NCBI GenBank assembly: GCA_018141785.1
Contig: CP073341.1
Span: 1,465,422 to 1,529,421 of the forward strand
Direction of reading: 5' to 3'
DNA length: 64,000 nucleotides
From: Candidatus Paraprochloron terpiosi LD05
GTDB taxonomy: Bacteria; Cyanobacteriota; Cyanobacteriia; Cyanobacteriales; Prochloraceae
A program made the position numbers and the translations under genes. How positions within the stretch are numbered: position 1 is the first letter of the stretch; each line of letters starts with the position of its first letter. Under the pieces are notes generated by a model that was not told the origin of the DNA, did no database searches, and saw nothing but the letters and a program-made list of their open reading frames with translations. Below, one piece after another: positions 1-64,000 of this stretch.

Positions 1-379
1 GAGCACTAGCAGTGAGAAAATAATAGACAATGCGGCGTTTATCTTCGTAGACTTCCCGTTGAGCGCCATATTCTTCTGCCTTACCTTCCAGAAAACGTCG
101 CGCCGTTTTAGCTGTCATATTAGTTTTCAAGGACAGATCCAGGGCTGTGAGACAACCTTGGTTCTCTTTAATCAATTGCTTGAAGAAGGGATTGACTGCT
201 GTGGTTAAATTTTGCCATTGGTAATTTTGCCAGAGTTTCCAGCCAATCATGAGTCCCGTGAACAATACAATCCACCGCCAAGTGTGGATAATCACTACTA
301 TGACTAGGGCGATGGGGAAAATGATAAGCAGTGCGCCGCGAGCAGGATTACTATTAAATTCTTGTACTTTTCCAGTCAT
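1..379 (-). CDS. hypothetical membrane protein; its C-terminal part runs off the window start
   Basis: ATG at 377-379 (minus), open to position 1. The translation MTGKVQEFNSNPARGALLIIFPIALVIVVIIHTWRWIVLFTGLMIGWKLW... has hydrophobic helices. No family recognised. Confidence 0.4.
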   Translation of the reverse strand, partial: MTGKVQEFNSNPARGALLIIFPIALVIVVIIHTWRWIVLFTGLMIGWKLWQNYQWQNLTTAVNPFFKQLIKENQGCLTALDLSLKTNMTAKTARRFLEGKAEEYGAQREVYEDKRRIVYYFLTASA

Positions 380-402
380 CTTGCAGTAAAATTTATTTTA
401 AA

Positions 403-1194
403 TCAATATTTTAGCAAGTTAGTTACATTCAGACGCTTAAACATTGCAGCTCGGGCGGCAACCACCAGACTATCATCAAGTTTGGTTAAGGAAATCGACC
501 TTTGGTATTTTTGTTGCAATGCTGTTTTAATCAACCAATCAGCCAGAAAAGGATTTTTCGGGAGGAGGGGACCGTGGGAGTAGGTGGCGATGGCATGATG
601 GTAAAATGCTCCTTCCATTCCATCTTCCCCATTATTACCAGAGCCAATGATAACTTTCCCTAAGGGTTGGGCGGTATTTAAATAAGTCCTCCCACCGTGA
701 TTTTCAAAGCCAATTACTACTGGATTTGTTCCCAATATAGATTTTACCTCTTCTGCTAAGGGAGATGCGGTCAACTCAAATACCACATTGCCAATACAGC
801 GAGGAGCATCTGGTCCCGGGTGTTTGCTGACTAAATCTAACAAACCCAAACCCTCTATCCTTTGTCCCAAGGCTGGTTCGTAATAATGACCTAGGAGCTG
901 AGGGGAGCCGCAAGTAAAGACTCCGGGAGTCCCTGCTTCTATTTTATGCCGTAGAGCATCGGCTTTTGCTCCTTTTAAGTCCCGCATGACGATTTCCTGC
1001 TGCCGATCTTGGGCACCTCCTCCCACGATGATATCTACATGGTTGAATGCTTCTGCCTCTGTTTCCCTGTCTAGGGGAATGGTTGTTACTTCAATCTCTC
1101 GCCAGCCACAGCGACGGGATAGACAAATGACATTACCGCGATCGCCATAAGTACTCATCAAGTTTGGATACAGCCAGCCTATTTTCAATTCCAT
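403..1194 (-). CDS. CobQ/GatD-like type 1 glutamine amidotransferase
   Basis: 263-aa ORF. The N-terminus MELKIGWLYPNLMSTYGDRGN, then GGGAQDRQQ, FTCGSPQLLG and FENHGGRTY are typical of GatD/CobQ-type GATase. No murT partner is adjacent. Confidence 0.65.
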   Translation of the reverse strand: MELKIGWLYPNLMSTYGDRGNVICLSRRCGWREIEVTTIPLDRETEAEAFNHVDIIVGGGAQDRQQEIVMRDLKGAKADALRHKIEAGTPGVFTCGSPQLLGHYYEPALGQRIEGLGLLDLVSKHPGPDAPRCIGNVVFELTASPLAEEVKSILGTNPVVIGFENHGGRTYLNTAQPLGKVIIGSGNNGEDGMEGAFYHHAIATYSHGPLLPKNPFLADWLIKTALQQKYQRSISLTKLDDSLVVAARAAMFKRLNVTNLLKY

Positions 1195-1360
1195 TGTCAG
1201 TAAGGGAGCAATTTCCTAGACTTTAGCAGTGTTGTGAGGTTTTCACACAGTCATAACGAACTTTGGTTTACTTTTTTCAGAATATATATTTTTGGATTGC
1301 AGATGACTGATTGAGATGACTTGAGTTAGGGTTTATGGGTCAGTCTTCAGGTCTTTGAAT

Positions 1361-1616
1361 ATGAAGATAAATTATCAGTTTAACGACATACCCTTTGAGT
1401 GGGACACCAACAAAGCTGCGAAAACATGGGGTTTCCTTTGAAACAGCCTGTGAAGTTTTTGAAGCTCCCTTCTTGCAAATCGTTGATAATTAACTCAGAG
1501 AAGTCCTCATTGGCATGACCTCAATTTGGCGCTTATTGTACGTGGTTTATGTTATTCGATTGATTGACCCTCGTCCTATTACCAACGCCGAAAGAAAAAG
1601 CTATGAAAATGGATAA
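1361..1616 (+). pseudogene. BrnT-family toxin pseudogene (frameshift plus in-frame stop)
   Basis: Frame 1 gives MKINYQFNDIPFEWDTNKAAK. A shifted frame continues KHGVSFETACEVFEAPFLQIVDN, then a TAA, then REVLIGMTSIWRLLYVVYVIRLIDPRPITNAERKSYENG. Joined together this matches the BrnT pattern FEWD..KA..N..KHGVSFE.A..VF...RxIxxRxxxxxERxxYE. Confidence 0.6.
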
Positions 1617-1802
1617 ATTGAAGCAACGATTGCAAGCAGAAACGCAAAATTAATAATCGACGCTCAGAGAAATTATGTAGGGTGGGTAATGCTGATATTA
1701 TTGAAAATATTGGTTTTAACTTATTTAGCTGGTGGGCAACGGGAATATTGACTCCCACTTCAGCTTTTAACTATTATAACCCATTGCCCACCTACTAAAG
1801 GT

Positions 1803-3083
1803 CTAAAGGTCTCGATGGGTAAAAGATTTTGCATGAGCACCGCTATAGGTAGCCGCTAGATGACCATTACCTATTAGTTGATATTTATAGGTTACCAAAC
1901 CTTCCAATCCTACAGGACCACGAGGAGGCATCTGTTGGGTACTAATTCCTACTTCTGCACCGAAACCGTAACGAAAACCATCGGCGAAGCGGGTGGAACA
2001 ATTGTGATAAACTCCCGCAGTATCTACTTGGTTGAGAAAAGTTGCTGCTGCAGTTTCATCTTCAGTTACAATAGCATCGGTATGTTTGGAACCATAGGTA
2101 TTGATATGGGCGATCGCCTCTTCTATATCTGTCACTACTTTAATGGCTAAGATTAAATCGGAATATTCCGTGATCCAGTCTTCTTCTGTGGCTGCTGCAA
2201 TCGGTAATATCTGGCAAGTTTTCTCATCTCCTAATAACTTTACCTGGTTATTCTGTAAAGTAGTTGCTACTTGAGGTAGAAATGTGGGAGCGATGGCTTC
2301 ATGAACTAACATAGTTTCGATGGCATTACAAGCTGCTGGATAGTCTGTTTTAGCATCCACGGCAATAGCAACTCCTTTCTCAATATCCGCAGCTTTATCG
2401 ATATAAAGGTGACAAATTCCATCTGCATGTCCTAATACAGGAATCCGGGTATTATCCTGGACATAGGCTACAAAAGCATTAGAACCCCGAGGAATAATCA
2501 AGTCTACATATTCATCCAAGGCTAATAAGGCCTGAATTTCTGCTCTTGTTGTTAGTAATTGTACTGCTTCGGGATTAACCTGAGTCTTCCCCAATGCTTC
2601 ATGAATGACTTTAACTAAAGTTTGACAAGAACGAGTAGCTTCTTTCCCCCCTTTCAGAATCACCCCATTTCCGGATTTCAGGGCTAAACTGGTAATTTGA
2701 ATTAAAGCTTCTGGACGGGCTTCAAAAATCACTCCCAATACTCCGAGGGGACAGGTAACTCGCTTCAGAATCAATCCTGTATCTAGTTCCCGATGAATTT
2801 GCACCGCACCCACTGGGTTGGGTAATTTAGCTACATCTCTTACCCCTGCGATCGCTCTTTTCAGTTTGGTTTCTCCCAATTTTAATCGCCCGTACAAAGG
2901 TTTGGGTATCCCTTTTGCTGCCGCAACCCTTAAGTCTGCTTCGTTGGCGGCAATTATTTCAGGAGCTGCAGTTTCTAAAGCAGCCGCGATCGCCTCTATT
3001 GCTCGATCTCGTTCTGTTGAAGATAGTACTGCTAACTGACGGGCTGCTGTGCGGGTGTTTTCGGCAATGTTTACTAAAGTCAT
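1803..3083 (-). CDS. proA: gamma-glutamyl phosphate reductase
   Basis: Full-length match to the ProA pattern ([18 protein letters not shown]..., [22 protein letters not shown]). The likely start is the ATG at 3083 rather than the ORF-track start at 3146. Confidence 0.9.
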
Positions 3084-3361
3084 AGTTCTGAGTTGTTTGA
3101 GAATGCAGGGAAAGATTTTTTTACTAAATCTTACACAACTATGCAACGTCCAGTTTTTGGTATTTTATCATCATCTCCCAGGATCACAGTAATTATTTTA
3201 ACATATCTCATCATTTGTTAATCATTAAATAATAAATCTATTTACCAATTGTGCTATATTTACTTAGGCAGGTGGGTAGATTAAAAGAAGAACATGACTG
3301 TTACCAGGCACCTTGGTTGCCTATAGAACCATTTTTTTATAAATCTTGTAAAAAAAAGCCT

Positions 3362-5368
3362 ATGTCACTAAAAAATGGATTAAAGGCTGTCAAACAAAAA
3401 CGTTACTCAGAAGGGATTTTCTTGTTGGAAGAATATTGCCAAAATTCTAGCCAACGGGACACTGAAGAATATGGCCAAGCCCAAATTGGACTAATCAAAG
3501 CTTATCGGGGGGATCGACAATGGCAAAAAGCCATCTCCCTCTGTCAGGAACTTACTAATAGCGCTGACCCTCTGATTAAGTCCTGGGCTGAACAAACTCT
3601 TCCTTCCTTATTGAGTGCTGACCGTCAGAGTCCAAAAGCAACCAGCCAACCAGAACGACAATTCTCTCAAGCTGGTAGAGTTGCTCAAACTGGCGTTAAA
3701 TTAGCTATGCAGGGTATGGCAGGGAGTCTCGTCCTCGCTTCTGGGGTGACTATTTCCCTGCTCTTAGGCATGGTTTTGGTCTTGTGCCTCAGTTTAATTT
3801 TAATTCTGAATAGCGATAATCCCGGCTTGGGGCTAATTGTATCAGTTATCATCACCCTCCTTTTCAATACTGCTGCCTTCTTTATTTCTCCCTGGATCAT
3901 GGACTTAAGTCAAAGATGGCTCTATCAAACCCGTTGGGTTACTCTAGGAGAAGTAGAGCGCCATTCGCCGGAAGCAGCAGAAGTCATTCAGCGAGTCTGT
4001 CGTAGCAAAAAAATCAAAGAACCCCGTTTGGGGATTATCTCCGACCAAAACCCCACTGCTTTTACCTACGGTTCCTTCCCTAATAGCGCCCGTTTGGTAG
4101 TGAGTCAGGGTTTATTTACTTATCTGGCAAAGGACGAAGTGGCGACGGTTTATGCCCACGAATTGGGACATATCGTCCATTGGGACTTTGCCGTCATGAC
4201 CTTTGCCTCTACCCTAGTGCAAATTACCTACCTGATTTATACCTTTGCCAGAAGGCTGGCACAACGGGGTGGAGAGAAGATTAGGCAAGCTCAATCTGCT
4301 GCATTGGTGGCTTATGCATTTTATATCATCGGCACCTATTTATTGCTCTATCTATCCCGAACCAGGGAATACTATGCGGACCATTTTGCCGCCGAAACTA
4401 CGGGGAACCCCAACGGTTTATCCAGGGCTTTGGTTAAAATCGCCTATGGTATTGTCCAAGAGGGAGAACGGAGCAAAGAACCGAGTAGGTTAATTGAAGG
4501 GACTCGCGCTCTCGGTATTTACGACCCGAAAGCAGCCGTTTCCTCAGGAACCGCTTATCGTATCGCCGAGACTTCACAGAAGGTAGGACGAGTATTTCTC
4601 TGGGATATATTCAACCCCTGGGGTTGGTGGATGGAGTTAAATTCGACTCACCCCCTCACTGGGAAGCGAATCCGTGCTTTAACCACCTATGCTGAACAAA
4701 TGGGTTTGGATACTGAATTTGATATGGCTAAGATAGTGCGGGAGGGGAATAGGCTGAATAAGCGCAAACTCTACGGCAATTTTATCTTCGATGTCTTCAT
4801 CTTTAACGCTCCAACCCTAGGTTTAGTTTTGGGTTTAATCGCTGCTGGTGCTCTCTATGCTAGAGGGGGAAATTTCATGGAATTTATCACCTTTCCCCTC
4901 TTTGGTTTCGGATTGGGAACTCTCATTAAAACTGGGGTCATGTATCCAGATTACAAGCGGAGTGCAGTTACGGATGTTTTTACCTTAATGACCGATCCCT
5001 ATGCCAGTCCTTTACAGGGTCGTCCTGTTAAATTAGAAGGAACTTTAATCGGTCGCGGTGACGCTGGTTCTAGAGTTGGCTCCGATTTGAAGTTGCAGGA
5101 TAAGACGGGGATGATTTATACTCGTTACGCTTCTCGTTTTGGTAGTTTGGGTAATTTCTTCTTCGGTTTGACCCAGGTACAGCAGTTAATTGACTCTGAA
5201 GTAAAGGCTATTGGTTGGTTTCGTCGGGGAATCGCCCCTTGGTTCGACTTAATTCAATTACAAAAGTATAACCACACTGCTGTTCAAAGTTATCATCGTT
5301 TCTGGTCTCTTGTAGTGGGCATCGGTTCTCTTGTTTTAGCATTTTTCATACCATTGTTACTTAACTAA
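3362..5368 (+). CDS. M48-family zinc metalloprotease (HtpX-like), multi-pass membrane protein
   Basis: HExxH motif YAHELGHIVHWD, several hydrophobic segments, and an N-terminal TPR-like region. The start is uncertain (GTG at 3251 or ATG at 3362). Confidence 0.7.
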   Translation: MSLKNGLKAVKQKRYSEGIFLLEEYCQNSSQRDTEEYGQAQIGLIKAYRGDRQWQKAISLCQELTNSADPLIKSWAEQTLPSLLSADRQSPKATSQPERQFSQAGRVAQTGVKLAMQGMAGSLVLASGVTISLLLGMVLVLCLSLILILNSDNPGLGLIVSVIITLLFNTAAFFISPWIMDLSQRWLYQTRWVTLGEVERHSPEAAEVIQRVCRSKKIKEPRLGIISDQNPTAFTYGSFPNSARLVVSQGLFTYLAKDEVATVYAHELGHIVHWDFAVMTFASTLVQITYLIYTFARRLAQRGGEKIRQAQSAALVAYAFYIIGTYLLLYLSRTREYYADHFAAETTGNPNGLSRALVKIAYGIVQEGERSKEPSRLIEGTRALGIYDPKAAVSSGTAYRIAETSQKVGRVFLWDIFNPWGWWMELNSTHPLTGKRIRALTTYAEQMGLDTEFDMAKIVREGNRLNKRKLYGNFIFDVFIFNAPTLGLVLGLIAAGALYARGGNFMEFITFPLFGFGLGTLIKTGVMYPDYKRSAVTDVFTLMTDPYASPLQGRPVKLEGTLIGRGDAGSRVGSDLKLQDKTGMIYTRYASRFGSLGNFFFGLTQVQQLIDSEVKAIGWFRRGIAPWFDLIQLQKYNHTAVQSYHRFWSLVVGIGSLVLAFFIPLLLN

Positions 5369-5541
5369 AATATTATGGTTTTGGGGTAGGGTAACGGCGT
5401 GCATTGCTCTTTTTAAACAACATCACCCATGCCCTACTCTTAGGTTGACTTCCTCTCTTCTATGATGCTAAACAGAGTTACAACTTGTTGTTAGTTGTAT
5501 TACTCCCTATTTGACTACTTGAGGAAGTATCTTTTTTCGGG

Positions 5542-6144
5542 ATGGGTGATGTGTTGCCCCTGGTGTACCTACCGATAGATGTGAGTGCGGGTATTCTGAA
5601 GGAGAGTGCCAGGGATTTATTGACAGATTATCCCCAATTGCAGGTTCGCGGTTTGGTGAGTACCTTGGGGAATTTTACTCCTCAAGAGTGCCATCGCTTT
5701 TTTGCTCAGGTACTTGCTGCTCTGGAAACGGGTGAGTATTTTTTACTGGGAATTGATTTACAAAAGCCCAAGGATATTTTGGAAGCTGCCTATAATGACA
5801 GTCAGGGAGTAACAGCAGCATTTAATCTGAATATGCTAACTCATCTCAACTGGCGTTTTGGCGGCAATTTCGATTTAAATCTGTTCCAACACCACGCTTT
5901 TTATAATGAGTCGTCCAGTCAAATAGAGATGCATTTAATTAGTGAGGTTTCCCACTCAGTCCGTTTAAATGCTCTGGAGTTAACGGTAGAATTTGCAGCA
6001 GGAGAAACTATCCCCACGGAAATTTCCCGCAAATTTAACCTCCAACAGATACAGCAATATTTACAAGAGGTGGGTTTAAAACCCCTTCAGGTCTGGGCTG
6101 ATCCCCAGCAATGGTTTGGTTTATTGCTTGCTCAAGTGCTTTAG
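5542..6144 (+). pseudogene. EgtD-like (histidine N-alpha-methyltransferase family) remnant lacking the N-terminal SAM-binding part
   Basis: The 200-aa ORF matches only the C-terminal two thirds of EgtD-type proteins (YLPIDVS..., STLGNFTPQE, GVTAAFNLNMLTHLN, IEMHL, TEISRKF). About 90-100 N-terminal residues are missing, as is a segment between VRGLV and STLGNF. No upstream ORF supplies them. Confidence 0.45.
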
Positions 6145-6201
6145 CTATCTATTCTTGGCGAAGATTTATCTTAAACGGGACAATAGTTGCATTGAAGACT
6201 C

Positions 6202-6266
6202 GTAGGGTGGGCAAGGTTTAGGGGTTTGGAGCTGAGAATTGATAAAATCTATCTTGCTCACCCTAC
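6202..6266. repeat. small inverted-repeat (MITE-like) element of the GTAGGGTGGGCA family
   Basis: GTAGGGTGGGCAAG (6202-6215) and CTTGCTCACCCTAC (6253-6266) form a near-perfect inverted repeat around a 37-nt spacer. Related motifs occur at 1677-1692, 1782-1795, 31413-31433 and 35824-35844. Confidence 0.5.
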
Positions 6267-6273
6267 AACTAAG

Positions 6274-6945
6274 CTAGACACTTTTCTTTGCTTGAATGGC
6301 AACTGCATCTACAAAACGATATTTCTCTTCAACTTCAGAAAACCTTTTGTCTTCTGAATCATTGAAGTGAGCAGGTCTTATATCAGAAAATCCTACTGTT
6401 AACAACTCTTGCCTGAGAGCCTTGTAATCCCACATCCACAAATGGGGAACATAATTTGACCCCAAAGCATTCTTTAAAAATGATTTCAGTCCTATTGAAC
6501 GCTTTTTTGTTGTACCTAATATTGTAGATTTTAGGAATTCAATAGACGCTGTTGGTGAGTCAGATGATAAATAATTTTTAGCAGCAATCTCTAAGTCGGG
6601 TACAATTAAGCGAAAAATTCCTCCTGGCTTCAAAACCTTGAAGGTATTCAATAAAGCTAGTCGAAATTCTTCCAAACTCAGATGTTCTAAAATATGGCAT
6701 GCATAAACACCAGAACAGGAGTTTTCACTAACAGGTAATCCCCGAACTATATCACCATAACGAATATGTTCAGGAAATCTACATCGTTTAACCTGCTGAC
6801 TTTCACCAATTGCTTTAGGACTGCTATAAAAGCGACCTATTAATGGTAATCTTTCTATCCAGACGGTAAGAGCTGAATCAAAGTTCAACCAGCTTTCAGG
6901 AGCACAAAAACCACATCCATATTGGACATAAAGAGAGTTAGACAT
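6274..6945 (-). CDS. class I SAM-dependent methyltransferase
   Basis: 223 aa. Methyltransf_11-like segment HILEHLSLEEF...LKPGGIFRLIVPDL. Confidence 0.65.
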   Translation of the reverse strand: MSNSLYVQYGCGFCAPESWLNFDSALTVWIERLPLIGRFYSSPKAIGESQQVKRCRFPEHIRYGDIVRGLPVSENSCSGVYACHILEHLSLEEFRLALLNTFKVLKPGGIFRLIVPDLEIAAKNYLSSDSPTASIEFLKSTILGTTKKRSIGLKSFLKNALGSNYVPHLWMWDYKALRQELLTVGFSDIRPAHFNDSEDKRFSEVEEKYRFVDAVAIQAKKSV

Positions 6946-6977
6946 GAGAGGAAGTTAAATTAGTTGTAAACATGATA

Positions 6978-7568
6978 TCACCAACGTACCCTACGGGAAA
7001 GAATCCAAGTCACAGCCTCTCCTAAATCAGTAGCAATATAATCCGGTAATACCCGGTGTTGGTAGTCTCCCCTGAGAACCTTCGTTCCATAGCCAGTTTG
7101 AACTAAAATCCCTGTGGCTCCAGCATTGTGAGCCATATCTATATCTGTAGCTTTGTCCCCCATCACAAAACTTTGCTTCAGATCCAGATCCCATTCCCAA
7201 GCAGCAGCTACCAGCATACCAGTATTGGGTTTACGCCAAGTACTCCAACGGGTAAACTCCGGGTTAATTCCTCCAGCACCAGGGCTGAGGTAGGGACAGT
7301 AATAAAGAGCATCCAGTTTTGCTCCCCCTTCGGAGGCTAACAGTTCCTGCAAACGCTCATGCAAAGCATCAATATGTTCCCTAGGGTAATAATTGCGGGC
7401 AGCACCAGATTGATTAGAAACGAGAATTGTGGGGATTTGCAAGTCATTTAGGCGCTTCACAGCACCAGCAGCACCGGGTATTAACTGCAAATCTTCGACT
7501 TTGCGAATGTATCCCGCTTCCACATTCAGCACCCCATCTCGATCCAAAAATACTGCTGCTTTAGCCAC
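6978..7568 (-). CDS. gmhB: D,D-heptose 1,7-bisphosphate phosphatase-like HAD-IIIA hydrolase
   Basis: AVFLDRDGVLN, VSNQSG, CRKP-like WRKPNTGM and GDKATDIDMAHNAG motifs. The likely start is the GTG at 7568, overlapping the stop of the upstream GT9 gene (translational coupling). Confidence 0.65.
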   Translation of the reverse strand: MAKAAVFLDRDGVLNVEAGYIRKVEDLQLIPGAAGAVKRLNDLQIPTILVSNQSGAARNYYPREHIDALHERLQELLASEGGAKLDALYYCPYLSPGAGGINPEFTRWSTWRKPNTGMLVAAAWEWDLDLKQSFVMGDKATDIDMAHNAGATGILVQTGYGTKVLRGDYQHRVLPDYIATDLGEAVTWILSRRVRW

Positions 7569-8520
7569 GCCAAATTTCTGCCAAAACTCGTTCTGGTTTA
7601 ATATCCGCCATTTTACCTGTTGGAGATTGAATACCGATACATTTATCACTCCCAGGAGGCAATAATTTCTGGGAGTCAGTGGGACCAAATAGGGCTATAG
7701 TATAGGTATCAACAGCCACGGCTAAATGCATGGGAGCGCTATCGGTACAGAGAAATAAGTTGGCACCAGCAATAATAGCAGCCAATTTACCTATATCAGG
7801 AGGTGAGATAACCTTCAGACCGGGACAAGCTTTTTTCATCTGGGTCACAATATCCTCATCTTCTGGACCTTGAATTATAACTATAGGCAATTCCGGCTGT
7901 TTCGTCTGGATATCCTGGATAATTTCCTGCCATTGTTGGGGAGGATAGATTTTATCAATGCCTTTACTCAAAGCCAACTGACTGGAAGAGGCGTGGATCA
8001 GGATATAACCCGAATTTATCTGTAACCGTTTTTGTTCCTCCAGAGTCCACTCAATATCAGATTTAGGTACACTCACCTTTAAAGGGGAACAGGGAGAGGT
8101 TATTCCTAAACCTTGGAGCAAGTCTCGATACATGTGGGCAGCATACTGCTCAGTTTTCAGGGGAACAGGGTGAGATAGGAACCAAGAATTTGGGGTTTGG
8201 TAACCAATGCGAACAGGAATACCATTCAGCCACAGGAGAAAACCTACCGTCCAACGACGACCTAAAGAGAGAGCGATATCATATTCCCGATCGCGGATCA
8301 TTCCCAAGAGGTTGAGATAGTCGGCTAAACTATTCCGATCTTTGTAGTCGAAAAGGAGGACCTCATTGACATGAGGGCAAACTCGGTAAGCACTTTTGGC
8401 TCTCGGTTCCACCAACACGTCAATAGTAGCTTGGGGGTAGGACTCTTTTAAGTCAAACAGGGTGGGGAAGAATAAGAGTTGATCCCCTATTCCCCCAGGG
8501 ACAAGGGCTAAAATTCGCAT
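7561..8520 (-). CDS. glycosyltransferase family 9 (heptosyltransferase-like)
   Basis: 319 aa. MRILALVPGGIGDQLLFFP and CTDSAPMHLAVA are typical GT9 signatures. Confidence 0.75.
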   Translation of the reverse strand: MRILALVPGGIGDQLLFFPTLFDLKESYPQATIDVLVEPRAKSAYRVCPHVNEVLLFDYKDRNSLADYLNLLGMIRDREYDIALSLGRRWTVGFLLWLNGIPVRIGYQTPNSWFLSHPVPLKTEQYAAHMYRDLLQGLGITSPCSPLKVSVPKSDIEWTLEEQKRLQINSGYILIHASSSQLALSKGIDKIYPPQQWQEIIQDIQTKQPELPIVIIQGPEDEDIVTQMKKACPGLKVISPPDIGKLAAIIAGANLFLCTDSAPMHLAVAVDTYTIALFGPTDSQKLLPPGSDKCIGIQSPTGKMADIKPERVLAEIWRG

Positions 8521-8575
8521 TCTCGATTACACGTACCATGACAGGTGCTTATATATTATCAGAAAAGATAAATTC

Positions 8576-9295
8576 TTGAAGATGTATTTATTAATTCCAG
8601 CAGCAGGCATGGGACGGCGCATGGGAGCTGATCGCAATAAACTCCTCCTAACCTTACTGGGCAAACCTTTGCTGGCTTGGACTCTCCAAGCTGCTGAGGC
8701 TGCCAGTCAGATTAGCTGGATCGGTATTATGGGACAACCCCTTGACTTGTCCTCCTTCCAAGCTATTATCGCTGAATTCGGTTTCAGCAAACCTATAAAA
8801 TTAATTCAAGGGGGAGCAACACGCCAGGAATCGGTTTACAATGGTCTCGAAGCATTGCCTCAATCGGCAGAAAGAGTCTTAATTCACGACGGAGCCAGGT
8901 GTTTAGCTACTCCAAATTTATTCGATCGCTGTGCTGAGAAGCTCGATAATTGTCAGGGATTGATTGCTGCTGTACCTGTTAAAGATACAATTAAAATAGT
9001 AAATGATAAAAATATTATCAAAAATACCCCCCCTCGGAGCAATCTCTGGGCAGCTCAAACTCCCCAAGGATTTGAGGTAGAATTGTTAAAGTATTGTCAC
9101 AAACAGGGAAAGGAGTTAGAATGGGAAGTAACAGACGATGCTGCTTTGTTTGAAAAGTGTCATTTGACAGTGCGGGTAGTTCCAGGGGAAGAGACAAATA
9201 TTAAAATAACTACCCCAGTGGATTTAGAAATCGCCCAATTGATTCTGCGAGAGCGTTTATCAAGGGATCCTGCAACAAACCCAACTCCAGATTAA
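8576..9295 (+). CDS. ispD: 2-C-methyl-D-erythritol 4-phosphate cytidylyltransferase
   Basis: LIPAAGMGRRMG, GGATRQESV, AQTPQGF and the overall length fit IspD. Confidence 0.85.
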   Translation: MKMYLLIPAAGMGRRMGADRNKLLLTLLGKPLLAWTLQAAEAASQISWIGIMGQPLDLSSFQAIIAEFGFSKPIKLIQGGATRQESVYNGLEALPQSAERVLIHDGARCLATPNLFDRCAEKLDNCQGLIAAVPVKDTIKIVNDKNIIKNTPPRSNLWAAQTPQGFEVELLKYCHKQGKELEWEVTDDAALFEKCHLTVRVVPGEETNIKITTPVDLEIAQLILRERLSRDPATNPTPD

Positions 9296-9575
9296 ATCGG
9301 CTCCCCTTGCTATTATTTGTCATCGCCATCGTCATCGTTCTCAACTGTCCGCTGTTTTCAAGCTAGAAGTGCAGGAGAAAGAGAAAGTAAACTCCCGGAA
9401 GAAGCTAAACAAATCGAAGTCTTGTAACCGTAGGGTGCGTTGATGACATTTTTTTGATTGAACCACAACAGATTCTATATTAGATGCTCAAAGTCATTAC
9501 AGCATTGCTTAAATTTAAAGTTTTGTTTAGCTTTGGCTTCAACTGCATCTGCTAATTTATCCCATATTGCCAACC

Positions 9576-10241
9576 CTACCACTCTCCAGGTCGAAAATAT
9601 TCGTCATTAGCAATTTCTACCACCTCACCCGACTGTTGAATCAGGAATAAACCTCGACGATAAGCATAGCGCTCGATTCCTTCATCAATATCAATTCCCG
9701 CAACAGCACCATGTAGCTTGACATCAGCATAGCGGGTAAATGCTTGTTTAAAACGAGCCAACTTTTCTAAAAAATAATCCACATCTGCTTTGGATAAATG
9801 AGATTTAACTTCTACTGCAACTGCAACATCATCATCAATGGCTAAAATATCAATTTCCATTGCTAAACCTGCACGTTTGGTTTTCATCCGACGGAGGGTT
9901 TGTGTAACTGGAATACCTCGTGCTTGAAAAAGATTTACAGCAGCAGGTTCTACCAGGTTTTCTAAAAACTGTCCCCAACGGCTTGTGAGAGCACTCACAG
10001 CTTTGTTAGTATTGGCTGCAATAGCTTCTACTTTAGCAAGTCGTTTTTCTGCTTCTGCTGCAATACGATCCGATTCTGCTGCTCGTTCTGCTGCACGACG
10101 ATCTGCTTCTGCTGCAAATTCTGCTACAATACGATCTAGTTCTGCTAAACGGCGATCTGCTTCAGCGAAACGACGATCCGCTTCAGCTTGAGAAGCTTGG
10201 AACAGATTGTAAATATCTTGAATAGTTACAGCATCTGACAT
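9576..10241 (-). CDS. coiled-coil plus PD-(D/E)XK-like protein (DUF3782-like)
   Basis: 221 aa. The N-terminal low-complexity coiled coil has AEADRR repeats. The C-terminal EIDILAIDDDVAVAVEVKS resembles a restriction-endonuclease-fold core. Confidence 0.45.
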   Translation of the reverse strand: MSDAVTIQDIYNLFQASQAEADRRFAEADRRLAELDRIVAEFAAEADRRAAERAAESDRIAAEAEKRLAKVEAIAANTNKAVSALTSRWGQFLENLVEPAAVNLFQARGIPVTQTLRRMKTKRAGLAMEIDILAIDDDVAVAVEVKSHLSKADVDYFLEKLARFKQAFTRYADVKLHGAVAGIDIDEGIERYAYRRGLFLIQQSGEVVEIANDEYFRPGEW

Positions 10242-10279
10242 AATTATAACAAAAAAAACAAGCTAAATATGCTTCCATA

Positions 10280-11719
10280 TTATAATTTAACAACTTTTTT
10301 ACTAATGATTACTGAATTTCCCCCTCCATGAACTGTTTTAACCCATTTTAGTCGCTTCGGGCGCACAGAGACGCGAGCAGTAACGGAAGGCATAACTACC
10401 AACCAATGGACCATGTAAATCATCCCCCTCAGAGTTTGCCAGCCTATACTCAACAAAGTAGCAAAGCTGAATTTCGATTCAATACGAGTCCTAAACAGTC
10501 CCACAAACATGCCCCAAGCAGAAATGGAAAACATCAAACCACTCATGGGGGCTAGTAAGGGATAGCGATGACGAGCGATGGCCATAAATAGGTCCGGCAG
10601 GGCGGCGACAGGTAAGACATACTGAATGGTAAAAAAGGAAAGCAAATCCCAGGTTTTGCTCCAACCAAAAGGGTGACACCGAAAAGACCGCCAATAGTCC
10701 AGGTAGCGCTGATAACCCCCTTCTGCCCAGCGGTTACGCTGATGCCAAAGAGCCATGGCCCTGGTGACTCCTTCTTCTTCGACAGGGGGGATAGCTAAAA
10801 ACCCAATCTTCCAGCGATCCAAGTGTAGGCGAATGGTTAAATCTAAGTCGTCGGTGATGGTTTCTTCGTTCCAACCGCCGCAGCTATTTAGGGCAGAACG
10901 GCGGACAAACTGTCCATTACCTCGCAGTTCTCCCAAACCACCGATGGTGATGCGTTGCTGTTGAAAATAGCTGTCCAGAGCCATTTCCGCCTTTTGTCCC
11001 TGGGTCCAGAAATTGCAGGAGGCATTGGCGATCCCCTTTCTAACCTGTACAGCCCCCATTTGAGCCTCCTCAAACATGGGTACTACCCGTCGCAATAGAT
11101 CCGCCTCCACAGTAGCGTCAGCGTCAAATACGCCGATAATCTCTCCTTTCGTCAAGGGTAATACTTGATTCAGAGCACCGGATTTGCCTCCAACCGCCCC
11201 CCTCTGACGATGTAATACTTTCAGCTGGGGATAAGAAGTAGCCAGTTGATCTAAAATTACTCCCGTATTATCCCTACTGTTATCATCAATAATCCAAACT
11301 TCATATTTATCCCCTGGATAGTCGAGACTACAGAGCATTTGCACCAAGTTCCCAATGACAGCTTCCTCATTTTTCGCCGCCACCAGCAAGGATACTGAGG
11401 GTGCAGTAGTATCGTCTGTTAATAATTCTGGGGCTGAGGATGGTTTAGCCACTACCAAACGGATGAGATGGATAAAAATCAGTCCTGTACAACTAACTAC
11501 TGCTAAACTACCCCAAGTGAAAAAATGCAGTCCTATGATAACACTCCAGATAGTCATGAGGACAAAAGCAGCTTTCTTTCTTCTTCCCGAAGAACCGATG
11601 AAAAAATCCCTTTTAAATTCTTCTTTTTCCTCTTCTGGATCAGCTAGTTCAGACAAGAGAGAACCGATAGAGTCCAATTCTGGCTCCGACTCCCTTGACT
11701 GCCAAGAATTATTTGGCAC
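10280..11719 (-). CDS. family 2 glycosyltransferase, membrane-bound (processive synthase-like)
   Basis: VSLLVAAKNEE, IIDDNSRDNT, FDADA and QRNRWAEGG (QxxRW) motifs plus flanking TM segments. Confidence 0.75.
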   Translation of the reverse strand: MPNNSWQSRESEPELDSIGSLLSELADPEEEKEEFKRDFFIGSSGRRKKAAFVLMTIWSVIIGLHFFTWGSLAVVSCTGLIFIHLIRLVVAKPSSAPELLTDDTTAPSVSLLVAAKNEEAVIGNLVQMLCSLDYPGDKYEVWIIDDNSRDNTGVILDQLATSYPQLKVLHRQRGAVGGKSGALNQVLPLTKGEIIGVFDADATVEADLLRRVVPMFEEAQMGAVQVRKGIANASCNFWTQGQKAEMALDSYFQQQRITIGGLGELRGNGQFVRRSALNSCGGWNEETITDDLDLTIRLHLDRWKIGFLAIPPVEEEGVTRAMALWHQRNRWAEGGYQRYLDYWRSFRCHPFGWSKTWDLLSFFTIQYVLPVAALPDLFMAIARHRYPLLAPMSGLMFSISAWGMFVGLFRTRIESKFSFATLLSIGWQTLRGMIYMVHWLVVMPSVTARVSVRPKRLKWVKTVHGGGNSVIISKKVVKL

Positions 11720-11839
11720 TGTGCTCCTCCTTTATCTTATATCCTAATAAATAAATTTTATTATTCAAATGTAACACTTTTTAAAGTATAATTTTAAAAA
11801 ACTAATAAATCAAAAGCCATATCTAATATACACTTTATC

Positions 11840-13042
11840 ATGACAGTAATCGCCCCCACCGCCATAGCCCTAGTTTCTCTCCTCTGGGCGGAACTGGTAC
11901 GAGACTGTTACCACGCTCTTTCCCATCATTGGCAACCCCTCTATCGTCTCCACGCTTGGCACCATCGGGTCTTTCGTCGAGATTTAACTCCTGTTAACGA
12001 AACCATCTATCGTCGGGCACACTGGTATAATGATGTACCAGAAGCTTCCATTATGCTATCTGCATGCCTCCTACTTTGGGGGGCTGTTTTTAGTTTAACA
12101 GTTCCAGGACACTGGGGAGCAGGGTTAGGCTGCTTTTACACAGGTTTTTTTCTTCTAGCCGCCATTGCGAGAGGTAGTGGGTTACTCTATGCAGATCAGT
12201 TGACTGATATAACCCATCGTCCCGGTGAGTTTACCACCCCACCCGCTACTTGGTTGGTAAATCGACCCTATCACTGGCGCCATCACTTTGATAATCAAAA
12301 TGCTTATTATTGTGGGACAATATCTTTATTGGACAAGGTTATGGGTACTGCTCTCTCTTTACGGGGGAAAAGAATCGCCGTCACAGGAGCCTCTGGAAGT
12401 CTGGGTAGCTCTCTCCTAGCATGTCTGGAGAGCAGGGGCGCTAAAATCATTGCTCTCACTTCTAAACAGCAGGAGATTAAGATTAAAGATAAACCAGTGG
12501 AAACCATTGTTTGGCAACCCGGGAAAGAGTCCGCATTAGAGGGAGAATTAGCTAAAATAGATATTCTGGTAATCAACCACGGTATTAACGTCCACGGAGA
12601 AAGGACAGAGGAGGCCATCGCCCGTTCCTACGAAGTAAATACTTTCTCTAGCTGGCGCTTACTAGAACTATTCCTCAAGACAGTGCGCACCAACGAAGAT
12701 ATGGCCTGCAAGGAAGTTTGGGTCAATACCTCGGAAGCGGAAGTAAATCCCGCTTTCAGCCCTCTGTACGAATTGAGTAAAAGAACTTTAGGGGATTTAA
12801 TTACTTTACGTCGTCTGGACGCTCCTTGTGTAGTTAGAAAACTAATTCTCGGTCCTTTTAAAAGCAATCTCAACCCCATTGGCATTATGTCCCCGGACTG
12901 GGTAGCAAAGCAAATAGTTAATTTAGCAGTGAGAGACGTGCGTAATATCATTGTGACAGTTAATCCCTTCACAGCGATCGCCTTTCCTTTGAAGGAATTT
13001 TTTGTCTCTACCTATTTCAAGTTATTTAGTAACCGCAGATGA
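11840..13042 (+). CDS. bifunctional fatty-acid-hydroxylase-like / short-chain dehydrogenase protein
   Basis: The N-terminal half has histidine boxes (HALSHHW, HAWHHRV, HWRHH). The C-terminal half has the SDR motif VTGASGSLG. Confidence 0.6.
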   Translation: MTVIAPTAIALVSLLWAELVRDCYHALSHHWQPLYRLHAWHHRVFRRDLTPVNETIYRRAHWYNDVPEASIMLSACLLLWGAVFSLTVPGHWGAGLGCFYTGFFLLAAIARGSGLLYADQLTDITHRPGEFTTPPATWLVNRPYHWRHHFDNQNAYYCGTISLLDKVMGTALSLRGKRIAVTGASGSLGSSLLACLESRGAKIIALTSKQQEIKIKDKPVETIVWQPGKESALEGELAKIDILVINHGINVHGERTEEAIARSYEVNTFSSWRLLELFLKTVRTNEDMACKEVWVNTSEAEVNPAFSPLYELSKRTLGDLITLRRLDAPCVVRKLILGPFKSNLNPIGIMSPDWVAKQIVNLAVRDVRNIIVTVNPFTAIAFPLKEFFVSTYFKLFSNRR

Positions 13043-13058
13043 ACGCGGATAAACGCAG

Positions 13059-14147
13059 ATGAAGAGAGATACTGTATATATTGCTATTACTAACCATGGA
13101 TTTGGACATGCTGTTCGCGCTGCTTCTGTTGCTCAAGCTATTAAGGAGCTGAATCCGGATCTACTACTTATTCTGATTACAACTGCCCCTCGTTGGCTAC
13201 TAGAGTCTTATATTGAAGCAGATTTTATCCATCGTCCCCGTGCTTTTGATGTGGGGGTAATCCAAAAAGATAGCTTAACCATGGATAAAGCTGCTACATT
13301 AGCTGCAATGTCGGAAATTCGTGAACGACAGGAACAGATTATTGCCTCGGAAGCTGACTTTATCCTTACCAACGATGTAGGGTTAGTTTTGGCGGATATT
13401 CCTCCTTTAGCTCCTCCTATTGCAAGAGCTGCTGGGGTACCATGTTGGATGATGAGCAACTTTGGCTGGGATTTTATCTATGGAGACTGGGGCGAAGAAT
13501 GGGAGGAAATGGCTAATTGGATTGCCTCCTGTTATGGACAATGTCATCGTCTCTTTCGTCTACCTATGCACGAGACCATGAAGGCTTTTCCTCAGATTAT
13601 TGATACAGGATTAACTGGGAGTACTCCTAAATATAAAGAAGCACAATTGCGGGCTGATTTTAACCTCACTGCACCTAAGGAAAAGACTGTTTTGCTCACT
13701 TTTGGGGGTTTTGGATTAGCGGAAATTCCCTATGAAAATCTTGCCAAATTTCCGACTTGGCAATTTATTACTTTTGATGACAGAGCACCGGATTTAGCTA
13801 ATTTAGTGAAAGTGACGGACCGTAAATATCGACCAGTGGATTTTATGCCTTACTGCTGTCGGGTAGTTTCTAAGCCAGGGTACAGTACCTTTGCTGAAAG
13901 CTTGCGTTTAGGGGTTCCCATTGTTTCCCTCCTGCGAGAAGGTTTTGCCGAATCTTCCTTATTAATAGAAGGGATTCGGGACATAGCTTACCATCAAATT
14001 ATCACCTCTGAGGAGTTTTATCAAGGAGATTGGGATTTTCTCAACCAACCCTTATGCCCACCCCGTAAAACAGTTCCTTTTCCATCCAATGGAACGGAAT
14101 TTATCGCCCAAACTGTGGTTGAATATTTCCGAACTTATAAATCATGA
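13059..14147 (+). CDS. GT-B fold glycosyltransferase-like protein
   Basis: 362 aa. N-terminal IAITNHGFGHAVRA and C-terminal SKPGYSTFAE resemble GT1/GT28-type enzymes. No specific family assigned. Confidence 0.45.
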   Translation: MKRDTVYIAITNHGFGHAVRAASVAQAIKELNPDLLLILITTAPRWLLESYIEADFIHRPRAFDVGVIQKDSLTMDKAATLAAMSEIRERQEQIIASEADFILTNDVGLVLADIPPLAPPIARAAGVPCWMMSNFGWDFIYGDWGEEWEEMANWIASCYGQCHRLFRLPMHETMKAFPQIIDTGLTGSTPKYKEAQLRADFNLTAPKEKTVLLTFGGFGLAEIPYENLAKFPTWQFITFDDRAPDLANLVKVTDRKYRPVDFMPYCCRVVSKPGYSTFAESLRLGVPIVSLLREGFAESSLLIEGIRDIAYHQIITSEEFYQGDWDFLNQPLCPPRKTVPFPSNGTEFIAQTVVEYFRTYKS

Positions 14148-14163
14148 ACAGTTTGTTTGAATT

Positions 14164-14667
14164 ATGACAGCAGTTCATACCTCACCTACCATTGATTTAA
14201 TCGCCCAGGACGACGTCCGTTCTGTCTTAGAACAGCAAAGAGAACAAAGTAAAACATTGACCACCAAACTTAATATTCTATTTGTGGTTAACGGTGCCCT
14301 ATTCACAAGTTTGACAATTTCTCGTCTAATGTATATACCCAGCATTTTTAGTGTAGCAGAAATCCTGGGATTTTTAATGAATTTTACATTACTAATCAAC
14401 GCTTTTCTTCCCCGTCAGATAGCGGTGACTCCCAATTTGACAGACAATAAATTCTTAGAAGGGTATTTGGACTTGCTGCCAGAAGAATATCAATTAAAAA
14501 TGATGGTCAATCTGATTCAGACTTATAATACCAATAAACAGCGGCTCGATGATGTTTCTCAATCCCTTACCTATACAGCTTACGTTACTTGGATGGTAGC
14601 CTTTATAATAATGCTACACGTCTTAGCCATTTATTTTATCCCGGCATTGCTTATAGATCAGTTATAA
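14164..14667 (+). CDS. hypothetical membrane protein
   Basis: 167-aa ORF with three hydrophobic helices. No recognised motif. Confidence 0.4.
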   Translation: MTAVHTSPTIDLIAQDDVRSVLEQQREQSKTLTTKLNILFVVNGALFTSLTISRLMYIPSIFSVAEILGFLMNFTLLINAFLPRQIAVTPNLTDNKFLEGYLDLLPEEYQLKMMVNLIQTYNTNKQRLDDVSQSLTYTAYVTWMVAFIIMLHVLAIYFIPALLIDQL

Positions 14668-14669
14668 TT

Positions 14670-14888
14670 ATGAATACCAAACAAACCCACAATCAAGAAT
14701 CCTCCAAAAAGCCTGTTCAGATACCGGACCCAGATCAGGACAATATTACCGTTCTAACCGAGAATCTGCCCAATAAACCCATTCTACCCTGGAATCACTA
14801 TGATTCTCCCTGGGAAGAAGGAGAAAGGGAAGAAGTTGCAGATGAAGTCTCCTCTGATGAAGTCCAAGAGCAAATCTATGATAATTAA
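14670..14888 (+). CDS. small acidic hypothetical protein
   Basis: ATG at 14670 immediately after the preceding stop. 72 aa with an acidic C-terminus (EEGEREEVADEVSSDEVQEQ). Confidence 0.3.
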   Translation: MNTKQTHNQESSKKPVQIPDPDQDNITVLTENLPNKPILPWNHYDSPWEEGEREEVADEVSSDEVQEQIYDN

Positions 14889-14894
14889 TAAATA

Positions 14895-15314
14895 ATGAGT
14901 CATTACCAAAAACTAATCAAACTGCAAACAACAGGCAAGTCTTTCCACAAAATAACCGACAAAGTAGAGAGTATCGTCGCCGAATCAGGTATTACAACGG
15001 GACTTTGTACTCTTTTCGTTCGTCATACTTCCGCATCCTTGCTCATTCAAGAAAATGCCGACCCCGACGTACTGAGGGATTTCGCTAATTTCTTTGCTAA
15101 ACTGGTGCCAGAAGACCCCATGGGCTATATTCACAGTGCGGAAGGACCGGACGATATGCCCGCTCACATTCGTTCAGCCCTCACTCATACCTCAGAGCAA
15201 ATTCCCATCGCTCAGGGAAGATTGGTATTGGGAACTTGGCAAGGTATTTATCTCTGGGAACACCGCCAACGTAGTTATTCCCGGGAAATTGTGGTTCATG
15301 TCACTGGGGATTGA
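14895..15314 (+). CDS. YjbQ/UPF0047 family (secondary thiamine-phosphate synthase) protein
   Basis: HTSASLLIQENADPDV, GPDDMPAHIRSAL and LGTWQGIYLWEHR are characteristic. Confidence 0.8.
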   Translation: MSHYQKLIKLQTTGKSFHKITDKVESIVAESGITTGLCTLFVRHTSASLLIQENADPDVLRDFANFFAKLVPEDPMGYIHSAEGPDDMPAHIRSALTHTSEQIPIAQGRLVLGTWQGIYLWEHRQRSYSREIVVHVTGD

Positions 15315-16591
15315 GAAGCGACAACAAAACAATCTCTTCCTTGTGCTTTTGCTTGATAAAGAGCTTTGTCAGCAGCAGCAATCAAAGTTTTGGGTACAAT
15401 ATTGTCATGAGGAAAAATGGTAGCAATACCCAAGCTGAGAGTAACCCATTCTCTCACATCAGAGTCAAGATGGGGAATTTGCAGTTTTTTCACTTCTTGG
15501 CAAATCAATTCTGCGACTATGATAGCCCCATCCTTATCCGTGTCAGGCAAAATCACCGCAAACTCTTCTCCTCCATAACGAGCGACTAAATCTCGAGGAC
15601 GCTTTGTAGCAAGACTGAGAGTTTTAGCCACTCGCACCAAACAATCATCTCCTATTTGATGGGAGTAGCGATCGTTGTACCGTTTAAAATAATCCACATC
15701 GTAGAGAATTAAAGACAAAGATTCTTTCTCACAATTACAGCGTCGCCATTCCACCGTGAGAGTATGATTAAAACAGTGACGGTTAGCTACTTGAGTCAAA
15801 CCGTCCAGGTTAGCGAGACGATTTAATTCTAATTCCCAACGTTTGCGTTGTGTTATATCCCGAACCGTAACGGAAAAGCCATCCCCCAGCTTCACTGCTG
15901 TCACATTATACCAACTCTGACGATTGTCTTGTTGGTAAGAAAAATCTCGGTCCAAAGTTTCTCCCGTTTCCACCACTGCTACAAATATATCGAACAGTTT
16001 TACATCTAATCGAGTGAGCAATTTTTTCAGCATTAGATTACTGTTGCAGTCTTCTCTCTTTTTTCCTAAAGCTTCAGCCACCACCGGATTAACTAACAAA
16101 CAGCGAAAGTCGGTGATGGTTTCATTCACATCTCTAACTGCTTTCCAGGCTGAAATTCCATCTCGGGAACTATTCAACACGCTCTCTAAGAGATTCCGAG
16201 ATTGAGAAAGGATTGCTTCTGCTTTTTGCCGTTGTTTAATTTTTTTTCCAGCAAGAGTTTTTGTCTTTGAATGGTCAGTTGATTTTCGATTATCGCGATA
16301 TTGAAATGCCTTAATATTATCAAATACTTCATCTAAAACACTTAGAAAAATTCCGTAAATATACCTCGTTTTATCATCTGCTTTTAAGGCTTCGCATACT
16401 TTATATTCATCCATTTTAGGCATTTTTCTTGGTTGAATGCTAACGGTTTTAAAAGTCATTTTGCCATTAGTTACACTGGGAACTTTGTAACCTTGACGAT
16501 GCAACAGTTGGCTAAAAATACGCATATTTTGCCATAAATTATCTACAATTAATATATTACCTATTATCTCTTTATCTTGATTACTCTTCAT
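15296..16591 (-). CDS. diguanylate cyclase (degenerate receiver - PAS - GGDEF)
   Basis: GGEEF active-site motif and RYNDRYSHQIGD. A central PAS-like region is present. The N-terminal receiver-like segment lacks the phospho-acceptor DLILLD block. Confidence 0.8.
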   Translation of the reverse strand: MKSNQDKEIIGNILIVDNLWQNMRIFSQLLHRQGYKVPSVTNGKMTFKTVSIQPRKMPKMDEYKVCEALKADDKTRYIYGIFLSVLDEVFDNIKAFQYRDNRKSTDHSKTKTLAGKKIKQRQKAEAILSQSRNLLESVLNSSRDGISAWKAVRDVNETITDFRCLLVNPVVAEALGKKREDCNSNLMLKKLLTRLDVKLFDIFVAVVETGETLDRDFSYQQDNRQSWYNVTAVKLGDGFSVTVRDITQRKRWELELNRLANLDGLTQVANRHCFNHTLTVEWRRCNCEKESLSLILYDVDYFKRYNDRYSHQIGDDCLVRVAKTLSLATKRPRDLVARYGGEEFAVILPDTDKDGAIIVAELICQEVKKLQIPHLDSDVREWVTLSLGIATIFPHDNIVPKTLIAAADKALYQAKAQGRDCFVVASQSPVT

Positions 16592-17072
16592 TTAGAATTG
16601 ATTTTAACTTCTGACGGGCTGACTCCTGTCATCTCACTGCTATCGCCATAAAGATAACGAACTCCCAGGTGTTTTTTCATTATATCAAAAATCTCCTCTT
16701 CCCGGAAAGGCTTGCGGACAAAATCATCGCAGCCAGCTTCTAAAACGCTAACAGTAAGAGCTATAATCGCCGTAGCTTGACCTTGAGTAGTAACTTTAAT
16801 CCTTTGGGTTGCTTCTTATCCGTTCATCACGGGCATGGGCATATCCATCCAAATAAGATGGGGTTGCCATTGGGACCAAAGGTTGATCGCTTCTTCACCG
16901 TTACTAACTGCTTTGATTTGAAAACCAAGAGGTTGGAGTAGTTCATTTAAGAGTTGGCGATGGCAATATGAGTCGTCAACTACTAAGATTTTCTAGTCAG
17001 GTCAGGTTCTAGGGCAATCACAGTTTGTTGAGGTTCGTTTCTGGCAATATCTGCGACTGGAACCGCAGTTAT
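16588..17072 (-). pseudogene. response-regulator receiver domain pseudogene (remnant of a hybrid kinase C-terminus)
   Basis: The minus-strand reading gives KILVVDDSYCHRQLLNELLQPLGFQIKAVSNGEEAINLWSQWQPHLIWMDMPMPVMNG, then an in-frame TAA (16816-16818), then EATQRIK...LEAGCDDFVRKPF. There is also a 1-nt frameshift just upstream of KILVVDD. Its stop overlaps the ATG of the GGDEF gene (ATGA). Confidence 0.6.
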
Positions 17073-17095
17073 CAGTTACCAGTATTATTAATGAA

Positions 17096-17644
17096 TTATA
17101 ATTCTTCCAAGAGAATCTGGACTGAAATTTGGATTTTGGGGAATGATAAGGGAGTAATGTTACCCTCTCTAACTATTGACTGGATTTGATAGTCATTTTC
17201 CACAGGCTGACGGAATAAGTTGAGCTGCTGTTGATTTACATCCACAACCCAGTATTCCTGAATTCCTGCTTGAGCGTAAACTAGCTTCTTTTCATTGATA
17301 TCATAGTCTAGGGTAGTGTGGGAAACTTCAATGAGCCAAAAAATTTGAGCTGGGGTAGGATGGCTATGGCGATATTGTCGTTTTGGTAGTTTGACGATGG
17401 CAATATCTGGTTGAGGTTGGGAAGTAGCAAGAGAAATAGGTCCATTGAAACGAACGTGGGCGGAACCTCTCAATAACTTTTGGAGATAATCTGCCATACC
17501 CGACGCTAAGGAGTAGTGTAACGGTCCTTCTGGACTCATTTCAATGATTTCTCCTGCTACTAATTCTACATTGCGATGGCCCAAGAAACCAGTTTCTATT
17601 AAGCGATTATAATCAGCTACGGACCATTTAGCTAAAGTTTTCAT
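17096..17644 (-). CDS. Uma2 family (DUF820) endonuclease
   Basis: WSVADYNRLIETGFL...VELVAGEIIEMSPEGPLH, plus PDIAIV and WLIEV motifs. Confidence 0.75.
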   Translation of the reverse strand: MKTLAKWSVADYNRLIETGFLGHRNVELVAGEIIEMSPEGPLHYSLASGMADYLQKLLRGSAHVRFNGPISLATSQPQPDIAIVKLPKRQYRHSHPTPAQIFWLIEVSHTTLDYDINEKKLVYAQAGIQEYWVVDVNQQQLNLFRQPVENDYQIQSIVREGNITPLSFPKIQISVQILLEEL

Positions 17645-17651
17645 GACCCAA

Positions 17652-19085
17652 TCATTTATTAGTTAAAAGAGCTTTAGCAGCAGCACGCCCGGAAATGGTG
17701 GCTCCTTCCATACTATCGATATAATCTTGTTGGGTATAGCTACCAGCTAAAAAGAAGTTAGACACAGGAGTTTTTTGCTTTGGACGATAGGGATCCATCC
17801 CTGGAGCTTCTCGATAGAGGGACTGAGCCAACTTTACTACACTATACCAAGTCATGTTCAATTCCCGTGCCGAAGGGAAGAGTTGGCGGACTTGTTCAAG
17901 TACGTGTTGGGCGATCGCCTCGTTCTTTTCTTTAATAAAGGGATCTCCTGGAGTCAAAACTAACTGCAAGAGGGAACCCTGTCCCTGACGATAATAATCC
18001 TCTGGACTGGTTAAAGCCAAATCCGCAAAACAGGAGAAATCTGCATCAGGAGTATATAACAAATTATCCAATCCTGCTGCATCAGTTAACTGCTTTCGTT
18101 TTTCCGGGTCTTTCAGTTCCGTCACCCAACCATCGAACCGCAGCTGTACTGTTGCCACTGGCACCGTATCTAATTTATAGATATTATCAAACTCGGACCA
18201 CTTGCGCCAGGATTCAGGGAGCAGTCGCTTTATTCCCGGCACGTCGCAGGCACAGACATAGGCATCAGCTACAATAGTTTCCTGCTCCCCTCCTCCCGAA
18301 GAGACGACAATTCCTGTAACCTGGGTTTTCTCCCCCTCGGTAAAGAGAATTTCCCGCACTTGACATCTAGTATGAATCTTAGCACCTTTAGCTTCTAAAT
18401 AAGTCATAATGGGTTTGTGGAGGTATTCTGCGGGAGAACCTGCCAACATCCGCAGCACCGATGCTTCGGTTTTGGCGGCAAAAAACATGAAAATAGTGAG
18501 CATGCAGCGGGCGGAAATGTTTTCCGTATCGATAAAACCCAAAGCATAGGCAATAGGGTTCCACATTTTTTCCAAGCTACCTTGATTCCCTCCGTGACCA
18601 CGAAACCAGTCCGCAAAACTAACCCCATCTAAACCCCGAATGGTTTTCATCGCCCCCTCAAAGTCCAGCAAACCCCTGACTAAGGGGCTGGTTCCCAGAG
18701 CGATGGAGTTGGCTATTTTATCTCCAGGAGCTAACTGAGAGGTAGTAAAGAAAGCTTTTAAACCGTTAAAAGGAGCACCAGTAAGAAAGCGAAAGTCCAG
18801 TTGACCAATCCTTCCCCCTTCATTGATAAAGGTGTGGCTATGTTCCTTGAGACGGAGATTGTCAATAGCCCCCACTTTTCTCATTAAGTCAAAGAGATTG
18901 TAGTAGCAGCCGAAGAAAACGTGCAAGCCCATTTCGATATGGTTGCCGTTTTTATCCACCCAACTGCCAACTTTTCCCCCCACAAAGGGACGAGATTCAA
19001 ATATTTCAACAGTAGCACCAGCATCCACTAATTCTACCGCTGTAGCCATCCCCGCTAGCCCTGCTCCAACAATCGCTACCCGCAT
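17652..19085 (-). CDS. crtQ: zeta-carotene desaturase
   Basis: [60 protein letters not shown] matches the ZDS type rather than the PDS type. Confidence 0.85.
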
Positions 19086-19223
19086 TCAGCAATCTTCCCG
19101 AATCATTATCTTTTGTTATTATTCTATAGCAATCAAGGGTTCATCCGCGTTTATCTGCGTACACTGCGGGACGCCAAAGGCGGTTGCTTACGCAAAGCTA
19201 CGCAATAACATATAGGTAAGAAA

Positions 19224-20306
19224 ATGGAAATAGGCGTACCAAAAGAAATTAAGGACAAAGAATATCGGGTGGGCTTGAGTCCAGACAGCGTCCAAGTACT
19301 TACAGAAAACAATCATTCAGTGTTTGTCCAGACTAATGCGGGGGTTGGGGCTGGATTTACGGATGCTTATTACGAACTGGCAGGGGCTACCATTGTGGAA
19401 AGTGCCGCCGCAGCTTGGCAAAGAGAACTTATAGTTAAGGTTAAAGAACCTTTACCCACTGAATACAAATACCTTAACACCAAGCATACACTATTGACCT
19501 ACCTTCACTTAGCAGCAGATAGGGTTTTGACAGAAAACTTGCTCCAGAGCGGCGTAACGGCAATCGCCTACGAAACTGTAATTGTAGATGGTAAGCTGCC
19601 CCTACTTATGCCCATGAGTATGATTGCAGGCAGGTTGTCTGTGCAGTTTGGTGCCCACTATTTGGAGAAATCCCAATCGGGACGAGGGGTGCTTTTGGGG
19701 GGCATACCGGGAGTGCCAGCGGGTCGGGTGGTCATTTTGGGGGGTGGCGTTGTGGGTACAGAAGCCGCTAAAATTGCTCTGGGGATGGGAGCCAAGGTGC
19801 AAATTTTGGATATCAACCTGGAGCGATTAGCTATCCTAGAAACTGTGCTAGGTTCCGGGGTAGAACTACTCTACAGCTGTCCCCCTTATATTGAAAGGGC
19901 AGTGCGGGAAGCGGATTTATTAATCGGTGCAGTTCTCCTCCCCGGAAAACGTCCCCCCCTCCTAGTTCCTCGCAGTTTAGTGGCTCAAATGGTTCCTGGT
20001 TCAGTGATAGTGGACGTAGCCGTAGATCAGGGGGGTTGTATCGAAACCATGAGACCCACATCTCACAGTCATCCCACCTATATAGAAGAGGGAGTGGTTC
20101 ACGTTGGTATTCCCAATATGCCCGGAGCGGTTCCTTGGACAGCTACCCAAGCCCTCAATCACAGCATTCTGCCCTATGTGCTGCAATTAGCTAAGGAAGG
20201 TACTTCAGCCCTAGAAAATAATCCTGCCTTGGCCCAAGGTTTAAATATCCGTAATCATCAACTAGTTCACCCCGCCGTGCAGGAAGTGTTTCCCGACTTA
20301 GTTTAA
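19224..20306 (+). CDS. ald: alanine dehydrogenase
   Basis: MEIGVPKEIKDKEYRVGLSP, GGGVVGTEAAKIALGMGA and full length. Confidence 0.9.
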   Translation: MEIGVPKEIKDKEYRVGLSPDSVQVLTENNHSVFVQTNAGVGAGFTDAYYELAGATIVESAAAAWQRELIVKVKEPLPTEYKYLNTKHTLLTYLHLAADRVLTENLLQSGVTAIAYETVIVDGKLPLLMPMSMIAGRLSVQFGAHYLEKSQSGRGVLLGGIPGVPAGRVVILGGGVVGTEAAKIALGMGAKVQILDINLERLAILETVLGSGVELLYSCPPYIERAVREADLLIGAVLLPGKRPPLLVPRSLVAQMVPGSVIVDVAVDQGGCIETMRPTSHSHPTYIEEGVVHVGIPNMPGAVPWTATQALNHSILPYVLQLAKEGTSALENNPALAQGLNIRNHQLVHPAVQEVFPDLV

Positions 20307-20354
20307 CTCTCCGCGCCGGAGCGCCGGAGCGTTAAACCACCCTAAATTTGATTT

Positions 20355-21248
20355 GTGAAAACAGATTCTTTATTTTATCGCATCTTTCAGAGTGTACCGG
20401 AGATTTTCTTTGAACTCATTGGACAACCGGATCGCTCCGGGTATGATTTTCGCTCCATAGAAGTGAAACAAACAGCTTTCCGCATTGATGGAGTATTTTT
20501 ACCCCCAGAAGACGCAGTCTCGCAACCAGTTTTTTTCGTGGAAGTCCAGTTTCAAAAAGATGAATTGCTCTATCATCGCTTGTTTGGGGAGTTATTTATG
20601 TTTTTGGCTCAAAATCCCCATATTTCAGGTTGGTACGCTGTGGTTATCTTTCCTCGACGCTCCTTGGAACCTGAGGAGACTAAACTCTATGAACCATTAT
20701 TGTCCAGTCCACAAGTTCAAAGGTTTTATCTCAATGAGCTGCTGTCTCCAATAGGTGAGTTTTCCCCCACAAAGGGGCTGATGGAATTAATTGTTAAACC
20801 AGATAAACAAGTCCCCCAACTGGCTAGAACATTATGGCAACAAGTAAACCAAACCGAGGCAACAAAAATTCCCAAGGAGACAATCTTAGAACTAATTGAG
20901 ACTACAATGGTATATAAGTTTCCCCAATTAAGTCGGAAGGAGATTGCAGCAATGTTAGGATTAGCAGAAAGTGTGAAACACACCAGGGTTTATCAAGAAG
21001 GCTTACAAGAAGGACGAGTTGAAGGCTTACAAGAAGGACGAGTTGAAGGCTTACAAGAAGGACTTAGGCAAGGAGAGCAGAAGTTAATTATAAAACAGCT
21101 GCTCCATCGAGTTGGATCCCTCCCCCCAGTCCAGAAGTCTCAAGTTGAAGCCTTGTCCTTACAGCAGTTAGAAGCATTGGGTGAAGCTCTGTTGGATTTT
21201 GACCAGGTGGCAGATTTAATTCTGTGGTTGGAGACAAACACGGTTTGA
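20355..21248 (+). CDS. Rpn-family recombination-promoting nuclease / putative transposase (DUF2887 + DUF4351-like)
   Basis: MKTDSLFYRIFQSVPEIFFELIG...FRIDGVF...FVEVQFQKD and the C-terminal LEALGEALLDFDQVADLILWL. GTG start. Confidence 0.65.
   Translation: MKTDSLFYRIFQSVPEIFFELIGQPDRSGYDFRSIEVKQTAFRIDGVFLPPEDAVSQPVFFVEVQFQKDELLYHRLFGELFMFLAQNPHISGWYAVVIFPRRSLEPEETKLYEPLLSSPQVQRFYLNELLSPIGEFSPTKGLMELIVKPDKQVPQLARTLWQQVNQTEATKIPKETILELIETTMVYKFPQLSRKEIAAMLGLAESVKHTRVYQEGLQEGRVEGLQEGRVEGLQEGLRQGEQKLIIKQLLHRVGSLPPVQKSQVEALSLQQLEALGEALLDFDQVADLILWLETNTV
20997..21068 (+). repeat. 24-nt coding tandem repeat (about 3 copies, EGLQEGRV)
   Basis: gaaggcttacaagaaggacgagtt is repeated at 20997, 21021 and, diverged, at 21045. 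Confidence 0.85.
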
Positions 21249-21270
21249 GCCTAGCGGAACCGTAGTCGTG

Positions 21271-21744
21271 TCAATTAGCTAACAAATCGAAGAAACTATT
21301 ATCTAGTTCGTAACCAAACATTTGTGCCAGAGACTGGAGACGGTGTTGGCTAGGAATACCTTGTTCTTCCAACCAGTGGGTGAGGAAAAAGATTTTTTGC
21401 ATGACGAAAATTTCCAGGGCTTCTGGGTTATACTGGATACCGTCAGTGGGACTGAACTCATGAGGAACAACCATAGCAACATAACGACCTAATTCCCCTG
21501 TTTTCCAATCTAGCAGCAAGGGTAACCAAGGATAGCGAGCGTCCAAATAAACAAACCAGAGCCTCACTTCCGGTATTTGGGATAGTTCTCGCGGATCGGA
21601 GGAGTCTCTGGCAAAGTCGATTTTAAATTGGAGCTGCCCGAATTGAGCATTCATCTGCTCCTTCCTAGACAGCTCTTCAATCTCTATTTTAGCAGCAGAT
21701 AAGTCCAGATTGTGAATTTGGTCTGTAGTAACTCTAATAATCAT
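21271..21744 (-). CDS. CRR6-like (DUF1817) protein, putative NDH-1 assembly factor
   Basis: 157 aa. DPRELSQIPEVRLWFVYLDARYPWLPLLLDW is recalled as the conserved core of this cyanobacterial/plastid family. The assignment is from memory only. Confidence 0.45.
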   Translation of the reverse strand: MIIRVTTDQIHNLDLSAAKIEIEELSRKEQMNAQFGQLQFKIDFARDSSDPRELSQIPEVRLWFVYLDARYPWLPLLLDWKTGELGRYVAMVVPHEFSPTDGIQYNPEALEIFVMQKIFFLTHWLEEQGIPSQHRLQSLAQMFGYELDNSFFDLLAN

Positions 21745-21800
21745 CGTTCATTATAATGAGGATGAGGTGGGAGGCTAGAGACTTTGAAGGACACAATCTA

Positions 21801-23819
21801 TTAGATTAGCTGGATGTTGTCAAGCAACGCCGCTGAATCTAAAATCTCATCCCCAGCATTGAAAACAGCAAAAGTAATGTCGTAAGTACCTGCTGTGGAG
21901 AAAGTATAGGAACCTTGTTGATAACCAGTATGGCACTGAAAATCTCCTGTTTGCTTTGCTACTAAATCCTCCCCATTTTGAACAACACTAGCGAGGGTAA
22001 CAGTCTCAAATATGGTACCATCCGCTGATTCCACGTGCAAGAGAAGACTGTCATTATAAAACAACTCACCCGGATACTCATTGGTAAGGAAATTATAGTC
22101 AAAGATTAATTGCTGATTGGCTTCAACCACAATATCGAATGAGACTCCCGATCCGTTTATGAATTCCTTAGCGTATTCTTCAGTTGGCGTCAAGTCAATC
22201 CCAGTACCAGCAACTATATTATCCTTTATTGAAAAATTTTTAACCTCCGATGCAGTTTTGGATCCTAAGTAAGTGGTGATTGCATACTGGGAGTCTCCTT
22301 TCGCGGGACTAATCCCATCAAACTCTCCATAGAAAGAAGCATCTCCTATACCGATAGGCGTCCATGTCCATTCTTCTTCTTCAGCAACAGGCGGTAATTG
22401 CTCTGGCGAAATAGCGTCTCCTATCCGAATGTTGTCAATTAACACCCCTGACTCATACTCCAACATGTTATGGTTAGTGAGAACAGCAAAAGTAATGTCG
22501 TAAGTACCTGCTGTGGAGAAAGTATAGGAACCTTCTTGATAACCAGTATGGAAGTGAAAATTTCCTCCTTGCATTGCTGCATTTTTTGTCGGCTTTGCTA
22601 CTAAATCCTCATTATTTTCAAATCGACTAAAGAGGGTAACAGTTTCAGATACAGTACCATCCGCTGATTCCACGTGCATGACAAAGTGGTCATTCAACTG
22701 AAAAGTATAACCTAGATAATCTGGCCAATCCCACATGACGAGGAAATTATAGTCAAAGATTAATTCCTGGTTGGTTTCCGTCACAATCAGATCCAATGAG
22801 ACTGCCGATCCTCCTAGAAATTCCTTAGCGTCTTCTCCAGTTACCGTCAAGTCAATCCCAGGGGCAAAAGCTTTAAGCTCTTGTGCTGAAACGGATCCTA
22901 ATCCATTGGTGATTAGATACTGGGAATCTCCTTCCGTGGGACTAATCTCATCAAACTCTCCATACCAAGAAGCGTCTCCTATACCGATGAGCGATGGCTC
23001 CTCTGGCAAGATACCCTCGTCCACTATAGTGATAGGCGATGGCTCTTCTGGCAAGAGAGGGTCTCCTATACCGTTGGGCGATGGCTCTTCTGGCAAGATA
23101 CCCTCGTCCACTATAGTGATAGGCGATGGCTCTTCTGGCAAGAGAGGGTCTCCTATACCGTTGGGCGATGGCTCTTTTGGCAAGATACCCTCGTCCACTA
23201 TAGTGATAGGCGATGGCTCTTCTGGCAAGAGAGGGTCTCCTCCGTTGGGCGATGACTCCTCTGGCAAGAGAGCCTCTCCATCTACCTGGAAGTTATCAAC
23301 CGACACAATTGTATTTCCGCCGAAGGCTTTGTGGTCTAAGACAAGCAGGGTAACCTCGTAAGTGCCTGCTGTATCGAAAGTATAGGAGAAATTTTGATTA
23401 TTTAAAGATGATACACGGGCTTTCAAGCCGTCTGCATTGTTTTTTTCAAAATCAGCTGAATTTTTCACAACACTAGCAACGGTAATAGTCTCAGACGTAC
23501 CATCTTCTCTTTCCACATACAAAAGAAAACTATCGTTGCTAACCACGTTACTGCCCTTTGACCCTTCAACGGTGAGGAAATCAAAGTCAAAGCTGAAAGT
23601 ACTTCCTGCTGAAACTGTAATTCCCTCGATTTTCAGAGCCGAGCCTTCAGCGAAACCCTGTCCTATTATCGATAGGAAGAACTTAAAGTTTTCGTCGACA
23701 AAATCGTCCACTTTCGTTATATCTGCGGAACCAGCTGCGTTGGAGATTACATATCCATCTGTTGTCAATACTTTGCCGATGGTGGATACTTCAGGTGTGG
23801 GTTTTTGAATTAAGCTCAT
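21801..23819 (-). CDS. large repeat protein with three paralogous ~170-aa beta-rich modules and a Pro/Glu-rich tandem-repeat linker
   Basis: 672-aa ORF. Modules end in TGYQxGSYTFSTAGTYDITFAV...DNI. Modules 2 and 3 begin IGIGDASxYGEFDxISP. No obvious signal peptide or C-terminal sorting signal. Confidence 0.6.
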   Translation of the reverse strand: MSLIQKPTPEVSTIGKVLTTDGYVISNAAGSADITKVDDFVDENFKFFLSIIGQGFAEGSALKIEGITVSAGSTFSFDFDFLTVEGSKGSNVVSNDSFLLYVEREDGTSETITVASVVKNSADFEKNNADGLKARVSSLNNQNFSYTFDTAGTYEVTLLVLDHKAFGGNTIVSVDNFQVDGEALLPEESSPNGGDPLLPEEPSPITIVDEGILPKEPSPNGIGDPLLPEEPSPITIVDEGILPEEPSPNGIGDPLLPEEPSPITIVDEGILPEEPSLIGIGDASWYGEFDEISPTEGDSQYLITNGLGSVSAQELKAFAPGIDLTVTGEDAKEFLGGSAVSLDLIVTETNQELIFDYNFLVMWDWPDYLGYTFQLNDHFVMHVESADGTVSETVTLFSRFENNEDLVAKPTKNAAMQGGNFHFHTGYQEGSYTFSTAGTYDITFAVLTNHNMLEYESGVLIDNIRIGDAISPEQLPPVAEEEEWTWTPIGIGDASFYGEFDGISPAKGDSQYAITTYLGSKTASEVKNFSIKDNIVAGTGIDLTPTEEYAKEFINGSGVSFDIVVEANQQLIFDYNFLTNEYPGELFYNDSLLLHVESADGTIFETVTLASVVQNGEDLVAKQTGDFQCHTGYQQGSYTFSTAGTYDITFAVFNAGDEILDSAALLDNIQLI
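22991..23275. repeat. 87-nt tandem repeat, about 3.3 copies, inside the 672-aa ORF
   Basis: Units start at 22991, 23078, 23165 and (partial, with a 3-nt deletion) 23249. They encode PLLPEEPSPITIVDEGILP(K/E)EPSPNGIGD. Confidence 0.9.
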
Positions 23820-24066
23820 TTTTTCTCTTTGCTTTCAACATCATATTTCCAGTATAATTGATTTTTTGACATAAATTTGTCATTTTATGTTAGAGTTTAC
23901 AAAAATTTACATCTCAATTTTCTGAGAAAAGGCCCAGAGTCGCACTTCCGGTATTTGGGAGAGTTCTCGCTCGGAAGAGGAGTCGAGTTGGCAACAACCT
24001 ATCTATGGTGAGTGCTATAGCACACGTTACAATGGTCAAAGTACCCGCCCCTCGGGGGCCCTATAA

Positions 24067-25710
24067 TTGATTCCAGTGAGTCCCCCGTTTAAATTACTGC
24101 TAATTGATTCTGACCCCATCTTTCGCCTCGGTATTTGTGCTGCCTTGGAGCGGGAAGGGGATTTCCAGGTAATAGCCCAAGCAGATACCCTGGCCATGGC
24201 CCGGGAGCAACTAGGGCGAGAAATGCCCGATTTAGCAGTGTTAGAGCTAGGTTTATCCGGTTCCGAGGCATTCAAGAGAGAATATCCCAACTTGCCCATT
24301 TTATTGCTAGCCGCTCCATGCTCAGCCCCGGAACTGCTGGCTGCGAAAATAGCCGGGTTTGAAGGTTATTGCCCCAAAGGAACAGAGATCCCCCTTTTAA
24401 TTAAAGCTTTGCGCCAAGTTGCAATGGGCAAAACTTATTGGTTCCTTCCTGGACTAAAACTGTTACAATCGCAACGCCCTAGTACTTGGCTAGTGCGCTG
24501 GCGCCAGTCGGGTATTCGGCAAATTGAAGAGAGTCTTGTGGAGGTGAAGCAGGAGTTAAAAAATGCTGTCTCACCCTGGGAGCGACTCTTTTGTCGCGGA
24601 AGGAAGCGAGAACTCCTGGCTGCTCGTTGGTTAGTTCAACGACTTTTACCCGTAGAAGGGATAATAGTGATTCAAAAGCAGGAGGAAGTAGTAGATCCGG
24701 TTCAGTTAGTACCTTCAGACTCCTCTGTACCTGCCCCGCTCCTTCAAGGAGACCTCTGGACTGAGACCTTGGCTCAAATTCGCTCCGGACTAGAAAATCA
24801 CAGCAGTATTGCTTTAGAAATCGATATTCTCAAGGAGTCCAAGCAACGGGAATTGCTTTATTTAGTCGTCAATTTAGTGAGGGATACTCTCGCTGAATTG
24901 CGCTACCTTGAAGTTACACCGTCGGAATTAGAGGAAAGGATACCCGGCATTTTACGCAACTTGTGGCAAAATGGAACCATTCAATTTTTGAGCAAAAACT
25001 ACCCGACAGAAGAAAATAATGCCAATAATGTGGCTATCACAGATACTATACTTCAAGATGCTAGGATTGTCAAGGAGGAAATTCTGGATAAAATACCCTT
25101 TGTGAGGGAAATATTTGCCTATTTCCTGTTCTCCGAACCCTTAGTAATAGATAATGTACCCTATCGCTGCGAAGCCCCTGAAGCGAAAGAAAGAGCAGCT
25201 ATCCTGTTGGATAATTTACTCCTGCAAATCGCAAACGGAGTAATGCAAGAAATTCTGAATAGCTTGGTGGCAGTGGAAGAGATTAAATACAGTTTATTAC
25301 AGAATAACTTCAGGGCATCGCGAGAAATAGCCAGGTTTCGTAATAATATTGCCTGGCGCTATGGACAAGACAAATACTACTGGGAACCCAAGCAAATTTT
25401 TGAGAGTAAATATCGATTATTTAGCTTTCAGGAGAACAAAATCAAAACTGTTTTTATCTACAGTTCCCGTCAGGAAGAATTGGAGCAACTAAAAGGCATT
25501 CCCTGGGGGGTAACCATTGCCCTAGAACTAATAGACGCAATGGCACCCCGAATCAAGTCAATAATCGCATTTGTAGGCAGTGGTTTGGTTTATCTTCTTA
25601 CCCAAGTTATTGGGAAGGGTATCGGTTTAATTGGTCGCGGTATCCTGCAAGGCATTGGGAGCAGTTTACAAGATAGCAAAACAATAAAAAATAGCAAACA
25701 AGACAATTAA
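24067..25710 (+). CDS. receiver-like domain protein with a DUF3685 (Ycf55-like) C-terminal region
   Basis: The N-terminus LLLIDSDPIFRLGICAALE...PDLAVLEL resembles a CheY-like fold. The long C-terminal region and terminal hydrophobic segment are as in cyanobacterial Ycf55-like proteins. The start codon is uncertain (TTG 24067 or GTG 24076). Confidence 0.55.
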   Translation: MIPVSPPFKLLLIDSDPIFRLGICAALEREGDFQVIAQADTLAMAREQLGREMPDLAVLELGLSGSEAFKREYPNLPILLLAAPCSAPELLAAKIAGFEGYCPKGTEIPLLIKALRQVAMGKTYWFLPGLKLLQSQRPSTWLVRWRQSGIRQIEESLVEVKQELKNAVSPWERLFCRGRKRELLAARWLVQRLLPVEGIIVIQKQEEVVDPVQLVPSDSSVPAPLLQGDLWTETLAQIRSGLENHSSIALEIDILKESKQRELLYLVVNLVRDTLAELRYLEVTPSELEERIPGILRNLWQNGTIQFLSKNYPTEENNANNVAITDTILQDARIVKEEILDKIPFVREIFAYFLFSEPLVIDNVPYRCEAPEAKERAAILLDNLLLQIANGVMQEILNSLVAVEEIKYSLLQNNFRASREIARFRNNIAWRYGQDKYYWEPKQIFESKYRLFSFQENKIKTVFIYSSRQEELEQLKGIPWGVTIALELIDAMAPRIKSIIAFVGSGLVYLLTQVIGKGIGLIGRGILQGIGSSLQDSKTIKNSKQDN

Positions 25711-25726
25711 TTAGCAACTTAGACTT

Positions 25727-27601
25727 ATGATAAATAAAAGAGGAAAAAAAAGACCACCAATTTGGCAACACCTCAGTAAAGTTGCCGCTAGTTTGCTGGT
25801 AGTGCAAGCTGTAATATTAGGAACCCCAGCTTTAACCAAACCTCAAGAAGAAGCGGAGAGCACATTACCCTATAACCAATTACTGGAGAAAATCGAGACA
25901 GGGGAAGTAACGAGAGTAGAACTGGATCGGCGAGGGAAGAAAGCAAAAGTAACTTTCCAAGGTCAAGAAAATCTCGTAGAAGTAGATTTATTAGACCGCA
26001 ACCCGGAACTAATCGAAAGTATTAACGCTGCTAATATAGAATTTGAGATTAAAGACTCTCCTGATAACTCCGCAGCCATTGGTATCGGGATTAATTTGCT
26101 GTTAGTCTTAGGGTTAATCTTGGGATTAGGAATGATAATCCGCCGTGCTGTCAGTGTTTCTGGGCAAGCCTTTAGCTTCGGCAAATCCAAAGCAAGGTTT
26201 GAAATGGAAGCCACAACAGGTATTACCTTCCAAGACGTAGCGGGAATTGAGGAAGCCAAAGAAGAATTGGCAGAAGTGGTCACCTTTCTGAAAGAACCGG
26301 AAAAATTCACCGCCATTGGAGCCAGAATTCCCAAGGGAGTGTTGCTAGTTGGTCCCCCAGGAACGGGAAAAACCCTCCTGGCTAAAGCAATTGCTGGGGA
26401 AGCAGGAGTACCTTTTTTCAGCGTCTCTGGGTCAGAATTCGTAGAGATGTTTGTGGGGGTGGGAGCCTCTCGGGTCAGAGATTTGTTCCACAAAGCGAAA
26501 GAAAATGCCCCAACTCTTGTGTTCATTGATGAAATTGACGCTGTGGGGCGGCAGCGGGGTGCCGGTATCGGCGGTGGGAACGACGAACGGGAACAAACTC
26601 TCAACCAATTGCTCACGGAAATGGACGGGTTTAAAGATAATGCTGGCATCATTATTATTGCCGCCACCAACCGTCCCGATGTCCTAGATTCAGCCCTTTT
26701 GCGTCCCGGAAGGTTCGATCGCCAAGTCATGGTAGATTACCCCGACTACCAAGCAAGGGAGAAAATTTTAGAAGTCCACGCTCGCAACAAAAAAATTGCT
26801 CCAGAAGTCTCTTTAAAAAAGATTGCCCGCCGTACTCCCGGTTTTAGCGGCGCCGATCTAGCTAACCTACTCAACGAAGCTGCTATCTTTACCGCCAGGA
26901 GGCGCAAAGAAGCCATCACCATCTCTGAAGTAAACGACGCCATTGATCGGGTCATAGCGGGAATGGAAGGAACTCCCTTGGTGGATAGCAAGAATAAGCG
27001 GTTGATTGCCTATCACGAAATTGGTCATGCTATCGTAAGTACATTAATACCCCATCACGATCCAGTGGAGAAAGTCACCCTCATTCCCAGAGGACAAGCT
27101 TTGGGGTTGACCTGGTACACTCCCAATGAAGAAATGGGTTTAACTACCAGAGCACAAATTATCGCTCAAATTGCTGGCATTCTGGGAGGTAGAGCAGCAG
27201 AAGAAGTTATTTTTGGTTGGTCTGAAGTTACTGATGGTGCTAGCGATGACTTGGAAAAGGTGACGGAGCGAGCCAGGAATATGGTGACACGGTTAGGAAT
27301 GTCCGCTCTGGGACCAATTGCTCTAGAAAACATGAATAACCAGGTATTTTTAGGCAACGATTGGACGAACCGTGTGGAATATTCCGAAGAAATAGGGGCG
27401 CGAATTGATAATCAAATGCGCAAAATAGTTTTTGACTGTTACGGACAGGCTAAAAAGATTATCCGGGAAAATCGCTCCGTTATAGATATGTTGGTAGATG
27501 TATTAATCCAACAGGAAGTTATAGAAGGTGATGACTTCCGTAAGCTTGTTTCTGAGTATACTGAGCTACAGGAGGAAAGGTTTACTTTAGCTAAAGGATG
27601 A
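25727..27601 (+). CDS. ftsH: ATP-dependent zinc metalloprotease FtsH
   Basis: Walker A GPPGTGKT, the SRH region, and the HEIGHA zinc site. Confidence 0.92.
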
Positions 27602-27801
27602 CCGGGGTTTGGTGTGATTGTCAAGCACCAGGATGTTGAGGAGCCGGATGAGGGGAAACTCTCACGTCCGGTTTTGTAGCCAGGTGGAGGAGGCGATCCC
27701 TTCATCTAGGTTTCAAGCCCCTCAACCCTAGCAGATGAGACTGAAAAAACAAACCTTCAAGCTTAAACAGAAGTACTTTAGAGGGATAGCTGTCTAAATC
27801 A

Positions 27802-28140
27802 CTATATACCTAGCCAACCTCGCAGAGACTGCTCAAGCTGTTTGGCGTCTTCTTGGGCCAACCTACCAATCACCTTTATGACTAAGGTTTCATGCACCGT
27901 ATACAATCCTCGCTTAACAGCCGTAGCCACATTCAGTCCTGCTGCTGACCATTCGGACAGCACAAACTCTCCTTCAAGTAGCGATTTTGTTCTGCTTGTT
28001 AGTGGCACGATCAGAATATCTTGGGAAGAATGTGGGGCATTCACTACAATTGCAGGTCTAACTTTGGAGTTTGACAAGTTAGAGAATGGATAACGAACTA
28101 AAACAATGTCGTGTTTAGAGCAACTCGGCATACACATCAT
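27802..28140 (-). CDS. PemK/MazF-family type II toxin
   Basis: DIVLVRYPFSNLSNSKVRPAIVV...ILIVPLTS is the MazF/PemK signature. Alternative starts at 28137 and 28131. Confidence 0.75.
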   Translation of the reverse strand: MMCMPSCSKHDIVLVRYPFSNLSNSKVRPAIVVNAPHSSQDILIVPLTSRTKSLLEGEFVLSEWSAAGLNVATAVKRGLYTVHETLVIKVIGRLAQEDAKQLEQSLRGWLGI

Positions 28141-28780
28141 CCTCGGTATTATCCCACACTTTATTTAATGATTCTTGGCTGACTTGCTGCCAGAATAAAT
28201 ATTGAATAGCTTCTTGATTTACACTCGTTGTCTCATTGATAAACCGTATAATTTCTTTAAGGATCGATGTGAAATGAAACTTTCCCATAGACCTAAAGAT
28301 AGGATTTGAATCTATTTTCTTAAAATCTTTACGTTTACTCTTATCGCAATGTGCAGCGTCCCCATAAATGTAAATATCCATTAATTCTCTATTGGTAAGT
28401 TGCTTTTGACCCGATTCTGATTCTAAGATTTTAGATGTTCTATATCCCAGTGAAGTGTCACTAATAGTAACATTGGAACTCTTGTCAAGGTAGTAATTAA
28501 GTGCATACCTTAGCTTATTAAACCTGTTTTTCAAATCTTGTGGAACATTTATTCTAGAGTACAACTCTGACATTTTGTCGAATGAAATAGCATCCTTCTT
28601 CTGAATGAACATCCTGATGTTCAAAATATCTGCCTTCAAGGACTTTTCATCAGGCAACTTTTCTGTTTTTTTCATTCCATTAGCATCCGTTTCTATAGTA
28701 ACAGACAGCTCTGACTGAAGTAAATCGATAATTTCAGCAGCTTTCTCATTAAATAATTCTAGAGTTTCGATATCAGTCAT
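28115..28780 (-). CDS. hypothetical 221-aa protein in the antitoxin position upstream of mazF
   Basis: The ORF overlaps the mazF start by 14-26 nt. It looks AT-rich and predicted helical, with no recognised motif. Confidence 0.5.
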   Translation of the reverse strand: MTDIETLELFNEKAAEIIDLLQSELSVTIETDANGMKKTEKLPDEKSLKADILNIRMFIQKKDAISFDKMSELYSRINVPQDLKNRFNKLRYALNYYLDKSSNVTISDTSLGYRTSKILESESGQKQLTNRELMDIYIYGDAAHCDKSKRKDFKKIDSNPIFRSMGKFHFTSILKEIIRFINETTSVNQEAIQYLFWQQVSQESLNKVWDNTEDDVYAELL

Positions 28781-28885
28781 CGGCTTCCTCCTAACAATTG
28801 TTGATTAAGTGCTCAGTTCTCTAAATTTGCGTGAAAATCTGGAATCCTCGAAACGAAGTCTAACGGCCTTGAGGCTGGCAGTGCG

Positions 28886-29209
28886 TCACCATCTTTCAAC
28901 TCCCTGTATCATTACTTTTTCGCTAAACATCAGTGCCCCAAAGTGATAAACGGCACGGTGGGCAATGCGGATAACCCAGGGTTGAGCATCGGGATTTCGC
29001 TCGAACAATCGGGACGCTAAGAACGGTTGTTTCACAATTGTAGCAGGTAAAACGTTGTTATCAACTTCAAAGGCTCCAGTCTTGATGTCGATCGCTACAA
29101 TTTTTCCCTTGTTTCCGGCGATCACGTTGCTGCCGAATGCGGTCGTTATAGAGTATTTGCCCTCGTTTACCCTGTCTTCTTTACTATAACGTCGTTGGCG
29201 AGCTGCCAT
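28886..29209 (-). CDS. small protein of the GKIVAIDI...PDAQxW..RIGH family (diverged copy 1)
   Basis: RRYSKED...NKGKIVAIDIKTGAFEVD...NPDAQPWVIRIAHRAVYHFG. The leader gtcaagtcgcaacgagggtaaatctATG is shared with the copy at 33774. The middle and C-terminus are diverged or extended. Confidence 0.4.
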   Translation of the reverse strand: MAARQRRYSKEDRVNEGKYSITTAFGSNVIAGNKGKIVAIDIKTGAFEVDNNVLPATIVKQPFLASRLFERNPDAQPWVIRIAHRAVYHFGALMFSEKVMIQGVERW

Positions 29210-29340
29210 AGATTTACCCTCGTTGCGACTTGACCCTTCCATTAATTATAATTATTTATTCACTATATCGCACTACGAGATTTACAAGATCAGACAATCA
29301 CAAAGAGTGCCGCTATCGCGGGCGCCCTTTGTTGATTTCA

Positions 29341-29739
29341 TTACACTTGAAAGCGTAGGTGTTGAAGTGCTCGCACTTGAGCAATTGTTTCAAAGTCGCG
29401 ATCGTTATGAATCAAAAGTAAGTTATTTTCAAGTGCGACCTAAGCGATACAGCAATCAATTGGGCTACGAACAGTTAGTCCTTGGCGACGTAGATCATAG
29501 TAAATTCGTGCAGCCGCTTCCCAGGAATTGCTTGTGAGTTCAATGTAATCTTGTGTTGCAAGGTAGGTAGAAAGAAGAGTCCATTCTTGGTAGTTTTTGC
29601 TGCCCTGAAGCAACTCAAGCTGAGTAAATCGGGTAAGTAAGACTTCACGATTAGAAATGAGGGTTTCAAGTTGTTGGCGGACTTGACCGCTGCTATCGCG
29701 AAAGACACTAATCCAAACAGATGTATCAATCAACAACAT
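29341..29739 (-). pseudogene. vapC: VapC (PIN-domain) toxin with a premature in-frame TAG
   Basis: MLLIDTSVWISVFRD...SPIDCCIA, then TAG (29440-29442), and then the frame continues VALENNLLLIHNDRDFETIAQVRALQHLRFQV to a TAA at 29341. The distal acidic residue region (HNDRDF) lies after the stop. Confidence 0.65.
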
Positions 29740-29938
29740 AACCAATTTGCCGCAAGGCTTTATAGTCGAAGTCTGAGGCAAACTGAATTTGTCCAGCAAG
29801 GTCAAGCAGGTTTTTCTTGCGACGAGATCGTACAAGCTCTTGCAATGCTAAGGTAATAAGTTCCTTCTGGGTGGTAAGGTTGGTGAGTTGAAAGGCTTCA
29901 TTCAAAAGGGATTCGTCAAGATTGAGAATGATTTGCAT
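29726..29938 (-). CDS. vapB: VapB-type antitoxin
   Basis: 70 aa, MQIILNLDESLLNEAFQLTNLTTQKELITLALQELV. It overlaps the vapC start by 14 nt. Confidence 0.6.
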   Translation of the reverse strand: MQIILNLDESLLNEAFQLTNLTTQKELITLALQELVRSRRKKNLLDLAGQIQFASDFDYKALRQIGYVVD

Positions 29939-30117
29939 GGGGTGACTATAAGGTGAAGGATTTTTGTGGTGATTGATTTCAATACTCTAGCATAGCGATT
30001 TCCTTCACTCACTGCGAGGTTGAAGTGCTCAGAGATCACTAAGAGTGGCGCTGACGCGATCGCTACAATTGCACAAGCTGTTCATATCGCGCTTCGTCAT
30101 GGAGCACTACCAACATT

Positions 30118-31269
30118 TTATTCATTAACAGTAAGCAGACGAGATGGGATGAAACGATTCATCCACTGTTTTAAATAAGCCCGATTAGCTTGCTGCTGTT
30201 CCTCCTCAGTAGTATCTAAAGGATAGGGAGCTAATCCCTTTATTGCAGCAGTAGTGACGCAAAACATGGACTTCTGGAAACTCTGACAAATTTGCACCCG
30301 CAAGTCATCTTCCTCCCGCTCACTTTTCTCATATATTTCTTCCAGATACTTTGGTAAATAATGGCGCATATCCTGCATTAATAAGGTTGGGGGAATACCG
30401 GAACCCCCAATAGGTAAGGGATCAGCATATAGAGCACCATAGTTAAACAAGGAGGGATCAAAGGGAATTTGATATGCTTGAGCATTATAGGAAATTGTCC
30501 CCGGAAAAGGGGTACCTCGGAAGAAAATAGCTTCTACATAAGGTACTGCTGTATCAGGAAGAAATGTCAATCCCGCTGCTTTAGGAATTAGATCGTAAAC
30601 CTCTCCCCTAATTTGAACTTCATAGGTAATGGGTAAATTAGCACCCGCTACCAAACCATCTAGTATATGCTGCACTACTTGAGGAATGGATTTAATTTCC
30701 CCTCTGTCGTACCTATCAGACAAGGAGATGAAAATATCGCTCATCACTCGCCAAAATTGTCCTAAACCCTTATAGTAAGCCATCTGTCGCACTTGTTCTG
30801 GCAAAAATTCTTTAAAGATTTTGTGCAGCCCCAACATGAACAAATTACCTTTCCATTTAGCAAGAATCGCCCGATTTGCTGCTGCTTTAAATGTTGGTGT
30901 ATCTAAATAAGCATCTAAACCACCACCTCCGTGCCAAAACATGCCTTTCATGCAATATTCCGCGTATTCAAAATTGATGCGTTCGTGCCACCAGTGCCGC
31001 AGTAACTTGGATAAATTTACTTCCCCATTGAAATATTTAAAAAAGGGAAAGAGAACTAAAAATTGATTTTCAGCAATGTAAATTAAATTGCGAGAATAAG
31101 CATCTAAAACAATGCCGTAACTTTTGAGAATCCCCACCACTTCCAGGACATTCTCCGGGGAATCCTTTAACAAGGCTGCCCCAGTTTCTAAGCGTTGGAT
31201 ATACTCTTCTAACGGGTGTTGGTCAAGATTTTCTTTGATACTTACCATTTTAATTATTCCTGATTTCAA
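30118..31269 (-). CDS. CO2 hydration protein of the NDH-1 CO2-uptake complex (ChpX/CupB or ChpY/CupA)
   Basis: LEVVGILKSYGIVLDAYSRNLIYIAENQFLVLFPFFKYFNGE, WWHERINFEYAEYCMKGMFWHGGGGLDAYL and IPPTLLMQDM. The size (383 aa) and the absence of a downstream cupS lean towards ChpX, but this is not decidable by eye. Confidence 0.85.
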   Translation of the reverse strand: MKSGIIKMVSIKENLDQHPLEEYIQRLETGAALLKDSPENVLEVVGILKSYGIVLDAYSRNLIYIAENQFLVLFPFFKYFNGEVNLSKLLRHWWHERINFEYAEYCMKGMFWHGGGGLDAYLDTPTFKAAANRAILAKWKGNLFMLGLHKIFKEFLPEQVRQMAYYKGLGQFWRVMSDIFISLSDRYDRGEIKSIPQVVQHILDGLVAGANLPITYEVQIRGEVYDLIPKAAGLTFLPDTAVPYVEAIFFRGTPFPGTISYNAQAYQIPFDPSLFNYGALYADPLPIGGSGIPPTLLMQDMRHYLPKYLEEIYEKSEREEDDLRVQICQSFQKSMFCVTTAAIKGLAPYPLDTTEEEQQQANRAYLKQWMNRFIPSRLLTVNE

Positions 31270-31412
31270 GCAATTTACTCGCTCTCAACAAGTCTATATT
31301 CTCATAGAGATGATAATATGTAGCTATTACTTTAAATGTAGTAATTTTCATAGGGCACTATCAGGGTTGAATGTGCCCAAATCACTATTTGTATACCACT
31401 ACCAATATCCTT

Positions 31413-31433
31413 GGTGGGCATTGCCCACCCTAC
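31413..31433. repeat. GGTGGGCATTGCCCACCCTAC hairpin repeat just downstream of the ndhD stop
   Basis: Perfect 8-bp palindrome GGTGGGCA/TGCCCACC around one central base. Same family as 35824-35844, 6202-6266 and 1677-1795. Confidence 0.6.
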
Positions 31434-31439
31434 TTATCA

Positions 31440-32993
31440 CTATAATGAGCTGGTAACTGGTAACTGATAACTGCTATTGCGAAGCAACCGCCCTTGGCGT
31501 CCTGCTAACTGGTTAGGAATAGAGTACGCCATTTCCCAGTCTCCAGTTAATAAGAAAGGTGCCTCCGGTTCGGTCCAACGCACCATCCAAATCGGTTGAA
31601 TGCCCAAAAATAGAATAAATGCCACTAAGACAAAAGCAGGGATATGTTCGGACCACAATACCCGAGGCAATTTACCTAACTGCACCGTCAGCCGACCGAA
31701 AAAGACCTTGTTCACCATCAATAAGAAATAGACAGCGGTTAAACCGGTTCCCACCAAACAGAAAAGAGTTTGCACTGGATAGATGGGGAAACTGGCGCGA
31801 AAAACGAGAAACTCCGCCACAAAGCCCACCATTCCCGGTATCCCAGCACTAGCCATGACTCCGAGAATGGTTAAACTACCGGTTATAGGCAAACCCCGTT
31901 CTGGGTTCAGCAGTCCTCGCAACACATTCACGTCTCGAGAGCCTGTTTTTTTATAGACCAAACCCACCACCAGAAAAAGGAGAGCAGAAATCAAACCGTG
32001 GCCAATCATTTGGAAGATGGATGCCAGGATACTCAGACGAGTAGTAGCAGCAGTGGCTAAAAGAATATAGGCCATGTGAGCAATGGAAGAGTAGGCTACT
32101 ACCCGTTTCATGTCTTGTTGAGCAATAGCGCAAGAGGCTCCGTACAAAGCACTAACTGCTGCTAAGGTAGCTAACCAAGGTGCAAATACAACCCATGCAT
32201 TAAGGAACAAGCCCACACCAAACCGCACTAAACCGTAAGTTCCCAATTTCAAAAGTACCCCAGCCAACAGTACGGAAATGGGGGTGGAAGCTTCCACGTG
32301 AGCGTCTGGTAACCAGGTATGAAAGGGAAAAATGGGAATTTTAATGAATAAACCCACCAACAGTGTCCCCAGTAGCACTATTTGCAGGGTTAAAGGCAGG
32401 TTGTGATTGCGTAAAAGTTCGTAATCAAAGCTGTTGGCGCCGCTAAACCAAACCAGTCCTAAGAAAGATGCTAGCACTAAAATGCCGGAAAGAGCCGTAT
32501 AAAGGAGAAACTTCATGGCTGCATACCCCCGACGTGTTCCCCCCCAAATGGCGATTAAAAAATACAAGGGAATGATTTCCAGTTCGTAAAACAGGAAAAA
32601 CAGCAGCAAATTTTGCGCCAGAAAAGCTCCAGCAGCTCCAGCAGAAAGGAGCAAGAGCATGGCATAGTAAAATCGGGGTCTGGAAATGGATTTATCGCTG
32701 GCTCCAATGGCGATCGCCGTTAGCAGGCTATTTAAAAAGAGTAAGGACAGAGACAGTCCATCTAAACCGAGATGATAGTTCAACCCCAGGAATTCAATCC
32801 AGGGAATGAATTCAGGGAACTGCATTTGGTTGACCATGGGGTCAAATTCTATGGCCAAGAACCCATTCCAAATCACTACGCTCAAGGCGATGATTAAAGC
32901 TAATGTGCGGGAACGAGCCGGTTTTATCGACCATGGCCAAAATCCAATCACAACTGCACCTAATATGGGCACCCAGATAAAGGCACTAAGCAT
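31440..32993 (-). CDS. ndhD: NDH-1 subunit NdhD, CO2-uptake type (D3/D4 class)
   Basis: 517-aa polytopic membrane protein. MLSAFIWVPILGAVVIGFWP, FPFHTWLPDAHVEASTP and its position between ndhF and the chp gene support the call. The last ~25 codons are encoded by dispersed-repeat sequence. Confidence 0.85.
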   Translation of the reverse strand: MLSAFIWVPILGAVVIGFWPWSIKPARSRTLALIIALSVVIWNGFLAIEFDPMVNQMQFPEFIPWIEFLGLNYHLGLDGLSLSLLFLNSLLTAIAIGASDKSISRPRFYYAMLLLLSAGAAGAFLAQNLLLFFLFYELEIIPLYFLIAIWGGTRRGYAAMKFLLYTALSGILVLASFLGLVWFSGANSFDYELLRNHNLPLTLQIVLLGTLLVGLFIKIPIFPFHTWLPDAHVEASTPISVLLAGVLLKLGTYGLVRFGVGLFLNAWVVFAPWLATLAAVSALYGASCAIAQQDMKRVVAYSSIAHMAYILLATAATTRLSILASIFQMIGHGLISALLFLVVGLVYKKTGSRDVNVLRGLLNPERGLPITGSLTILGVMASAGIPGMVGFVAEFLVFRASFPIYPVQTLFCLVGTGLTAVYFLLMVNKVFFGRLTVQLGKLPRVLWSEHIPAFVLVAFILFLGIQPIWMVRWTEPEAPFLLTGDWEMAYSIPNQLAGRQGRLLRNSSYQLPVTSSL

Positions 32994-33015
32994 ATTTTCA
33001 TCTTATTTTACTTTT

Positions 33016-33137
33016 TTATATCAACACGCAACAGGTATCGATATCGATGGCGACAATTTTACCATCATTACCTTGCTTGAGATTCTTCATCTTTTGATAT
33101 AACTCAAGAATGTGAGATCAACTCAAACTTTTCAATG
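33016..33137 (-). pseudogene. deletion remnant of the GKIVAIDI small-protein family (copy 2)
   Basis: The minus strand reads ...ELYQKMKNLKQGNDGKIVAIDIDTCCVLI*. It is preceded by the same leader, ttgaaaagtttgagttgatctcacatt, found upstream of the intact copy at 33838-33862. Confidence 0.45.
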
Positions 33138-33200
33138 ATTGGATTGCAACCGTACCGCCCTCAATCGCATCAAGTTGGATCCGATAGCCATAGAGCAAAC

Positions 33201-33503
33201 TCATACCCACCAAGGGAGATGTCTCCGATTCATTACATTAATATCAATTTGCTGTAATTCTCCGTCCCAGATGACAAAGCCACGGTACACATCAAAAATA
33301 CAGGTGCTTCCATCCCCTAATGTTCCCTGTTCACGTCTATAAGCACTTAGGTTGAGGTTCATCAGCACTGAAAAAGGCAAAGTCAAAAATCCTGTGAATC
33401 CTGTATCAATGACAGCATCAATTCTTTGCCTTTGTGAACCTGCATTGCCTACCACCAGTCGAATTGTCGCCTCGCAGTTTTTATCAACAATTCCATACAT
33501 CAT
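33201..33503 (-). CDS. retropepsin-like (clan AA) aspartic protease
   Basis: 100 aa. AVIDTGFTGFLTLP contains the D-T/S-G active-site triad. The size and layout are as in single-domain bacterial retropepsin-like proteins. Confidence 0.7.
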   Translation of the reverse strand: MMYGIVDKNCEATIRLVVGNAGSQRQRIDAVIDTGFTGFLTLPFSVLMNLNLSAYRREQGTLGDGSTCIFDVYRGFVIWDGELQQIDINVMNRRHLPWWV

Positions 33504-33507
33504 AGCG

Positions 33508-33774
33508 TTACAGCAGACGACCTACACCAAAGCGATGAACTCCCTTATGTCCAATGCGAACGCACCAGATTTGAGCATCTGGGTACCGCTCTAGCAATCG
33601 ATCCGAAGCAGTCATCGTATCCTCAGCAAGTTCAAAGGCTAAGGAATCGATATCGATGGCGACAATTTTCCCATGATTACCCTGCTCGATTTGGGGGCGC
33701 ACCTGAGATTCATAAATCTCATTGCCGAGCCTTGCAAATTCCTCTTTACTATAGCGCAGTGGCTGAACTTTCAT
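33508..33774 (-). CDS. small protein of the GKIVAIDI...PDAQxW..RIGH family (copy 3), 4 nt upstream of the protease gene
   Basis: MKVQPLRYSKEEFARLGNEIYESQVRPQIEQGNHGKIVAIDIDSLAFELAED...YPDAQIWCVRIGHKGVHRFG. The likely start is the ATG at 33774. Confidence 0.55.
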   Translation of the reverse strand: MKVQPLRYSKEEFARLGNEIYESQVRPQIEQGNHGKIVAIDIDSLAFELAEDTMTASDRLLERYPDAQIWCVRIGHKGVHRFGVGRLL

Positions 33775-33884
33775 AGGTTTACCTTCATTGCGACTTGACA
33801 CTTCTATTTTAACCTGGACAGTTGCTCGTTGGTTAATGTGAAATCAACTCAAACTTTTCAATACATTATATTAGGCGATAAACA

Positions 33885-34163
33885 TCATAGAGATTTCCTC
33901 AGACTGCGGCTGCCAAAACGAAATACCTCCCTATGTCCAATCCGAATGACCCAAGGTTGAGCATCTGGGTATTGCTCAAACAGCCGCTCCTCCGCATTCA
34001 CAATATCATCGGCGACTTCAAAAGCTCCAGTTTCGATGTCTATGGCGACAATTTTGCCTTTGTTTCCTGCTTCAACTTGTGGACGTACTTGAGTCTCATA
34101 CAAGTGATCGCCTCGTTGGGCAAATTCTTCTTTACGGAGGCGAGGTTGCCGGATTTTCGTCAT
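33885..34163 (-). CDS. small protein of the GKIVAIDI...PDAQxW..RIGH family (copy 4)
   Basis: MTKIRQPRLRKEEFAQRGDHLYETQVRPQVEAGNKGKIVAIDIETGAFEVADD...YPDAQPWVIRIGHREVFRFG. Confidence 0.55.
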   Translation of the reverse strand: MTKIRQPRLRKEEFAQRGDHLYETQVRPQVEAGNKGKIVAIDIETGAFEVADDIVNAEERLFEQYPDAQPWVIRIGHREVFRFGSRSLRKSL

Positions 34164-34273
34164 TTTGACTTCCACCATATCCTTAACTTTGCTGGCGCAC
34201 CTGAGATTTATATCTGACGTTGCTAAGCGAGATTTTATCGCCATTCTAGCCTACGATTGTTTCTCTGAATACT

Positions 34274-34399
34274 TTACAGTCGTCCTGAAGTGAGCGATCG
34301 CTGACGGGCTTCTTCTACATATCGATGAAGATCCTCGTCTACATCTGCAAGGAGTTTTTGTCTAGCCCCATGTAACTCATCAAGAATCAGATTCTTCAT
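34274..34399 (-). CDS. very small hypothetical protein (41 aa)
   Basis: MKNLILDELHGARQKLLADVDEDLHRYVEEARQRSLTSGRL. Only ORF and context evidence. Confidence 0.25.
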   Translation of the reverse strand: MKNLILDELHGARQKLLADVDEDLHRYVEEARQRSLTSGRL

Positions 34400-34563
34400 T
34401 GATAGCAGTTGACATATGGGTCCCAGTGGGAAGCTGAAATTCAGAACTAGACTCACCAGATGCTAATGCAGGTGATCCCTCACCAACAAGTCTCCTTGCA
34501 ACTTCCCGAGCGTCTCTGGATAACTTTCTAACAGCCCCCTTCTTCATACGCTCCAACCAAAGC

Positions 34564-34848
34564 CTAATTCCATATGAGATAGCCATTAATTAATGGAACT
34601 ATGATGAAAAGTGCGTATACCCAGACAACAAGAAGAGCAAATAGAATGGCCAATACTATAACAATACCTATAAGCCCTGCTCCCCAAATGTTGCCAAATA
34701 TACCAGAGACAATTCCCATGAATGTCTCAACGACCCAAACCACACCATCGGAGATCAAGATAAGGGCTTTCAAGAATCTACCGGTTCGTCGCTCATATTC
34801 ACTCACCAGTTCATCAATCTCTTTTTTGTTTGGTTGGAAAGCATCCAT
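34564..34848 (-). CDS. small hypothetical membrane protein
   Basis: 94 aa with two long hydrophobic helices (GIVSGIFGNIWGAGLIGIVIVLAILFALLVVWVYALFIIVPLI). Confidence 0.35.
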   Translation of the reverse strand: MDAFQPNKKEIDELVSEYERRTGRFLKALILISDGVVWVVETFMGIVSGIFGNIWGAGLIGIVIVLAILFALLVVWVYALFIIVPLINGYLIWN

Positions 34849-35092
34849 TTCTAAGCTGTAAATTTACAAATGACTGGCTTCGCCATCTACGTTAACACCG
34901 AAGATATTTATAACATTGCTTGTGCCAGATTCGCTCACCTTAAGCGTCAAAGGTATTCCTAGCACCTGTATAGTCTCTTCTTTCATTTTACTAGCCCAAG
35001 TCAGTATGTGAATTTGCTACTTTGTTATTATAACGGGCTTATTTGTGAAATGTCAAGTCTTTCAAGGATTTTTTCGCAATAATCTAATCCAG

Positions 35093-35371
35093 CTAACTAA
35101 AATACCGCTGATAAACTGGCGATAGGCAGCCCGTGTCCGCTTTTGAACCCGTTCTGGTCCAGCTCTTGGGTTTTATCTGAGTGGTACTCAGCCATGGCTG
35201 AAGCTGCAAGTTTGGCAAAAGAACATTCTCAGAATGAGAGAATGCTTCATCCCAACGTAATTCATCTTCAAGTTCTTCCAGAATAATGGAAGCAATTGCA
35301 TTCTGTTCACTTGCTGGCCAAGTCTTCAACCTGGCGATCGCACGTTCAAGTAACTCAGTCATGTCTATCAC
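35093..35371 (-). pseudogene. frameshifted small antitoxin-like gene
   Basis: The N-terminus MTELLERAIARLKTWPASEQNAIASIILEELEDELRWDEAFSHSENVL is followed, after a 1-nt shift, by AKLAASAMAEYHSDKTQELDQN, the usual continuation of this antitoxin type. The downstream toxin partner is only a fragment. Confidence 0.4.
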
Positions 35372-35470
35372 AATAAAAACAGCATCCCATCTATTATGAC
35401 ACTACGCCCCCAGATTAGGACATCTTGCAGAAGCGGAGGGGGATGCGATCGCCAAAAGGCTTATTCTCTC

Positions 35471-35660
35471 CTATAGTTCAGGAACATTCTCACTCTCATA
35501 GCGCTCGATAAGGACACTTATTACTTCCATAAGGGAAGCTAGTGGGTGTTCTTCATTTTCACCGACTTCATCGATGAGATCATCTAGCCATTGCACAAGC
35601 TGTTCATAGCCCGCTTCGTCATTTGGATATTTTTGAAAAAACTCATTAAGAAATTTGTTG
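35471..35660 (-). pseudogene. fragment of an antitoxin-like gene (no start codon)
   Basis: Reads ...FLNEFFQKYPNDEAGYEQLVQWLDDLIDEVGENEEHPLASLMEVISVLIERYESENVPEL*. A 33-nt piece (35590-35622) recurs at 30068-30100. Confidence 0.35.
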
Positions 35661-35823
35661 ACTATATTATACGTATATTATTATTGTATAGCAAGCCTAA
35701 ATCATTTGTGCAAGCGCTAACGGCAGCTACACCCTCGTTACCCGTGTGTTTTGTTCAAATCATTTAGTTGTAATACATGAATAATAACTTTAATATTGAT
35801 TGCCTTGATTGCCCTACGCTGTT

Positions 35824-35844
35824 GGTGGGAGATACCCACCCTAC
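35824..35844. repeat. GGTGGGAGATACCCACCCTAC hairpin repeat just downstream of the ndhF stop
   Basis: 6-bp stem GGTGGG/CCCACC, 5-nt loop, followed by CTAC. Same family as 31413-31433. Confidence 0.6.
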
Positions 35845-35847
35845 AAA

Positions 35848-37746
35848 TTAAGTAATTATGTTAGACCAATAGTCAATTACTACAGACCAATGACCTGTAG
35901 CCACAGACCAAACCAAGAGTAAACTCAACCCTAGGAGAATGGTCAGGACATAAAATTGTCCCTGACCGGAAACATTATACTTCAGGCTCTGACCGCTAAA
36001 AATTGTTGCGAGTCCTGCCAAATTCACCACTGCGTCCACTCCATAACGGTCGAACCAAGAGGTCAATTTGGATAAAGTAGCGACGGCCCAGACAACGGTA
36101 AAGTTATAGACTTTGTCTATATAGAAGTCATAAGCCAGTAAATCTTGTAAAAAGCGCAAGTAAAATTGAGTCGGTCTTGCCCAGAGCTTTCTCAACTTCA
36201 TGGTTGCTCCCACTATGAAACCCACAAAGCTGCTGGTGACAATTAAGGGCAGGGCGAACTTACCCAGCAAAGCGCCACTTTCTTGGGTAAACTCAGTTGG
36301 GAGTAGCCAAAATTGCCATCGGTGTACAACCAATGGTAAGAGCAAGGTAATGACTATTAAAGCTACCATGGGCACTGCCATAGGCCAAGGAGCCTCCACT
36401 GCCCTGCGGGTTTTGGCTTGTGGTTCTCCGAGAAAAACTAGGCGAAAAACCCGGGTTAAATTCAGGGCTGTGAGAGCGTTCACCGCCAGCAAAATCAGCA
36501 CCAGCCAGGAACTTACGTCCCAAAACCCATTCACCCAGCGGTTCATAGTCCAAAAGGTACCTAGGGGCAGTAGGGCAACTAAACCCGCTGAACCCACAAT
36601 AAAAGCTGTGGAAGTAGCGGGCATTCGGGACCACAAACCGCCCATTTCCGTAATATTCTGATTATTGGTAGCCAGAATAATGGAACCCACGCTGGTAAAT
36701 AAGAGGGTTTTGGCAATGGCATGGGTTAGGAGCAATAAGAGGGCGATATCTATTTGCTGTAGTCCCACGGCAATGAAGACTAACCCCAAGAAAGCGCTGG
36801 TGGAATGGGAGAGAGCCCGTTTAATGTCGATTTGAGCTACAGCCACTAAAGAAGCACCGATGGCAGTCACCGTACCGATAATAATCAAAGCATCGCTGGA
36901 TACTGGGGAGAGGGTGAAAACCGGTTCCAGTTTAATCAAAACGTAAGCTCCCACTGATACTACCACGGAATTCCGCATCAGGGAAGCAGGGTTGGGGGCT
37001 TCCATAGCTTCGTCCAGCCAAAGGTTGAGGGGAAATTGAGCACATTTACCTGTGGGGCCAGCAATTAAGGATAAGCCCAATAAAGTTGCTCCCAGGGGTG
37101 GTAAGGGGGACTCAGCAGCCCAAGTTTCTAACTCGCTGAAGGTAAATCCTGCTCCGTGACTGGAGAGGGTGACAATACCCATCAGCAACAATATATCTCC
37201 CACCCGCTTGGTTAAAAAAGCATCTCTGGCTGCGGATACCACCAAGGGTTGAGCGTACCAAAATCCCACGAGCAAATAAGTGGAGAAAGTGAGTATTTCC
37301 AGGAGCATGTAACTCAAAACCAGAGAATCACTGATGGCAATTCCTCCCAAAGCAGCCTCGAAAAAGCCCATGAGTATGTAGAATCGTGCCAATGACCAGT
37401 CTTTTTCCATGTACCCCAGGGCGTAGATTTGAGCCAGCAGACTGATACCAGTGACTAATTCCAAGGCTCCTAGGTTCACTGGGGAGATTTCGATGGCTAG
37501 GGGTAACTCCAAAAATGCAACTTTTAGCCAAGGGAAGATTAACTGTTGAGGTGCTTGGTTCCAAATCTGGGTAAAAGCGATGGAACCGTGGACGAAGCCC
37601 ACAAGAGTCATGAAGAGGTTAAAGTAAGCCGCCGGTCGCGGACCTGTTCGCCGCACTATCCCTATAGACCAAGGGATGGTAAAAAGAGCGCCCATCAAGC
37701 CATAGAAAGGTACAAACCAACAGGTCTGGAGGAGAAAATCACTCAT
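35848..37746 (-). CDS. ndhF: NDH-1 subunit NdhF, CO2-uptake type (F3/F4 class)
   Basis: 632-aa polytopic membrane protein. MSDFLLQTCWFVPFYGLMGAL and the conserved antiporter-like core. First gene of the CO2-uptake operon. Confidence 0.88.
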   Translation of the reverse strand: MSDFLLQTCWFVPFYGLMGALFTIPWSIGIVRRTGPRPAAYFNLFMTLVGFVHGSIAFTQIWNQAPQQLIFPWLKVAFLELPLAIEISPVNLGALELVTGISLLAQIYALGYMEKDWSLARFYILMGFFEAALGGIAISDSLVLSYMLLEILTFSTYLLVGFWYAQPLVVSAARDAFLTKRVGDILLLMGIVTLSSHGAGFTFSELETWAAESPLPPLGATLLGLSLIAGPTGKCAQFPLNLWLDEAMEAPNPASLMRNSVVVSVGAYVLIKLEPVFTLSPVSSDALIIIGTVTAIGASLVAVAQIDIKRALSHSTSAFLGLVFIAVGLQQIDIALLLLLTHAIAKTLLFTSVGSIILATNNQNITEMGGLWSRMPATSTAFIVGSAGLVALLPLGTFWTMNRWVNGFWDVSSWLVLILLAVNALTALNLTRVFRLVFLGEPQAKTRRAVEAPWPMAVPMVALIVITLLLPLVVHRWQFWLLPTEFTQESGALLGKFALPLIVTSSFVGFIVGATMKLRKLWARPTQFYLRFLQDLLAYDFYIDKVYNFTVVWAVATLSKLTSWFDRYGVDAVVNLAGLATIFSGQSLKYNVSGQGQFYVLTILLGLSLLLVWSVATGHWSVVIDYWSNIIT

Positions 37747-37926
37747 CTATAAATGCCCTTATTTTTACAACATTAGCGACCTTAAGTCAAGGAATCCTGG
37801 AGTCATATTTTCTTGTCCTTTTAGTATTTGTCAAGTATTTTTACCTAGTCTTATTGCGTTTGCCCAAGGAAGCTGATCCCCGGTATAAGGACAGTTTATC
37901 TTACCGTCAAGAACCTCTCTCGCGTG

Positions 37927-37961
37927 CTGCGCTTCGCGCAGATCCGGGCAAAGCCCGGATC
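37927..37961. repeat. two adjacent GC-rich hairpins in the ndhF-ccmK divergent intergenic region
   Basis: CTGCGC-ttc-GCGCAG (37927-37941) and GATCCGGGC-aaa-GCCCGGATC (37941-37961) are embedded in AT-rich DNA. They are related in composition to the GCGAAGCG/GCGCAGAG dispersed repeats. Confidence 0.5.
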
Positions 37962-38120
37962 GCCTAGGATAACTCTCACGATAAGGGTTTTCTTCCTCAG
38001 CCTCCCTATTGTAAGACTTAGTATGAAGAAATTATAAAACAGAACACCTCTCCCAGGAAGCGAGAGTCTATTATAGTATTGATTAGGAGCATTCACCTCA
38101 ATCATTAAGTTTTGTGAACT

Positions 38121-38154
38121 AATCTATTAATAATAATCAAGATAGATTATCTTG
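38121..38154. promoter_or_regulatory. palindromic candidate operator sites upstream of ccmK2
   Basis: AATCTAT-N14-ATAGATT (38121-38148) overlaps the perfect 7-3-7 palindrome CAAGATA-gat-TATCTTG (38138-38154), about 100 nt upstream of the ccmK2 ATG. Confidence 0.25.
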
Positions 38155-38248
38155 TCAAAGGTGCCAATCTATCCTAGAGTGATTATTGAGACTGATAAAC
38201 TGGCAGCAGCTTGTCAATTTTCTAATGATTTAGAGGAAATAAAAAAAA

Positions 38249-38560
38249 ATGCCAATTGCAGTAGGAATGATCGAAACTTTGGGCTTCCCAGCAGTGGTGG
38301 AAGCAGCAGATGCCATGGTCAAAGCAGCTCGCGTGACCTTAGTGGGATATGAAAAAATAGGTAGCGGGCGTGTAACTGTCATTGTACGGGGGGATGTTTC
38401 CGAGGTACAAGCTTCCGTATCTGCAGGAGTAGATAACGCTAACCGAGTCAATGGAGGAGAAGTCCTCTCCACTCATATCATCGCACGTCCCCACGAAAAC
38501 TTGGAGTACGTACTGCCCATTCGCTACACCGAAGAAGTAGAGCAGTTCCGAACCTATTAA
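38249..38560 (+). CDS. ccmK2: carboxysome shell protein CcmK (103 aa, CcmK2-like)
   Basis: BMC-H domain [57 protein letters not shown]. Confidence 0.92.
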
Positions 38561-38609
38561 CCCAGTAATTCAATTACAGTCACAACCGTACAATTCTGAG
38601 GAGAAATTC

Positions 38610-38948
38610 GTGTCAATTGCAGTAGGAATGATTGAAACCCTGGGCTTCCCAGCAGTAGTGGAAGCGGCAGATGCCATGGTCAAAGCAGCTCGGGTAACCC
38701 TAGTAGGATATGAAAAAATCGGCACCGGGAGGGTGACGGTAATCGTCCGAGGGGACGTATCAGAAGTACAAGCTTCCGTATCAGCAGGCATTGACAACGT
38801 CAAACGGGTCAATGGAGGTCAAGTCCTCTCCAACCACATTATTGCCCGTCCCCACGAAAACCTAGAATACGTCCTGCCCATTCGCTACACCGAAGCAGTA
38901 GAACAATTCCGGGAAAGCGTCAATCCACAACCTCTGAGAAGAGTGTAA
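38610..38948 (+). CDS. ccmK1: carboxysome shell protein CcmK (112 aa, CcmK1-like with C-terminal extension)
   Basis: BMC-H domain nearly identical to the upstream paralogue. GTG start. Confidence 0.9.
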
Positions 38949-38951
38949 ACC

Positions 38952-39263
38952 ATGCAAATTGCCAAAGTGCGGGGTACCGTTGTTAGCACCCACAAAACTC
39001 CCAATCTCACGGGAGTGAAACTGCTCCTCTTGCAATTTATGAATGTAGATGGACAACCAGTACCAAAATACGAAGTAGCAGGAGATACGGTAGGAGCGGG
39101 GGTTAATGAGTGGGTGCTAGTCACTAGAGGTGGTGCAGCCCGCAAAGACAGGGGTAAGGAAGAATGTCCCCTGGATGCCATGGTAGTAGGGATTATCGAT
39201 ACGGTGACGGTGGAGAATCGCCTGCTTTATAGCAAAAAGGATGAATTTAGGACCAATTACTAA
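38952..39263 (+). CDS. ccmL: carboxysome vertex protein CcmL
   Basis: EutN/CcmL pattern MQIAKVRGTVVSTHKTPNLTGVKLLLLQ...AGDTVGAGVNEWVLVTRGGAAR. Confidence 0.92.
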   Translation: MQIAKVRGTVVSTHKTPNLTGVKLLLLQFMNVDGQPVPKYEVAGDTVGAGVNEWVLVTRGGAARKDRGKEECPLDAMVVGIIDTVTVENRLLYSKKDEFRTNY

Positions 39264-39495
39264 ACCTGGACAAATCTCATCAAAGATGATAAAACCAGAG
39301 CATTCAGATTGGTGGAGCTTCACCCCCGGCATTGGTAAATTCTTGGTCACGATACCCTGGAGTGCGCGCCAGCTCTGGGCTGCTATCGCTACTGATTAAA
39401 CAGGTGATGAATCAGTTGAAAAGTTCAGTAGCCTAACAGAGCTTTGATAGCCGTAGGATGCCCACGTTACCCAAAACCGGAGTTCACACAAAACC
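39264..39495 (+). ncRNA. candidate omega-RNA (HEARO-type) of the IscB element
   Basis: 232 nt with no plausible ORF directly 5' of iscB, which is the canonical omega-RNA position. Visible stems: CTGATT/AATCAG (39392-39397 and 39410-39415) and CCAGAGC/GCTCTGG (39295-39301 and 39372-39378). No covariance model was run. Confidence 0.4.
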
Positions 39496-40773
39496 ATGTG
39501 TAATTACGTTTTTGTTTTAGATACCAATCAAAAACCTCTTAATTCCTGTCGCCCTGTTACCGCTAGGAAACTGCTGACGGCAGGGAAGGCGGCTGTCTAC
39601 CGTCGCTACCCTTTCACCATCATTCTCAAAAAGTCCGTACAGAGCTCGAACAAACCAATGGAGCTAAAGATAGATCCTGGCTCTAAAACCACTGGTTTAG
39701 CTTTACTTATGGGCTCCCAAGTGATATGGGGAGCCCAATTAGAACACCGTGGGAGTCGAATAAAATCTGCTTTGGATTCTCGTCGCGCTGTTCGCAGGAA
39801 TCGCCGACACCGAAAAACCCGTTACCGAAAAGCACGTTTTTTAAATCGCCGCCGTCCTCCAGGTTGGTTGGCCCCAAGCTTACAGCACCGAGTAGAAACC
39901 ACCATGACTTGGGTGAGACGGCTGATGAATTTGACTCCCATTAGTTCTATTTCGCAAGAGTTGGTTCGGTTTGATACGCAAAGGATGCAAAACCCGGAAA
40001 TCTCAGGCACTCTGTATCAACAAGGGGAGTTAATGGGCTATGAAGTTCGGGAGTATCTGTTGGAGAAATGGGGCCGCCAATGTGCTTACTGTGGAACATC
40101 TTCTGTTCCACTCGAAATAGAACACATCGTTCCCAAATCCAAAGGTGGAACCGATAGAGTATCCAATCTCACCTTAGCGTGCAATCCCTGTAACCAGGCT
40201 AAAGGGAATCTTGATATTCGGGATTTTTTATCAGGAAAACCGGATTTGTGCAAGCGGATTTTAGGCCTCACCGCAGGCACGTTAAAAGATGCTGCGGCTG
40301 TCAACACTACCCGTTGGAAACTTTATCGAAGTCTGAAAGAAACTGGATTGCCCGTAGCGGTAGGTACTGGCTCCAGAACTAAGTACAACAGGATGAGGCT
40401 GGACTTGCCCAAGTCTCACTGGCTTGATGCCGCTTGTGTAGAGGAGATAACGAAATTAAAGGTTTTAACAAATCAATCTCTTCAAATCAAAGCCATGGGG
40501 CACGGGTGCCGTCAGGTTATCCAGATGGATAAATATGGCTTTCCTCGTAAAGGATACAAACCTAAGCAACCTGTCAAAGGTTGGAAAACCGGAGATATCG
40601 TTAATGTGGTAGCAGGCAAAAATGTTGGATTACAAGGGGTAAGAATTAAAACCGTGCGAGCGAAAGGTAATTTTGATCTACGGGTTGGGTACGGCGTGGT
40701 CAGCGCATCTCGCAACCACATTCAGCCGGTTCATCGCCAAGATGGCTATTGCTATAGCTTTGTCGAATTATAA
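39496..40773 (+). CDS. iscB: IscB RNA-guided nuclease (PLMP - RuvC-I - bridge helix - RuvC-II - HNH - RuvC-III - TID)
   Basis: VFVLDTNQKPLNSCRPVTARKLLTAGKAAVYRRYPFTIILK; KIDPGSKTTGLAL; RRAVRRNRRHRKTRYRKARFLNRRRP; ISQELVRFD; CAYCG..EIEHIVPKSKGGTDRVSNLTLACNPCNQAKG; SHWLDAACV; C-terminal GWKTGDIVNV...RQDGYCY. Confidence 0.85.
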   Translation: MCNYVFVLDTNQKPLNSCRPVTARKLLTAGKAAVYRRYPFTIILKKSVQSSNKPMELKIDPGSKTTGLALLMGSQVIWGAQLEHRGSRIKSALDSRRAVRRNRRHRKTRYRKARFLNRRRPPGWLAPSLQHRVETTMTWVRRLMNLTPISSISQELVRFDTQRMQNPEISGTLYQQGELMGYEVREYLLEKWGRQCAYCGTSSVPLEIEHIVPKSKGGTDRVSNLTLACNPCNQAKGNLDIRDFLSGKPDLCKRILGLTAGTLKDAAAVNTTRWKLYRSLKETGLPVAVGTGSRTKYNRMRLDLPKSHWLDAACVEEITKLKVLTNQSLQIKAMGHGCRQVIQMDKYGFPRKGYKPKQPVKGWKTGDIVNVVAGKNVGLQGVRIKTVRAKGNFDLRVGYGVVSASRNHIQPVHRQDGYCYSFVEL

Positions 40774-40811
40774 GTAGGTTTGATAAGTTTTTTTGTTGGA
40801 GGAATTGAGAG

Positions 40812-42788
40812 ATGGTAGTCCGCAAAACGGCGGCTCCCCCGACTCCTTGGTCGAGAAGTTTAGCGGAACCTAAAATAGATGAGAGTGCCTACGTTCATTC
40901 CTTCTCCCTTGTTCTTGGAGATGTGAAAGTAGGAAGCGGGGTGCTAATTGCCCCGGGAACTTCTATTAGGGCTGATGAAGGCACTCCCTTCCATATTGGC
41001 AATGGGACCAATATTCAGGACGGAGTGGTGATTCACGGACTGGAGCAAGGTCGGTGCCAGGGGGATGATGGTCAGGATTACTCCGTCTGGATAGGCAAGG
41101 AGACCTGCATTACCCACATGGCTCTGATTCATGGTCCAGCTTATGTTGGGGATAACTGCTTTGTTGGCTTTCGTTCCACGGTATTTAACGCCAAATTGGG
41201 ACATGGCTGTATTGTGATGATGCACGCCCTCATTCAGGATGTGGAAATTCCCCCAGGGAAATACATCCCCTCTGGGGCTGTGATTACGAATCAGCAGCAA
41301 GCGGATCGGTTACCGGACGTGACTGATGCTGATCGCGGTTTTGCCAGTCATGTGGTGGAAATTAATGAAGCTTTGCGAGCAGGCTATCAGTGTGCCAAAG
41401 ATACCGCTTGTATTGCTCCGATTCGCAATGAACTGAATAGTTCTAACCCCCGCCAAAATGGTACTAACTATATAAATTCGATGGATTCTATGAACAGTTT
41501 ACAGGTCGAAATCAAGCAACAGGTAAGAAATCTCCTCCAATCAGGATATAAAATCAGTACGGAACATGCTAATAAACGTCGGTTTAAAACCAGTTCTTGG
41601 TTATCTGGTCCCAGTATTATCGGTTCTCGGGAAGACCAAGTCATGGCTGAGTTACAAAGAGCTGCTGGAGAACACCCAGGAGAATATGTCCGTTTGCTGG
41701 GAATAGACCCAAAAGGGAAGCGGCGGGTTCTGGAAATGATTATTCAACGACCTGGGGATGGTGAAGTTCAAAGTTTTAATGGACTTTCCGCACCTACAGT
41801 TAATTATAGCAGTGTGGCTGCCAGCAATAATGGCAGTTTAAATGGGGGCATACCAGAGCAAGTATCTAATCTTCTCGCTCAAGGATACAAAATCGGCATC
41901 GAACACGCCAATAAACGTCGTTTCAAAACCAGTTCTTGGCTTAGTGGACCAGTGCTGCAAGGTCAAAATAGTCAAGTACTCAGAGATTTAGAAGGGATTT
42001 TGGCAGAATATTCAGGAGAATACGTCCGCTTGCTGGGCATTGACCCGAAATCCAAGCGACGGGTATTAGAGCAAGTAATTCAAAGACCAGGAGAAAGCCA
42101 AAGTTTAGGTAATGGTTCCACCACAACTTCCAATTATAGCAGTTACAACCAGGGAAATACAGCACAAGGTGGTTTGAGTGCAGAAACAGTCCAACAGGTA
42201 CGCTCCCTCCTATCTCAAGGATACAAAATTGGTACGGAACACGCCAATAAGCGACGCTTCAAAACCAGTTCTTGGCAAAGCTGTTCCCCTATTGATAGTA
42301 ACCGAGAGTCGGAAGTAATTGCCGCATTGGAAGCTTGCTTGCAGGAACACCAAGGAGAGTATGTCCGCCTCCTAGGTATTGACTCAAAAGCCAAGCGACG
42401 GGTGTTAGAGAAGATTATCCAACGTCCTTCTGATAATGGCACTGTGATCCAGGAGAGAGCAACAGCAACAAGTTACACTGCGACAGTTCCTAGTAATAAT
42501 GGCAGTGTTGGGGTTGAAACTAGCAGTAGCTTGAGTAGCGATGCAGTCCAACAGGTACGCTCTCTCCTGTCTCAAGGGTACAAAATTGGTACAGAACACG
42601 CCAACAAGCGTCGTTTCAAAACCAGTTCTTGGCAAAGCTGTTCCCCCATTGAAAGTAACCGGGAATCAGATGTAATTGCAGCATTGGAAGCTTGCTTGCA
42701 GGAACACCAAGGAGAGTATGTCCGTTTGATTGGTATTGACTCAAAAGCCAAGCGGCGGGTGTCGGAAACCATTATCCAAAGACCTTAA
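40812..42788 (+). CDS. ccmM: carboxysome assembly protein CcmM (gamma-CA-like domain plus four RbcS-like SSUL repeats)
   Basis: The N-terminus has gamma-carbonic-anhydrase left-handed beta-helix motifs. There are four repeats of QV(R/S)[24 protein letters not shown]...GEYVRLxGID.K.KRRV (about 41517-42785). Repeats 3 and 4 are about 90 percent identical at the nucleotide level with a 357-nt period. Confidence 0.92.
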
Positions 42789-42865
42789 ACCGCGTCCTGT
42801 AACCAAAAATGATTAAGTAATGCTGTAATTTTTTAAACCAATCCTACCTATTAGTTTTGGCAATA

Positions 42866-42942
42866 GTAGGTTGGGTTAGCGATGGCGTAACCCAACATAA
42901 ATCTCCTTGGGTGTTGGGTTTCGTTCCCTCAACCCAACCTAC
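42866..42942. repeat. pair of GGTTGGGTT...AACCCAAC hairpin repeats (MITE-like) in the ccmM-ccmN spacer
   Basis: gtaGGTTGGGTTagcgatggcgtAACCCAAC (42866-42896) and gtGTTGGGTTtcgttccctcAACCCAACctac (42911-42942). Confidence 0.5.
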
Positions 42943-42943
42943 A

Positions 42944-43423
42944 AGGAAACCATCTATGCTGCCAAAAGCACGCGAAGCATACCCCAATGAAAGATAATGG
43001 TCACAGATAACTTTACTAATGCTGTAAAAGTTTATTATTTGCCACCAATCCTACCTATTAGTAATAATCGCATTTACGTGAGTGGCGATGTGACAATTCA
43101 TCCTTCTGCCGCAGTAGCTTCTGGAGCAGTCCTCCAAGCTGCTCCTAACAGTAAAATTGTCATTGGTGCTGGAGCAATAGTCAACAGGAAACCACCTATG
43201 CTGCCAAAAACAAGCAATGCATACTATATTACATGATAAAATTTTTTATAACTTTTATCATGCAGGAAAAGTTAATAAACTGCCACAAATTCTACCTATT
43301 AATCATAATCGCATTTACGTGAGTGGCGATGTGACAATTCATCCTTCTGCCGCAGTAGCTTCTGGAGCAGTCCTCCAAGCTGCTCCTAATAGTAAAATTG
43401 TCATTGGGGCTGGAGCAATAGTC
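42944..43423 (+). repeat. tandem duplication (~241-242 nt unit) covering the ccmN upstream region and its first ~55 codons
   Basis: aggaaaccaTctatgctgccaaaagca (42944) matches aggaaaccaCctatgctgccaaaaaca (43186). The 120-nt blocks 43063-43182 and 43304-43423 are nearly identical. A third partial copy of taatgctgtaa...ccaatcctacctattagt lies at 42818-42860. Confidence 0.85.
42997..43236 (+). pseudogene. truncated duplicate of the ccmN 5' end
   Basis: The 79-aa ORF contains NNRIYVSGDVTIHPSAAVASGAVLQAAPNSKIVIGAGAIV, identical to CcmN residues, and then runs into the duplication junction. Confidence 0.5.
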
Positions 43424-43927
43424 GGTATGGGAGCAGTCTTAAATGCTTATGACGGCGCTCTGGAAATCGAAAGCGGTGCAGTCTTGGGAGCTGGGGTTTT
43501 GATAGTAGGTGCGGGAAAAATCGGTGCTAATGCCTGTATTGGCACCGCCACCACCATTTTTAATGGAGACATTCCTCAGGGGGCAACATTAGCTCAGGGT
43601 TCCCTCATTGGCGATCCATCTCGTTCCATTACCGAGTCAAGGGAGACAAAAACAGATCAAGATGAAGTAAAAGAGGAGTCTGAGGGAACCTCAGAAGGGA
43701 AAGAAGATGAGAACGCGGTATCCCCAGAACCAGAAGTTATCGATAATGAAGCGTCAGCAGAACCGGAAGTTAATATTGAAGTGTCTAAAGATAAAGCGGA
43801 ACCATCTTCTTCTGAGCAGCAGCAGCCAAATGCACCAGTGGTAGGTAAAGTTTATATTAACCAACTGCTACTTACTCTTTTTCCTCAAGGACAAAATTTA
43901 AACAATCGCCAAAAACAGGTACCATGA
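43217..43927 (+). CDS. ccmN: carboxysome assembly protein CcmN
   Basis: Hexapeptide-repeat N-terminal domain, an acidic linker, and a C-terminal encapsulation-peptide-like VYINQLLLTLFPQGQ. The ATG lies inside the duplication junction. Confidence 0.8.
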   Translation: MHTILHDKIFYNFYHAGKVNKLPQILPINHNRIYVSGDVTIHPSAAVASGAVLQAAPNSKIVIGAGAIVGMGAVLNAYDGALEIESGAVLGAGVLIVGAGKIGANACIGTATTIFNGDIPQGATLAQGSLIGDPSRSITESRETKTDQDEVKEESEGTSEGKEDENAVSPEPEVIDNEASAEPEVNIEVSKDKAEPSSSEQQQPNAPVVGKVYINQLLLTLFPQGQNLNNRQKQVP

Positions 43928-44349
43928 CAGTTATCAATGGTTGTTAATTTAGTCCAGCACGAAAACCCAGTAATAAATACCTATTGTACTTTCATGCTAG
44001 ATGGTCACGATCAAACTAATCATAGGTAATTAAACTCAAGTAAACTCATGCTTGAGTGCAACATGTTGCTTAATGTAAAGATTTTGATACGTTGATAAAG
44101 GTTGATGAAGTTGTGATTAGTAAAATTAATCTAGGAGGAAAAAAATATAAATATTAAAAAAATATTTATAAAATACACAACTCGTGTTACGATGAGAAAT
44201 CGAAATAAGAAATAGTCTAATGGACTTGTTATCATAGTTTTCGCGAAGCTAGATAACAAGCTTAAAAATGTTTCTACCCGAAACCACGCACTATAAGTGC
44301 ACTGTTCGGAAGACAAAACAAAGCCTTTGATTGATGGAGGAAAGACTAC

Positions 44350-45768
44350 ATGGTACAAACCAAATCAAGCGCCGGGTTTAAGGCTGGAGTACAGGACTAC
44401 CGCCTAACCTACTACACCCCCGACTATACACCAAAAGATACGGATCTTCTGGCAGCATTCCGCGTCACGGCTCAACCGGGGGTACCTCCTGAAGAAGCTG
44501 GAGCTGCTGTAGCAGCAGAATCTTCTACTGGAACTTGGACAACGGTTTGGACAGACGGACTGACGGATCTGGATCGCTATAAAGGTCGTTGTTACGATAT
44601 CGAGCCGATCCCCGGAGAGGATAATCAATTTTTTGCCTTCATTGCCTATCCCCTAGACTTATTTGAAGAAGGCTCCGTCACCAACATGCTCACCTCCATT
44701 GTGGGTAATGTCTTTGGTTTCAAAGCCCTGCGCGCTCTGCGTCTGGAAGACTTGAGGGTTCCTGTGGCTTACCTGAAGACCTTCCAAGGCCCTCCCCACG
44801 GTATTACCGTTGAGCGGGATAAGTTGAACAAGTACGGTCGTCCCCTGCTGGGTTGTACCATTAAGCCCAAGTTGGGTCTGTCCGCTAAAAACTATGGTCG
44901 GGCAGTTTATGAGTGTCTCCGGGGTGGTTTAGACTTCACCAAAGACGACGAGAACATTAACTCCCAACCCTTCATGCGTTGGCGCGATCGCTTCCTCTTT
45001 GTTCAAGAAGCCATTGAAAAAGCTCAAGCTGAAACCAACGAAATTAAAGGTCACTACTTGAACGTCACCGCTCCCACCCTGGAGCAAATGATGGAGCGAG
45101 CTGAATTCGCCAAGGAAATCGGCACCCCCATCATTATGCACGACTATCTCACTGGGGGTTTCACTGCCAACACCACCCTAGCTCGCTGGTGTCGAAGCAA
45201 CGGCCTTCTGCTCCACATTCACCGCGCTATGCACGCCGTGATTGACCGTCAGAAAAACCACGGTATGCACTTCCGAGTCTTAGCTAAGTGCTTGCGCATG
45301 TCTGGGGGCGATCACCTTCACTCCGGTACCGTTGTGGGTAAGCTGGAAGGTGAGCGGGGCATCACCATGGGCTTCGTTGACCTAATGCGGGAAGACTATA
45401 TCGAGGAAGATCGTTCTCGCGGTATTTTCTTCACCCAAGATTGGGCTTCTATGCCAGGGGTAATGCCTGTAGCTTCCGGTGGGATCCACGTTTGGCACAT
45501 GCCCGCTCTGGTAGAAATCTTCGGCGATGACTCCTGCTTACAGTTTGGTGGTGGTACTCTCGGTCACCCCTGGGGTAATGCTCCCGGTGCAACTGCTAAT
45601 CGGGTTGCTTTGGAAGCTTGTATTCAAGCTCGTAACGAAGGTCGCAGCTTAGCGCGGGAAGGTAATGACGTTATCCGGGAAGCTTGTCGCTGGTCTCCAG
45701 AATTGGCTGCTGCTTGCGAACTATGGAAGGAAATTAAGTTCGAGTTTGAAGCCATGGATACACTCTAA
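44350..45768 (+). CDS. rbcL: RuBisCO large subunit, form IB
   Basis: Full-length RbcL, including [23 protein letters not shown]. Confidence 0.97.
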
Positions 45769-45854
45769 TCCAAGGTTAGCTGTTAGTTTTTAGGAGTTAA
45801 TACCTAATTACTAACAATTCTGCTCAGGGGTCTCTAGGGAGACGGGAAAGAATA

Positions 45855-46259
45855 ATGTATCCTAAAAAAGTTGCTCAAGATACGGCTAAGGTTCTACAAA
45901 GTTACCTTACCTATCAGGCGGTATGCACTATCATAAACCAACTAACTGAAACTAATCCTGGTAAAGCTATTTGGTTGCGACAATATTCTGACGTCAATAA
46001 GATTCAGGATGGAGAAGCATATCTCGAAAAACTTATGTCAGAAGACAAAGAGTTAGTTATGCGGATAATGAAAGTACGGGAACACTTAGGTGAACAAGTG
46101 CTGGAGTTTCTACCGGAGATGGTGATTACTGGCATTAAGCAGGCTAACTTGGAACACCGCCGTCGGCTTTTGGAACGTCTGACCCAGTCCCCCGACCCTG
46201 ACCTCAACCCCAAGGCGAATAACTCCAACTCGGATGTTGATCCGCCTGAAAACGAATAA
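45855..46259 (+). CDS. rbcX: RuBisCO assembly chaperone RbcX
   Basis: Position between rbcL and rbc[22 protein letters not shown] is the RbcX core. Confidence 0.85.
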
Positions 46260-46288
46260 TTGTTAGTTTATCCTCAAGGAAGCAGCCC

Positions 46289-46627
46289 ATGAAAACTTTA
46301 TCTAAAGAGCGCCGTTACGAAACTCTCTCCTATTTGCCCCCCTTAACGGACCAGCAGATCGCTAAGCAGATCGAGTACATGATCGACCAAGGGTTTATTC
46401 CCGCAGTTGAGTTTGAAGAAGACCCCAAACCTACCGATCACCACTGGACACTGTGGAAGTTGCCTCTCTTTCAAGCCCGTAGCGCTCAGGACGTTTTAAA
46501 TGAAGTACGGGAGTGTCGTTCCGAGTACTCTAATTCTTACATTCGGGTGATTGGTTTTGACAATATTAAGCAATGCCAAATGGTGAGCTTTATCGTTCAT
46601 AAGCCCAGCAACAGCCGCCGCTACTAA
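46289..46627 (+). CDS. rbcS: RuBisCO small subunit
   Basis: [37 protein letters not shown]... Confidence 0.95.
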
Positions 46628-46650
46628 GGCACTTTGAAATAGTTACCTGT

Positions 46651-46700
46651 GGGGAGAAAGGGTAACATTTACCTTTTCTCTCCTTTCTCTGTTTCTCTGT
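46651..46700 (+). terminator. candidate intrinsic terminator of rbcLXS
   Basis: 14-bp stem (46651-46664 pairing with 46670-46683, two G-U pairs, 5-nt loop) followed by the T-rich tttctctgtttctct. Confidence 0.5.
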
Positions 46701-46750
46701 GTACTCTGTGCCCTCTGTGGTTAAAACAAAAATTCTATAGTAGTATTTAG

Positions 46751-47548
46751 TTAATTAGTGTTATCCTTCATATTAAGTTTTTGACAAATTTGCTCCCACT
46801 CTTTTTTCAGAGTTGGATTTAACTTATCAAAGTCAGTTTTTGAAAGCAGGATTCCGGCACTAGACTTCGCAGCCTCATATTCAACAAACGCATCAAGTAC
46901 AGTTGCAATAGCATCGGAAGTATCTTGATCTGATTTACGTAAAAAATGGGAATGAAGCTCATTAAATATATGCTCAGAGCGAGACCGCAAAATTTCCAGT
47001 CTCAGCCATTCACCAATAATATTCTGGGAGAAAACTAACAGTGTTATCCACGTAAGCAGCTCCAAATTATCGTGAGGAATAGAAAAAACTAAGATCCAAG
47101 CCACAAGATATACTAAAATGATGATTCGCTTTCGATTCAGCATTCTTGCAGCGATTTTATGACTGAAGAACGCATTCTCCATGGTATTTGCTCCAAGGCG
47201 TTGCACCGATGGAGAATATTCATTGTTATAGTAGAGAAATGTTCGATCTAGAGAAAGCGCTACCCCAAATGAATCTGAAAGCAACTGTTTTCTTCTCTTT
47301 TGTTCTGCTCGTGGTAGTAGGTACAAGCTAGATGCCTGAGAAAGGGCGAATTGTATCAAGACCAAGACAAGAAAAATTGCCCGCAAAACACCTGACCCTG
47401 ACTTTCCAAGGATTAGTGTCGAGTAGGGCATAACGAACGACAAGGCTACATTGGTCCAGAAGAGTCTATTTATAATTGACCCAATTTTTTCGATCGGAGC
47501 ATAATACTGCGAGATTTCATCAACCTTTGTTGTATCTGTATCATTCAT
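46751..47548 (-). CDS. four-TM putative effector (S-4TM-like) partnered with a SMODS nucleotidyltransferase
   Basis: 265 aa. Four hydrophobic helices (LFWTNVALSFVMPYSTLILG; VLRAIFLVLVLIQFALSQASSLYLL; IIILVYLVAWILVFSI; LELLTWITLLVFSQNIIG) and a helical C-terminal tail. ATGA overlap with the upstream gene. Confidence 0.55.
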   Translation of the reverse strand: MNDTDTTKVDEISQYYAPIEKIGSIINRLFWTNVALSFVMPYSTLILGKSGSGVLRAIFLVLVLIQFALSQASSLYLLPRAEQKRRKQLLSDSFGVALSLDRTFLYYNNEYSPSVQRLGANTMENAFFSHKIAARMLNRKRIIILVYLVAWILVFSIPHDNLELLTWITLLVFSQNIIGEWLRLEILRSRSEHIFNELHSHFLRKSDQDTSDAIATVLDAFVEYEAAKSSAGILLSKTDFDKLNPTLKKEWEQICQKLNMKDNTN

Positions 47549-48330
47549 AGTGAAGGTACGATTTTTTGTATTTCGGACTTGGCTCTGTCAATCATATTAC
47601 TTTCTTCATATTCCTTCGCTTGTTTTGCGTATCTCTTTGCCCTATCAACCATAGTTTTGATATACTCAGGAGTATCATATCCACAACTAAATACTGACCA
47701 AAACAAGTAAAAGTAGTCTTTCAGAGCCGAGCATCCCCAAAACGACGTATTAATAATGTATTGTTCCATTGAGAATGATGGGAACGGGTGCTTGTTGCGA
47801 GCATTCCAATATTTCACCAAACGAACTAATGGTTTGATTAGATAGTTGTTCTCCTTATTCTTGTTCTGAAGCGATTGATTAATCCCGGATGGATCAGTGC
47901 TTATCCATTCACTGTAAGATGAGGCAGGCGAGGGAATATAGTAACCGTAATTGTTGATTGCGGGAACTAGCTCAAAGTTGATATGATTCAAAGAAAGAAC
48001 AATTGTGGGGTGGGATTGGTATATTTCTGACGTCGAATATTTTTCCGTTACAAAATTCTTGAGATGATTAAGGTAAGTTTGCGGTTTTTTCTTACCATCA
48101 GATGTATCAAAAATGACCATGTAATCAATATCTGAATTACCGTCTGCTTTGCGCGGAAGAATTGTACCACGAGTGCTAGAGCAAAATTGAAAGTGACCGA
48201 TCACTTGATTGCCAAAGTACAAATTCAACCTAGATGAAAGTGTTTTGATGGAAGTAGAAATACTTGATTTTTCTGAATCTGATAGGACAAGGTCGCTTGC
48301 TAAACTTGTGAGGTGTGAATTTACTGACAT
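47545..48330 (-). CDS. SMODS-type (CD-NTase-like) nucleotidyltransferase
   Basis: The layout is typical of SMODS proteins: N-terminal LSDSEKSSISTSIKTLSSRL; the NTase core FCSSTRGTILPRKADGNSDIDYMVIF; a second acidic strand NFELVPA; then STDPSG...NKNKENNYLIKPLVRLVKYWN. The conserved Gly of the G-S motif is Cys here. Confidence 0.6.
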   Translation of the reverse strand: MSVNSHLTSLASDLVLSDSEKSSISTSIKTLSSRLNLYFGNQVIGHFQFCSSTRGTILPRKADGNSDIDYMVIFDTSDGKKKPQTYLNHLKNFVTEKYSTSEIYQSHPTIVLSLNHINFELVPAINNYGYYIPSPASSYSEWISTDPSGINQSLQNKNKENNYLIKPLVRLVKYWNARNKHPFPSFSMEQYIINTSFWGCSALKDYFYLFWSVFSCGYDTPEYIKTMVDRAKRYAKQAKEYEESNMIDRAKSEIQKIVPSL

Positions 48331-48374
48331 ATTTTTTGAGTGTTATTTATATCTTGAGAGTATGACTTCAATAT

Positions 48375-48403
48375 ATTATAACTAAAGCAAGTAAATTTGG
48401 CAA
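48375..48403 (-). promoter_or_regulatory. candidate sigma70-type promoter of the SMODS/4TM operon
   Basis: Minus strand: TTGCCA (48398-48403), a 17-nt spacer, then TATAAT (48375-48380). The -10 lies about 45 nt upstream of the ATG at 48330. Confidence 0.4.
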
Positions 48404-48452
48404 CTAGGGCACACTGTTATAATATTATAATTTTTCCATCCCCAACTCCAAC

Positions 48453-48810
48453 ATGAGCCAACCAACCATCCTCCAGCCTGACACCAGACAAACTATATTT
48501 TCCCTACTAGCAGAATTGAGCCAGGAAAAACTGTTACCCAGCCTCTTTCAGCACTGCTGTGGTGAGTCTGATGGTAGCCTTAACCAGCGCCCTACCAGAA
48601 ATCATTGCTACCCCACTCACTGCTCCCACGGCAATTCTAGCTATTATGGCAGCAAACTCAGTGGAAGAAATGGAAGGTTCTGCCACTTCAGAAGAAATTC
48701 TGATGACGGTTTTAGTGGCCATCGCCCTTTCTTCTTTCCTCACAGGTTCTTTCTTGCAACCAGATATCCTCAATTTTAGCCATACTGCCAGGGGCGATCG
48801 CAAACTCTAA
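48453..48810 (+). pseudogene. possible N-terminal remnant of a SulP-family anion transporter (frameshifted, truncated)
   Basis: Two overlapping frames join to MSQPTILQPDTRQTIFSLLAELSQEKLLPSL / VSLMVALTSALPEIIATPLTAPTAILAIMAANS...EEILMTVLVAIALSSFLTGSFL, resembling the first helices of SulP proteins. It stops after about 120 codons. Weak call. Confidence 0.3.
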
Positions 48811-48874
48811 TAATTGCGAAGCAACCGCGAAGCGTCCCAAACCTGAGCTAGAGGGTATTGGCTACTACTTTGCC

Positions 48875-48970
48875 TTAATGGGTATTTTCCACTCTTACAC
48901 GAATTTTCTGCTCGTAGATCTCGTCTCCCCGTCGGGCGATTTCTTCAAGAGGATAACGTGGAGTTTCCAT
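48875..48970 (-). pseudogene. remnant of the GKIVAIDI small-protein family (copy 5)
   Basis: METPRYPLEEIARRGDEIYEQKIRVRVENTH, then TAA, then GKVVA..., after which the sequence runs into a GCGAAGC dispersed repeat. Confidence 0.4.
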
Positions 48971-49090
48971 AATCGTTCAAAATTCAGCACTATTATAGTA
49001 TAATTAAACCAAACCCACAACCCAATTCTTGCTTTGAGTGCTATATTTGGGGTAGTATGAGTTAGAGGAAATTAGATATAATTTTTAATT

Positions 49091-49504
49091 ATGGCAGAAG
49101 AAACCAAACCTAAGGCGAAAGCAAAGACAGCGAAAGCTAAGAAACCCAAGCTGGAGGATAAGCCTTTTGTTGAATTTATACAAGAGCATTTCATCCCTGG
49201 GTTGCAGAAAGCCTTTACCAGTCAGGGTATTGGGGATATGAAGTTAGCTTTTAGCCAGGAGAAGCTAGGAGAGGAAGAATGCTGGCAGGTTATGGGGAAT
49301 TGGCCAAAGGGCGACCGCCAATTCAATCTTTATTTTCTGGAGGAAAGTATTCAGGGGAAAAAAGCCTTTTCTTGTGCTACTAATGGAGGTAAACCGAGCA
49401 CTATAGAATCTTTTATGATTGACGAGCGCCGGGTTACTTTAGATTTAATAGTATTGTACACCTTGCAACGGTTAAATGGTCAAAAATGGTTGGCACGAAA
49501 TTAG
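49091..49504 (+). CDS. DUF2996-like cyanobacterial protein
   Basis: Lys-rich N-terminus, then EDKPFVEFIQEHFIPGLQKAF...CWQVMGNW...QRLNGQKWL. Family assigned from memory. Confidence 0.5.
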   Translation: MAEETKPKAKAKTAKAKKPKLEDKPFVEFIQEHFIPGLQKAFTSQGIGDMKLAFSQEKLGEEECWQVMGNWPKGDRQFNLYFLEESIQGKKAFSCATNGGKPSTIESFMIDERRVTLDLIVLYTLQRLNGQKWLARN

Positions 49505-49536
49505 CACGTACCATGACAGTGGTAGGGGCGATTACA

Positions 49537-50403
49537 CTAAAATTGACTCAGCCAATTTAAAATTAGCTCATTAACTAGCTTGGGTTTTTCATCGTGAGGA
49601 CAATGACCTGCATAAGGAATAGAGTAAAATGCACTATTGGGTAGTTCTTTATAAATTCCAGCCACCTTAATCGGTGTCCAAGGATCCTCTTCCCCCCACA
49701 ATACTAACAAAGGATGTTGCAATTTGGGCAATAATTCCTGGGGAGTCGGTCCTGGTGGTGCCGTTAATACGGAAGCAAACACCTCTTGCGCTCCAGGATC
49801 GCAGGAAGGTTGGTACAAAATATCTACTAATTCCTCCGTCACTGCTTCTCGGTTGCGGTAAACTTGATAGAGAGTCTTACGTATACGCTGTTTTTTCCGA
49901 ATATTATTGAAAATGAACTTCCCCGTTATGGGGGAACTGACTAACTTGGTAAAAGCTCCCATGATAAATCTGAGAGGTAAATTTAGCTCATTAGGACGGT
50001 GATTAAGTCCTCCAGCACAATTAATTAGTACTCCACCTCTAGTAATTTCTGGATAATCACTCATCACCATTAAAGTTAGCAATCCACCGATAGAGTTGCC
50101 GATAAATACAGTGGGTTCTTGGATCTGAGCTTCCCAGAAGTCTTTAATTTGCTTTTGCCATAATTCTAAACTATAGTTTGCGGCTGGTTTTGCCGCACCG
50201 CCAAATCCCAACAAGTCCATAGCAAATACTTTGTAGCCCTGGTCTGCGAGGACCGGGATGTTTTTGCGCCAGTGTCCGATAGAAGCGCCGAAACCGTGAA
50301 TTAAGAGCAAAGGCTGTCCCCTTCCCATAACTGTATAGGGAATTTCGTAGCCTTGCCAAGTCCAAGTATTCAGTTGGAGATTTGCCATTAAGGTAGCAGT
50401 CAT
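49537..50403 (-). CDS. alpha/beta-fold hydrolase
   Basis: LLLIHGFGASIGHWRKNIP, the nucleophile elbow GNSIGG, and a C-terminal histidine in GHCPHDE. The likely start is the ATG at 50403. Confidence 0.75.
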   Translation of the reverse strand: MTATLMANLQLNTWTWQGYEIPYTVMGRGQPLLLIHGFGASIGHWRKNIPVLADQGYKVFAMDLLGFGGAAKPAANYSLELWQKQIKDFWEAQIQEPTVFIGNSIGGLLTLMVMSDYPEITRGGVLINCAGGLNHRPNELNLPLRFIMGAFTKLVSSPITGKFIFNNIRKKQRIRKTLYQVYRNREAVTEELVDILYQPSCDPGAQEVFASVLTAPPGPTPQELLPKLQHPLLVLWGEEDPWTPIKVAGIYKELPNSAFYSIPYAGHCPHDEKPKLVNELILNWLSQF

Positions 50404-50405
50404 GG

Positions 50406-50663
50406 TTAATTTACATGAAGTTGAGGTTTTATTGGTAACTTCCAAGACCGTCCTTGACAAGTTATTTGATTATCTTTAATTGTAACACCAAAGACAAGCC
50501 GTCCCAAGGCAAAAAATTCCTTCTTTTCTGCTGCTGTGAGATATTTATCATCGGCAGAATGGTGAGGATCGCCTCCAGACTCTAAATATCTTTGTCTTGC
50601 TAAATCTGAAAGTTCTATCATTCTTTGATATTGCTGCTTTTCCAAGTTTGTATGTTCTTTCAT
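50406..50663 (-). CDS. hypothetical protein
   Basis: 85-aa ORF ending 2 nt before the hydrolase start. No motif recognised. Confidence 0.3.
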   Translation of the reverse strand: MKEHTNLEKQQYQRMIELSDLARQRYLESGGDPHHSADDKYLTAAEKKEFFALGRLVFGVTIKDNQITCQGRSWKLPIKPQLHVN

Positions 50664-51120
50664 TTCTATTTACTCCAATAAGTGGGTAAAATATCCCCAT
50701 TGGTTAAGATTATAGCAAGAGGCAGAAGCTCACTGGGAGTAAAAATGTAATAAATTCCTGTATCCGGCTCTAAAATTCGCTGTTCTAATAATGCCAAAGT
50801 TTCCAAAGCCGCAATAATTAACAATTGAGCATCTTTTTCTCGGGGCTGGTTTTGGGATAAATTGACTCTAGCAACCTCACCACTGGGTAAAACTATTGCG
50901 CTTAGGGAGAACTGAGCTAGAAGTGCGAATATACCAATTTCCAGTATCGGAATTAAAAGTCTGCTGGATCAGAAAGTCTAAGGTTTCCAGTGCATTGAGG
51001 ATCAGATATTGAGCTTCTGTCGGTTCCATCAGGGATTCATGGGTCTTTCTACTTGAGCAATCCTACTGTACCGTCAATTAATGATAGCATAGTGAGAAAG
51101 GAAAAAACAGCGATCAAACC

Positions 51121-51489
51121 ATGCAGGTATATATTCTACTGTACAATGCCAGGACGGAAAACGAAGGGATCCACACAGTTCAAATGGGGGACGTCAATAA
51201 AGTGCTAATGTTCACAGAAGAGGACGACGCCATTCGCTATGCTTTAATGTTGGAAGCTCAAGATTTTCCCTACCCCGATGTGGAAGCGTTCGATTCTGAG
51301 GAAATTGAGGATTTTTGCCGCAGCGCGGGTTACGAGGGTAAAATTGTGAGGAAAGGAGAATTAGCTATTCCACCAGAAAACAATCTTGAGGAGACAGACT
51401 GGAACCCCGAGTCTCCACCAAAAACAGAATATGAGACGTCCAACCCGGAATTAAATGAAATTCGTAAGCGATTAGAAGGTTTGTTATAA
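51121..51489 (+). CDS. DUF3110-like protein
   Basis: MQVYILLYNARTENEGIHT...LMFTEEDDAIRYALMLEAQDFP. Family assigned from memory. Confidence 0.5.
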   Translation: MQVYILLYNARTENEGIHTVQMGDVNKVLMFTEEDDAIRYALMLEAQDFPYPDVEAFDSEEIEDFCRSAGYEGKIVRKGELAIPPENNLEETDWNPESPPKTEYETSNPELNEIRKRLEGLL

Positions 51490-51491
51490 TA

Positions 51492-52412
51492 ATGGAGAAC
51501 AGAGGTCATTTGCTGACAGAGCAGCTAAACCCCAATAGTCAGAACTTAGATCAGCTGACTTCTCTGGAAATAGTGGATTTGTTTAATAAAGAAGACGCTA
51601 AAACCCTAGAAGCCATAGCCAATGCTCGTCAGGAGTTAGCTAGAGCCATCGATCTCACTGCCGAAGCTCTCCGTGGCGGTGGTAGGCTTTTATACGTAGG
51701 AGCTGGTACTAGCGGACGCTTAGGGGTATTAGATGCTGCGGAATGTCCCCCCACCTTTTGTACTCCAGAGGAACTTGTACAGGGCATTATCGCTGGGGGA
51801 TCCGGTGCTTTGGTGCGCAGTTCAGAAAACTTGGAAGATAACAGGTCAGATGGAGCCTCAGCTATTGCTCAAAGAGAAATCTCCCAGTTGGACGTGGTGA
51901 TGGGTATTAGTGCAGGGGGGACCACACCCTATGTGCAAGGGGCGATCCAGGCAGCCATTGAACGGGGTGCCACTACTATTTATCTCAGTTGCGTCCCTGT
52001 AGACCAAGTGAGTATTCCTGTGGATGTGGATCTGCGCTTGCTGGTGGGTGCAGAAATATTGGCTGGTTCCACCCGACTGAAAGCAGGAACGGTGACAAAA
52101 ATGGCCTTAAATATTATTTCTACTGGTGTTATGATAAAACTTGGTAAGGTTTACGGCAATCGCATGGTAGATGTGTCCGTCACCAACAACAAGCTCCGGG
52201 ATAGGGCTTTGCGTATTATTAGCGACCTGACGGACTTGAGTAGGGAAGAGGCGGGAGATTTGCTGGAACGCAGCAACAATAAAGTTAAGTTATGCTTATT
52301 GATGCACTGGACAGGAGTGGATGAGGCAACGGGCGATCGCCTCTTAACCGAAAACCAAGGGGACCTTCGCACCGCTTTAACACGTACCATGAAAGTTGCC
52401 AGTAGTTGTTAA
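51492..52412 (+). CDS. murQ: N-acetylmuramic acid 6-phosphate etherase
   Basis: SIS domain with GAGTSGRLGVLDAAECPPTF, and GSTRLKAGTVTKMALN. Confidence 0.85.
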   Translation: MENRGHLLTEQLNPNSQNLDQLTSLEIVDLFNKEDAKTLEAIANARQELARAIDLTAEALRGGGRLLYVGAGTSGRLGVLDAAECPPTFCTPEELVQGIIAGGSGALVRSSENLEDNRSDGASAIAQREISQLDVVMGISAGGTTPYVQGAIQAAIERGATTIYLSCVPVDQVSIPVDVDLRLLVGAEILAGSTRLKAGTVTKMALNIISTGVMIKLGKVYGNRMVDVSVTNNKLRDRALRIISDLTDLSREEAGDLLERSNNKVKLCLLMHWTGVDEATGDRLLTENQGDLRTALTRTMKVASSC

Positions 52413-52478
52413 TTTAGCCGGACTTGCGGGCGGTTAGAACACATTCAGATGACGAATAAATCCTCAATTCTTCTTCTT

Positions 52479-52505
52479 CACACCCCACACCCCACACCGA
52501 ACACC
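52479..52505. repeat. heptameric STRR-like repeat (CACACCC)n
   Basis: cacaccc cacaccc cacaccg aacacc, 32 nt upstream of the S2P gene. It is the reverse complement type of the repeat at 54003-54044. Confidence 0.8.
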
Positions 52506-52536
52506 ATAGACCCGCGCTTGGGCGCTATACCAAATA

Positions 52537-54003
52537 ATGCAGACTACACCAATAGTATTAATTTTCCTCGTCGCTCTGGGCTTACTCTTTTGGGGCTACA
52601 AAAGAGCGCAACCCTACGGTAAATTTGGCATTCTCACCTGGTTGCAGTCCGTGGTCCTCATGGCGTCCCTTCTCTTTGTCGGTTTCTTTATCCTGGGTAT
52701 CTACCTCAATATTGCCGCTTTTCTCCTGCTTTTAGTTGCTTCAGTAATAGCCTATATCTGTTTAGGCAGGAGTCTCAGAGCTGAGGGTCAAGATATGATG
52801 CGGCAACAACCAGCTATAACTCCCCTAGAAAGGGAAACAACCCCCAAGGAGCAAGATAATATAGCACCGTCGGGCTTACCCATAGACCCTGAAGAGCTGA
52901 AAATCATCCAAGGTATTTTTGGGATCGACACCTTCTTCGCCACAGAAACCATTCCCTATCTAGAAGGAGCTATCTTTAAAGGTAATCTGCGGGGGGAAAC
53001 AGAGTTCGTTCATACTCGTCTCTCAGAGAAGTTAAAAGAGAGTTTGGGGGAAAAATACCGCCTGTTCCTCGTGGAAGGTCCGGAAGATAAACCAGTGGTG
53101 GTTGTCCTCCCCAGTAGCAATGATCCTCAACCTGCTACCCTAGGACAGAAAAATTTAGCCTTAGTTCTCTTCGTTGCTACTATTGCTACCAGTTTGGAAG
53201 CAAGTTCCCTGTTGCAAGGTTTCGATTTCTTCAACGAACTGGGTCGATTTGGAGAAGCTCTTCCCTTAGCTTTGGGACTGTGGACCGTATTAGCTGCTCA
53301 TGAAATCGGTCATCGAATTTGGGGGAGGAGATATAATATTATTATGGGTTTGCCCTTTTTCATCCCTAGTTGGCAAATCGGTTCTTTTGGTGCCATTACC
53401 CGTTTCCAGTCTGTTATCCCTAACCGCACTGCCCTCTTCGAGATTGCCTTAGCAGGACCAGCACTGGGGGGGATTGTATCTCTATTCATCTTCATACTAG
53501 GCTTGATTCTTTCCCACCCCGGGAGTGCTTTTCAAATTCCCACCCCATTTTTCCATAATTCTATTTTAGTGGGAATCTTGGGACGAGTGGTTTTGGGTTC
53601 GGCTTTGCAAGGTGAGGTAGTGGGGGTCAACCCCTTGACTATGGTGGGTTGGTTGGGCTTAACTATTACTGCCTTAAATCTTATACCTGCGGGACAATTA
53701 GATGGAGGTAGAATAGTACAAAGCATTTACGGACGACCAATTGCCAGAAGGGCCACTATCACCACTCTCGTTATTTTAGGTATTGTGGCTTTCTTTAATC
53801 CTGCTAATCCCATTCCTTTATATTGGGGAATTTTCATTATTTTCTTGCAGCGAGATTTAGAAAAACCTTGTCTGAATGAATTAACAGAACCGGACGATAC
53901 TAGGGCAGGTTTAGCTCTTTTAGCTCTCTTTTTGATGCTGGCAATTCTGATTCCTTTAAGTCCCAGTTTATCAGTAAATCTCGGTATTGGCACAGGTTTG
54001 TAG
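52537..54003 (+). CDS. site-2 protease family (M50) membrane metalloprotease
   Basis: HEIGHRIWGRR (HExxH) in a TM segment, NLIPAGQLDGGRI, and multiple TM helices. Confidence 0.8.
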   Translation: MQTTPIVLIFLVALGLLFWGYKRAQPYGKFGILTWLQSVVLMASLLFVGFFILGIYLNIAAFLLLLVASVIAYICLGRSLRAEGQDMMRQQPAITPLERETTPKEQDNIAPSGLPIDPEELKIIQGIFGIDTFFATETIPYLEGAIFKGNLRGETEFVHTRLSEKLKESLGEKYRLFLVEGPEDKPVVVVLPSSNDPQPATLGQKNLALVLFVATIATSLEASSLLQGFDFFNELGRFGEALPLALGLWTVLAAHEIGHRIWGRRYNIIMGLPFFIPSWQIGSFGAITRFQSVIPNRTALFEIALAGPALGGIVSLFIFILGLILSHPGSAFQIPTPFFHNSILVGILGRVVLGSALQGEVVGVNPLTMVGWLGLTITALNLIPAGQLDGGRIVQSIYGRPIARRATITTLVILGIVAFFNPANPIPLYWGIFIIFLQRDLEKPCLNELTEPDDTRAGLALLALFLMLAILIPLSPSLSVNLGIGTGL

Positions 54004-54044
54004 TGTGGGTGTAGGGTGTGGGGTTTGAGGTTTGGGGTTTGGGG
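54003..54044. repeat. heptameric STRR-like G-rich repeat, six units
   Basis: gtgtggg tgtaggg tgtgggg tttgagg tttgggg tttgggg, starting at the last base of the S2P stop codon. Confidence 0.85.
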
Positions 54045-54080
54045 CTAATATCTAAATTGCAGCAACAAATTCCCTAACAG

Positions 54081-54299
54081 TTAGTCCAGCAGTGCGGATG
54101 AGATATCTACTTGACGAGTCTCTATGGTAAGTGGTAACAAGAGCGGTGCGCGGACTTGTAAACAAGCAGCAATAGCATCCTTAATATTATCTAAAGCTTC
54201 TGACTTTGTCTGACCCTGACTAACACAACCAGGGATACTAGGACATTCCACAATCCATACACCATCTTCATCCCGATCTATCGTTACATTTAACTTCAT
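54081..54299 (-). CDS. hicB: HicB-family antitoxin (orphan)
   Basis: MKLNVTIDRDEDGVWIVECPSIPGCVSQGQTKSEALDNIKDAIAACLQVR. Confidence 0.7.
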   Translation of the reverse strand: MKLNVTIDRDEDGVWIVECPSIPGCVSQGQTKSEALDNIKDAIAACLQVRAPLLLPLTIETRQVDISSALLD

Positions 54300-54335
54300 A
54301 AGCCCACTAATAACTGCTTACTGGTCACTGTTTAA

Positions 54336-54407
54336 TGGGTCGCCTGGGATTCGAACCCAGAACTTGCCGGTTAAAAGCCGGATACTCTACCATTGAGTTA
54401 GCGACCC
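54336..54407 (-). tRNA. tRNA-Lys (anticodon UUU), no encoded CCA
   Basis: GGGTCGC TA ACTC AATGGTA GAGT A TCCGG CTTTTAA CCGGC AAGTT CTGGG TTCGAAT CCCAG GCGACCC A. The cloverleaf was folded by hand. The anticodon loop is CUUUUAA. Confidence 0.9.
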
Positions 54408-54441
54408 GTAAGGAGACTACATTTTCTCCACACTATTTGCT

Positions 54442-54470
54442 AATGTAACACTGATTTTCACCCTTGTCAA
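54442..54470 (-). promoter_or_regulatory. candidate promoter of tRNA-Lys
   Basis: Minus strand: TTGACA (54465-54470), a 17-nt spacer, then TACATT (54442-54447). The -10 lies about 35 nt upstream of the mature tRNA 5' end. Confidence 0.45.
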
Positions 54471-54638
54471 GGAAAAAAGCCAAAAAAATCAAAAAAAAGT
54501 TTGCCGTTAGCTCTATCCAAGTCTCCAATGAGGTTTCAGGCTCCAAGCGAGTCAGTTGTTCACCACTATTGAGGGCATTGCGGGGGGCGCTCCAAGGTTC
54601 GAGACAAACGTAATCTTTGCCTTTGACGGTCCAGAAGA

Positions 54639-55331
54639 CTAGAGTGGAGAAAAGGGAGCGTCACAAAGTTGAGATAAGTAAAAAGCGATCGCAGCGCTGC
54701 CAATAGGTACAGTAAGATTGTCCACACCTAACTTAGAGATAGTTTCCAAGGAAGCCGCTACTACTGCTACTATGAGGCATATTAACCAACTGTGCCAGAT
54801 ATTTTCAGCCCCAGGGAGGAGAATGAGACAGGAGATGAAATGACTTACTATAGCCATTGTTCCAGAACCTTCCCAGCTTTTGGTCATTCCCAGGACTTGG
54901 TAGGGGTGTTTGCCGTAACGTTGACCGATAATAGCAGCCATACCATCTCCCCAAGCCATGACTAAAATGCCTATAACTGCGTATTGGGGTAGATGTTCAG
55001 ACCAAAACCAAGCCACTAAGACACCAAAACTGATAGCATAGAATAGAGTCCCTAGGCTTTTCCGTCCCACACTATTGATTGAAGGGAGAATGGGGATAAA
55101 ATAAGAGGTGAGAGCTATCGTTCCCGTAATAATCGCTGCCCCTACACCTACCCAACCAGGAATATTTAGCCACCATGCTAATAAGATAACATTGCCAGCC
55201 CCGATGTGTACCACTTTCCTGGTTAGCTCTTGATCGTCTGTAATGAGTTGATTCAGTCTTTCGGCGATCGCTACAATCACCACTAGGAAGATAATAATGA
55301 GAGTGAGGGAAAGGGGTAAAGGGGTTTCCAT
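54639..55331 (-). CDS. phytol/polyprenol kinase family membrane protein (VTE5-like)
   Basis: 230 aa, multi-TM. RKVVHIGAGNV and GDGMAAIIGQRYG are typical of the CTP-dependent dolichol/phytol kinase family. Confidence 0.6.
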   Translation of the reverse strand: METPLPLSLTLIIIFLVVIVAIAERLNQLITDDQELTRKVVHIGAGNVILLAWWLNIPGWVGVGAAIITGTIALTSYFIPILPSINSVGRKSLGTLFYAISFGVLVAWFWSEHLPQYAVIGILVMAWGDGMAAIIGQRYGKHPYQVLGMTKSWEGSGTMAIVSHFISCLILLPGAENIWHSWLICLIVAVVAASLETISKLGVDNLTVPIGSAAIAFYLSQLCDAPFSPL

Positions 55332-55417
55332 AACACGTACCGTGTACCATGAGAAGTCAGCACTCTAGATTTTATCTCCTTACCCTATAATAGTAGGGAG
55401 CAAGTCAGAGAAGCAAA

Positions 55418-56347
55418 GTGGGAAATAACCAACAATCAATTCCTGAAGCACCAGAAGGATTCAGATCTGGATTTGTCGGTATTATCGGTAGACCAAATGT
55501 CGGCAAATCCACCATAATGAATCAACTGGTAGGGGAAAAAATCGCCATTACTTCCCCCGTCCCCCAAACAACCCGCAACCGCTTACGGGGTATTCTCACT
55601 ACCAAAGAAGCGCAGTTAATTTTTGTGGATACCCCAGGGATCCACAAACCCCATCACCAACTGGGTAAAGTATTGGTAGAAAATGCCCTTAGGGCAATTA
55701 ATGCAGTAGATATAGTACTATTCGTCGTGGATAGTTCCGTAAAATTAGGAAAAGGCGATCGTTTCATTGTCCAACTCCTCCAACAGACCAAAAACCCAAT
55801 AATCTTAGGACTAAATAAATCCGATCTCCAACCAATCAATCCTGGGGAACTAGATGCAAGTTATGCCAAAATAGCCGAAGAGCAAGGTTGGTCTTTCGTT
55901 AAATTTTCTGCATCAACTAAACAATGCTTAAATACTTTACAGTATAACTTAATTTCTAAACTAGATAGTGGCCCTTACTATTATTCGCCGGATTTAATCA
56001 CAGACCAACCCGAACGCTTTATCATGGGGGAATTGATTCGAGAGCAAATATTACTCCACACCCGGCAGGAAATTCCCCACTCAGTAATGATCGCCATCAA
56101 AAAAATAGAAGAAGTTAAGTCAATAACTAGGATTATAGCAGCAATTAATGTAGAGCGCGACTCGCAAAAAGGTATTTTAATTGGGAAAGCAGGAAAAATG
56201 CTGAAAACAATTGGTACATCGGCGCGACAGGAAATGGAAAAGTTAATTGTGGGAAAAGTTTACCTGAAATTATTTGTTAAAGTAACGCCTAAATGGCGAC
56301 AATCGCCACAGCGATTAGCTGAGTTCGGCTATAACTTAGAAAATTAA
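55418..56347 (+). CDS. era: GTPase Era
   Basis: GRPNVGKST, DTPGIHKP, NKSD and a C-terminal KH domain. Confidence 0.9.
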   Translation: MGNNQQSIPEAPEGFRSGFVGIIGRPNVGKSTIMNQLVGEKIAITSPVPQTTRNRLRGILTTKEAQLIFVDTPGIHKPHHQLGKVLVENALRAINAVDIVLFVVDSSVKLGKGDRFIVQLLQQTKNPIILGLNKSDLQPINPGELDASYAKIAEEQGWSFVKFSASTKQCLNTLQYNLISKLDSGPYYYSPDLITDQPERFIMGELIREQILLHTRQEIPHSVMIAIKKIEEVKSITRIIAAINVERDSQKGILIGKAGKMLKTIGTSARQEMEKLIVGKVYLKLFVKVTPKWRQSPQRLAEFGYNLEN

Positions 56348-56526
56348 AGCGGACTGATAAAATTAAAAATAAAAGAGTTAAGCTAGAGAGAATCAATCCC
56401 TGACGAATGCAAGATTTGCTATAATAAGAATATATGAAGAGAAGGTGCCCCGCAAAGCCCCGCGCAATGGCTGTGGGAAGCTACCGATTAAAGTAAAAAC
56501 ACTTAAATGACACGGATTACCCAGCT

Positions 56527-59500
56527 GTGAACACTAAAGCATACACAAATAAGTCTAATACAAATCTCAACAATATCCCATGGCGTCAAGAATTTCATGA
56601 AAAAATCCTAACTTCCCTAGGGGAGATCAGGGAGATATCTAAACAGAGCTCTGGGAATGACACTCGCAAGCAGCTAGAGGAGCATTTGCAACAGTTAGCC
56701 GAACTGGGAAAACCGCGTAAAATCCAGAGTTGGATCGAATTGGTATCAACTGCAGCAACCGCGATCGCCAACCCCAAAAACCCCTATCGCCCCTCAGTAA
56801 AGCTTATGATTAAAGAAATAAAACAAGCAGGGGAATTAGTTAGAGCGGGTCGTCTGGATGAAATTAGAGTCAGCGACCAACTGCAAGAACTCTCTCCTCG
56901 ATCCCCTGCACTAGAGGTGAAGGTTCCAGAAGCAAAGGGTACTGATGACTTCCTAGAGGAAGAAGCTGGGGCTGAGAGGTCCTCAGAAGTGGAAAAAGCT
57001 TCCTGGGAAGATAATTCAGATTCATTAAAACAAGAAACAGCCAAAGATACCTTAATCTTATTTGGCGAAGGCTTCTCTTTTGAAGAATCCGAAACCGCAG
57101 AAGTAGTCACCACCTCAGACCTAGAATCAGATCTGAACAACTTATTTACCGAAGACTTCTCTTTTGAAGAAGAACTAGTATTAGATGAAGAGAGGGAGGA
57201 ATTAAATCAGGACTTGGCATTGGATGACCTGTTGGGTCCAGACTCATCAGCACAAAAAGAGAAGGTCACTAAAAGCAAGAGCAGCAAATCGGTGGTAAAT
57301 AAAGATACTCAGGTGTTGTTTGGTGAAAGTTTCTCTTTCCAGGAAATAGGAGAACCAGTGTCAGACCACAAGAGCACTGAGGTTGAAGAAGATTTGGAGT
57401 TGACGGATCTATTTACAGAAGAAACGACGTCGGTAGCAGAAGAAGATTTGGACATTGATGACCTGTTTGAAGAGTTAACAGCGCCGCCAAAAGGAGAGGA
57501 AATATCTTCAGAAGCAGCCCTAACGCTCTTAGTATACGAGCAGTTTGCCGAATTAGATGACTTAATCGACCAACTGCCAGATCCCAAGTGGTCAGAAAAA
57601 GACTACCAACAGTTAGAAGCAGAGATCGACTCTCCAGCCCAAAGCAACATTGACCTAACTTCCACCGCAATTAACCTGGGTCGTGAGGGAGAAAAAGGAA
57701 ACATAGCGAAACCGACCGCAGCCAATTTGGTGGTAACGGATCCGGAGTTCGGCGATTTAGAAGAATTATTAGAAGAAGCAAACCTGACTATGGGGGTGCC
57801 AGCAGCGGTGAAAGCCGCAGAACCCCGGTCTAAAAGACCCCGCCTCTTAAAATCCAAAGGCTTTGAACAAACAATGAGGGTTCCTGTCAAACAACTGGAC
57901 AACCTCAACAACTGGATGGGAGAATTGGTAGTCAACCGCAATAGCCTGGAACAAGACCAAAAAAGGCTGCGGCAATTTCTGGATAATTTGCTCATCCAGG
58001 TGCAGAATTTGAGTGACCTGGGGGCGCGAATGCAAGATTTGTACGAGCGATCGCTTCTGGAAAAAGCTCTGCTAGCAAGTAGCAATAAATTCCAGCCCAA
58101 GGAAAAACAGAGGTTATCGAGCCAAACCAAGTTTTCAGGGGATGACTACGATCCCTTGGAAATGGATCGTTTTAGCAATTTCCACTTGCTCTCTCAGGAA
58201 ATGATCGAGCTGATCGTGAGGGTAAAAGAGGCATCCGAAGACATTGAATTTTTAGTAGATAAAACGGAGCAAGTAGCGAGAAACTTTCGCCAACTAACCA
58301 CCCAGTTGCAAGAAGAATTGACCAATGCCCGCATGGTTCCCTTCGGTCAAACCGGCAATCGCCTCCGTCGGGCAGTGCGGGAGATATCTCTAAAATTGAA
58401 CAAACAAGCCGAATTGCACGTAGAAGGTCGGGATGTCTTGGTAGACAAGATGATTTTGGAGTCCCTTTATGATCCCATGACCCAGCTGGTGAACAATGCC
58501 ATAATTCACGGCATTGAAATTCCAGAAAGACGGGAGCAGAGGGGCAAGCCCTCCAAAGGCAACGTGACCATTAAAGCCTTCATTCAAGGTAACCAGACGG
58601 TAATTTCTGTGTCTGACGATGGAGAGGGAATCAACAAGGACAAAGTGAAATCGAAGGCGATGGAGAAGAGACTGATTACCAAAGAAGAAGCAGAGAATAT
58701 GTCTCCTCACCAAGTCTACGACCTAATTTTCCACCCTGGTTTCACTACCAAAGATGAGGCAGACCAATTTGCCGGTCGGGGGGTGGGTATGGACTTAGTG
58801 CTCACTAGTTTGAGCGCCATTCGGGGCACAATCTCTATCGATTCGGAAATGGGCTACGGAACAACCTTTACCATTCGCCTCCCCCTCACCCTGAGTATTT
58901 GTAAAGTTCTCTGCTGTGTATCGGATCAGGCTCGCATTGCTTTCCCTCTGGACAGGGTAGAAGACATGCAAGAATACTCCCCTCATGAGATCATCGAAAA
59001 TAGTAAAGGGGAAAAATGCATTCCCTGGCGGAATCAAACTCTGCCTTTCCACCCCCTGACCAATCTCCTCACCTACAATCGCAAAATCAATCGGGGGACA
59101 GTCTATGGCGCTCAAAGAGAAGAAGAAATGGTCTCCATTGTGGTCCTTCGCAGCGCCGGCACCTATTTAGCAGTGCAGTTAGATAAAATTGAGGGAGAAC
59201 AGGAAATCGTCATCAAGCAAATTGAAGGACCGATCCCTAAACCGGCAGGCATTGCCGGCGCCACGATTCTCGTGGACGGTCGAGTCATGCCTATTGCCGA
59301 CGTCCTGGAATTGATAGAGATAGCTCAAGGAGGAATGCGCAAGGATTTCGCCCCCTTTGAACTACAGCGTAATTTGTACGGAGTACAATCAGAACTAATA
59401 CCTACCAAGACAGAATCCATGGTGCTAATCGTGGACGACTCCATTACGGTGCGGGAACTTCTGACCATGACCTTTACCAAAGCAGGTTACCGGGTCGAAA

Positions 59501-60324
59501 CAGCCCGAGACGGTCAGGAAGCCTGGAATAAACTTCGTTCCGGTTTACCCTGTGACATCGTCTTGTGCGATATTGAAATGCCCCGCATGGACGGTTTAGA
59601 ATTGCTCTCCCGGATTCGAGAAGACGACACACACTCTCTCTTACCCGTAGCTATGCTCACTTCTCGCGGTGCAGAACGACATCAGCAAATGGCCGCTAAG
59701 TTAGGAGCTAGCGGTTACTTTACCAAACCATATCTGGAAGAAGTATTGCTCGATGACGCCCGGCGGATGATGAAAGGAGAAGTTCTTCTTCCTGAGAGCA
59801 TTAGGAAGTCAGTGGAATCAGAACCAGAAGAACCGGAAATAATAGAACCGCCTAAGAGGACCACATCAGAACCTATATTAGGCGTCCGGAAGGTGCTGAT
59901 TATTGATGACTCGGTGACAGTACGAGAACTCCTATCCATGACTTTTAACGGTGCCGGTTATGTGGTCGAACAAGCCCGAGATGGTGAGGATGCCTGGAAA
60001 AAACTCAATTCTGCCCGATATGATGTTAATGTTATCTTCTGCGATATCGAAATGCCCCGTCTGAATGGTTTGGACTTGCTGTCCCGGTTGCAACAAGACC
60101 CACAACTGAGTCAAATTCCCGTAGCAATGCTGACTTCTCGCGGCGCACAACGCCATCGTAGCATTGCTGCCGAACGAGGTGCAAAAGCCTACTTTACTAA
60201 ACCTTATGTGGAAAATGTATTGCTCAATGCCGCCGATCGCCTGATTCAAGGGGAGGTTCTGGAAGATACTCTTACTAAAATGGACCCAAGAGCTGGAAAA
60301 GATTTGCAACAATCCATTAAATAA
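56527..60324 (+). CDS. hybrid CheA-like histidine kinase with two C-terminal receiver domains (PilL/HmpE-like)
   Basis: Dimerisation segment MRVPVKQLDNLNNWMGELVVNR. HATPase boxes (NNAIIHGIE; DDGEGI; GRGVGMD; GYGTTFTIRLPLTLSI). A CheW-like domain. Two REC domains (VLIVDDSITVRE...DIEMPRMDG and VLIIDDSVTVRE...DIEMPRLNG). The acidic repeat-rich N-terminal 440 aa has no canonical Hpt HxxKG motif. Confidence 0.8.
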   Translation: MNTKAYTNKSNTNLNNIPWRQEFHEKILTSLGEIREISKQSSGNDTRKQLEEHLQQLAELGKPRKIQSWIELVSTAATAIANPKNPYRPSVKLMIKEIKQAGELVRAGRLDEIRVSDQLQELSPRSPALEVKVPEAKGTDDFLEEEAGAERSSEVEKASWEDNSDSLKQETAKDTLILFGEGFSFEESETAEVVTTSDLESDLNNLFTEDFSFEEELVLDEEREELNQDLALDDLLGPDSSAQKEKVTKSKSSKSVVNKDTQVLFGESFSFQEIGEPVSDHKSTEVEEDLELTDLFTEETTSVAEEDLDIDDLFEELTAPPKGEEISSEAALTLLVYEQFAELDDLIDQLPDPKWSEKDYQQLEAEIDSPAQSNIDLTSTAINLGREGEKGNIAKPTAANLVVTDPEFGDLEELLEEANLTMGVPAAVKAAEPRSKRPRLLKSKGFEQTMRVPVKQLDNLNNWMGELVVNRNSLEQDQKRLRQFLDNLLIQVQNLSDLGARMQDLYERSLLEKALLASSNKFQPKEKQRLSSQTKFSGDDYDPLEMDRFSNFHLLSQEMIELIVRVKEASEDIEFLVDKTEQVARNFRQLTTQLQEELTNARMVPFGQTGNRLRRAVREISLKLNKQAELHVEGRDVLVDKMILESLYDPMTQLVNNAIIHGIEIPERREQRGKPSKGNVTIKAFIQGNQTVISVSDDGEGINKDKVKSKAMEKRLITKEEAENMSPHQVYDLIFHPGFTTKDEADQFAGRGVGMDLVLTSLSAIRGTISIDSEMGYGTTFTIRLPLTLSICKVLCCVSDQARIAFPLDRVEDMQEYSPHEIIENSKGEKCIPWRNQTLPFHPLTNLLTYNRKINRGTVYGAQREEEMVSIVVLRSAGTYLAVQLDKIEGEQEIVIKQIEGPIPKPAGIAGATILVDGRVMPIADVLELIEIAQGGMRKDFAPFELQRNLYGVQSELIPTKTESMVLIVDDSITVRELLTMTFTKAGYRVETARDGQEAWNKLRSGLPCDIVLCDIEMPRMDGLELLSRIREDDTHSLLPVAMLTSRGAERHQQMAAKLGASGYFTKPYLEEVLLDDARRMMKGEVLLPESIRKSVESEPEEPEIIEPPKRTTSEPILGVRKVLIIDDSVTVRELLSMTFNGAGYVVEQARDGEDAWKKLNSARYDVNVIFCDIEMPRLNGLDLLSRLQQDPQLSQIPVAMLTSRGAQRHRSIAAERGAKAYFTKPYVENVLLNAADRLIQGEVLEDTLTKMDPRAGKDLQQSIK

Positions 60325-60344
60325 ATTAAACTTTATATAATTAT

Positions 60345-62192
60345 TTAATGTATGTGTTTATTGAAATAATTGTAGATTGTCCGAGCCAAACTCTGACCAA
60401 TACCAGGAACCTCTGTTAATTGTTCCACCGACGCTTGTCTGATATAATCAACAGAGTGGAAATGGGCTAATAATTGTTTCTGGCGTTGCCAACCCAAACC
60501 AGAAATTTCATCTAAAACAGATCGCCTTCCTTGCTTTAATCTCTGCTGACGGTGGAAACTGACTGCAAATCGATGAGCTTCATCCCTCACTCGGCGCAAT
60601 AGTTGCACTCCCGGTTGTTCTGCATCTGTGGGTAAGGGGTGAGATGAACCAGGTACAAATATCTCTTCTCGCTGTTTGGCTAAACTGACTATCTGCACAT
60701 CTTTTAACACATTCAAAGTTTCTAAAACAGCCATTGCTGCTCCCAGTTGTCCTTTTCCTCCATCTATCATCACAACATCTGGTTTATTTTCCTTCTCCTC
60801 ATCCCATTTTCGGAAGCGACGACTCATTACCTCCGCTAAACTGGCAAAATCATCGGAGTGAGAACTATAAACTCCAGGATTTTTGATTTTGTAATGGCGA
60901 TAATATTGTTTAGCAGGAACTCCATCTATAAATACTACCATAGATCCCACTGCATTAGAGCCCTGGATATGAGAAATGTCGTAACCTTCAATCCGTCGTG
61001 GTAAATGGGTTAAATGTAAAATTGCTTTTAAATCCTCTAATGCGTCCCGATCCCGTTGGACGTTGCGTTGGGTACTTTCTAACTCGTGTCGGGCATTGCG
61101 AGCTACCATTTCAATCAATTCTGCTTTCTCTTGTCGCTGGGGGGTAAGGAGTTTTACTTGGCGACCCTTGCGCTCTCTCAACCATTGAGCTATGATTTCT
61201 GCATCTGGTAATGAATACTGAAGGAGAATTTCTGAAGGTATTTCCATGGGATCTGCTCTACTGTAATGTTCTGTCAGAACTCGTTGCAAAATTTCCCCTG
61301 GTTGTGTATCTTGGTGAGGTAATATTTGAGCGAAAAAGCCCAAACGTCCCACTAAACGACCACCGCGAATCTGAAATAATTGAATACAGCAGTGTTGTTC
61401 ATCCGCTGCTAAAGCAATAGCATCTCGGGAAATGGTATCCTTGGGTAAGCAGACTTTTTGGGATTGATTCAATGTCTTTAAAGCGGCAATTCTATCTCTA
61501 ATGAGAGCTGCTTTTTCAAAGTTTAACTCTGTTGCAGCTGTTTCCATCTGGGTTTGTAATAAATTCAGTAATTCCCCGGTCCTTCCTTGGAACACCATAG
61601 CTACTTTAGCTACGGTTTGGCGATATGCTGTGGGGGAAATTAACTCTTGACAAACTCCAGGACAGCTCCCTATGTCATAATTGAGACAAGGACGGTCTTT
61701 AAATAAAGGGCGCTGTCGCTGACGGAGAGGAAAAATACTTTTGATTAGATCTAGGGTAGCTCTTAGGGAACGATTATCTACATAGGGACCGTAATATTTA
61801 TCTTCCTTATTTCCCTGTCTTCGTTTACGGGTCATAAAAATGCGAGGATATTCTTCCGACCAGGTAATGCAGACATAGGGATATTTTTTGTCATCTTTAA
61901 GGAGAATGTTATAATAAGGTTGATGTTCCTGAATAAGGTTGGCTTCTAATGCTAAAGCTTCTGCTTCTGTATCCGTAACGATGAATTCAATTGAGGTGAC
62001 AAGGGATACCATTATCCCTAGACGAGGGGTTAGGGGTTGGGAAGGACGAAAATAGGAACGGACTCGGGTGCTTAGTTTTTTGGATTTGCCAATATACAGA
62101 ACTTCTCCCTGACTATTGTACATGAAATAAACTCCCGGTTCTGGGGGAATTCTGTCTAGGTTTGTTGGTTGGTGGTTATTTGACCTATCCAT
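60345..62192 (-). CDS. uvrC: excinuclease ABC subunit C
   Basis: GIY-YIG N-terminus ([18 protein letters not shown]), UVR domain, endonuclease domain and C-terminal HhH. Confidence 0.95.
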
Positions 62193-62418
62193 TAAGGAAT
62201 TGCCTATTTTGACCTTGTACCTTTATAGTAACAGCAATATCATTTTTTGTCAACCTTTGCTTCGTTGCCAAAATCCATTTTTTTATTGCGTAGCTTTGCG
62301 TAGCAACCGCTTGCGTCCCGCTTGCGTCCCGCAGAGGACACAGAGTGCGCAGAGAAGAGAGGGGAGGAGTCAGGAAGGTAATGTGCTATAATAATGTTGG
62401 AGTGTTAAGGAGCTATTC

Positions 62419-63141
62419 ATGAGGAAATTATTAATTCCAGGTTTGGTAGCATGTTCCCTAGCTTTCGAGGTGGGGGTTGCATATTTCGGGGGTGATGATG
62501 TACAATCAGTACCTCAAAGATACCCAGCACAAATTGCCCAGAGGGTTGAAAAGCAAGCGAAATCTATTACTGTTAAAGTTAGGTCAGGAACAGTGCTTGG
62601 TTCAGGATTTATCATTGCCGCTGATGAAGGGGTTTATACTGTGGTTACTAATGACCATGTGGTGCGTTCTGCTGCACCTCCTTATCAAATAGAAACTCCC
62701 GACAGTGAAGTTTACGACGCAGAAATGTTACCTATAGACTTGGCTGGGAATGATTTAGCTGTGTTGCGCTTTGATAGTCAGGGAAAAGAATATACTGTAG
62801 CAACTATTGGGAGTTTCCTCCTACCAGGAGATAAAGTTTTTGCCGCTGGGTTTCCTTTTAATGCTCAATCAGAGTTTGTTTTTGAAAAGGGGGAAGTTGG
62901 ACTCATACTTGAGAAGCCTTTAGAAGGAGGCTATCAAATTGGCTACACTAATAATATCCAAAAGGGGATGAGTGGGGGACCGCTGTTGAATGTTGACGGT
63001 GAAGTAGTTAGTGTTAATAGAATGCACGCTTATCCTCTCTGGGGGGATCCTTATATTTATATGGATGGGGATGGGCCTTCTGCTAGTCTAAAAGAGGAGT
63101 TGGTTCATTATAGTTTTGGTAAACAATTGAAACTTATCTAA
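62419..63141 (+). CDS. trypsin-like (S1 family) serine protease, secreted
   Basis: N-terminal hydrophobic signal-like segment, TNDHVV, NDLAVLRF and GMSGGPLLN (catalytic H, D, S). Confidence 0.7.
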   Translation: MRKLLIPGLVACSLAFEVGVAYFGGDDVQSVPQRYPAQIAQRVEKQAKSITVKVRSGTVLGSGFIIAADEGVYTVVTNDHVVRSAAPPYQIETPDSEVYDAEMLPIDLAGNDLAVLRFDSQGKEYTVATIGSFLLPGDKVFAAGFPFNAQSEFVFEKGEVGLILEKPLEGGYQIGYTNNIQKGMSGGPLLNVDGEVVSVNRMHAYPLWGDPYIYMDGDGPSASLKEELVHYSFGKQLKLI

Positions 63142-63209
63142 AGTTTCACGCAGAGTCGCAGAGTAGCCGCTCGAAAGACTCGCTCCAGCGCAGAGAGGTG
63201 AGTGTTAAA

Positions 63210-64000
63210 TCATCTTACCGCAATTTGATAAATTTCACGACGCTCCAGAGAGGTTATTTGAGCCAAGTGACGACTAGCTTGGGATTTATTCATGCCCTGG
63301 TGATATAATTCTTGTAAAAGGATCTGAATTTCAGCTGTTGATAAGGTGGGAAGTGGTTTGTAGCTTGCTCCAGAAAGTACGAGAGTAAATTCTCCTTTAG
63401 GAATCCGCTCTCCCTCATAGAGAGCAATAGCTTCCCCTAGAGTACCACGCCAGAATTCTTCGTGGAGTTTAGTTAATTCCCGCCCTAGTACTATAGCTCT
63501 ATCCTGGTTTAAAACTTCTGCTAAATCTTTGAGAGTTGACAGTAAGCGGTGGGGGGCTTCATATAATATCATAGTACGAGTTTCTTCTTGTAGACTTTCC
63601 AGACGCAAGGAGCGGGGTTTATTTTTTGTGGGGAGAAAACCTTCAAAGACAAAGCGATCGCCTGATAGCCCGGACCCAACTAAAGCAGTTATAGCAGCAG
63701 TTACTCCCGGTATGGGTACTACAGATAATCCCAAAGACCCACAAGCTTTAACTAAATGATAGCCTGGATCGGAGATGGTGGGCATACCTGCATCGGTTAC
63801 GAGGGCGATCGCCTTCCCTTCCTGAAGATAACCCACTAATTCTCCCTCTCTTGCTGCACGATTGTGTTCGTGATAACTTATCTGTGGTGTCTTAATTTGA
63901 AAATGCTGTAACAGTTTCCCTGTGTGACGAGTATCTTCAGCAGCGATTAAATCTACCTGTTGTAAAATTCTTACAGCCCGAAAAGTGATATCCTCTAGAT
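63210..64000 (-). CDS. rsmI: 16S rRNA (cytidine1402-2'-O)-methyltransferase RsmI; its N-terminus runs off the window end
   Basis: The frame is open to position 64000 (LEDITFRAVRILQQVDLIAAEDTRHTGKLL...). TDAGMPTISDPGY is the tetrapyrrole-methylase-like fold motif. Confidence 0.85.
   Translation of the reverse strand, partial: LEDITFRAVRILQQVDLIAAEDTRHTGKLLQHFQIKTPQISYHEHNRAAREGELVGYLQEGKAIALVTDAGMPTISDPGYHLVKACGSLGLSVVPIPGVTAAITALVGSGLSGDRFVFEGFLPTKNKPRSLRLESLQEETRTMILYEAPHRLLSTLKDLAEVLNQDRAIVLGRELTKLHEEFWRGTLGEAIALYEGERIPKGEFTLVLSGASYKPLPTLSTAEIQILLQELYHQGMNKSQASRHLAQITSLERREIYQIAVR

Follow-up and report, generated by a model that had tools for sequence, protein, structure and literature searches.

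An IscB/omega-RNA element, probably a non-autonomous ISC transposon, at the ccmL-ccmM junction of a cyanobacterial carboxysome operon

The junction between the carboxysome genes ccmL and ccmM in the 64,000-nucleotide stretch of DNA analysed here (the window) is very probably occupied by a non-autonomous ISC element of the IS200/IS605 superfamily, made up of an omega-RNA and an iscB gene, which was inserted seamlessly into the operon and is perhaps in early decay. The element measures 1548 bp (39251 to 40798, + strand, as are all features described below), as delimited by empty sites in related genomes and by the ends it has in common with its two closest copies, L002 and L003 (81% and 77% amino acid identity), both of which lie at unrelated loci; a GA microhomology lets the two boundaries slide in step by 0 to +2 nt. 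It is flanked by ccmL (38952 to 39263, 103 aa; Pfam EutN_CcmL, 6.4e-32) and by ccmM (40812 to 42788), whose ribosome-binding site and start codon are kept directly after the element. Only one copy was visible in the searchable data, and a search of the window itself found no second copy.

Element ends and insertion site

Empty ccmL-ccmM sites were found in three genomes (L005, L160 and L162) whose flanks are 95-98% identical to those of the window and whose CcmK1 is identical, and their junction, TTTAGGAGGAATT, equals the left flank of the window joined to its right flank, with 0-3 nt of microhomology. Before the insertion only 6 nt separated the ccmL stop from the ccmM start; the insertion point falls within them, with the element oriented as the operon, and the insertion is seamless at TTTAG|GAGGAATT (that is, TTTAG|GAGG), without a target-site duplication. 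The alignment to genomes lacking the insert, which had been proposed by an earlier, sequence-only reading of this DNA, thus resolved both the element ends and the insertion site, and the empty sites bear out that reading's view of a foreign insertion splitting ccmK2-K1-L from ccmM-N. The span that it had given (39264-40790) has to be redrawn to 39251-40798 (0 to +2 nt), which takes in the final codons of ccmL and its stop: comparison with the empty L005 site shows that CcmL, whose ancestral end was ...FRRN*, has lost its last two residues and now takes its final three, T-N-Y, and the TAA stop (39252-39263) from the element. The same insertion was present in three independent SRA samples, and the element of L001 was 100% identical where the contig spans it.

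The 5' start, GACCAAT..., is common to the window, L002 and L003, whose left flanks are unrelated, and the 3' end reads ...TTTGTTG in the window and L002 and ...TTTGTAG in L003, followed in all three by GAG. When the L002 copy was removed in silico at the corresponding boundaries, a 199-aa PtuB with the motif HIEHFRP was restored. Two other placements were tried and rejected: an element start at 39250 with a GGAG flank, for which the same excision in L002 gives HMEHF where the PtuB consensus is HIEHF, and a 3-bp GGA target-site duplication, since L002 is flanked by no such duplication and its family is known to insert without them. The GGA resemblance appears from these alignments to be that of an element-internal GAC to the flanking GAG, which we prefer over a duplication. 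A TTAC at 39257 to 39260, which had been taken for a target motif, lies 7-10 nt inside the element, where it belongs to the 5' strand of the omega-RNA stem P1, and is conserved in L003 at an unrelated locus, so it no longer stands as a target. On the 3' side a small subterminal hairpin, 45-60 nt from the end, showed weak folding (DNA fold z = -2.3), and DNA at the 5' end folded no better than shuffled sequence. In line with the absence of tnpA noted by the earlier reading, a Pfam scan of ten ORFs and a crude HUH-motif screen found none in the 64-kb window.

The GAG abutting the 3' end (40799 to 40801) lies inside the ccmM Shine-Dalgarno sequence GGAGG (40798-40802), and of 8 distinct loci that share this short 3' tail, 7 have GAG next to the 3' end; we infer it to be the TAM. 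That GAG or GGAG might serve across the subfamily as the ribosome-binding site of a downstream gene was considered and rejected, the other loci having no suitably spaced start codon. As the scaffold begins exactly at the insertion boundary, the published architecture predicts that the guide would be templated by the ccmL 3' end, as the sequence-only reading had anticipated. IscB guides are 16 nt in length, and a guide of that length would correspond to AAAAGGATGAATTTAG (39235 to 39250). In the elements described by Meers et al. (2023), the omega-RNA lies 5' of iscB and is bounded by the transposon end, with the TAM at the other end; these elements are co-oriented with the upstream gene, and tnpA is nearby in only about 1.5%. 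For ISC elements, insertion was found to occur at short specific sites and to leave no duplication (Kapitonov et al., PMC4810608).

Between 39250 and 40812 no terminator-like or promoter-like site was found on the + strand. Since the element has no recognisable promoter or terminator of its own, the omega-RNA and iscB probably depend, together with ccmM-ccmN, on read-through transcription that starts at the ccmK2 promoter; the ccmL codons at 39235-39250, directly 5' of the scaffold in that transcript, would then act as the guide. A 1.5-kb foreign gene may be tolerated in a core carboxysome operon because the element end regenerates the ccmM ribosome-binding site. The guide together with GAG reproduces the junction as it stands when empty, so that an IscB-omega-RNA complex, if active, would cut any copy of the chromosome that lacks or has lost the element, after which recombination would reinstall it.

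The iscB gene and its product

The 425-aa ORF between ccmL and ccmM (39496 to 40773) is, as judged from its sequence and its modelled fold, an IscB in which the catalytic residues are all kept, so that the initial assignment to an intact IscB was upheld by several lines of analysis. Pfam recognised RRXRR (E 1.8e-72, residues 5-177) and HNH (E 5.7e-13, residues 196-238), and phmmer matched the ORF to the IscBs in the PDB at 1e-38 to 1e-26 (TbaIscB 2.6e-38, OgeuIscB 8e-29), in alignments that begin at residue 4-5. When its AF2 model (pLDDT 76) was searched with Foldseek, the top 10 matches were all IscB or IsrB-omega-RNA-DNA complexes (E 1e-22 to 1e-12), with alignments to full-length IscB covering the entire model. 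The alignments and the model agree with a PLMP domain at the N-terminus and a TAM-interacting domain at the C-terminus; the C-terminal third of the model is beta-rich, and there is no REC lobe.

The motifs were located at residues 59 (IDPGS), 154 (QELVRFD), 207 (EIEHIVP), 229 (CNPCNQAKG) and 307 (SHWLDAAC). The RuvC residues D60 (RuvC-I), E155 (RuvC-II) and H308/D311 (RuvC-III) occupy family-invariant columns and line up with the RuvC motifs in the solved IscBs, and the HNH residues H210/N233 and C196/C199/C229/C232 are likewise kept and family-invariant, so none of the substitutions that would have spoken against an IscB was seen. The HNH domain sits between RuvC-II and RuvC-III, which is a trait of IscB as opposed to IsrB, and RuvC-I is followed by an Arg-rich bridge helix (R96-R118 conserved, helix predicted at 86-103). 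Among the hallmarks that had been listed from the sequence, IDPGS, QELVRFD, HNH and HWLDAA are present, but the PLMP motif itself reads PLNS (P17S). Near-invariant columns show 5 deviations in the window protein, within the family range of 1-10. The dN/dS of the window iscB was 0.10 against L002 and 0.12 against L003, values for which dS is saturated and which therefore describe the long history of the lineage and not the time since insertion. These comparisons indicate a nuclease ORF that is intact and has historically been under purifying selection.

Many homologues are labelled '5-methylcytosine-specific restriction endonuclease McrA' by JGI, which would make the ORF an HNH restriction endonuclease and not a guided nuclease. 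This reading can be regarded as refuted: the RRXRR/RuvC part is present at residues 5-177, it is IscB that the ORF matches over its full length, in sequence and in fold, and EcoKMcrA matches the HNH core only, with an E of 0.17 by sequence and rank 49 by Foldseek.

The omega-RNA scaffold

The omega-RNA scaffold, a HEARO homologue, was placed at 39251 to 39470 by alignment to the HEARO-positive L002 and L003; the window aligns to their HEARO from GACCAATTAC onward, beginning at the insertion boundary, and the full-length HEARO matches of relatives end about 25 nt before the ATG. An omega-RNA directly 5' of the ORF, as first proposed, is thus supported by homology and by its start at the element boundary, but the region is not strictly free of ORFs as had been stated. 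A 52-aa ORF at 39241-39399 overlaps it. With the Rfam HEARO model (RF02033), for which the gathering score is 83 bits, nothing in the window reached that score, and the only stretch recognised was a local match of 28.7 bits at 39352 to 39438 (model positions 93-179 of 211), so the HEARO search counts only partly against the original proposal. Sixteen relatives scored 52-160 bits over the full length (L002 78.9, L003 85.7).

Several parts of the scaffold survive in the window, with 7 of 8 pairs kept in P1, 10 of 10 in the central hairpin, and the outer stem of the large hairpin and the 3' ACGTTAC tail also kept. The closing helix (4 bp) retains 1 of its 4 pairs. The long-range core helix, 11 bp as mapped from the L002 match and with AACCGCTATC as its 5' strand in L002, keeps 5 of 11 pairs in the window compared with 11 of 11 in L002 and 10 of 11 in L003, and its duplex energy is -5.2 kcal/mol compared with -18.2 and -12.2. 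When only the covariation-supported core of 6 pairs was considered and two window-specific nucleotides were dropped, the window kept 5 of 6, whereas 14 of the 16 relatives kept all 6. The MFE fold of the window RNA is not HEARO-like (z = -0.9), and the scaffold carries indels of 4-8 nt. A compensatory helix, GGCAUU/GAUGCC, was seen by eye and set aside as speculation, MFE folding giving no HEARO-like fold.

The final ~300 nt of the element (40497 to 40798), among them the 25-nt post-stop tail that is its transposase-proximal end, were found to be 92-100% identical to L002 in most windows of comparison, with a dip to 70-77% at about 40647-40721, and the remainder of the element to be about 70% identical, a mosaic that points to recombination. 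Recombination by itself was rejected as an explanation for the broken helix: a chimera of the L002 5' strand and the L003 3' strand still reached -11.0 kcal/mol, and the window-specific 4-nt loss together with substitutions in the 5' strand therefore appears to be the main cause. On these alignments recombination has made the window scaffold a mosaic, and its core helix is destabilised; the omega-RNA as a whole is present by homology and structurally eroded. The partial HEARO match and the weakened helix make its function as a guide RNA doubtful, though the survival of P1, of the central hairpin and of the conserved single-stranded motifs means that the scaffold could still be functional.

This evidence bears directly on whether the element may be engaged in fully active selfish homing, its native omega-RNA guiding IscB to the empty junction and so enforcing retention in a likely polyploid chromosome. 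We consider this rather unlikely. An intact ORF with every catalytic residue and no excess of substitutions would be expected of such an element, as would the surviving P1, central hairpin, outer stem and 3' tail, and both its identity in an independent sample and the match of guide plus GAG to the empty site of sister genomes fit well. Against these stand the HEARO score, which lies below that of every one of the 16 relatives, the energy of the covariation-supported core helix, the degraded closing helix and the scaffold indels; moreover, with no tnpA in the window, the excision that homing counteracts may never occur. We favour a non-autonomous element that may be at an early stage of decay, in which case it would be immobile and carried passively, and would be tolerated because the translation signals of ccmM survive.

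Recurrence at the junction and comparison with known systems

Among 80 cyanobacterial ccmL loci that were fetched, another IscB at this junction was found only in the sister lineage L006 ('Prochloron sp.' genome OZ240666.1 and ENA contig ctg13830c). Like the window element, this insert lies at the ccmL-ccmM junction in the same orientation, with an omega-RNA that begins at the junction; it differs in belonging to another family (54% amino acid identity), in its flanking motif, ATGA, and in its site, 10 bp upstream. It is also heavily decayed, with D60N, three in-frame insertions and, in the omega-RNA, a 171-bp MITE with a 9-bp duplication. The sister lineage acquired this IscB of another family in a separate, independent insertion, and the copy has since decayed.

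The state of the L006 insert shows where the window element could be heading if it is already a relic, neither mobile nor RNA-guided any longer and fixed by drift in the small population of a host-restricted symbiont, and we regard this as an even call. The eroded omega-RNA is in keeping with it, as are the single visible copy and a search of 5.8 billion protein sequences in which no IscB homologue exceeded 81% identity. The closest matches to the flanks came from sponge metagenomes and Paraprochloron loci, which is consistent with a host-restricted symbiont. However, the IscB ORF shows no decay at all, which would be unexpected under long-relaxed selection, and the insertion may simply be young.

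Two independent IscB insertions at one junction in sister lineages, together with the precise preservation of the ccmM ribosome-binding site, could also suggest domestication, with the insert kept to set the dosage of ccmM/ccmN relative to ccmK/L by attenuated read-through, or with IscB acting as a host factor. This is very improbable, since the near-identical genomes L005, L160 and L162 do well without an insert, the visible decay in L006 means that no function is preserved there, and the window sequence contains no terminator, promoter or new domain that would suggest regulation. That two unrelated ISC families (with GAG and ATGA), 10 bp apart and co-oriented with the operon, are found in sister symbiont lineages does raise the idea that IscB elements land at this junction by preference, or that selection favours those that do, an idea that we hold only tentatively and think unlikely to be correct. 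Were it true, IscB elements would be exploiting strongly transcribed, indispensable operons, in which the operon transcript supplies both the guide and the expression of a promoter-less omega-RNA, a TAM overlapping the ribosome-binding site keeps the insertion harmless, and the essential neighbourhood guards the element against deletion.

On the preferred reading, of a non-autonomous ISC element perhaps in early decay, this is a natural case in which an IscB/omega-RNA element is cleanly resolved, with a 1.5-kb foreign gene inside a core carboxysome operon of a sponge-symbiont-like cyanobacterium. Because the filled site, three empty sites and a second, independent insertion are available in near-identical genomes, its ends, flanking motif and guide template can be read to within 2 nt. 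There is little gain for the discovery of editing tools, as hundreds of cyanobacterial IscBs with 60-80% identity are already annotated. With its intact nuclease and its recombined, destabilised scaffold, the element is a small natural experiment that bears on which helices an omega-RNA can do without.

In kind the element is ordinary, and it is unusual only in its location and in the recurrence there. With the IscB/OMEGA nucleases (OgeuIscB; PDB 7xht, 7utn, 8csz) the window protein has in common the domain order from the PLMP-type N-terminus to RuvC-III and a beta-rich C-terminal domain, the catalytic D/E/H/D and HNH residues, a length of about 425 aa, the lack of a REC lobe, and an omega-RNA directly upstream on the same strand. 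It differs in being only about 20% identical to the solved IscBs, in having PLNS for PLMP, and in an omega-RNA that falls below the Rfam HEARO threshold with a weakened core helix; its nuclease activity is a prediction. The cyanobacterial ISC transposons (Kapitonov et al. 2016, PMC4810608) and the HEARO elements of Arthrospira/Limnospira, Okeania and Moorena carry proteins of the same family (60-81% identity), for which the NCBI name is 'RNA-guided endonuclease IscB'. They too are non-autonomous, seamless and free of duplications, with ends common to their copies and a short specific 3' flanking motif (published as xx|GG, xx|GA and N|ATGA; PMC4810608), whereas the window element was seen as one copy, lies inside the main carboxysome locus and has a GAG that coincides with a ribosome-binding site. 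The ISGst elements (Meers 2023) show the same geometry, with the guide outside the omega-RNA-proximal end and a conserved motif abutting the other end, and the window element resembles them further in its similar but non-identical internal motif (GAC vs GAG) and in its co-orientation with the upstream gene; it differs from them in that no TnpA partner was found in the window and its subterminal hairpins are weak.

Position and boundaries of the IscB element

The β-carboxysome locus of the window is encoded on the + strand, with ccmK2 (38249), ccmK1 (38610), ccmL (38952-39263), ccmM (40812-42788), ccmN (43217-43927) and rbcL (44350), and a 425-aa iscB ORF (39496-40773, +) lies between ccmL and ccmM. 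When carboxysome proteins and IscB were mapped onto each of 80 fetched cyanobacterial ccmL loci, IscB was found between these two genes in one only (L006, a sister-lineage locus). The nearest ccmL locus, L005 from Candidatus Paraprochloron terpiosi SP5CPC1 (CcmL identity 98%), has 6 nt from the ccmL stop to the ccmM ATG (...GAATTTAGGAGGAATTAAGAGATG). The sponge-metagenome contigs L160 and L162, with CcmK1 the same as that of the window and flanks 95-97% identical, are likewise empty, and these three loci bear out the proposal, made earlier from the sequence alone, of a foreign insert inside the carboxysome operon. The ccmN start region of the window is duplicated in tandem (~241 bp; 42944-43182 and 43186-43423, with a 176-nt core 91% identical), giving an additional 79-aa ORF (42997-43236) that repeats the CcmN N-terminus; this region is single-copy in L005, L160 and L162.

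Alignment of the window to the empty loci extended on the left to 39252-39259 and resumed on the right from 40798, with the junction seamless except for a 3-nt GGA ambiguity. The closest IscB relatives are found in unrelated contexts (P0001 at locus L002, 81% identical and on an ENA contig of 4.7 Mb; P0002 at locus L003, 77%, in Moorena). Their similarity to the window begins at GACCAAT on the 5' side; on the 3' side it continues past the iscB stop through 25 nt of tail, which end in ...TTTGTTG (L002; ...TTTGTAG in L003), and ceases after the GAG that follows. The L002 copy interrupts a gene of a Septu defence pair, PtuA/PtuB, namely ptuB, and splits its HNH catalytic motif (region 5571-7723 of L002, ENA ERZ22157276 ctg13830c). 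Its in-silico deletion at the homologous boundaries gave a 199-aa ORF identified as Septu PtuB (PADLOC E 1.4e-78), adjoined by PtuA (E 1e-155), and the joint CACATT|GAGCAT rebuilt the catalytic motif HIEHFRP, identical to that of a solved PtuB. A boundary one nucleotide leftward was rejected, as it would give HMEHF and not HIEHF. Because of the empty sites, the ends common to L002 and L003 and this excision test, we place the element at 39251-40798 (1548 bp), inserted at TTTAG|GAGGAATT, where both ends may shift jointly by 0 to +2 nt. An insert between ccmL and ccmM thus stands, but the extent of 39264-40790 first assigned to it is replaced. The final three residues and stop of CcmL (ACC AAT TAC TAA) are element sequence, changing its C-terminus from the ancestral ...FRRN* to ...FRTNY*.

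The TTAC at 39257-39260, suggested by the sequence-only reading as the target, is itself element sequence (nt 7-10, within the 5' strand of ωRNA helix P1) and is also present in L003 at an unrelated locus, so it has to be discarded in that role. Outside the element, the conserved motif is a GAG that adjoins its 3' end and occurs in 7 of the 8 distinct loci sharing this short 3' tail; to the left, the flanks of the element copies are unrelated. In the account of Meers et al., one transposon end delimits the HEARO-like ωRNA region that lies upstream of iscB, and the other end is abutted by a TAM that both TnpA and the nuclease recognise. At the ωRNA end, the element itself contains a motif similar to the TAM, yet different, and the window likewise has GAC inside versus GAG in the flank. 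Kapitonov et al. (PMC4810608) found that ISC elements insert at xx|GG, xx|GA and N|ATGA sites and leave no duplication, and the one-sided 3' flanking motif agrees with both descriptions. The GAG of the window (40799-40801) falls inside the ccmM Shine-Dalgarno, with the filled-site sequence ...TTG|GAGGAATTGAGAGATG, and the ccmM ribosome-binding site was therefore regenerated; checked across the subfamily, such an overlap was not general.

An intact nuclease and an eroded scaffold

The 425-aa ORF matched Pfam RRXRR (E 1.8e-72, residues 5-177) and HNH (E 5.7e-13), as well as the solved IscBs TbaIscB (2.6e-38) and OgeuIscB (8e-29), and IsrB was also matched across the RuvC part. Homologues number in the thousands, many named 'RNA-guided endonuclease IscB' by NCBI. 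For an AlphaFold model built with 36 homologues (mean pLDDT 76, pTM 0.65), the best PDB fold matches were all IscB or IsrB-ωRNA-DNA complexes with full-length alignments (E 1.7e-22 to 1.4e-12), confirming the ORF as IscB. Cas9s followed in the ranking, and a McrA-type endonuclease was ruled out, McrA appearing at rank 49 via the HNH core only. Aligned with the family (sets of 19 and 36 members), the protein keeps every invariant residue (D60, E155, C196/C199, H210, C229/C232, N233, H308 and D311), so the catalytic residues, judged intact by eye beforehand, are indeed so. Deviations at near-invariant columns occur at 5 positions (family range 1-10), including P17S. Of the hallmarks previously listed, the RuvC and HNH residues are kept, but the 'PLMP' motif reads PLNS. 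The dN/dS against the two closest elements was 0.10 and 0.12, with dS saturated.

An ωRNA had also been predicted directly 5' of iscB. At the Rfam gathering threshold HEARO gave no match in the window, and a permissive search gave one local match (39352-39438, model 93-179 of 211) of 28.7 bits against a cut-off of 83, with an E-value of 0.0014 when 1.8 kb was searched and of 0.05 for the whole window. Full-length matches (model 1-211, 52-160 bits) were obtained in 16/16 relatives searched, ending ~25 nt before the iscB ATG (L002 78.9 bits, L003 85.7, L006 87.6). The window aligns with the L002 and L003 HEARO from the first element nucleotide to the conserved ACGTTAC (39464-39470), and by this alignment the 5' region is clearly homologous to HEARO despite its low score. 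The prediction thus holds as to homology but not as to the Rfam score.

When HEARO base pairs were transferred from the L002 match, the window kept 7/8 pairs of P1, 10/10 of the central hairpin, the small hairpin and the outer stem of the large hairpin, the distal part of which is short by about 7-8 nt. Only 1/4 pairs of the 4-bp closing helix GCUC/GAGC were left, and of the full 11-bp long-range helix the window retained 5/11 (L002 11/11, L003 10/11). No other part of the family structure is as well supported: RNAalifold showed compensatory changes in 5/6 core pairs of this helix, and 14/16 relatives pair 6/6 there; the window core reaches 5/6 only with two window-specific nucleotides dropped as a 2-nt bulge. 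Its strands gave a duplex energy of -5.2 kcal/mol in the window, against -18.2 in L002 and -12.2 in L003. The MFE folds of L002 and L003 reproduced the HEARO architecture; that of the window did not, and its stability was not above that of shuffled sequence (z = -0.9). We interpret the window ωRNA as present but eroded.

The element is also a mosaic. Its ωRNA 5' half resembles L002, as do its final ~300 nt, where identity is 92-100% in most windows but falls to 70-77% near 40647-40721. The ωRNA 3' part and iscB start are L003-like, and this pattern indicates recombination among IscB elements. Two covarying ωRNA pairs combine L002 5' bases with L003 3' bases, giving U×U mismatches, and the damage looks partly recombinational. 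A modelled pure L002/L003 chimera still held the long-range helix at -11.0 kcal/mol, so most of the harm comes from nucleotides that the 5' strand has lost in the window alone (AACCGCUAUC to AAAUUC).

Expression, mobility and recurrence at the junction

The insert was shown to be a seamless ISC-type IscB/ωRNA element co-oriented with the operon. Taking 16 nt as the length of IscB guides, the guide would be the stretch immediately preceding the scaffold (39235-39250, AAAAGGATGAATTTAG); together with GAG this equals the empty junction of L005, L160 and L162, at which the element could home. A pattern scan found no terminator-like or promoter-like sites on the + strand of 39250-40812 and a promoter-like site at 38152-38180 in the ccmK2 promoter region, from which read-through would transcribe the ωRNA, iscB and ccmM-ccmN. 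Such read-through fits the published bias of IscB elements toward the orientation of the upstream gene (Meers et al.). No tnpA was found in the 64-kb window by a Pfam scan of ten ORFs and a crude HUH-motif screen, in line with the initial view, and the element is non-autonomous, as are ~98% of iscB loci (Meers et al.). Elsewhere in the window, a group II intron domain V/VI match (27638-27722, +; RF00029 49 bits, RF04357 62 bits) starts 37 nt past the stop of an ftsH gene (25727-27601), with a reverse-transcriptase ORF absent nearby, and looks like an intron 3' remnant.

The same CcmL, including the element-derived RTNY C-terminus, was found on contigs from three SRA samples, and in the sole contig spanning the whole insert (L001, SRR18788998) the element was 100% identical to the window. 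Thirteen of the 14 differences between window and L001 lie in the repeated RuBisCO-small-subunit-like modules of ccmM (41467-42089) and none in the IscB element. In an independent assembly of the locus (L157/L163, SRR14292612) the contig ends 12 nt into the element, at window 39262; the break could stem from low coverage, from a repeat or from filled and empty alleles occurring together.

A different IscB (54% aa identity to that of the window) occupies ccmL-ccmM in two complete sister-lineage genomes, OZ240666.1 'Prochloron sp.' (L006/L161) and ENA contig ctg13830c (L159), whose flanks match the window at 91-94% identity and whose CcmK1 is identical. This insert (L006 4290-6195; also in L159 and L161) is seamless (...AAGAAGG|ATGAATTT), and its site, AAGG|ATGA, lies 10 bp upstream of that in the window and matches the N|ATGA target type of Kapitonov et al. 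(PMC4810608). As the two inserts are distinct and 10 bp apart, ISC elements of different families entered the junction on two occasions, with one shared orientation. The ωRNA of the L006-type insert also starts at the junction (GTAACC...). Its first hairpin is interrupted by a MITE of 171 bp, which has imperfect inverted ends of 31 nt, is accompanied by a 9-bp duplication (CTCTAAAGA) and contains an array of 8-bp tandem repeats. Its IscB carries RuvC D60N as well as three in-frame insertions and departs from conserved columns at 13 positions, and this older hit shows a possible future of the window copy. Two families of short repeats, CAATTACGAAGTAACCGCCCAAGGCGTCCC and the palindromic CCCACCCCTCTTCTCCCCTCCCGGGAGGGGATGGGGGTGGG, occur in and just after the decayed L006 iscB (4909-4938 / 5506-5535 and 5163-5203 / 6146-6186), the copies inside the ORF being in frame. 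Recurrence might be explained by a tolerance filter, by a requirement for strong read-through transcription or by a hotspot of single-stranded DNA.

Relation to known IscB elements

Among the papers retrieved we found no description of IscB in a carboxysome operon, a survey of carboxysome loci remarking only on possible interruptions of the main locus by single foreign genes. What is unusual here is where the element lies, that the ribosome-binding site of ccmM was regenerated, that the junction was hit more than once, and that an intact nuclease stands beside a damaged scaffold. The one formal test of membership in which the element fell below the cut-off was the Rfam HEARO gathering score, which lowers the claim of an intact OMEGA system and leaves that of an IscB element unaffected. 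In its protein, organisation and insertion behaviour, the element is one of the well-known cyanobacterial IscB/ISC/HEARO elements.

Follow-up and report, generated by a model that had tools for sequence, protein, structure and literature searches.

Adjoining the RuBisCO genes, on their downstream side, the sponge-symbiont cyanobacterium Candidatus Paraprochloron terpiosi LD05 carries a two-gene cassette that an initial annotation of the sequence had read as a minimal, CBASS type I-like module. The locus raises the question of whether this reading is correct and, if so, whether the copy in LD05 would still serve as a working defence. The analysis covered the window (the whole 64,000-nucleotide stretch of DNA that includes the cassette). 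Two minus-strand open reading frames with an ATGA overlap were found as annotated, the stop of the cyclase gene and the start of the effector gene sharing these four bases at 47548-47545. The main features of the locus are as follows.

47545 to 48330, minus strand: CD-NTase/SMODS cyclase gene, 261 aa (ORF; matches to Pfam SMODS and PADLOC PDLC00769)
46751 to 47548, minus strand: membrane effector gene, 265 aa, PADLOC '4TM' (ORF; match to PADLOC PDLC00719)
48375 to 48403, minus strand: putative sigma-70-like promoter TTGCCA-17-TATAAT, 5' of the cyclase gene (11 of 12 matches)
46651 to 46683, plus strand: terminator-like hairpin in the gap where rbcS and the effector gene converge (stem of 15 pairs, then a T-run)
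48453 to 48810, plus strand: remnant of a divergent SulP-family transporter gene, its 5' end, frameshifted and truncated (collinear with relatives L003 and L071)

The near-consensus promoter-like site annotated ahead of the pair was borne out; it is the top-scoring site of the scanned region and almost invariant in all four alleles compared (the window itself, L001, L003, and L071), with the scan overall not being enriched relative to shuffles (9 sites observed, 7.1 expected). The neighbors of the cassette are rbcS, the SulP remnant, and genes for a DUF2996 protein and an alpha/beta hydrolase, and no Cap2/Cap3 (type II) or HORMA/TRIP13 (type III) genes were found among them. The small ORFs at 48453-48810 in the window had no Pfam match, and their identity as SulP comes solely from comparison with L003 and L071, with which the 5' part is collinear; the L071 fragments match Pfam Sulfate_transp and STAS. 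The sequence of the hairpin is kept in L004 (Prochloron sp. OZ240666.1) and L005 (Ca. Paraprochloron terpiosi SP5CPC1), both of which lack the cassette at that site, and thus the hairpin is to be assigned to rbcS and not to the cassette.

The SMODS/CD-NTase-like layout and motifs attributed to the upstream product were confirmed by translation, which contains FCSSTRGT, SDIDYMVIF, FELVPA, and LVKYWN, as well as by profile and structure searches. Residues 1 to 158 span positions 1 to 164 of the 164-position Pfam SMODS profile (PF18144; 134.6 bits against a cut-off of 26.5; E = 4.9e-39), and residues 1 to 260 match the PADLOC cyclase model PDLC00769 (E = 7e-106). The match to the NCBIfam equivalog CBASS_cyclase_b (NF041117) was below the cut-off (88.5 bits versus 200); the enzyme is a relative and not an equivalog. 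The initial annotation had considered the enzyme short at 261 aa, but this is the usual length in a family of which 2239 homologues were detected, and the comparison indicates the family norm rather than a truncation.

The AF2 model of the cyclase (pLDDT 94.7, pTM 0.89) has the predicted two-lobe fold of cGAS and DncV, with a Pol-beta core and a helical C-lobe, and matched structures of CdnD, CdnB, CdnC, and CdnE with TM scores of 0.70 to 0.79. The top 40 matches in a Foldseek search of the PDB were all CD-NTases (TMq up to 0.79), the best being CdnD of Pseudomonas aeruginosa (PaCdnD; 6p82, TMq 0.76 to 0.79). The nearest structural neighbors of the model (PaCdnD, EcCdnD, BfCdnB, and EcCdnC) suggest placement in clade D, B, or C of the Whiteley scheme (A-H). 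Three sites in the core are of particular interest.

48124 to 48132, minus strand: codons 67-69 (D-I-D), metal-binding acidic pair (D67 and D69 invariant; aligned to DID of PaCdnD)
47971 to 47973, minus strand: codon 120, the Glu in FELVPA, putatively the third acidic residue of the catalytic site (invariant in 120 of 120 homologues)
48181 to 48183, minus strand: codon 50, TGC (Cys), where the hG[GS] motif otherwise has an invariant Gly (alignment of homologues)

D67 and D69, like E120, are present in LD05 and invariant in all 120 homologues. The strand that bears E120 corresponds to the '..vDAVPA' strand of PaCdnD, in which the exact equivalent of the residue is putative. PaCdnD (6P82, 6P8J) and Enterobacter cloacae CdnD (7LJL, 7D4O) were the best structural matches (TMq 0.74 to 0.79, E values to 1.5e-11), but their identity to the LD05 cyclase is only 15 to 20%. 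Profile alignment places FQFGSSTRGT on FLTGSYARYT of PaCdnD, and SDID on KDID. The LD05 enzyme differs from the solved CdnD enzymes in being approximately 40 to 120 residues shorter and in having Cys for the G-S Gly; furthermore, PaCdnD has HORMA and TRIP13 partners in a type III system, whereas no such partner is present here. PDB entry 6p8j is the D62N/D64N mutant of PaCdnD.

The effector matches the PADLOC '4TM' model PDLC00719 over its full length (E = 2.6e-87; residues 7 to 260 on profile positions 2 to 256 of 256). Its predicted regions are as follows.

47315 to 47485, minus strand: hydrophobic segments 1 and 2, residues ~22-46 and ~54-78, with GKSGSG between them (Kyte-Doolittle and family-averaged hydropathy)
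47135 to 47314, minus strand: conserved positive loop, residues 79-138, candidate cytoplasmic ligand-sensing region (64-sequence alignment)
47000 to 47134, minus strand: hydrophobic segments 3 and 4, residues ~139-158 and ~165-183 (hydropathy)

Segments 2 and 3 (~54-78 and ~139-158) are strongly hydrophobic and segments 1 and 4 (~22-46 and ~165-183) more weakly so; all four are kept in the family-averaged hydropathy, and the charges obey the positive-inside rule. The partner is a membrane protein with four hydrophobic segments and a '4TM' profile match, and a partner devoid of TM helices is not what was found. Its four-TM topology is putative: the AF2 monomer has a single unbroken helix at residues 13 to 94, so that the proposed hairpin of TM1 and TM2 rests on hydropathy; helices 115-155 and 163-203 are joined at a short turn in the same model. 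Within the loop, T103, Y106, Y107, N108, N109, and E124 are invariant in the 64-sequence alignment and the net charge is +2.5, and this region is a candidate for ligand sensing.

Pfam holds models of the S-4TM and SLATT effector families (families: Burroughs et al. 2015). The likeness to S-4TM effectors that had been suggested for the partner was not recovered; these models gave no match at E ≤ 10 for the window protein or for any of 64 family members, and what the Pfam search did return was scattered and at chance level. The effector had no match to Pfam as a whole, and the NCBIfam search was likewise empty. Foldseek against the PDB returned nothing better than E = 0.5, and a sequence search of the PDB gave a lone chance match to ATP synthase subunit c. 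The other CBASS transmembrane effectors (Cap15, Cap13, Cap14, and Cap16) provide the likeliest model for how the effector would act, but the effector itself is all-helical, without a recognizable sensor domain, Pfam family, or PDB fold match.

The pair genuinely belongs to a system already described, type I CBASS, in the form of a two-gene cassette. The cyclase is adjacent to the effector, with PADLOC models matching the two overlapping ORFs over their full lengths, which supports the module reading of the initial annotation. Of 9 loci examined from plasmids or viral collections, 8 showed the same adjacency, at identities as low as 26 to 42% and in both gene orders, and the pair stays together even on plasmids and prophage-like contigs from distant phyla. 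In the ninth locus, on a Rhizobium plasmid, the effector homologue lies between two other CD-NTases. In Escherichia coli, type I CBASS operons that have 4TM effectors are protective, and one of these, EcCdnD12-4TM (Richmond-Buccola et al.), provides at least 10,000-fold protection that depends on the catalytic Asp pair (bioRxiv 10.1101/2023.05.21.541620). Like the LD05 cassette, EcCdnD12-4TM consists of two genes in one operon, for a CD-NTase and a multi-pass membrane effector, and lacks Cap2/Cap3 and HORMA/TRIP13; the likeness is at the level of architecture.

Comparison with relatives delimited the following two segments.

46735 to 48858, strand not applicable: segment missing from Ca. Paraprochloron terpiosi SP5CPC1, which has 798 unrelated bases instead
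46745 to 48545, strand not applicable: 1.8-kb unit common to Prochloron sp. OZ240666.1 (blastn)

In SP5CPC1 the flanks align at 81 to 96% identity and 46735-48858 of the window is unmatched. The common unit corresponds to positions 16914-18717 of L004 at 94.6% identity (blastn), where it lies approximately 6.4 kb further from rbcS. The cassette is displaced from rbcS, by approximately 6 kb, in two relatives (L003/L004 and L071), and the remaining rbcS loci examined do not have it. Such a distribution downstream of rbcS is not that of a conserved housekeeping unit. The AT-richness noted at the outset was confirmed by computation of GC content (38.2% for the cassette versus a window mean of 43.9%, sd 2.5), and the cassette is the lowest-GC 1.58-kb stretch anywhere in the window. 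On the strength of this low GC content, the absence from SP5CPC1, the displacement in L003/L004 and L071, and the absence from other rbcS loci, the cassette is acquired accessory DNA.

The lack of a HIP1 site in the cassette, also noted initially, is real but carries no weight: with 20 sites in the 64-kb window, approximately 0.5 would be expected in 1.65 kb, and HIP1 absence was rejected as an underpowered sign of foreign origin. A self-mobile element was considered as well, but no tRNA, integrase, or terminal repeats were found at the boundaries of the cassette. The unit travels with a fragment of the adjoining SulP gene, which makes rearrangement or recombination likelier than transposition.

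The change from Gly to Cys in the G-S motif (FCSSTRGT) proved to be real. Position 50, which aligns to the GS of PaCdnD, is Gly in 120 of 120 homologues and in 8 more distant loci, and Cys in LD05 only. Codon 50 is GGC in L001, L003, and L071, and Cys50 is therefore derived in LD05. The LD05 cyclase thus lacks the Gly of the hG[GS] nucleotide-binding motif, a loss that touches the activity of the enzyme and not its ancestry. At the equivalent site of cGAS, the G212A/S213A mutant serves as a catalytically inactive control (PMC7431009), although in this double mutant the effect of changing the Gly is not separated from that of the Ser.

The caution that the initial annotation had expressed over catalytic competence was well placed, for Cys50 is private among the 120 homologues and two sister alleles are overtly broken. 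In L001 the cyclase is frameshifted (+1) at codon 102, by an insertion at about 48027, and in L071 it has a W142* nonsense change (TGG to TGA) at an invariant Trp; these lesions, both in alleles taken from metagenome assemblies, are independent of each other. All four alleles keep an intact effector ORF whereas three cyclase alleles are damaged, a distribution (3 versus 0) that would arise by chance about 1 time in 8 for genes of equal length and is not significant.

Within the clade, dN/dS was 0.54 to 0.83 for the cyclase and 0.82 to 3.1 for the effector, versus 0.01 to 0.22 for six flanking genes, and in several pairs the effector value was above 1 (2.8 and 3.1; P = 0.056 and 0.027). In the cyclase 49 codons vary, 34 of them non-synonymously, and in the effector 43 vary, 38 of them non-synonymously, with a neutral expectation of approximately 78%. 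The cyclase changes strike positions that are otherwise conserved, and many of those in the effector are radical changes inside hydrophobic segments. Synonymous divergence was lower in the cassette (0.014 to 0.07) than in the flanks (0.13 to 0.43), which indicates recent exchange and is odd for junk, and the alleles are mosaic between strains. Local hypermutation (e.g., DGR-like) was rejected as the source of the 34 differences that separate the window from L001, because the spectrum of mutations is mixed and L071 has many of the L001 variants too; the shared variants point to allele exchange.

In functional relatives, phage infection would lead the 261-aa CD-NTase to make a cyclic oligonucleotide, as expected of its family. 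The signal would bind the cytoplasmic parts of the effector, namely, the basic loop at 79-138 and the C-terminal helices, and the effector would then assemble in the inner membrane and permeabilize it, so that the infected cell would stop before phage release. Cys50 and the roughly neutral evolution of the cassette in the clade suggest that the LD05 copy of this acquired type I CBASS is probably a signalling-impaired or dead relic rather than a working defence. Phage protection by abortive infection from the LD05 copy is thus doubtful in light of the evidence for decay. The system itself is already known, and its decay appears to be the new point.

Several points count against decay: both LD05 ORFs are intact, with a conserved promoter; the cGAS precedent is a double mutant; the frameshift and nonsense alleles derive from metagenome assemblies; the lesion counts for cyclase and effector do not differ significantly; the cassette has been exchanged recently, as junk would hardly be; and a dN/dS near 1 can also result when purifying and diversifying selection act together, as they often do in defence genes. 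It is accordingly possible, if not favored, that LD05 has a fully working type I CBASS in which Cys50 is tolerated or alters nucleotide choice and the high dN/dS reflects an arms race with phage. The translational coupling of the ORFs, the remaining catalytic residues, all intact, and the recent strain-to-strain exchange evident from mosaic alleles and low synonymous divergence are consistent with this possibility. However, the invariance of Gly at position 50 elsewhere, the frameshift and stop in two sister cyclase alleles, the cyclase dN/dS with its changes at conserved positions, and the lack of any cassette in SP5CPC1 all argue against it.

It is very unlikely that the pair follows a Panoptes-like decoy logic, in which the cyclase would constitutively make a nucleotide that holds the effector shut until phage sponges or nucleases remove it. 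Such logic exists for minimal CRISPR polymerases (mCpol) with TM effectors (PMC12657218, PMC11974786), and the cyclase here is indeed minimal, without a sensor domain and paired with a membrane effector. However, the enzyme is a SMODS Pol-beta nucleotidyltransferase and not the Palm-domain mCpol, and PADLOC places both genes in CBASS. Furthermore, in L001 and L071 an intact effector ORF beside a broken cyclase should be toxic under this logic, unless the effectors are dead too.

An open effector ORF beside a broken cyclase would also be explained if the effector were kept for a cyclase-independent role (holin-like, membrane-stress, or another input signal), and its intactness in all four alleles and dN/dS above 1 in some pairs fit such a role. 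This explanation too has little probability, because the counts of lesions are too small, many variable codons of the effector are radical within hydrophobic segments, and family-wide the effector always adjoins a cyclase. The idea that the pair does no signalling and is instead a nucleotidyltransferase of toxin-antitoxin type (MNT/KNTase or AbiEii-like) plus a membrane partner is effectively refuted, since weak NCBIfam matches to CCA-adding enzyme and ANT(9) reflect only the shared Pol-beta fold, whereas Pfam SMODS and PADLOC cyclase models match full length, structural neighbors are exclusively CD-NTases, HMM and structure searches found no MNT/KNTase-type match, and a HEPN or AbiEi partner is absent.

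As a type I CBASS in probable decay, the locus is a textbook accessory defence cassette, unsurprising to specialists; the genome paper nowhere mentions phage (PMC9298193). The four near-identical genomes form a natural series (intact, Gly to Cys, frameshift, and nonsense) that could address the shedding of suicidal signalling in host-restricted bacteria and would allow the Gly of the G-S motif to be tested alone. A more far-reaching idea, which we regard as improbable, is that the effector represents a structurally new class of nucleotide-gated membrane protein (all-helical, 255 to 270 aa) with a sensor formed by the loop (T103, YYNN106-109, E124) and the C-terminal helices rather than by SAVED, a beta-barrel, or STING, and that it is perhaps under diversifying selection (dN/dS up to 3) in host-restricted Paraprochloron while the cyclase is repeatedly knocked out. 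If this were true, the symbionts would have been selected to silence suicidal signalling, or the effector would have been put to cyclase-independent use.

The effector family is large, with 572 representative clusters (50% identity) in a library of 1.84 billion proteins, and it extends across numerous phyla and plasmids, among them the classical lactococcal plasmid pMRC01, yet Pfam has no model of it and no member has a solved structure. Unannotated homologous pairs are present in Lactococcus lactis pMRC01 (NC_001949.1, 21584-23131) and Bacillus cereus plasmid NZ_CP117423.1, each with a 261- to 266-aa nucleotidyltransferase (43 to 50% identical) followed by a 252- to 257-aa hypothetical membrane protein (27 to 35% identical). 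Literature searches on pMRC01 turned up no experiment on its homologous pair; the type I CBASS that has been tested from lactococci is a different, SLATT system. The plasmid pairs are on conjugative or large plasmids, near IS elements, a recombinase, and a superinfection-exclusion gene, and, unlike LD05 with its Cys50, they keep the FGS motif intact.

The initial annotation had read two minus-strand genes downstream of rbcLXS as a minimal type I-like CBASS. Both open reading frames were located there, with the cyclase stop overlapping the effector start as proposed (ATGA, 47548-47545), and the motifs quoted (FCSSTRGT, SDIDYMVIF, FELVPA, and LVKYWN) all occur in the translation. The near-consensus promoter placed before the pair is the best promoter-like match in the region.

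48403..48375, minus strand, promoter-like site TTGCCA-17-TATAAT (11/12 matches)
47545..48330, minus strand, cyclase open reading frame (261 aa)
46751..47548, minus strand, effector open reading frame (265 aa)

As had been noted, the cassette is AT-rich (38.2% GC versus a window mean of 43.9%; standard deviation, 2.5); no other 1.58-kb stretch in the 64 kb has a higher AT content. It does lack HIP1 sites, but this is uninformative because only ∼0.5 site is expected in the cassette (20 sites in 64 kb). Two further low-GC open reading frames, 28115-28780 (minus strand; 33.9% GC; 221 aa) and 14164-14667 (plus strand; 37.1% GC; 167 aa), had no Pfam matches and may be other accessory genes.

Pfam, PADLOC, and structural neighbors agreed on the proposed SMODS/CD-NTase similarity of the cyclase. 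The whole Pfam SMODS domain was matched (E=4.9e-39; 134.6 bits; cut-off, 26.5), as was the PADLOC CBASS cyclase model PDLC00769 from end to end (E=7e-106); the NCBIfam equivalog score (88.5 bits) was below the cut-off of 200 bits. The nearest solved structures to an AlphaFold model built from 121 sequences (pLDDT 94.7; pTM 0.89) were all CD-NTases, with Pseudomonas aeruginosa CdnD as the top match (TMq 0.76-0.79; E=1.5e-11), followed by Enterobacter cloacae and Salmonella CdnD, Bacteroides fragilis CdnB, and Escherichia coli CdnC. The GS motif (FLTGSYARYT) and catalytic DID of P. aeruginosa CdnD aligned with FQFGSSTRGT and SDID, respectively, in the cyclase family profile. A toxin-antitoxin-type nucleotidyltransferase was ruled out by the Pfam, PADLOC, and structural results. 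The family is large and uniform (2239 matches), and because the best 120 of the 2239 are nearly all 261-262 aa, the length singled out initially as short, although correct, is the family norm.

The effector gave a full-length match (E=2.6e-87) to the PADLOC CBASS effector model '4TM' and had homologues in 572 representative clusters of a 1.84-billion-protein library. No Pfam match was found for it or any of 64 relatives, and its confident structural model (pLDDT 83.7; pTM 0.82) had no PDB fold neighbor better than E=0.5. Hydropathy indicated strong hydrophobic segments at residues ∼54-78 and ∼139-158 and weaker ones at ∼22-46 and ∼165-183, all four conserved family-wide. Short turns with neutral or acidic character connect the segments, and basic residues border the long loop 79-138 and the C-terminal domain. 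This pattern of segments and charges agrees with an N-in/C-in four-span topology, which would put all of the conserved soluble motifs (PRAE..RRKQ, invariant T103, YYNN106-109, E124, and the conserved C-terminal helical part) on the cytoplasmic side. The four transmembrane helices predicted earlier remain putative, and the first hairpin is without structural confirmation because the AF2 monomer gives residues 13-94 as one helix. In E. coli, 4TM-effector operons of type I CBASS have been shown to give protection that requires the catalytic aspartates (bioRxiv 10.1101/2023.05.21.541620). Transmembrane effectors are thought to oligomerise and disrupt the inner membrane.

Effector homologues adjoin a 261-266-aa nucleotidyltransferase on a Bacillus plasmid, Lactococcus pMRC01, and six IMG/VR contigs, with identities down to 26-42%, both gene orders, and an intact FGS motif in all pairs examined. 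The CBASS-type assignment made in the initial annotation is supported. The homologous pair on the classical conjugative plasmid pMRC01 (NC_001949.1 21584-23131; L070 3209-4756) is unannotated and combines a 261-aa nucleotidyltransferase (50% identical) with a hypothetical protein of 252 aa, flanked by an ISS1 transposase and a recombinase; no reports testing it as a phage-resistance system were found in the literature. On Rhizobium sp. NXC24 plasmid pRspNXC24a (L068 2558-5654), an effector homologue (40% identical) lies between genes for a 479-aa DncV-like enzyme and a 283-aa 'CBASS oligonucleotide cyclase', an unusual arrangement of two cyclases with one effector.

The LD05 copy is probably a genuine CBASS that persists as a signalling-impaired relic. 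The Cys reported in place of the conserved Gly of the G-S motif was confirmed at position 50, which is Gly in 120/120 aligned homologues and 8/8 distant loci. Cys50 occurs only in the window and an identical Logan contig, arises from GGC to TGC at 48183, and is derived when polarised with the Prochloron sp. OZ240666.1 allele (L003). In human cGAS, a G212A/S213A double mutant of the equivalent motif is the standard catalytically dead control (PMC7431009); that control alters two residues, whereas the LD05 cyclase alters Gly alone. A second Logan contig (L001; SRR18788998), which shares 99.67% identity with the window across 11.3 kb, keeps Gly50 and carries a +1 insertion at codon 102, and a further genome with the cassette (L071) has TGG to TGA at invariant Trp142, both as assembled. 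Among the four alleles, only that of L003 looks intact.

Candidatus Paraprochloron terpiosi LD05 dominates the cyanobacterial symbionts of the sponge Terpios hoshinota (PMC9298193). The window is a carbon-concentrating/carboxysome locus, and the defence cassette lies directly behind the carboxysome/rbcLXS core operon.

30118-31269, chpX/Y (CO2-hydration protein)
40812-42788, ccmM (hexapeptide-repeat domain and four RbcS-like repeats)
43217-43927, ccmN-like gene
44350-46627, rbcLXS
48453-48810, plus strand, SulP/STAS transporter remnant, frameshifted 5' part (from comparison with OZ240666.1 and L071)

Species-representative genomes supplied 64 rbcS loci, and only one other of these, that of OZ240666.1, had the pair. 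The sister genome SP5CPC1 matches the flanks at 81-96% identity but has 798 unrelated bases in place of window positions 46735-48858. A 1.8-kb unit (window 46745-48545; 94.6% identical) is also found in OZ240666.1 and L071, beyond DUF2996 and a hydrolase gene and adjoining SulP/STAS fragments. Given this patchy presence, shifted position, and replacement, the cassette is accessory DNA in a rearrangement-prone spot and not a housekeeping unit. No tRNA, integrase, or terminal repeat was found at its boundaries. The divergent SulP/STAS gene beside the cyclase is in several fragments in L071 (7264-8758) and L003, and its 5' remnant alone is left in the window; from its location in a carbon-concentrating locus, our guess is that it might be a decayed putative BicA-type bicarbonate transporter.

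The window and L001 differ at 37 positions, 34 of them within the cassette (47030-48207). Many of the L001 variants are common to L071, several in effector codons 34-56, and the alleles are therefore mosaics from between-strain exchange rather than the result of local hypermutation. Nei-Gojobori dN/dS across the four alleles ranged from 0.54 to 0.83 in the cyclase and from 0.82 to 3.1 in the effector, compared with 0.01-0.22 for six neighbouring genes. Between L003 and L071, cassette dS (0.024-0.035) matched that of flanking genes (∼0.025), and cassette dN was higher by a factor of 2-10. In comparisons of the window with L003/L071, cassette dS (0.014-0.07) fell far short of flank dS (0.13-0.43), suggesting that cassette sharing is more recent than the genome split. 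On the evidence as a whole, the cassette was most likely acquired and passed among strains of the symbiont clade, and would now be under slight or no purifying selection; the cyclase would then have been hit three times independently, once by Cys50.

That the LD05 CBASS still works is possible but less likely. Both open reading frames are intact in LD05, and the effector dN/dS values that exceed 1 (best P=0.027, uncorrected over six comparisons) could reflect diversifying selection; however, Cys50 replaces the invariant Gly, and the sister cyclases are frameshifted or stopped. A relic is only the probable reading, and a working system keeps some credence, because the frames are intact, the lesions are known from assemblies, and the dN/dS is ambiguous. 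Panoptes-like inhibitory-ligand logic (PMC12657218, PMC11974786) is unlikely, since the enzyme belongs to SMODS and not to mCpol, and the effector genes stay open where the cyclase is broken. The system type is already known; the modest value of the locus lies in the allelic series that a host-restricted symbiont provides naturally and in an uncharacterised effector fold.

Upstream of DUF2996, SP5CPC1 (L005 6771-7568) and OZ240666.1 (L004 ∼13380-13440) have in common a sequence that looks coding (reverse strand ...EGEVVAIDIETGAYALGENAVIAARQ...). Only a degenerate stub is left in the window (48811-48858), which puts a deletion at the cassette junction. The L004 stretch from rbcS to the cassette (L003 12656-17528) contains an IS605 OrfB fragment along with RRXRR/HNH endonuclease genes (287, 137, and 441 aa). 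The window has none of these mobile elements, which may have been behind the local rearrangements. L003 and L071 differ by a dS of ∼0.025 in the SIS and M50 protease genes but 0.118 in rbcL, which suggests that the rbc region itself was exchanged between lineages. Two small adjacent open reading frames at 50666-50824 and 50877-51029 (minus strand; 52 and 50 aa) share the pattern ..ALETL..L.Q......DTG..YI.T.S..LP.. and may be small paralogues arranged in tandem.
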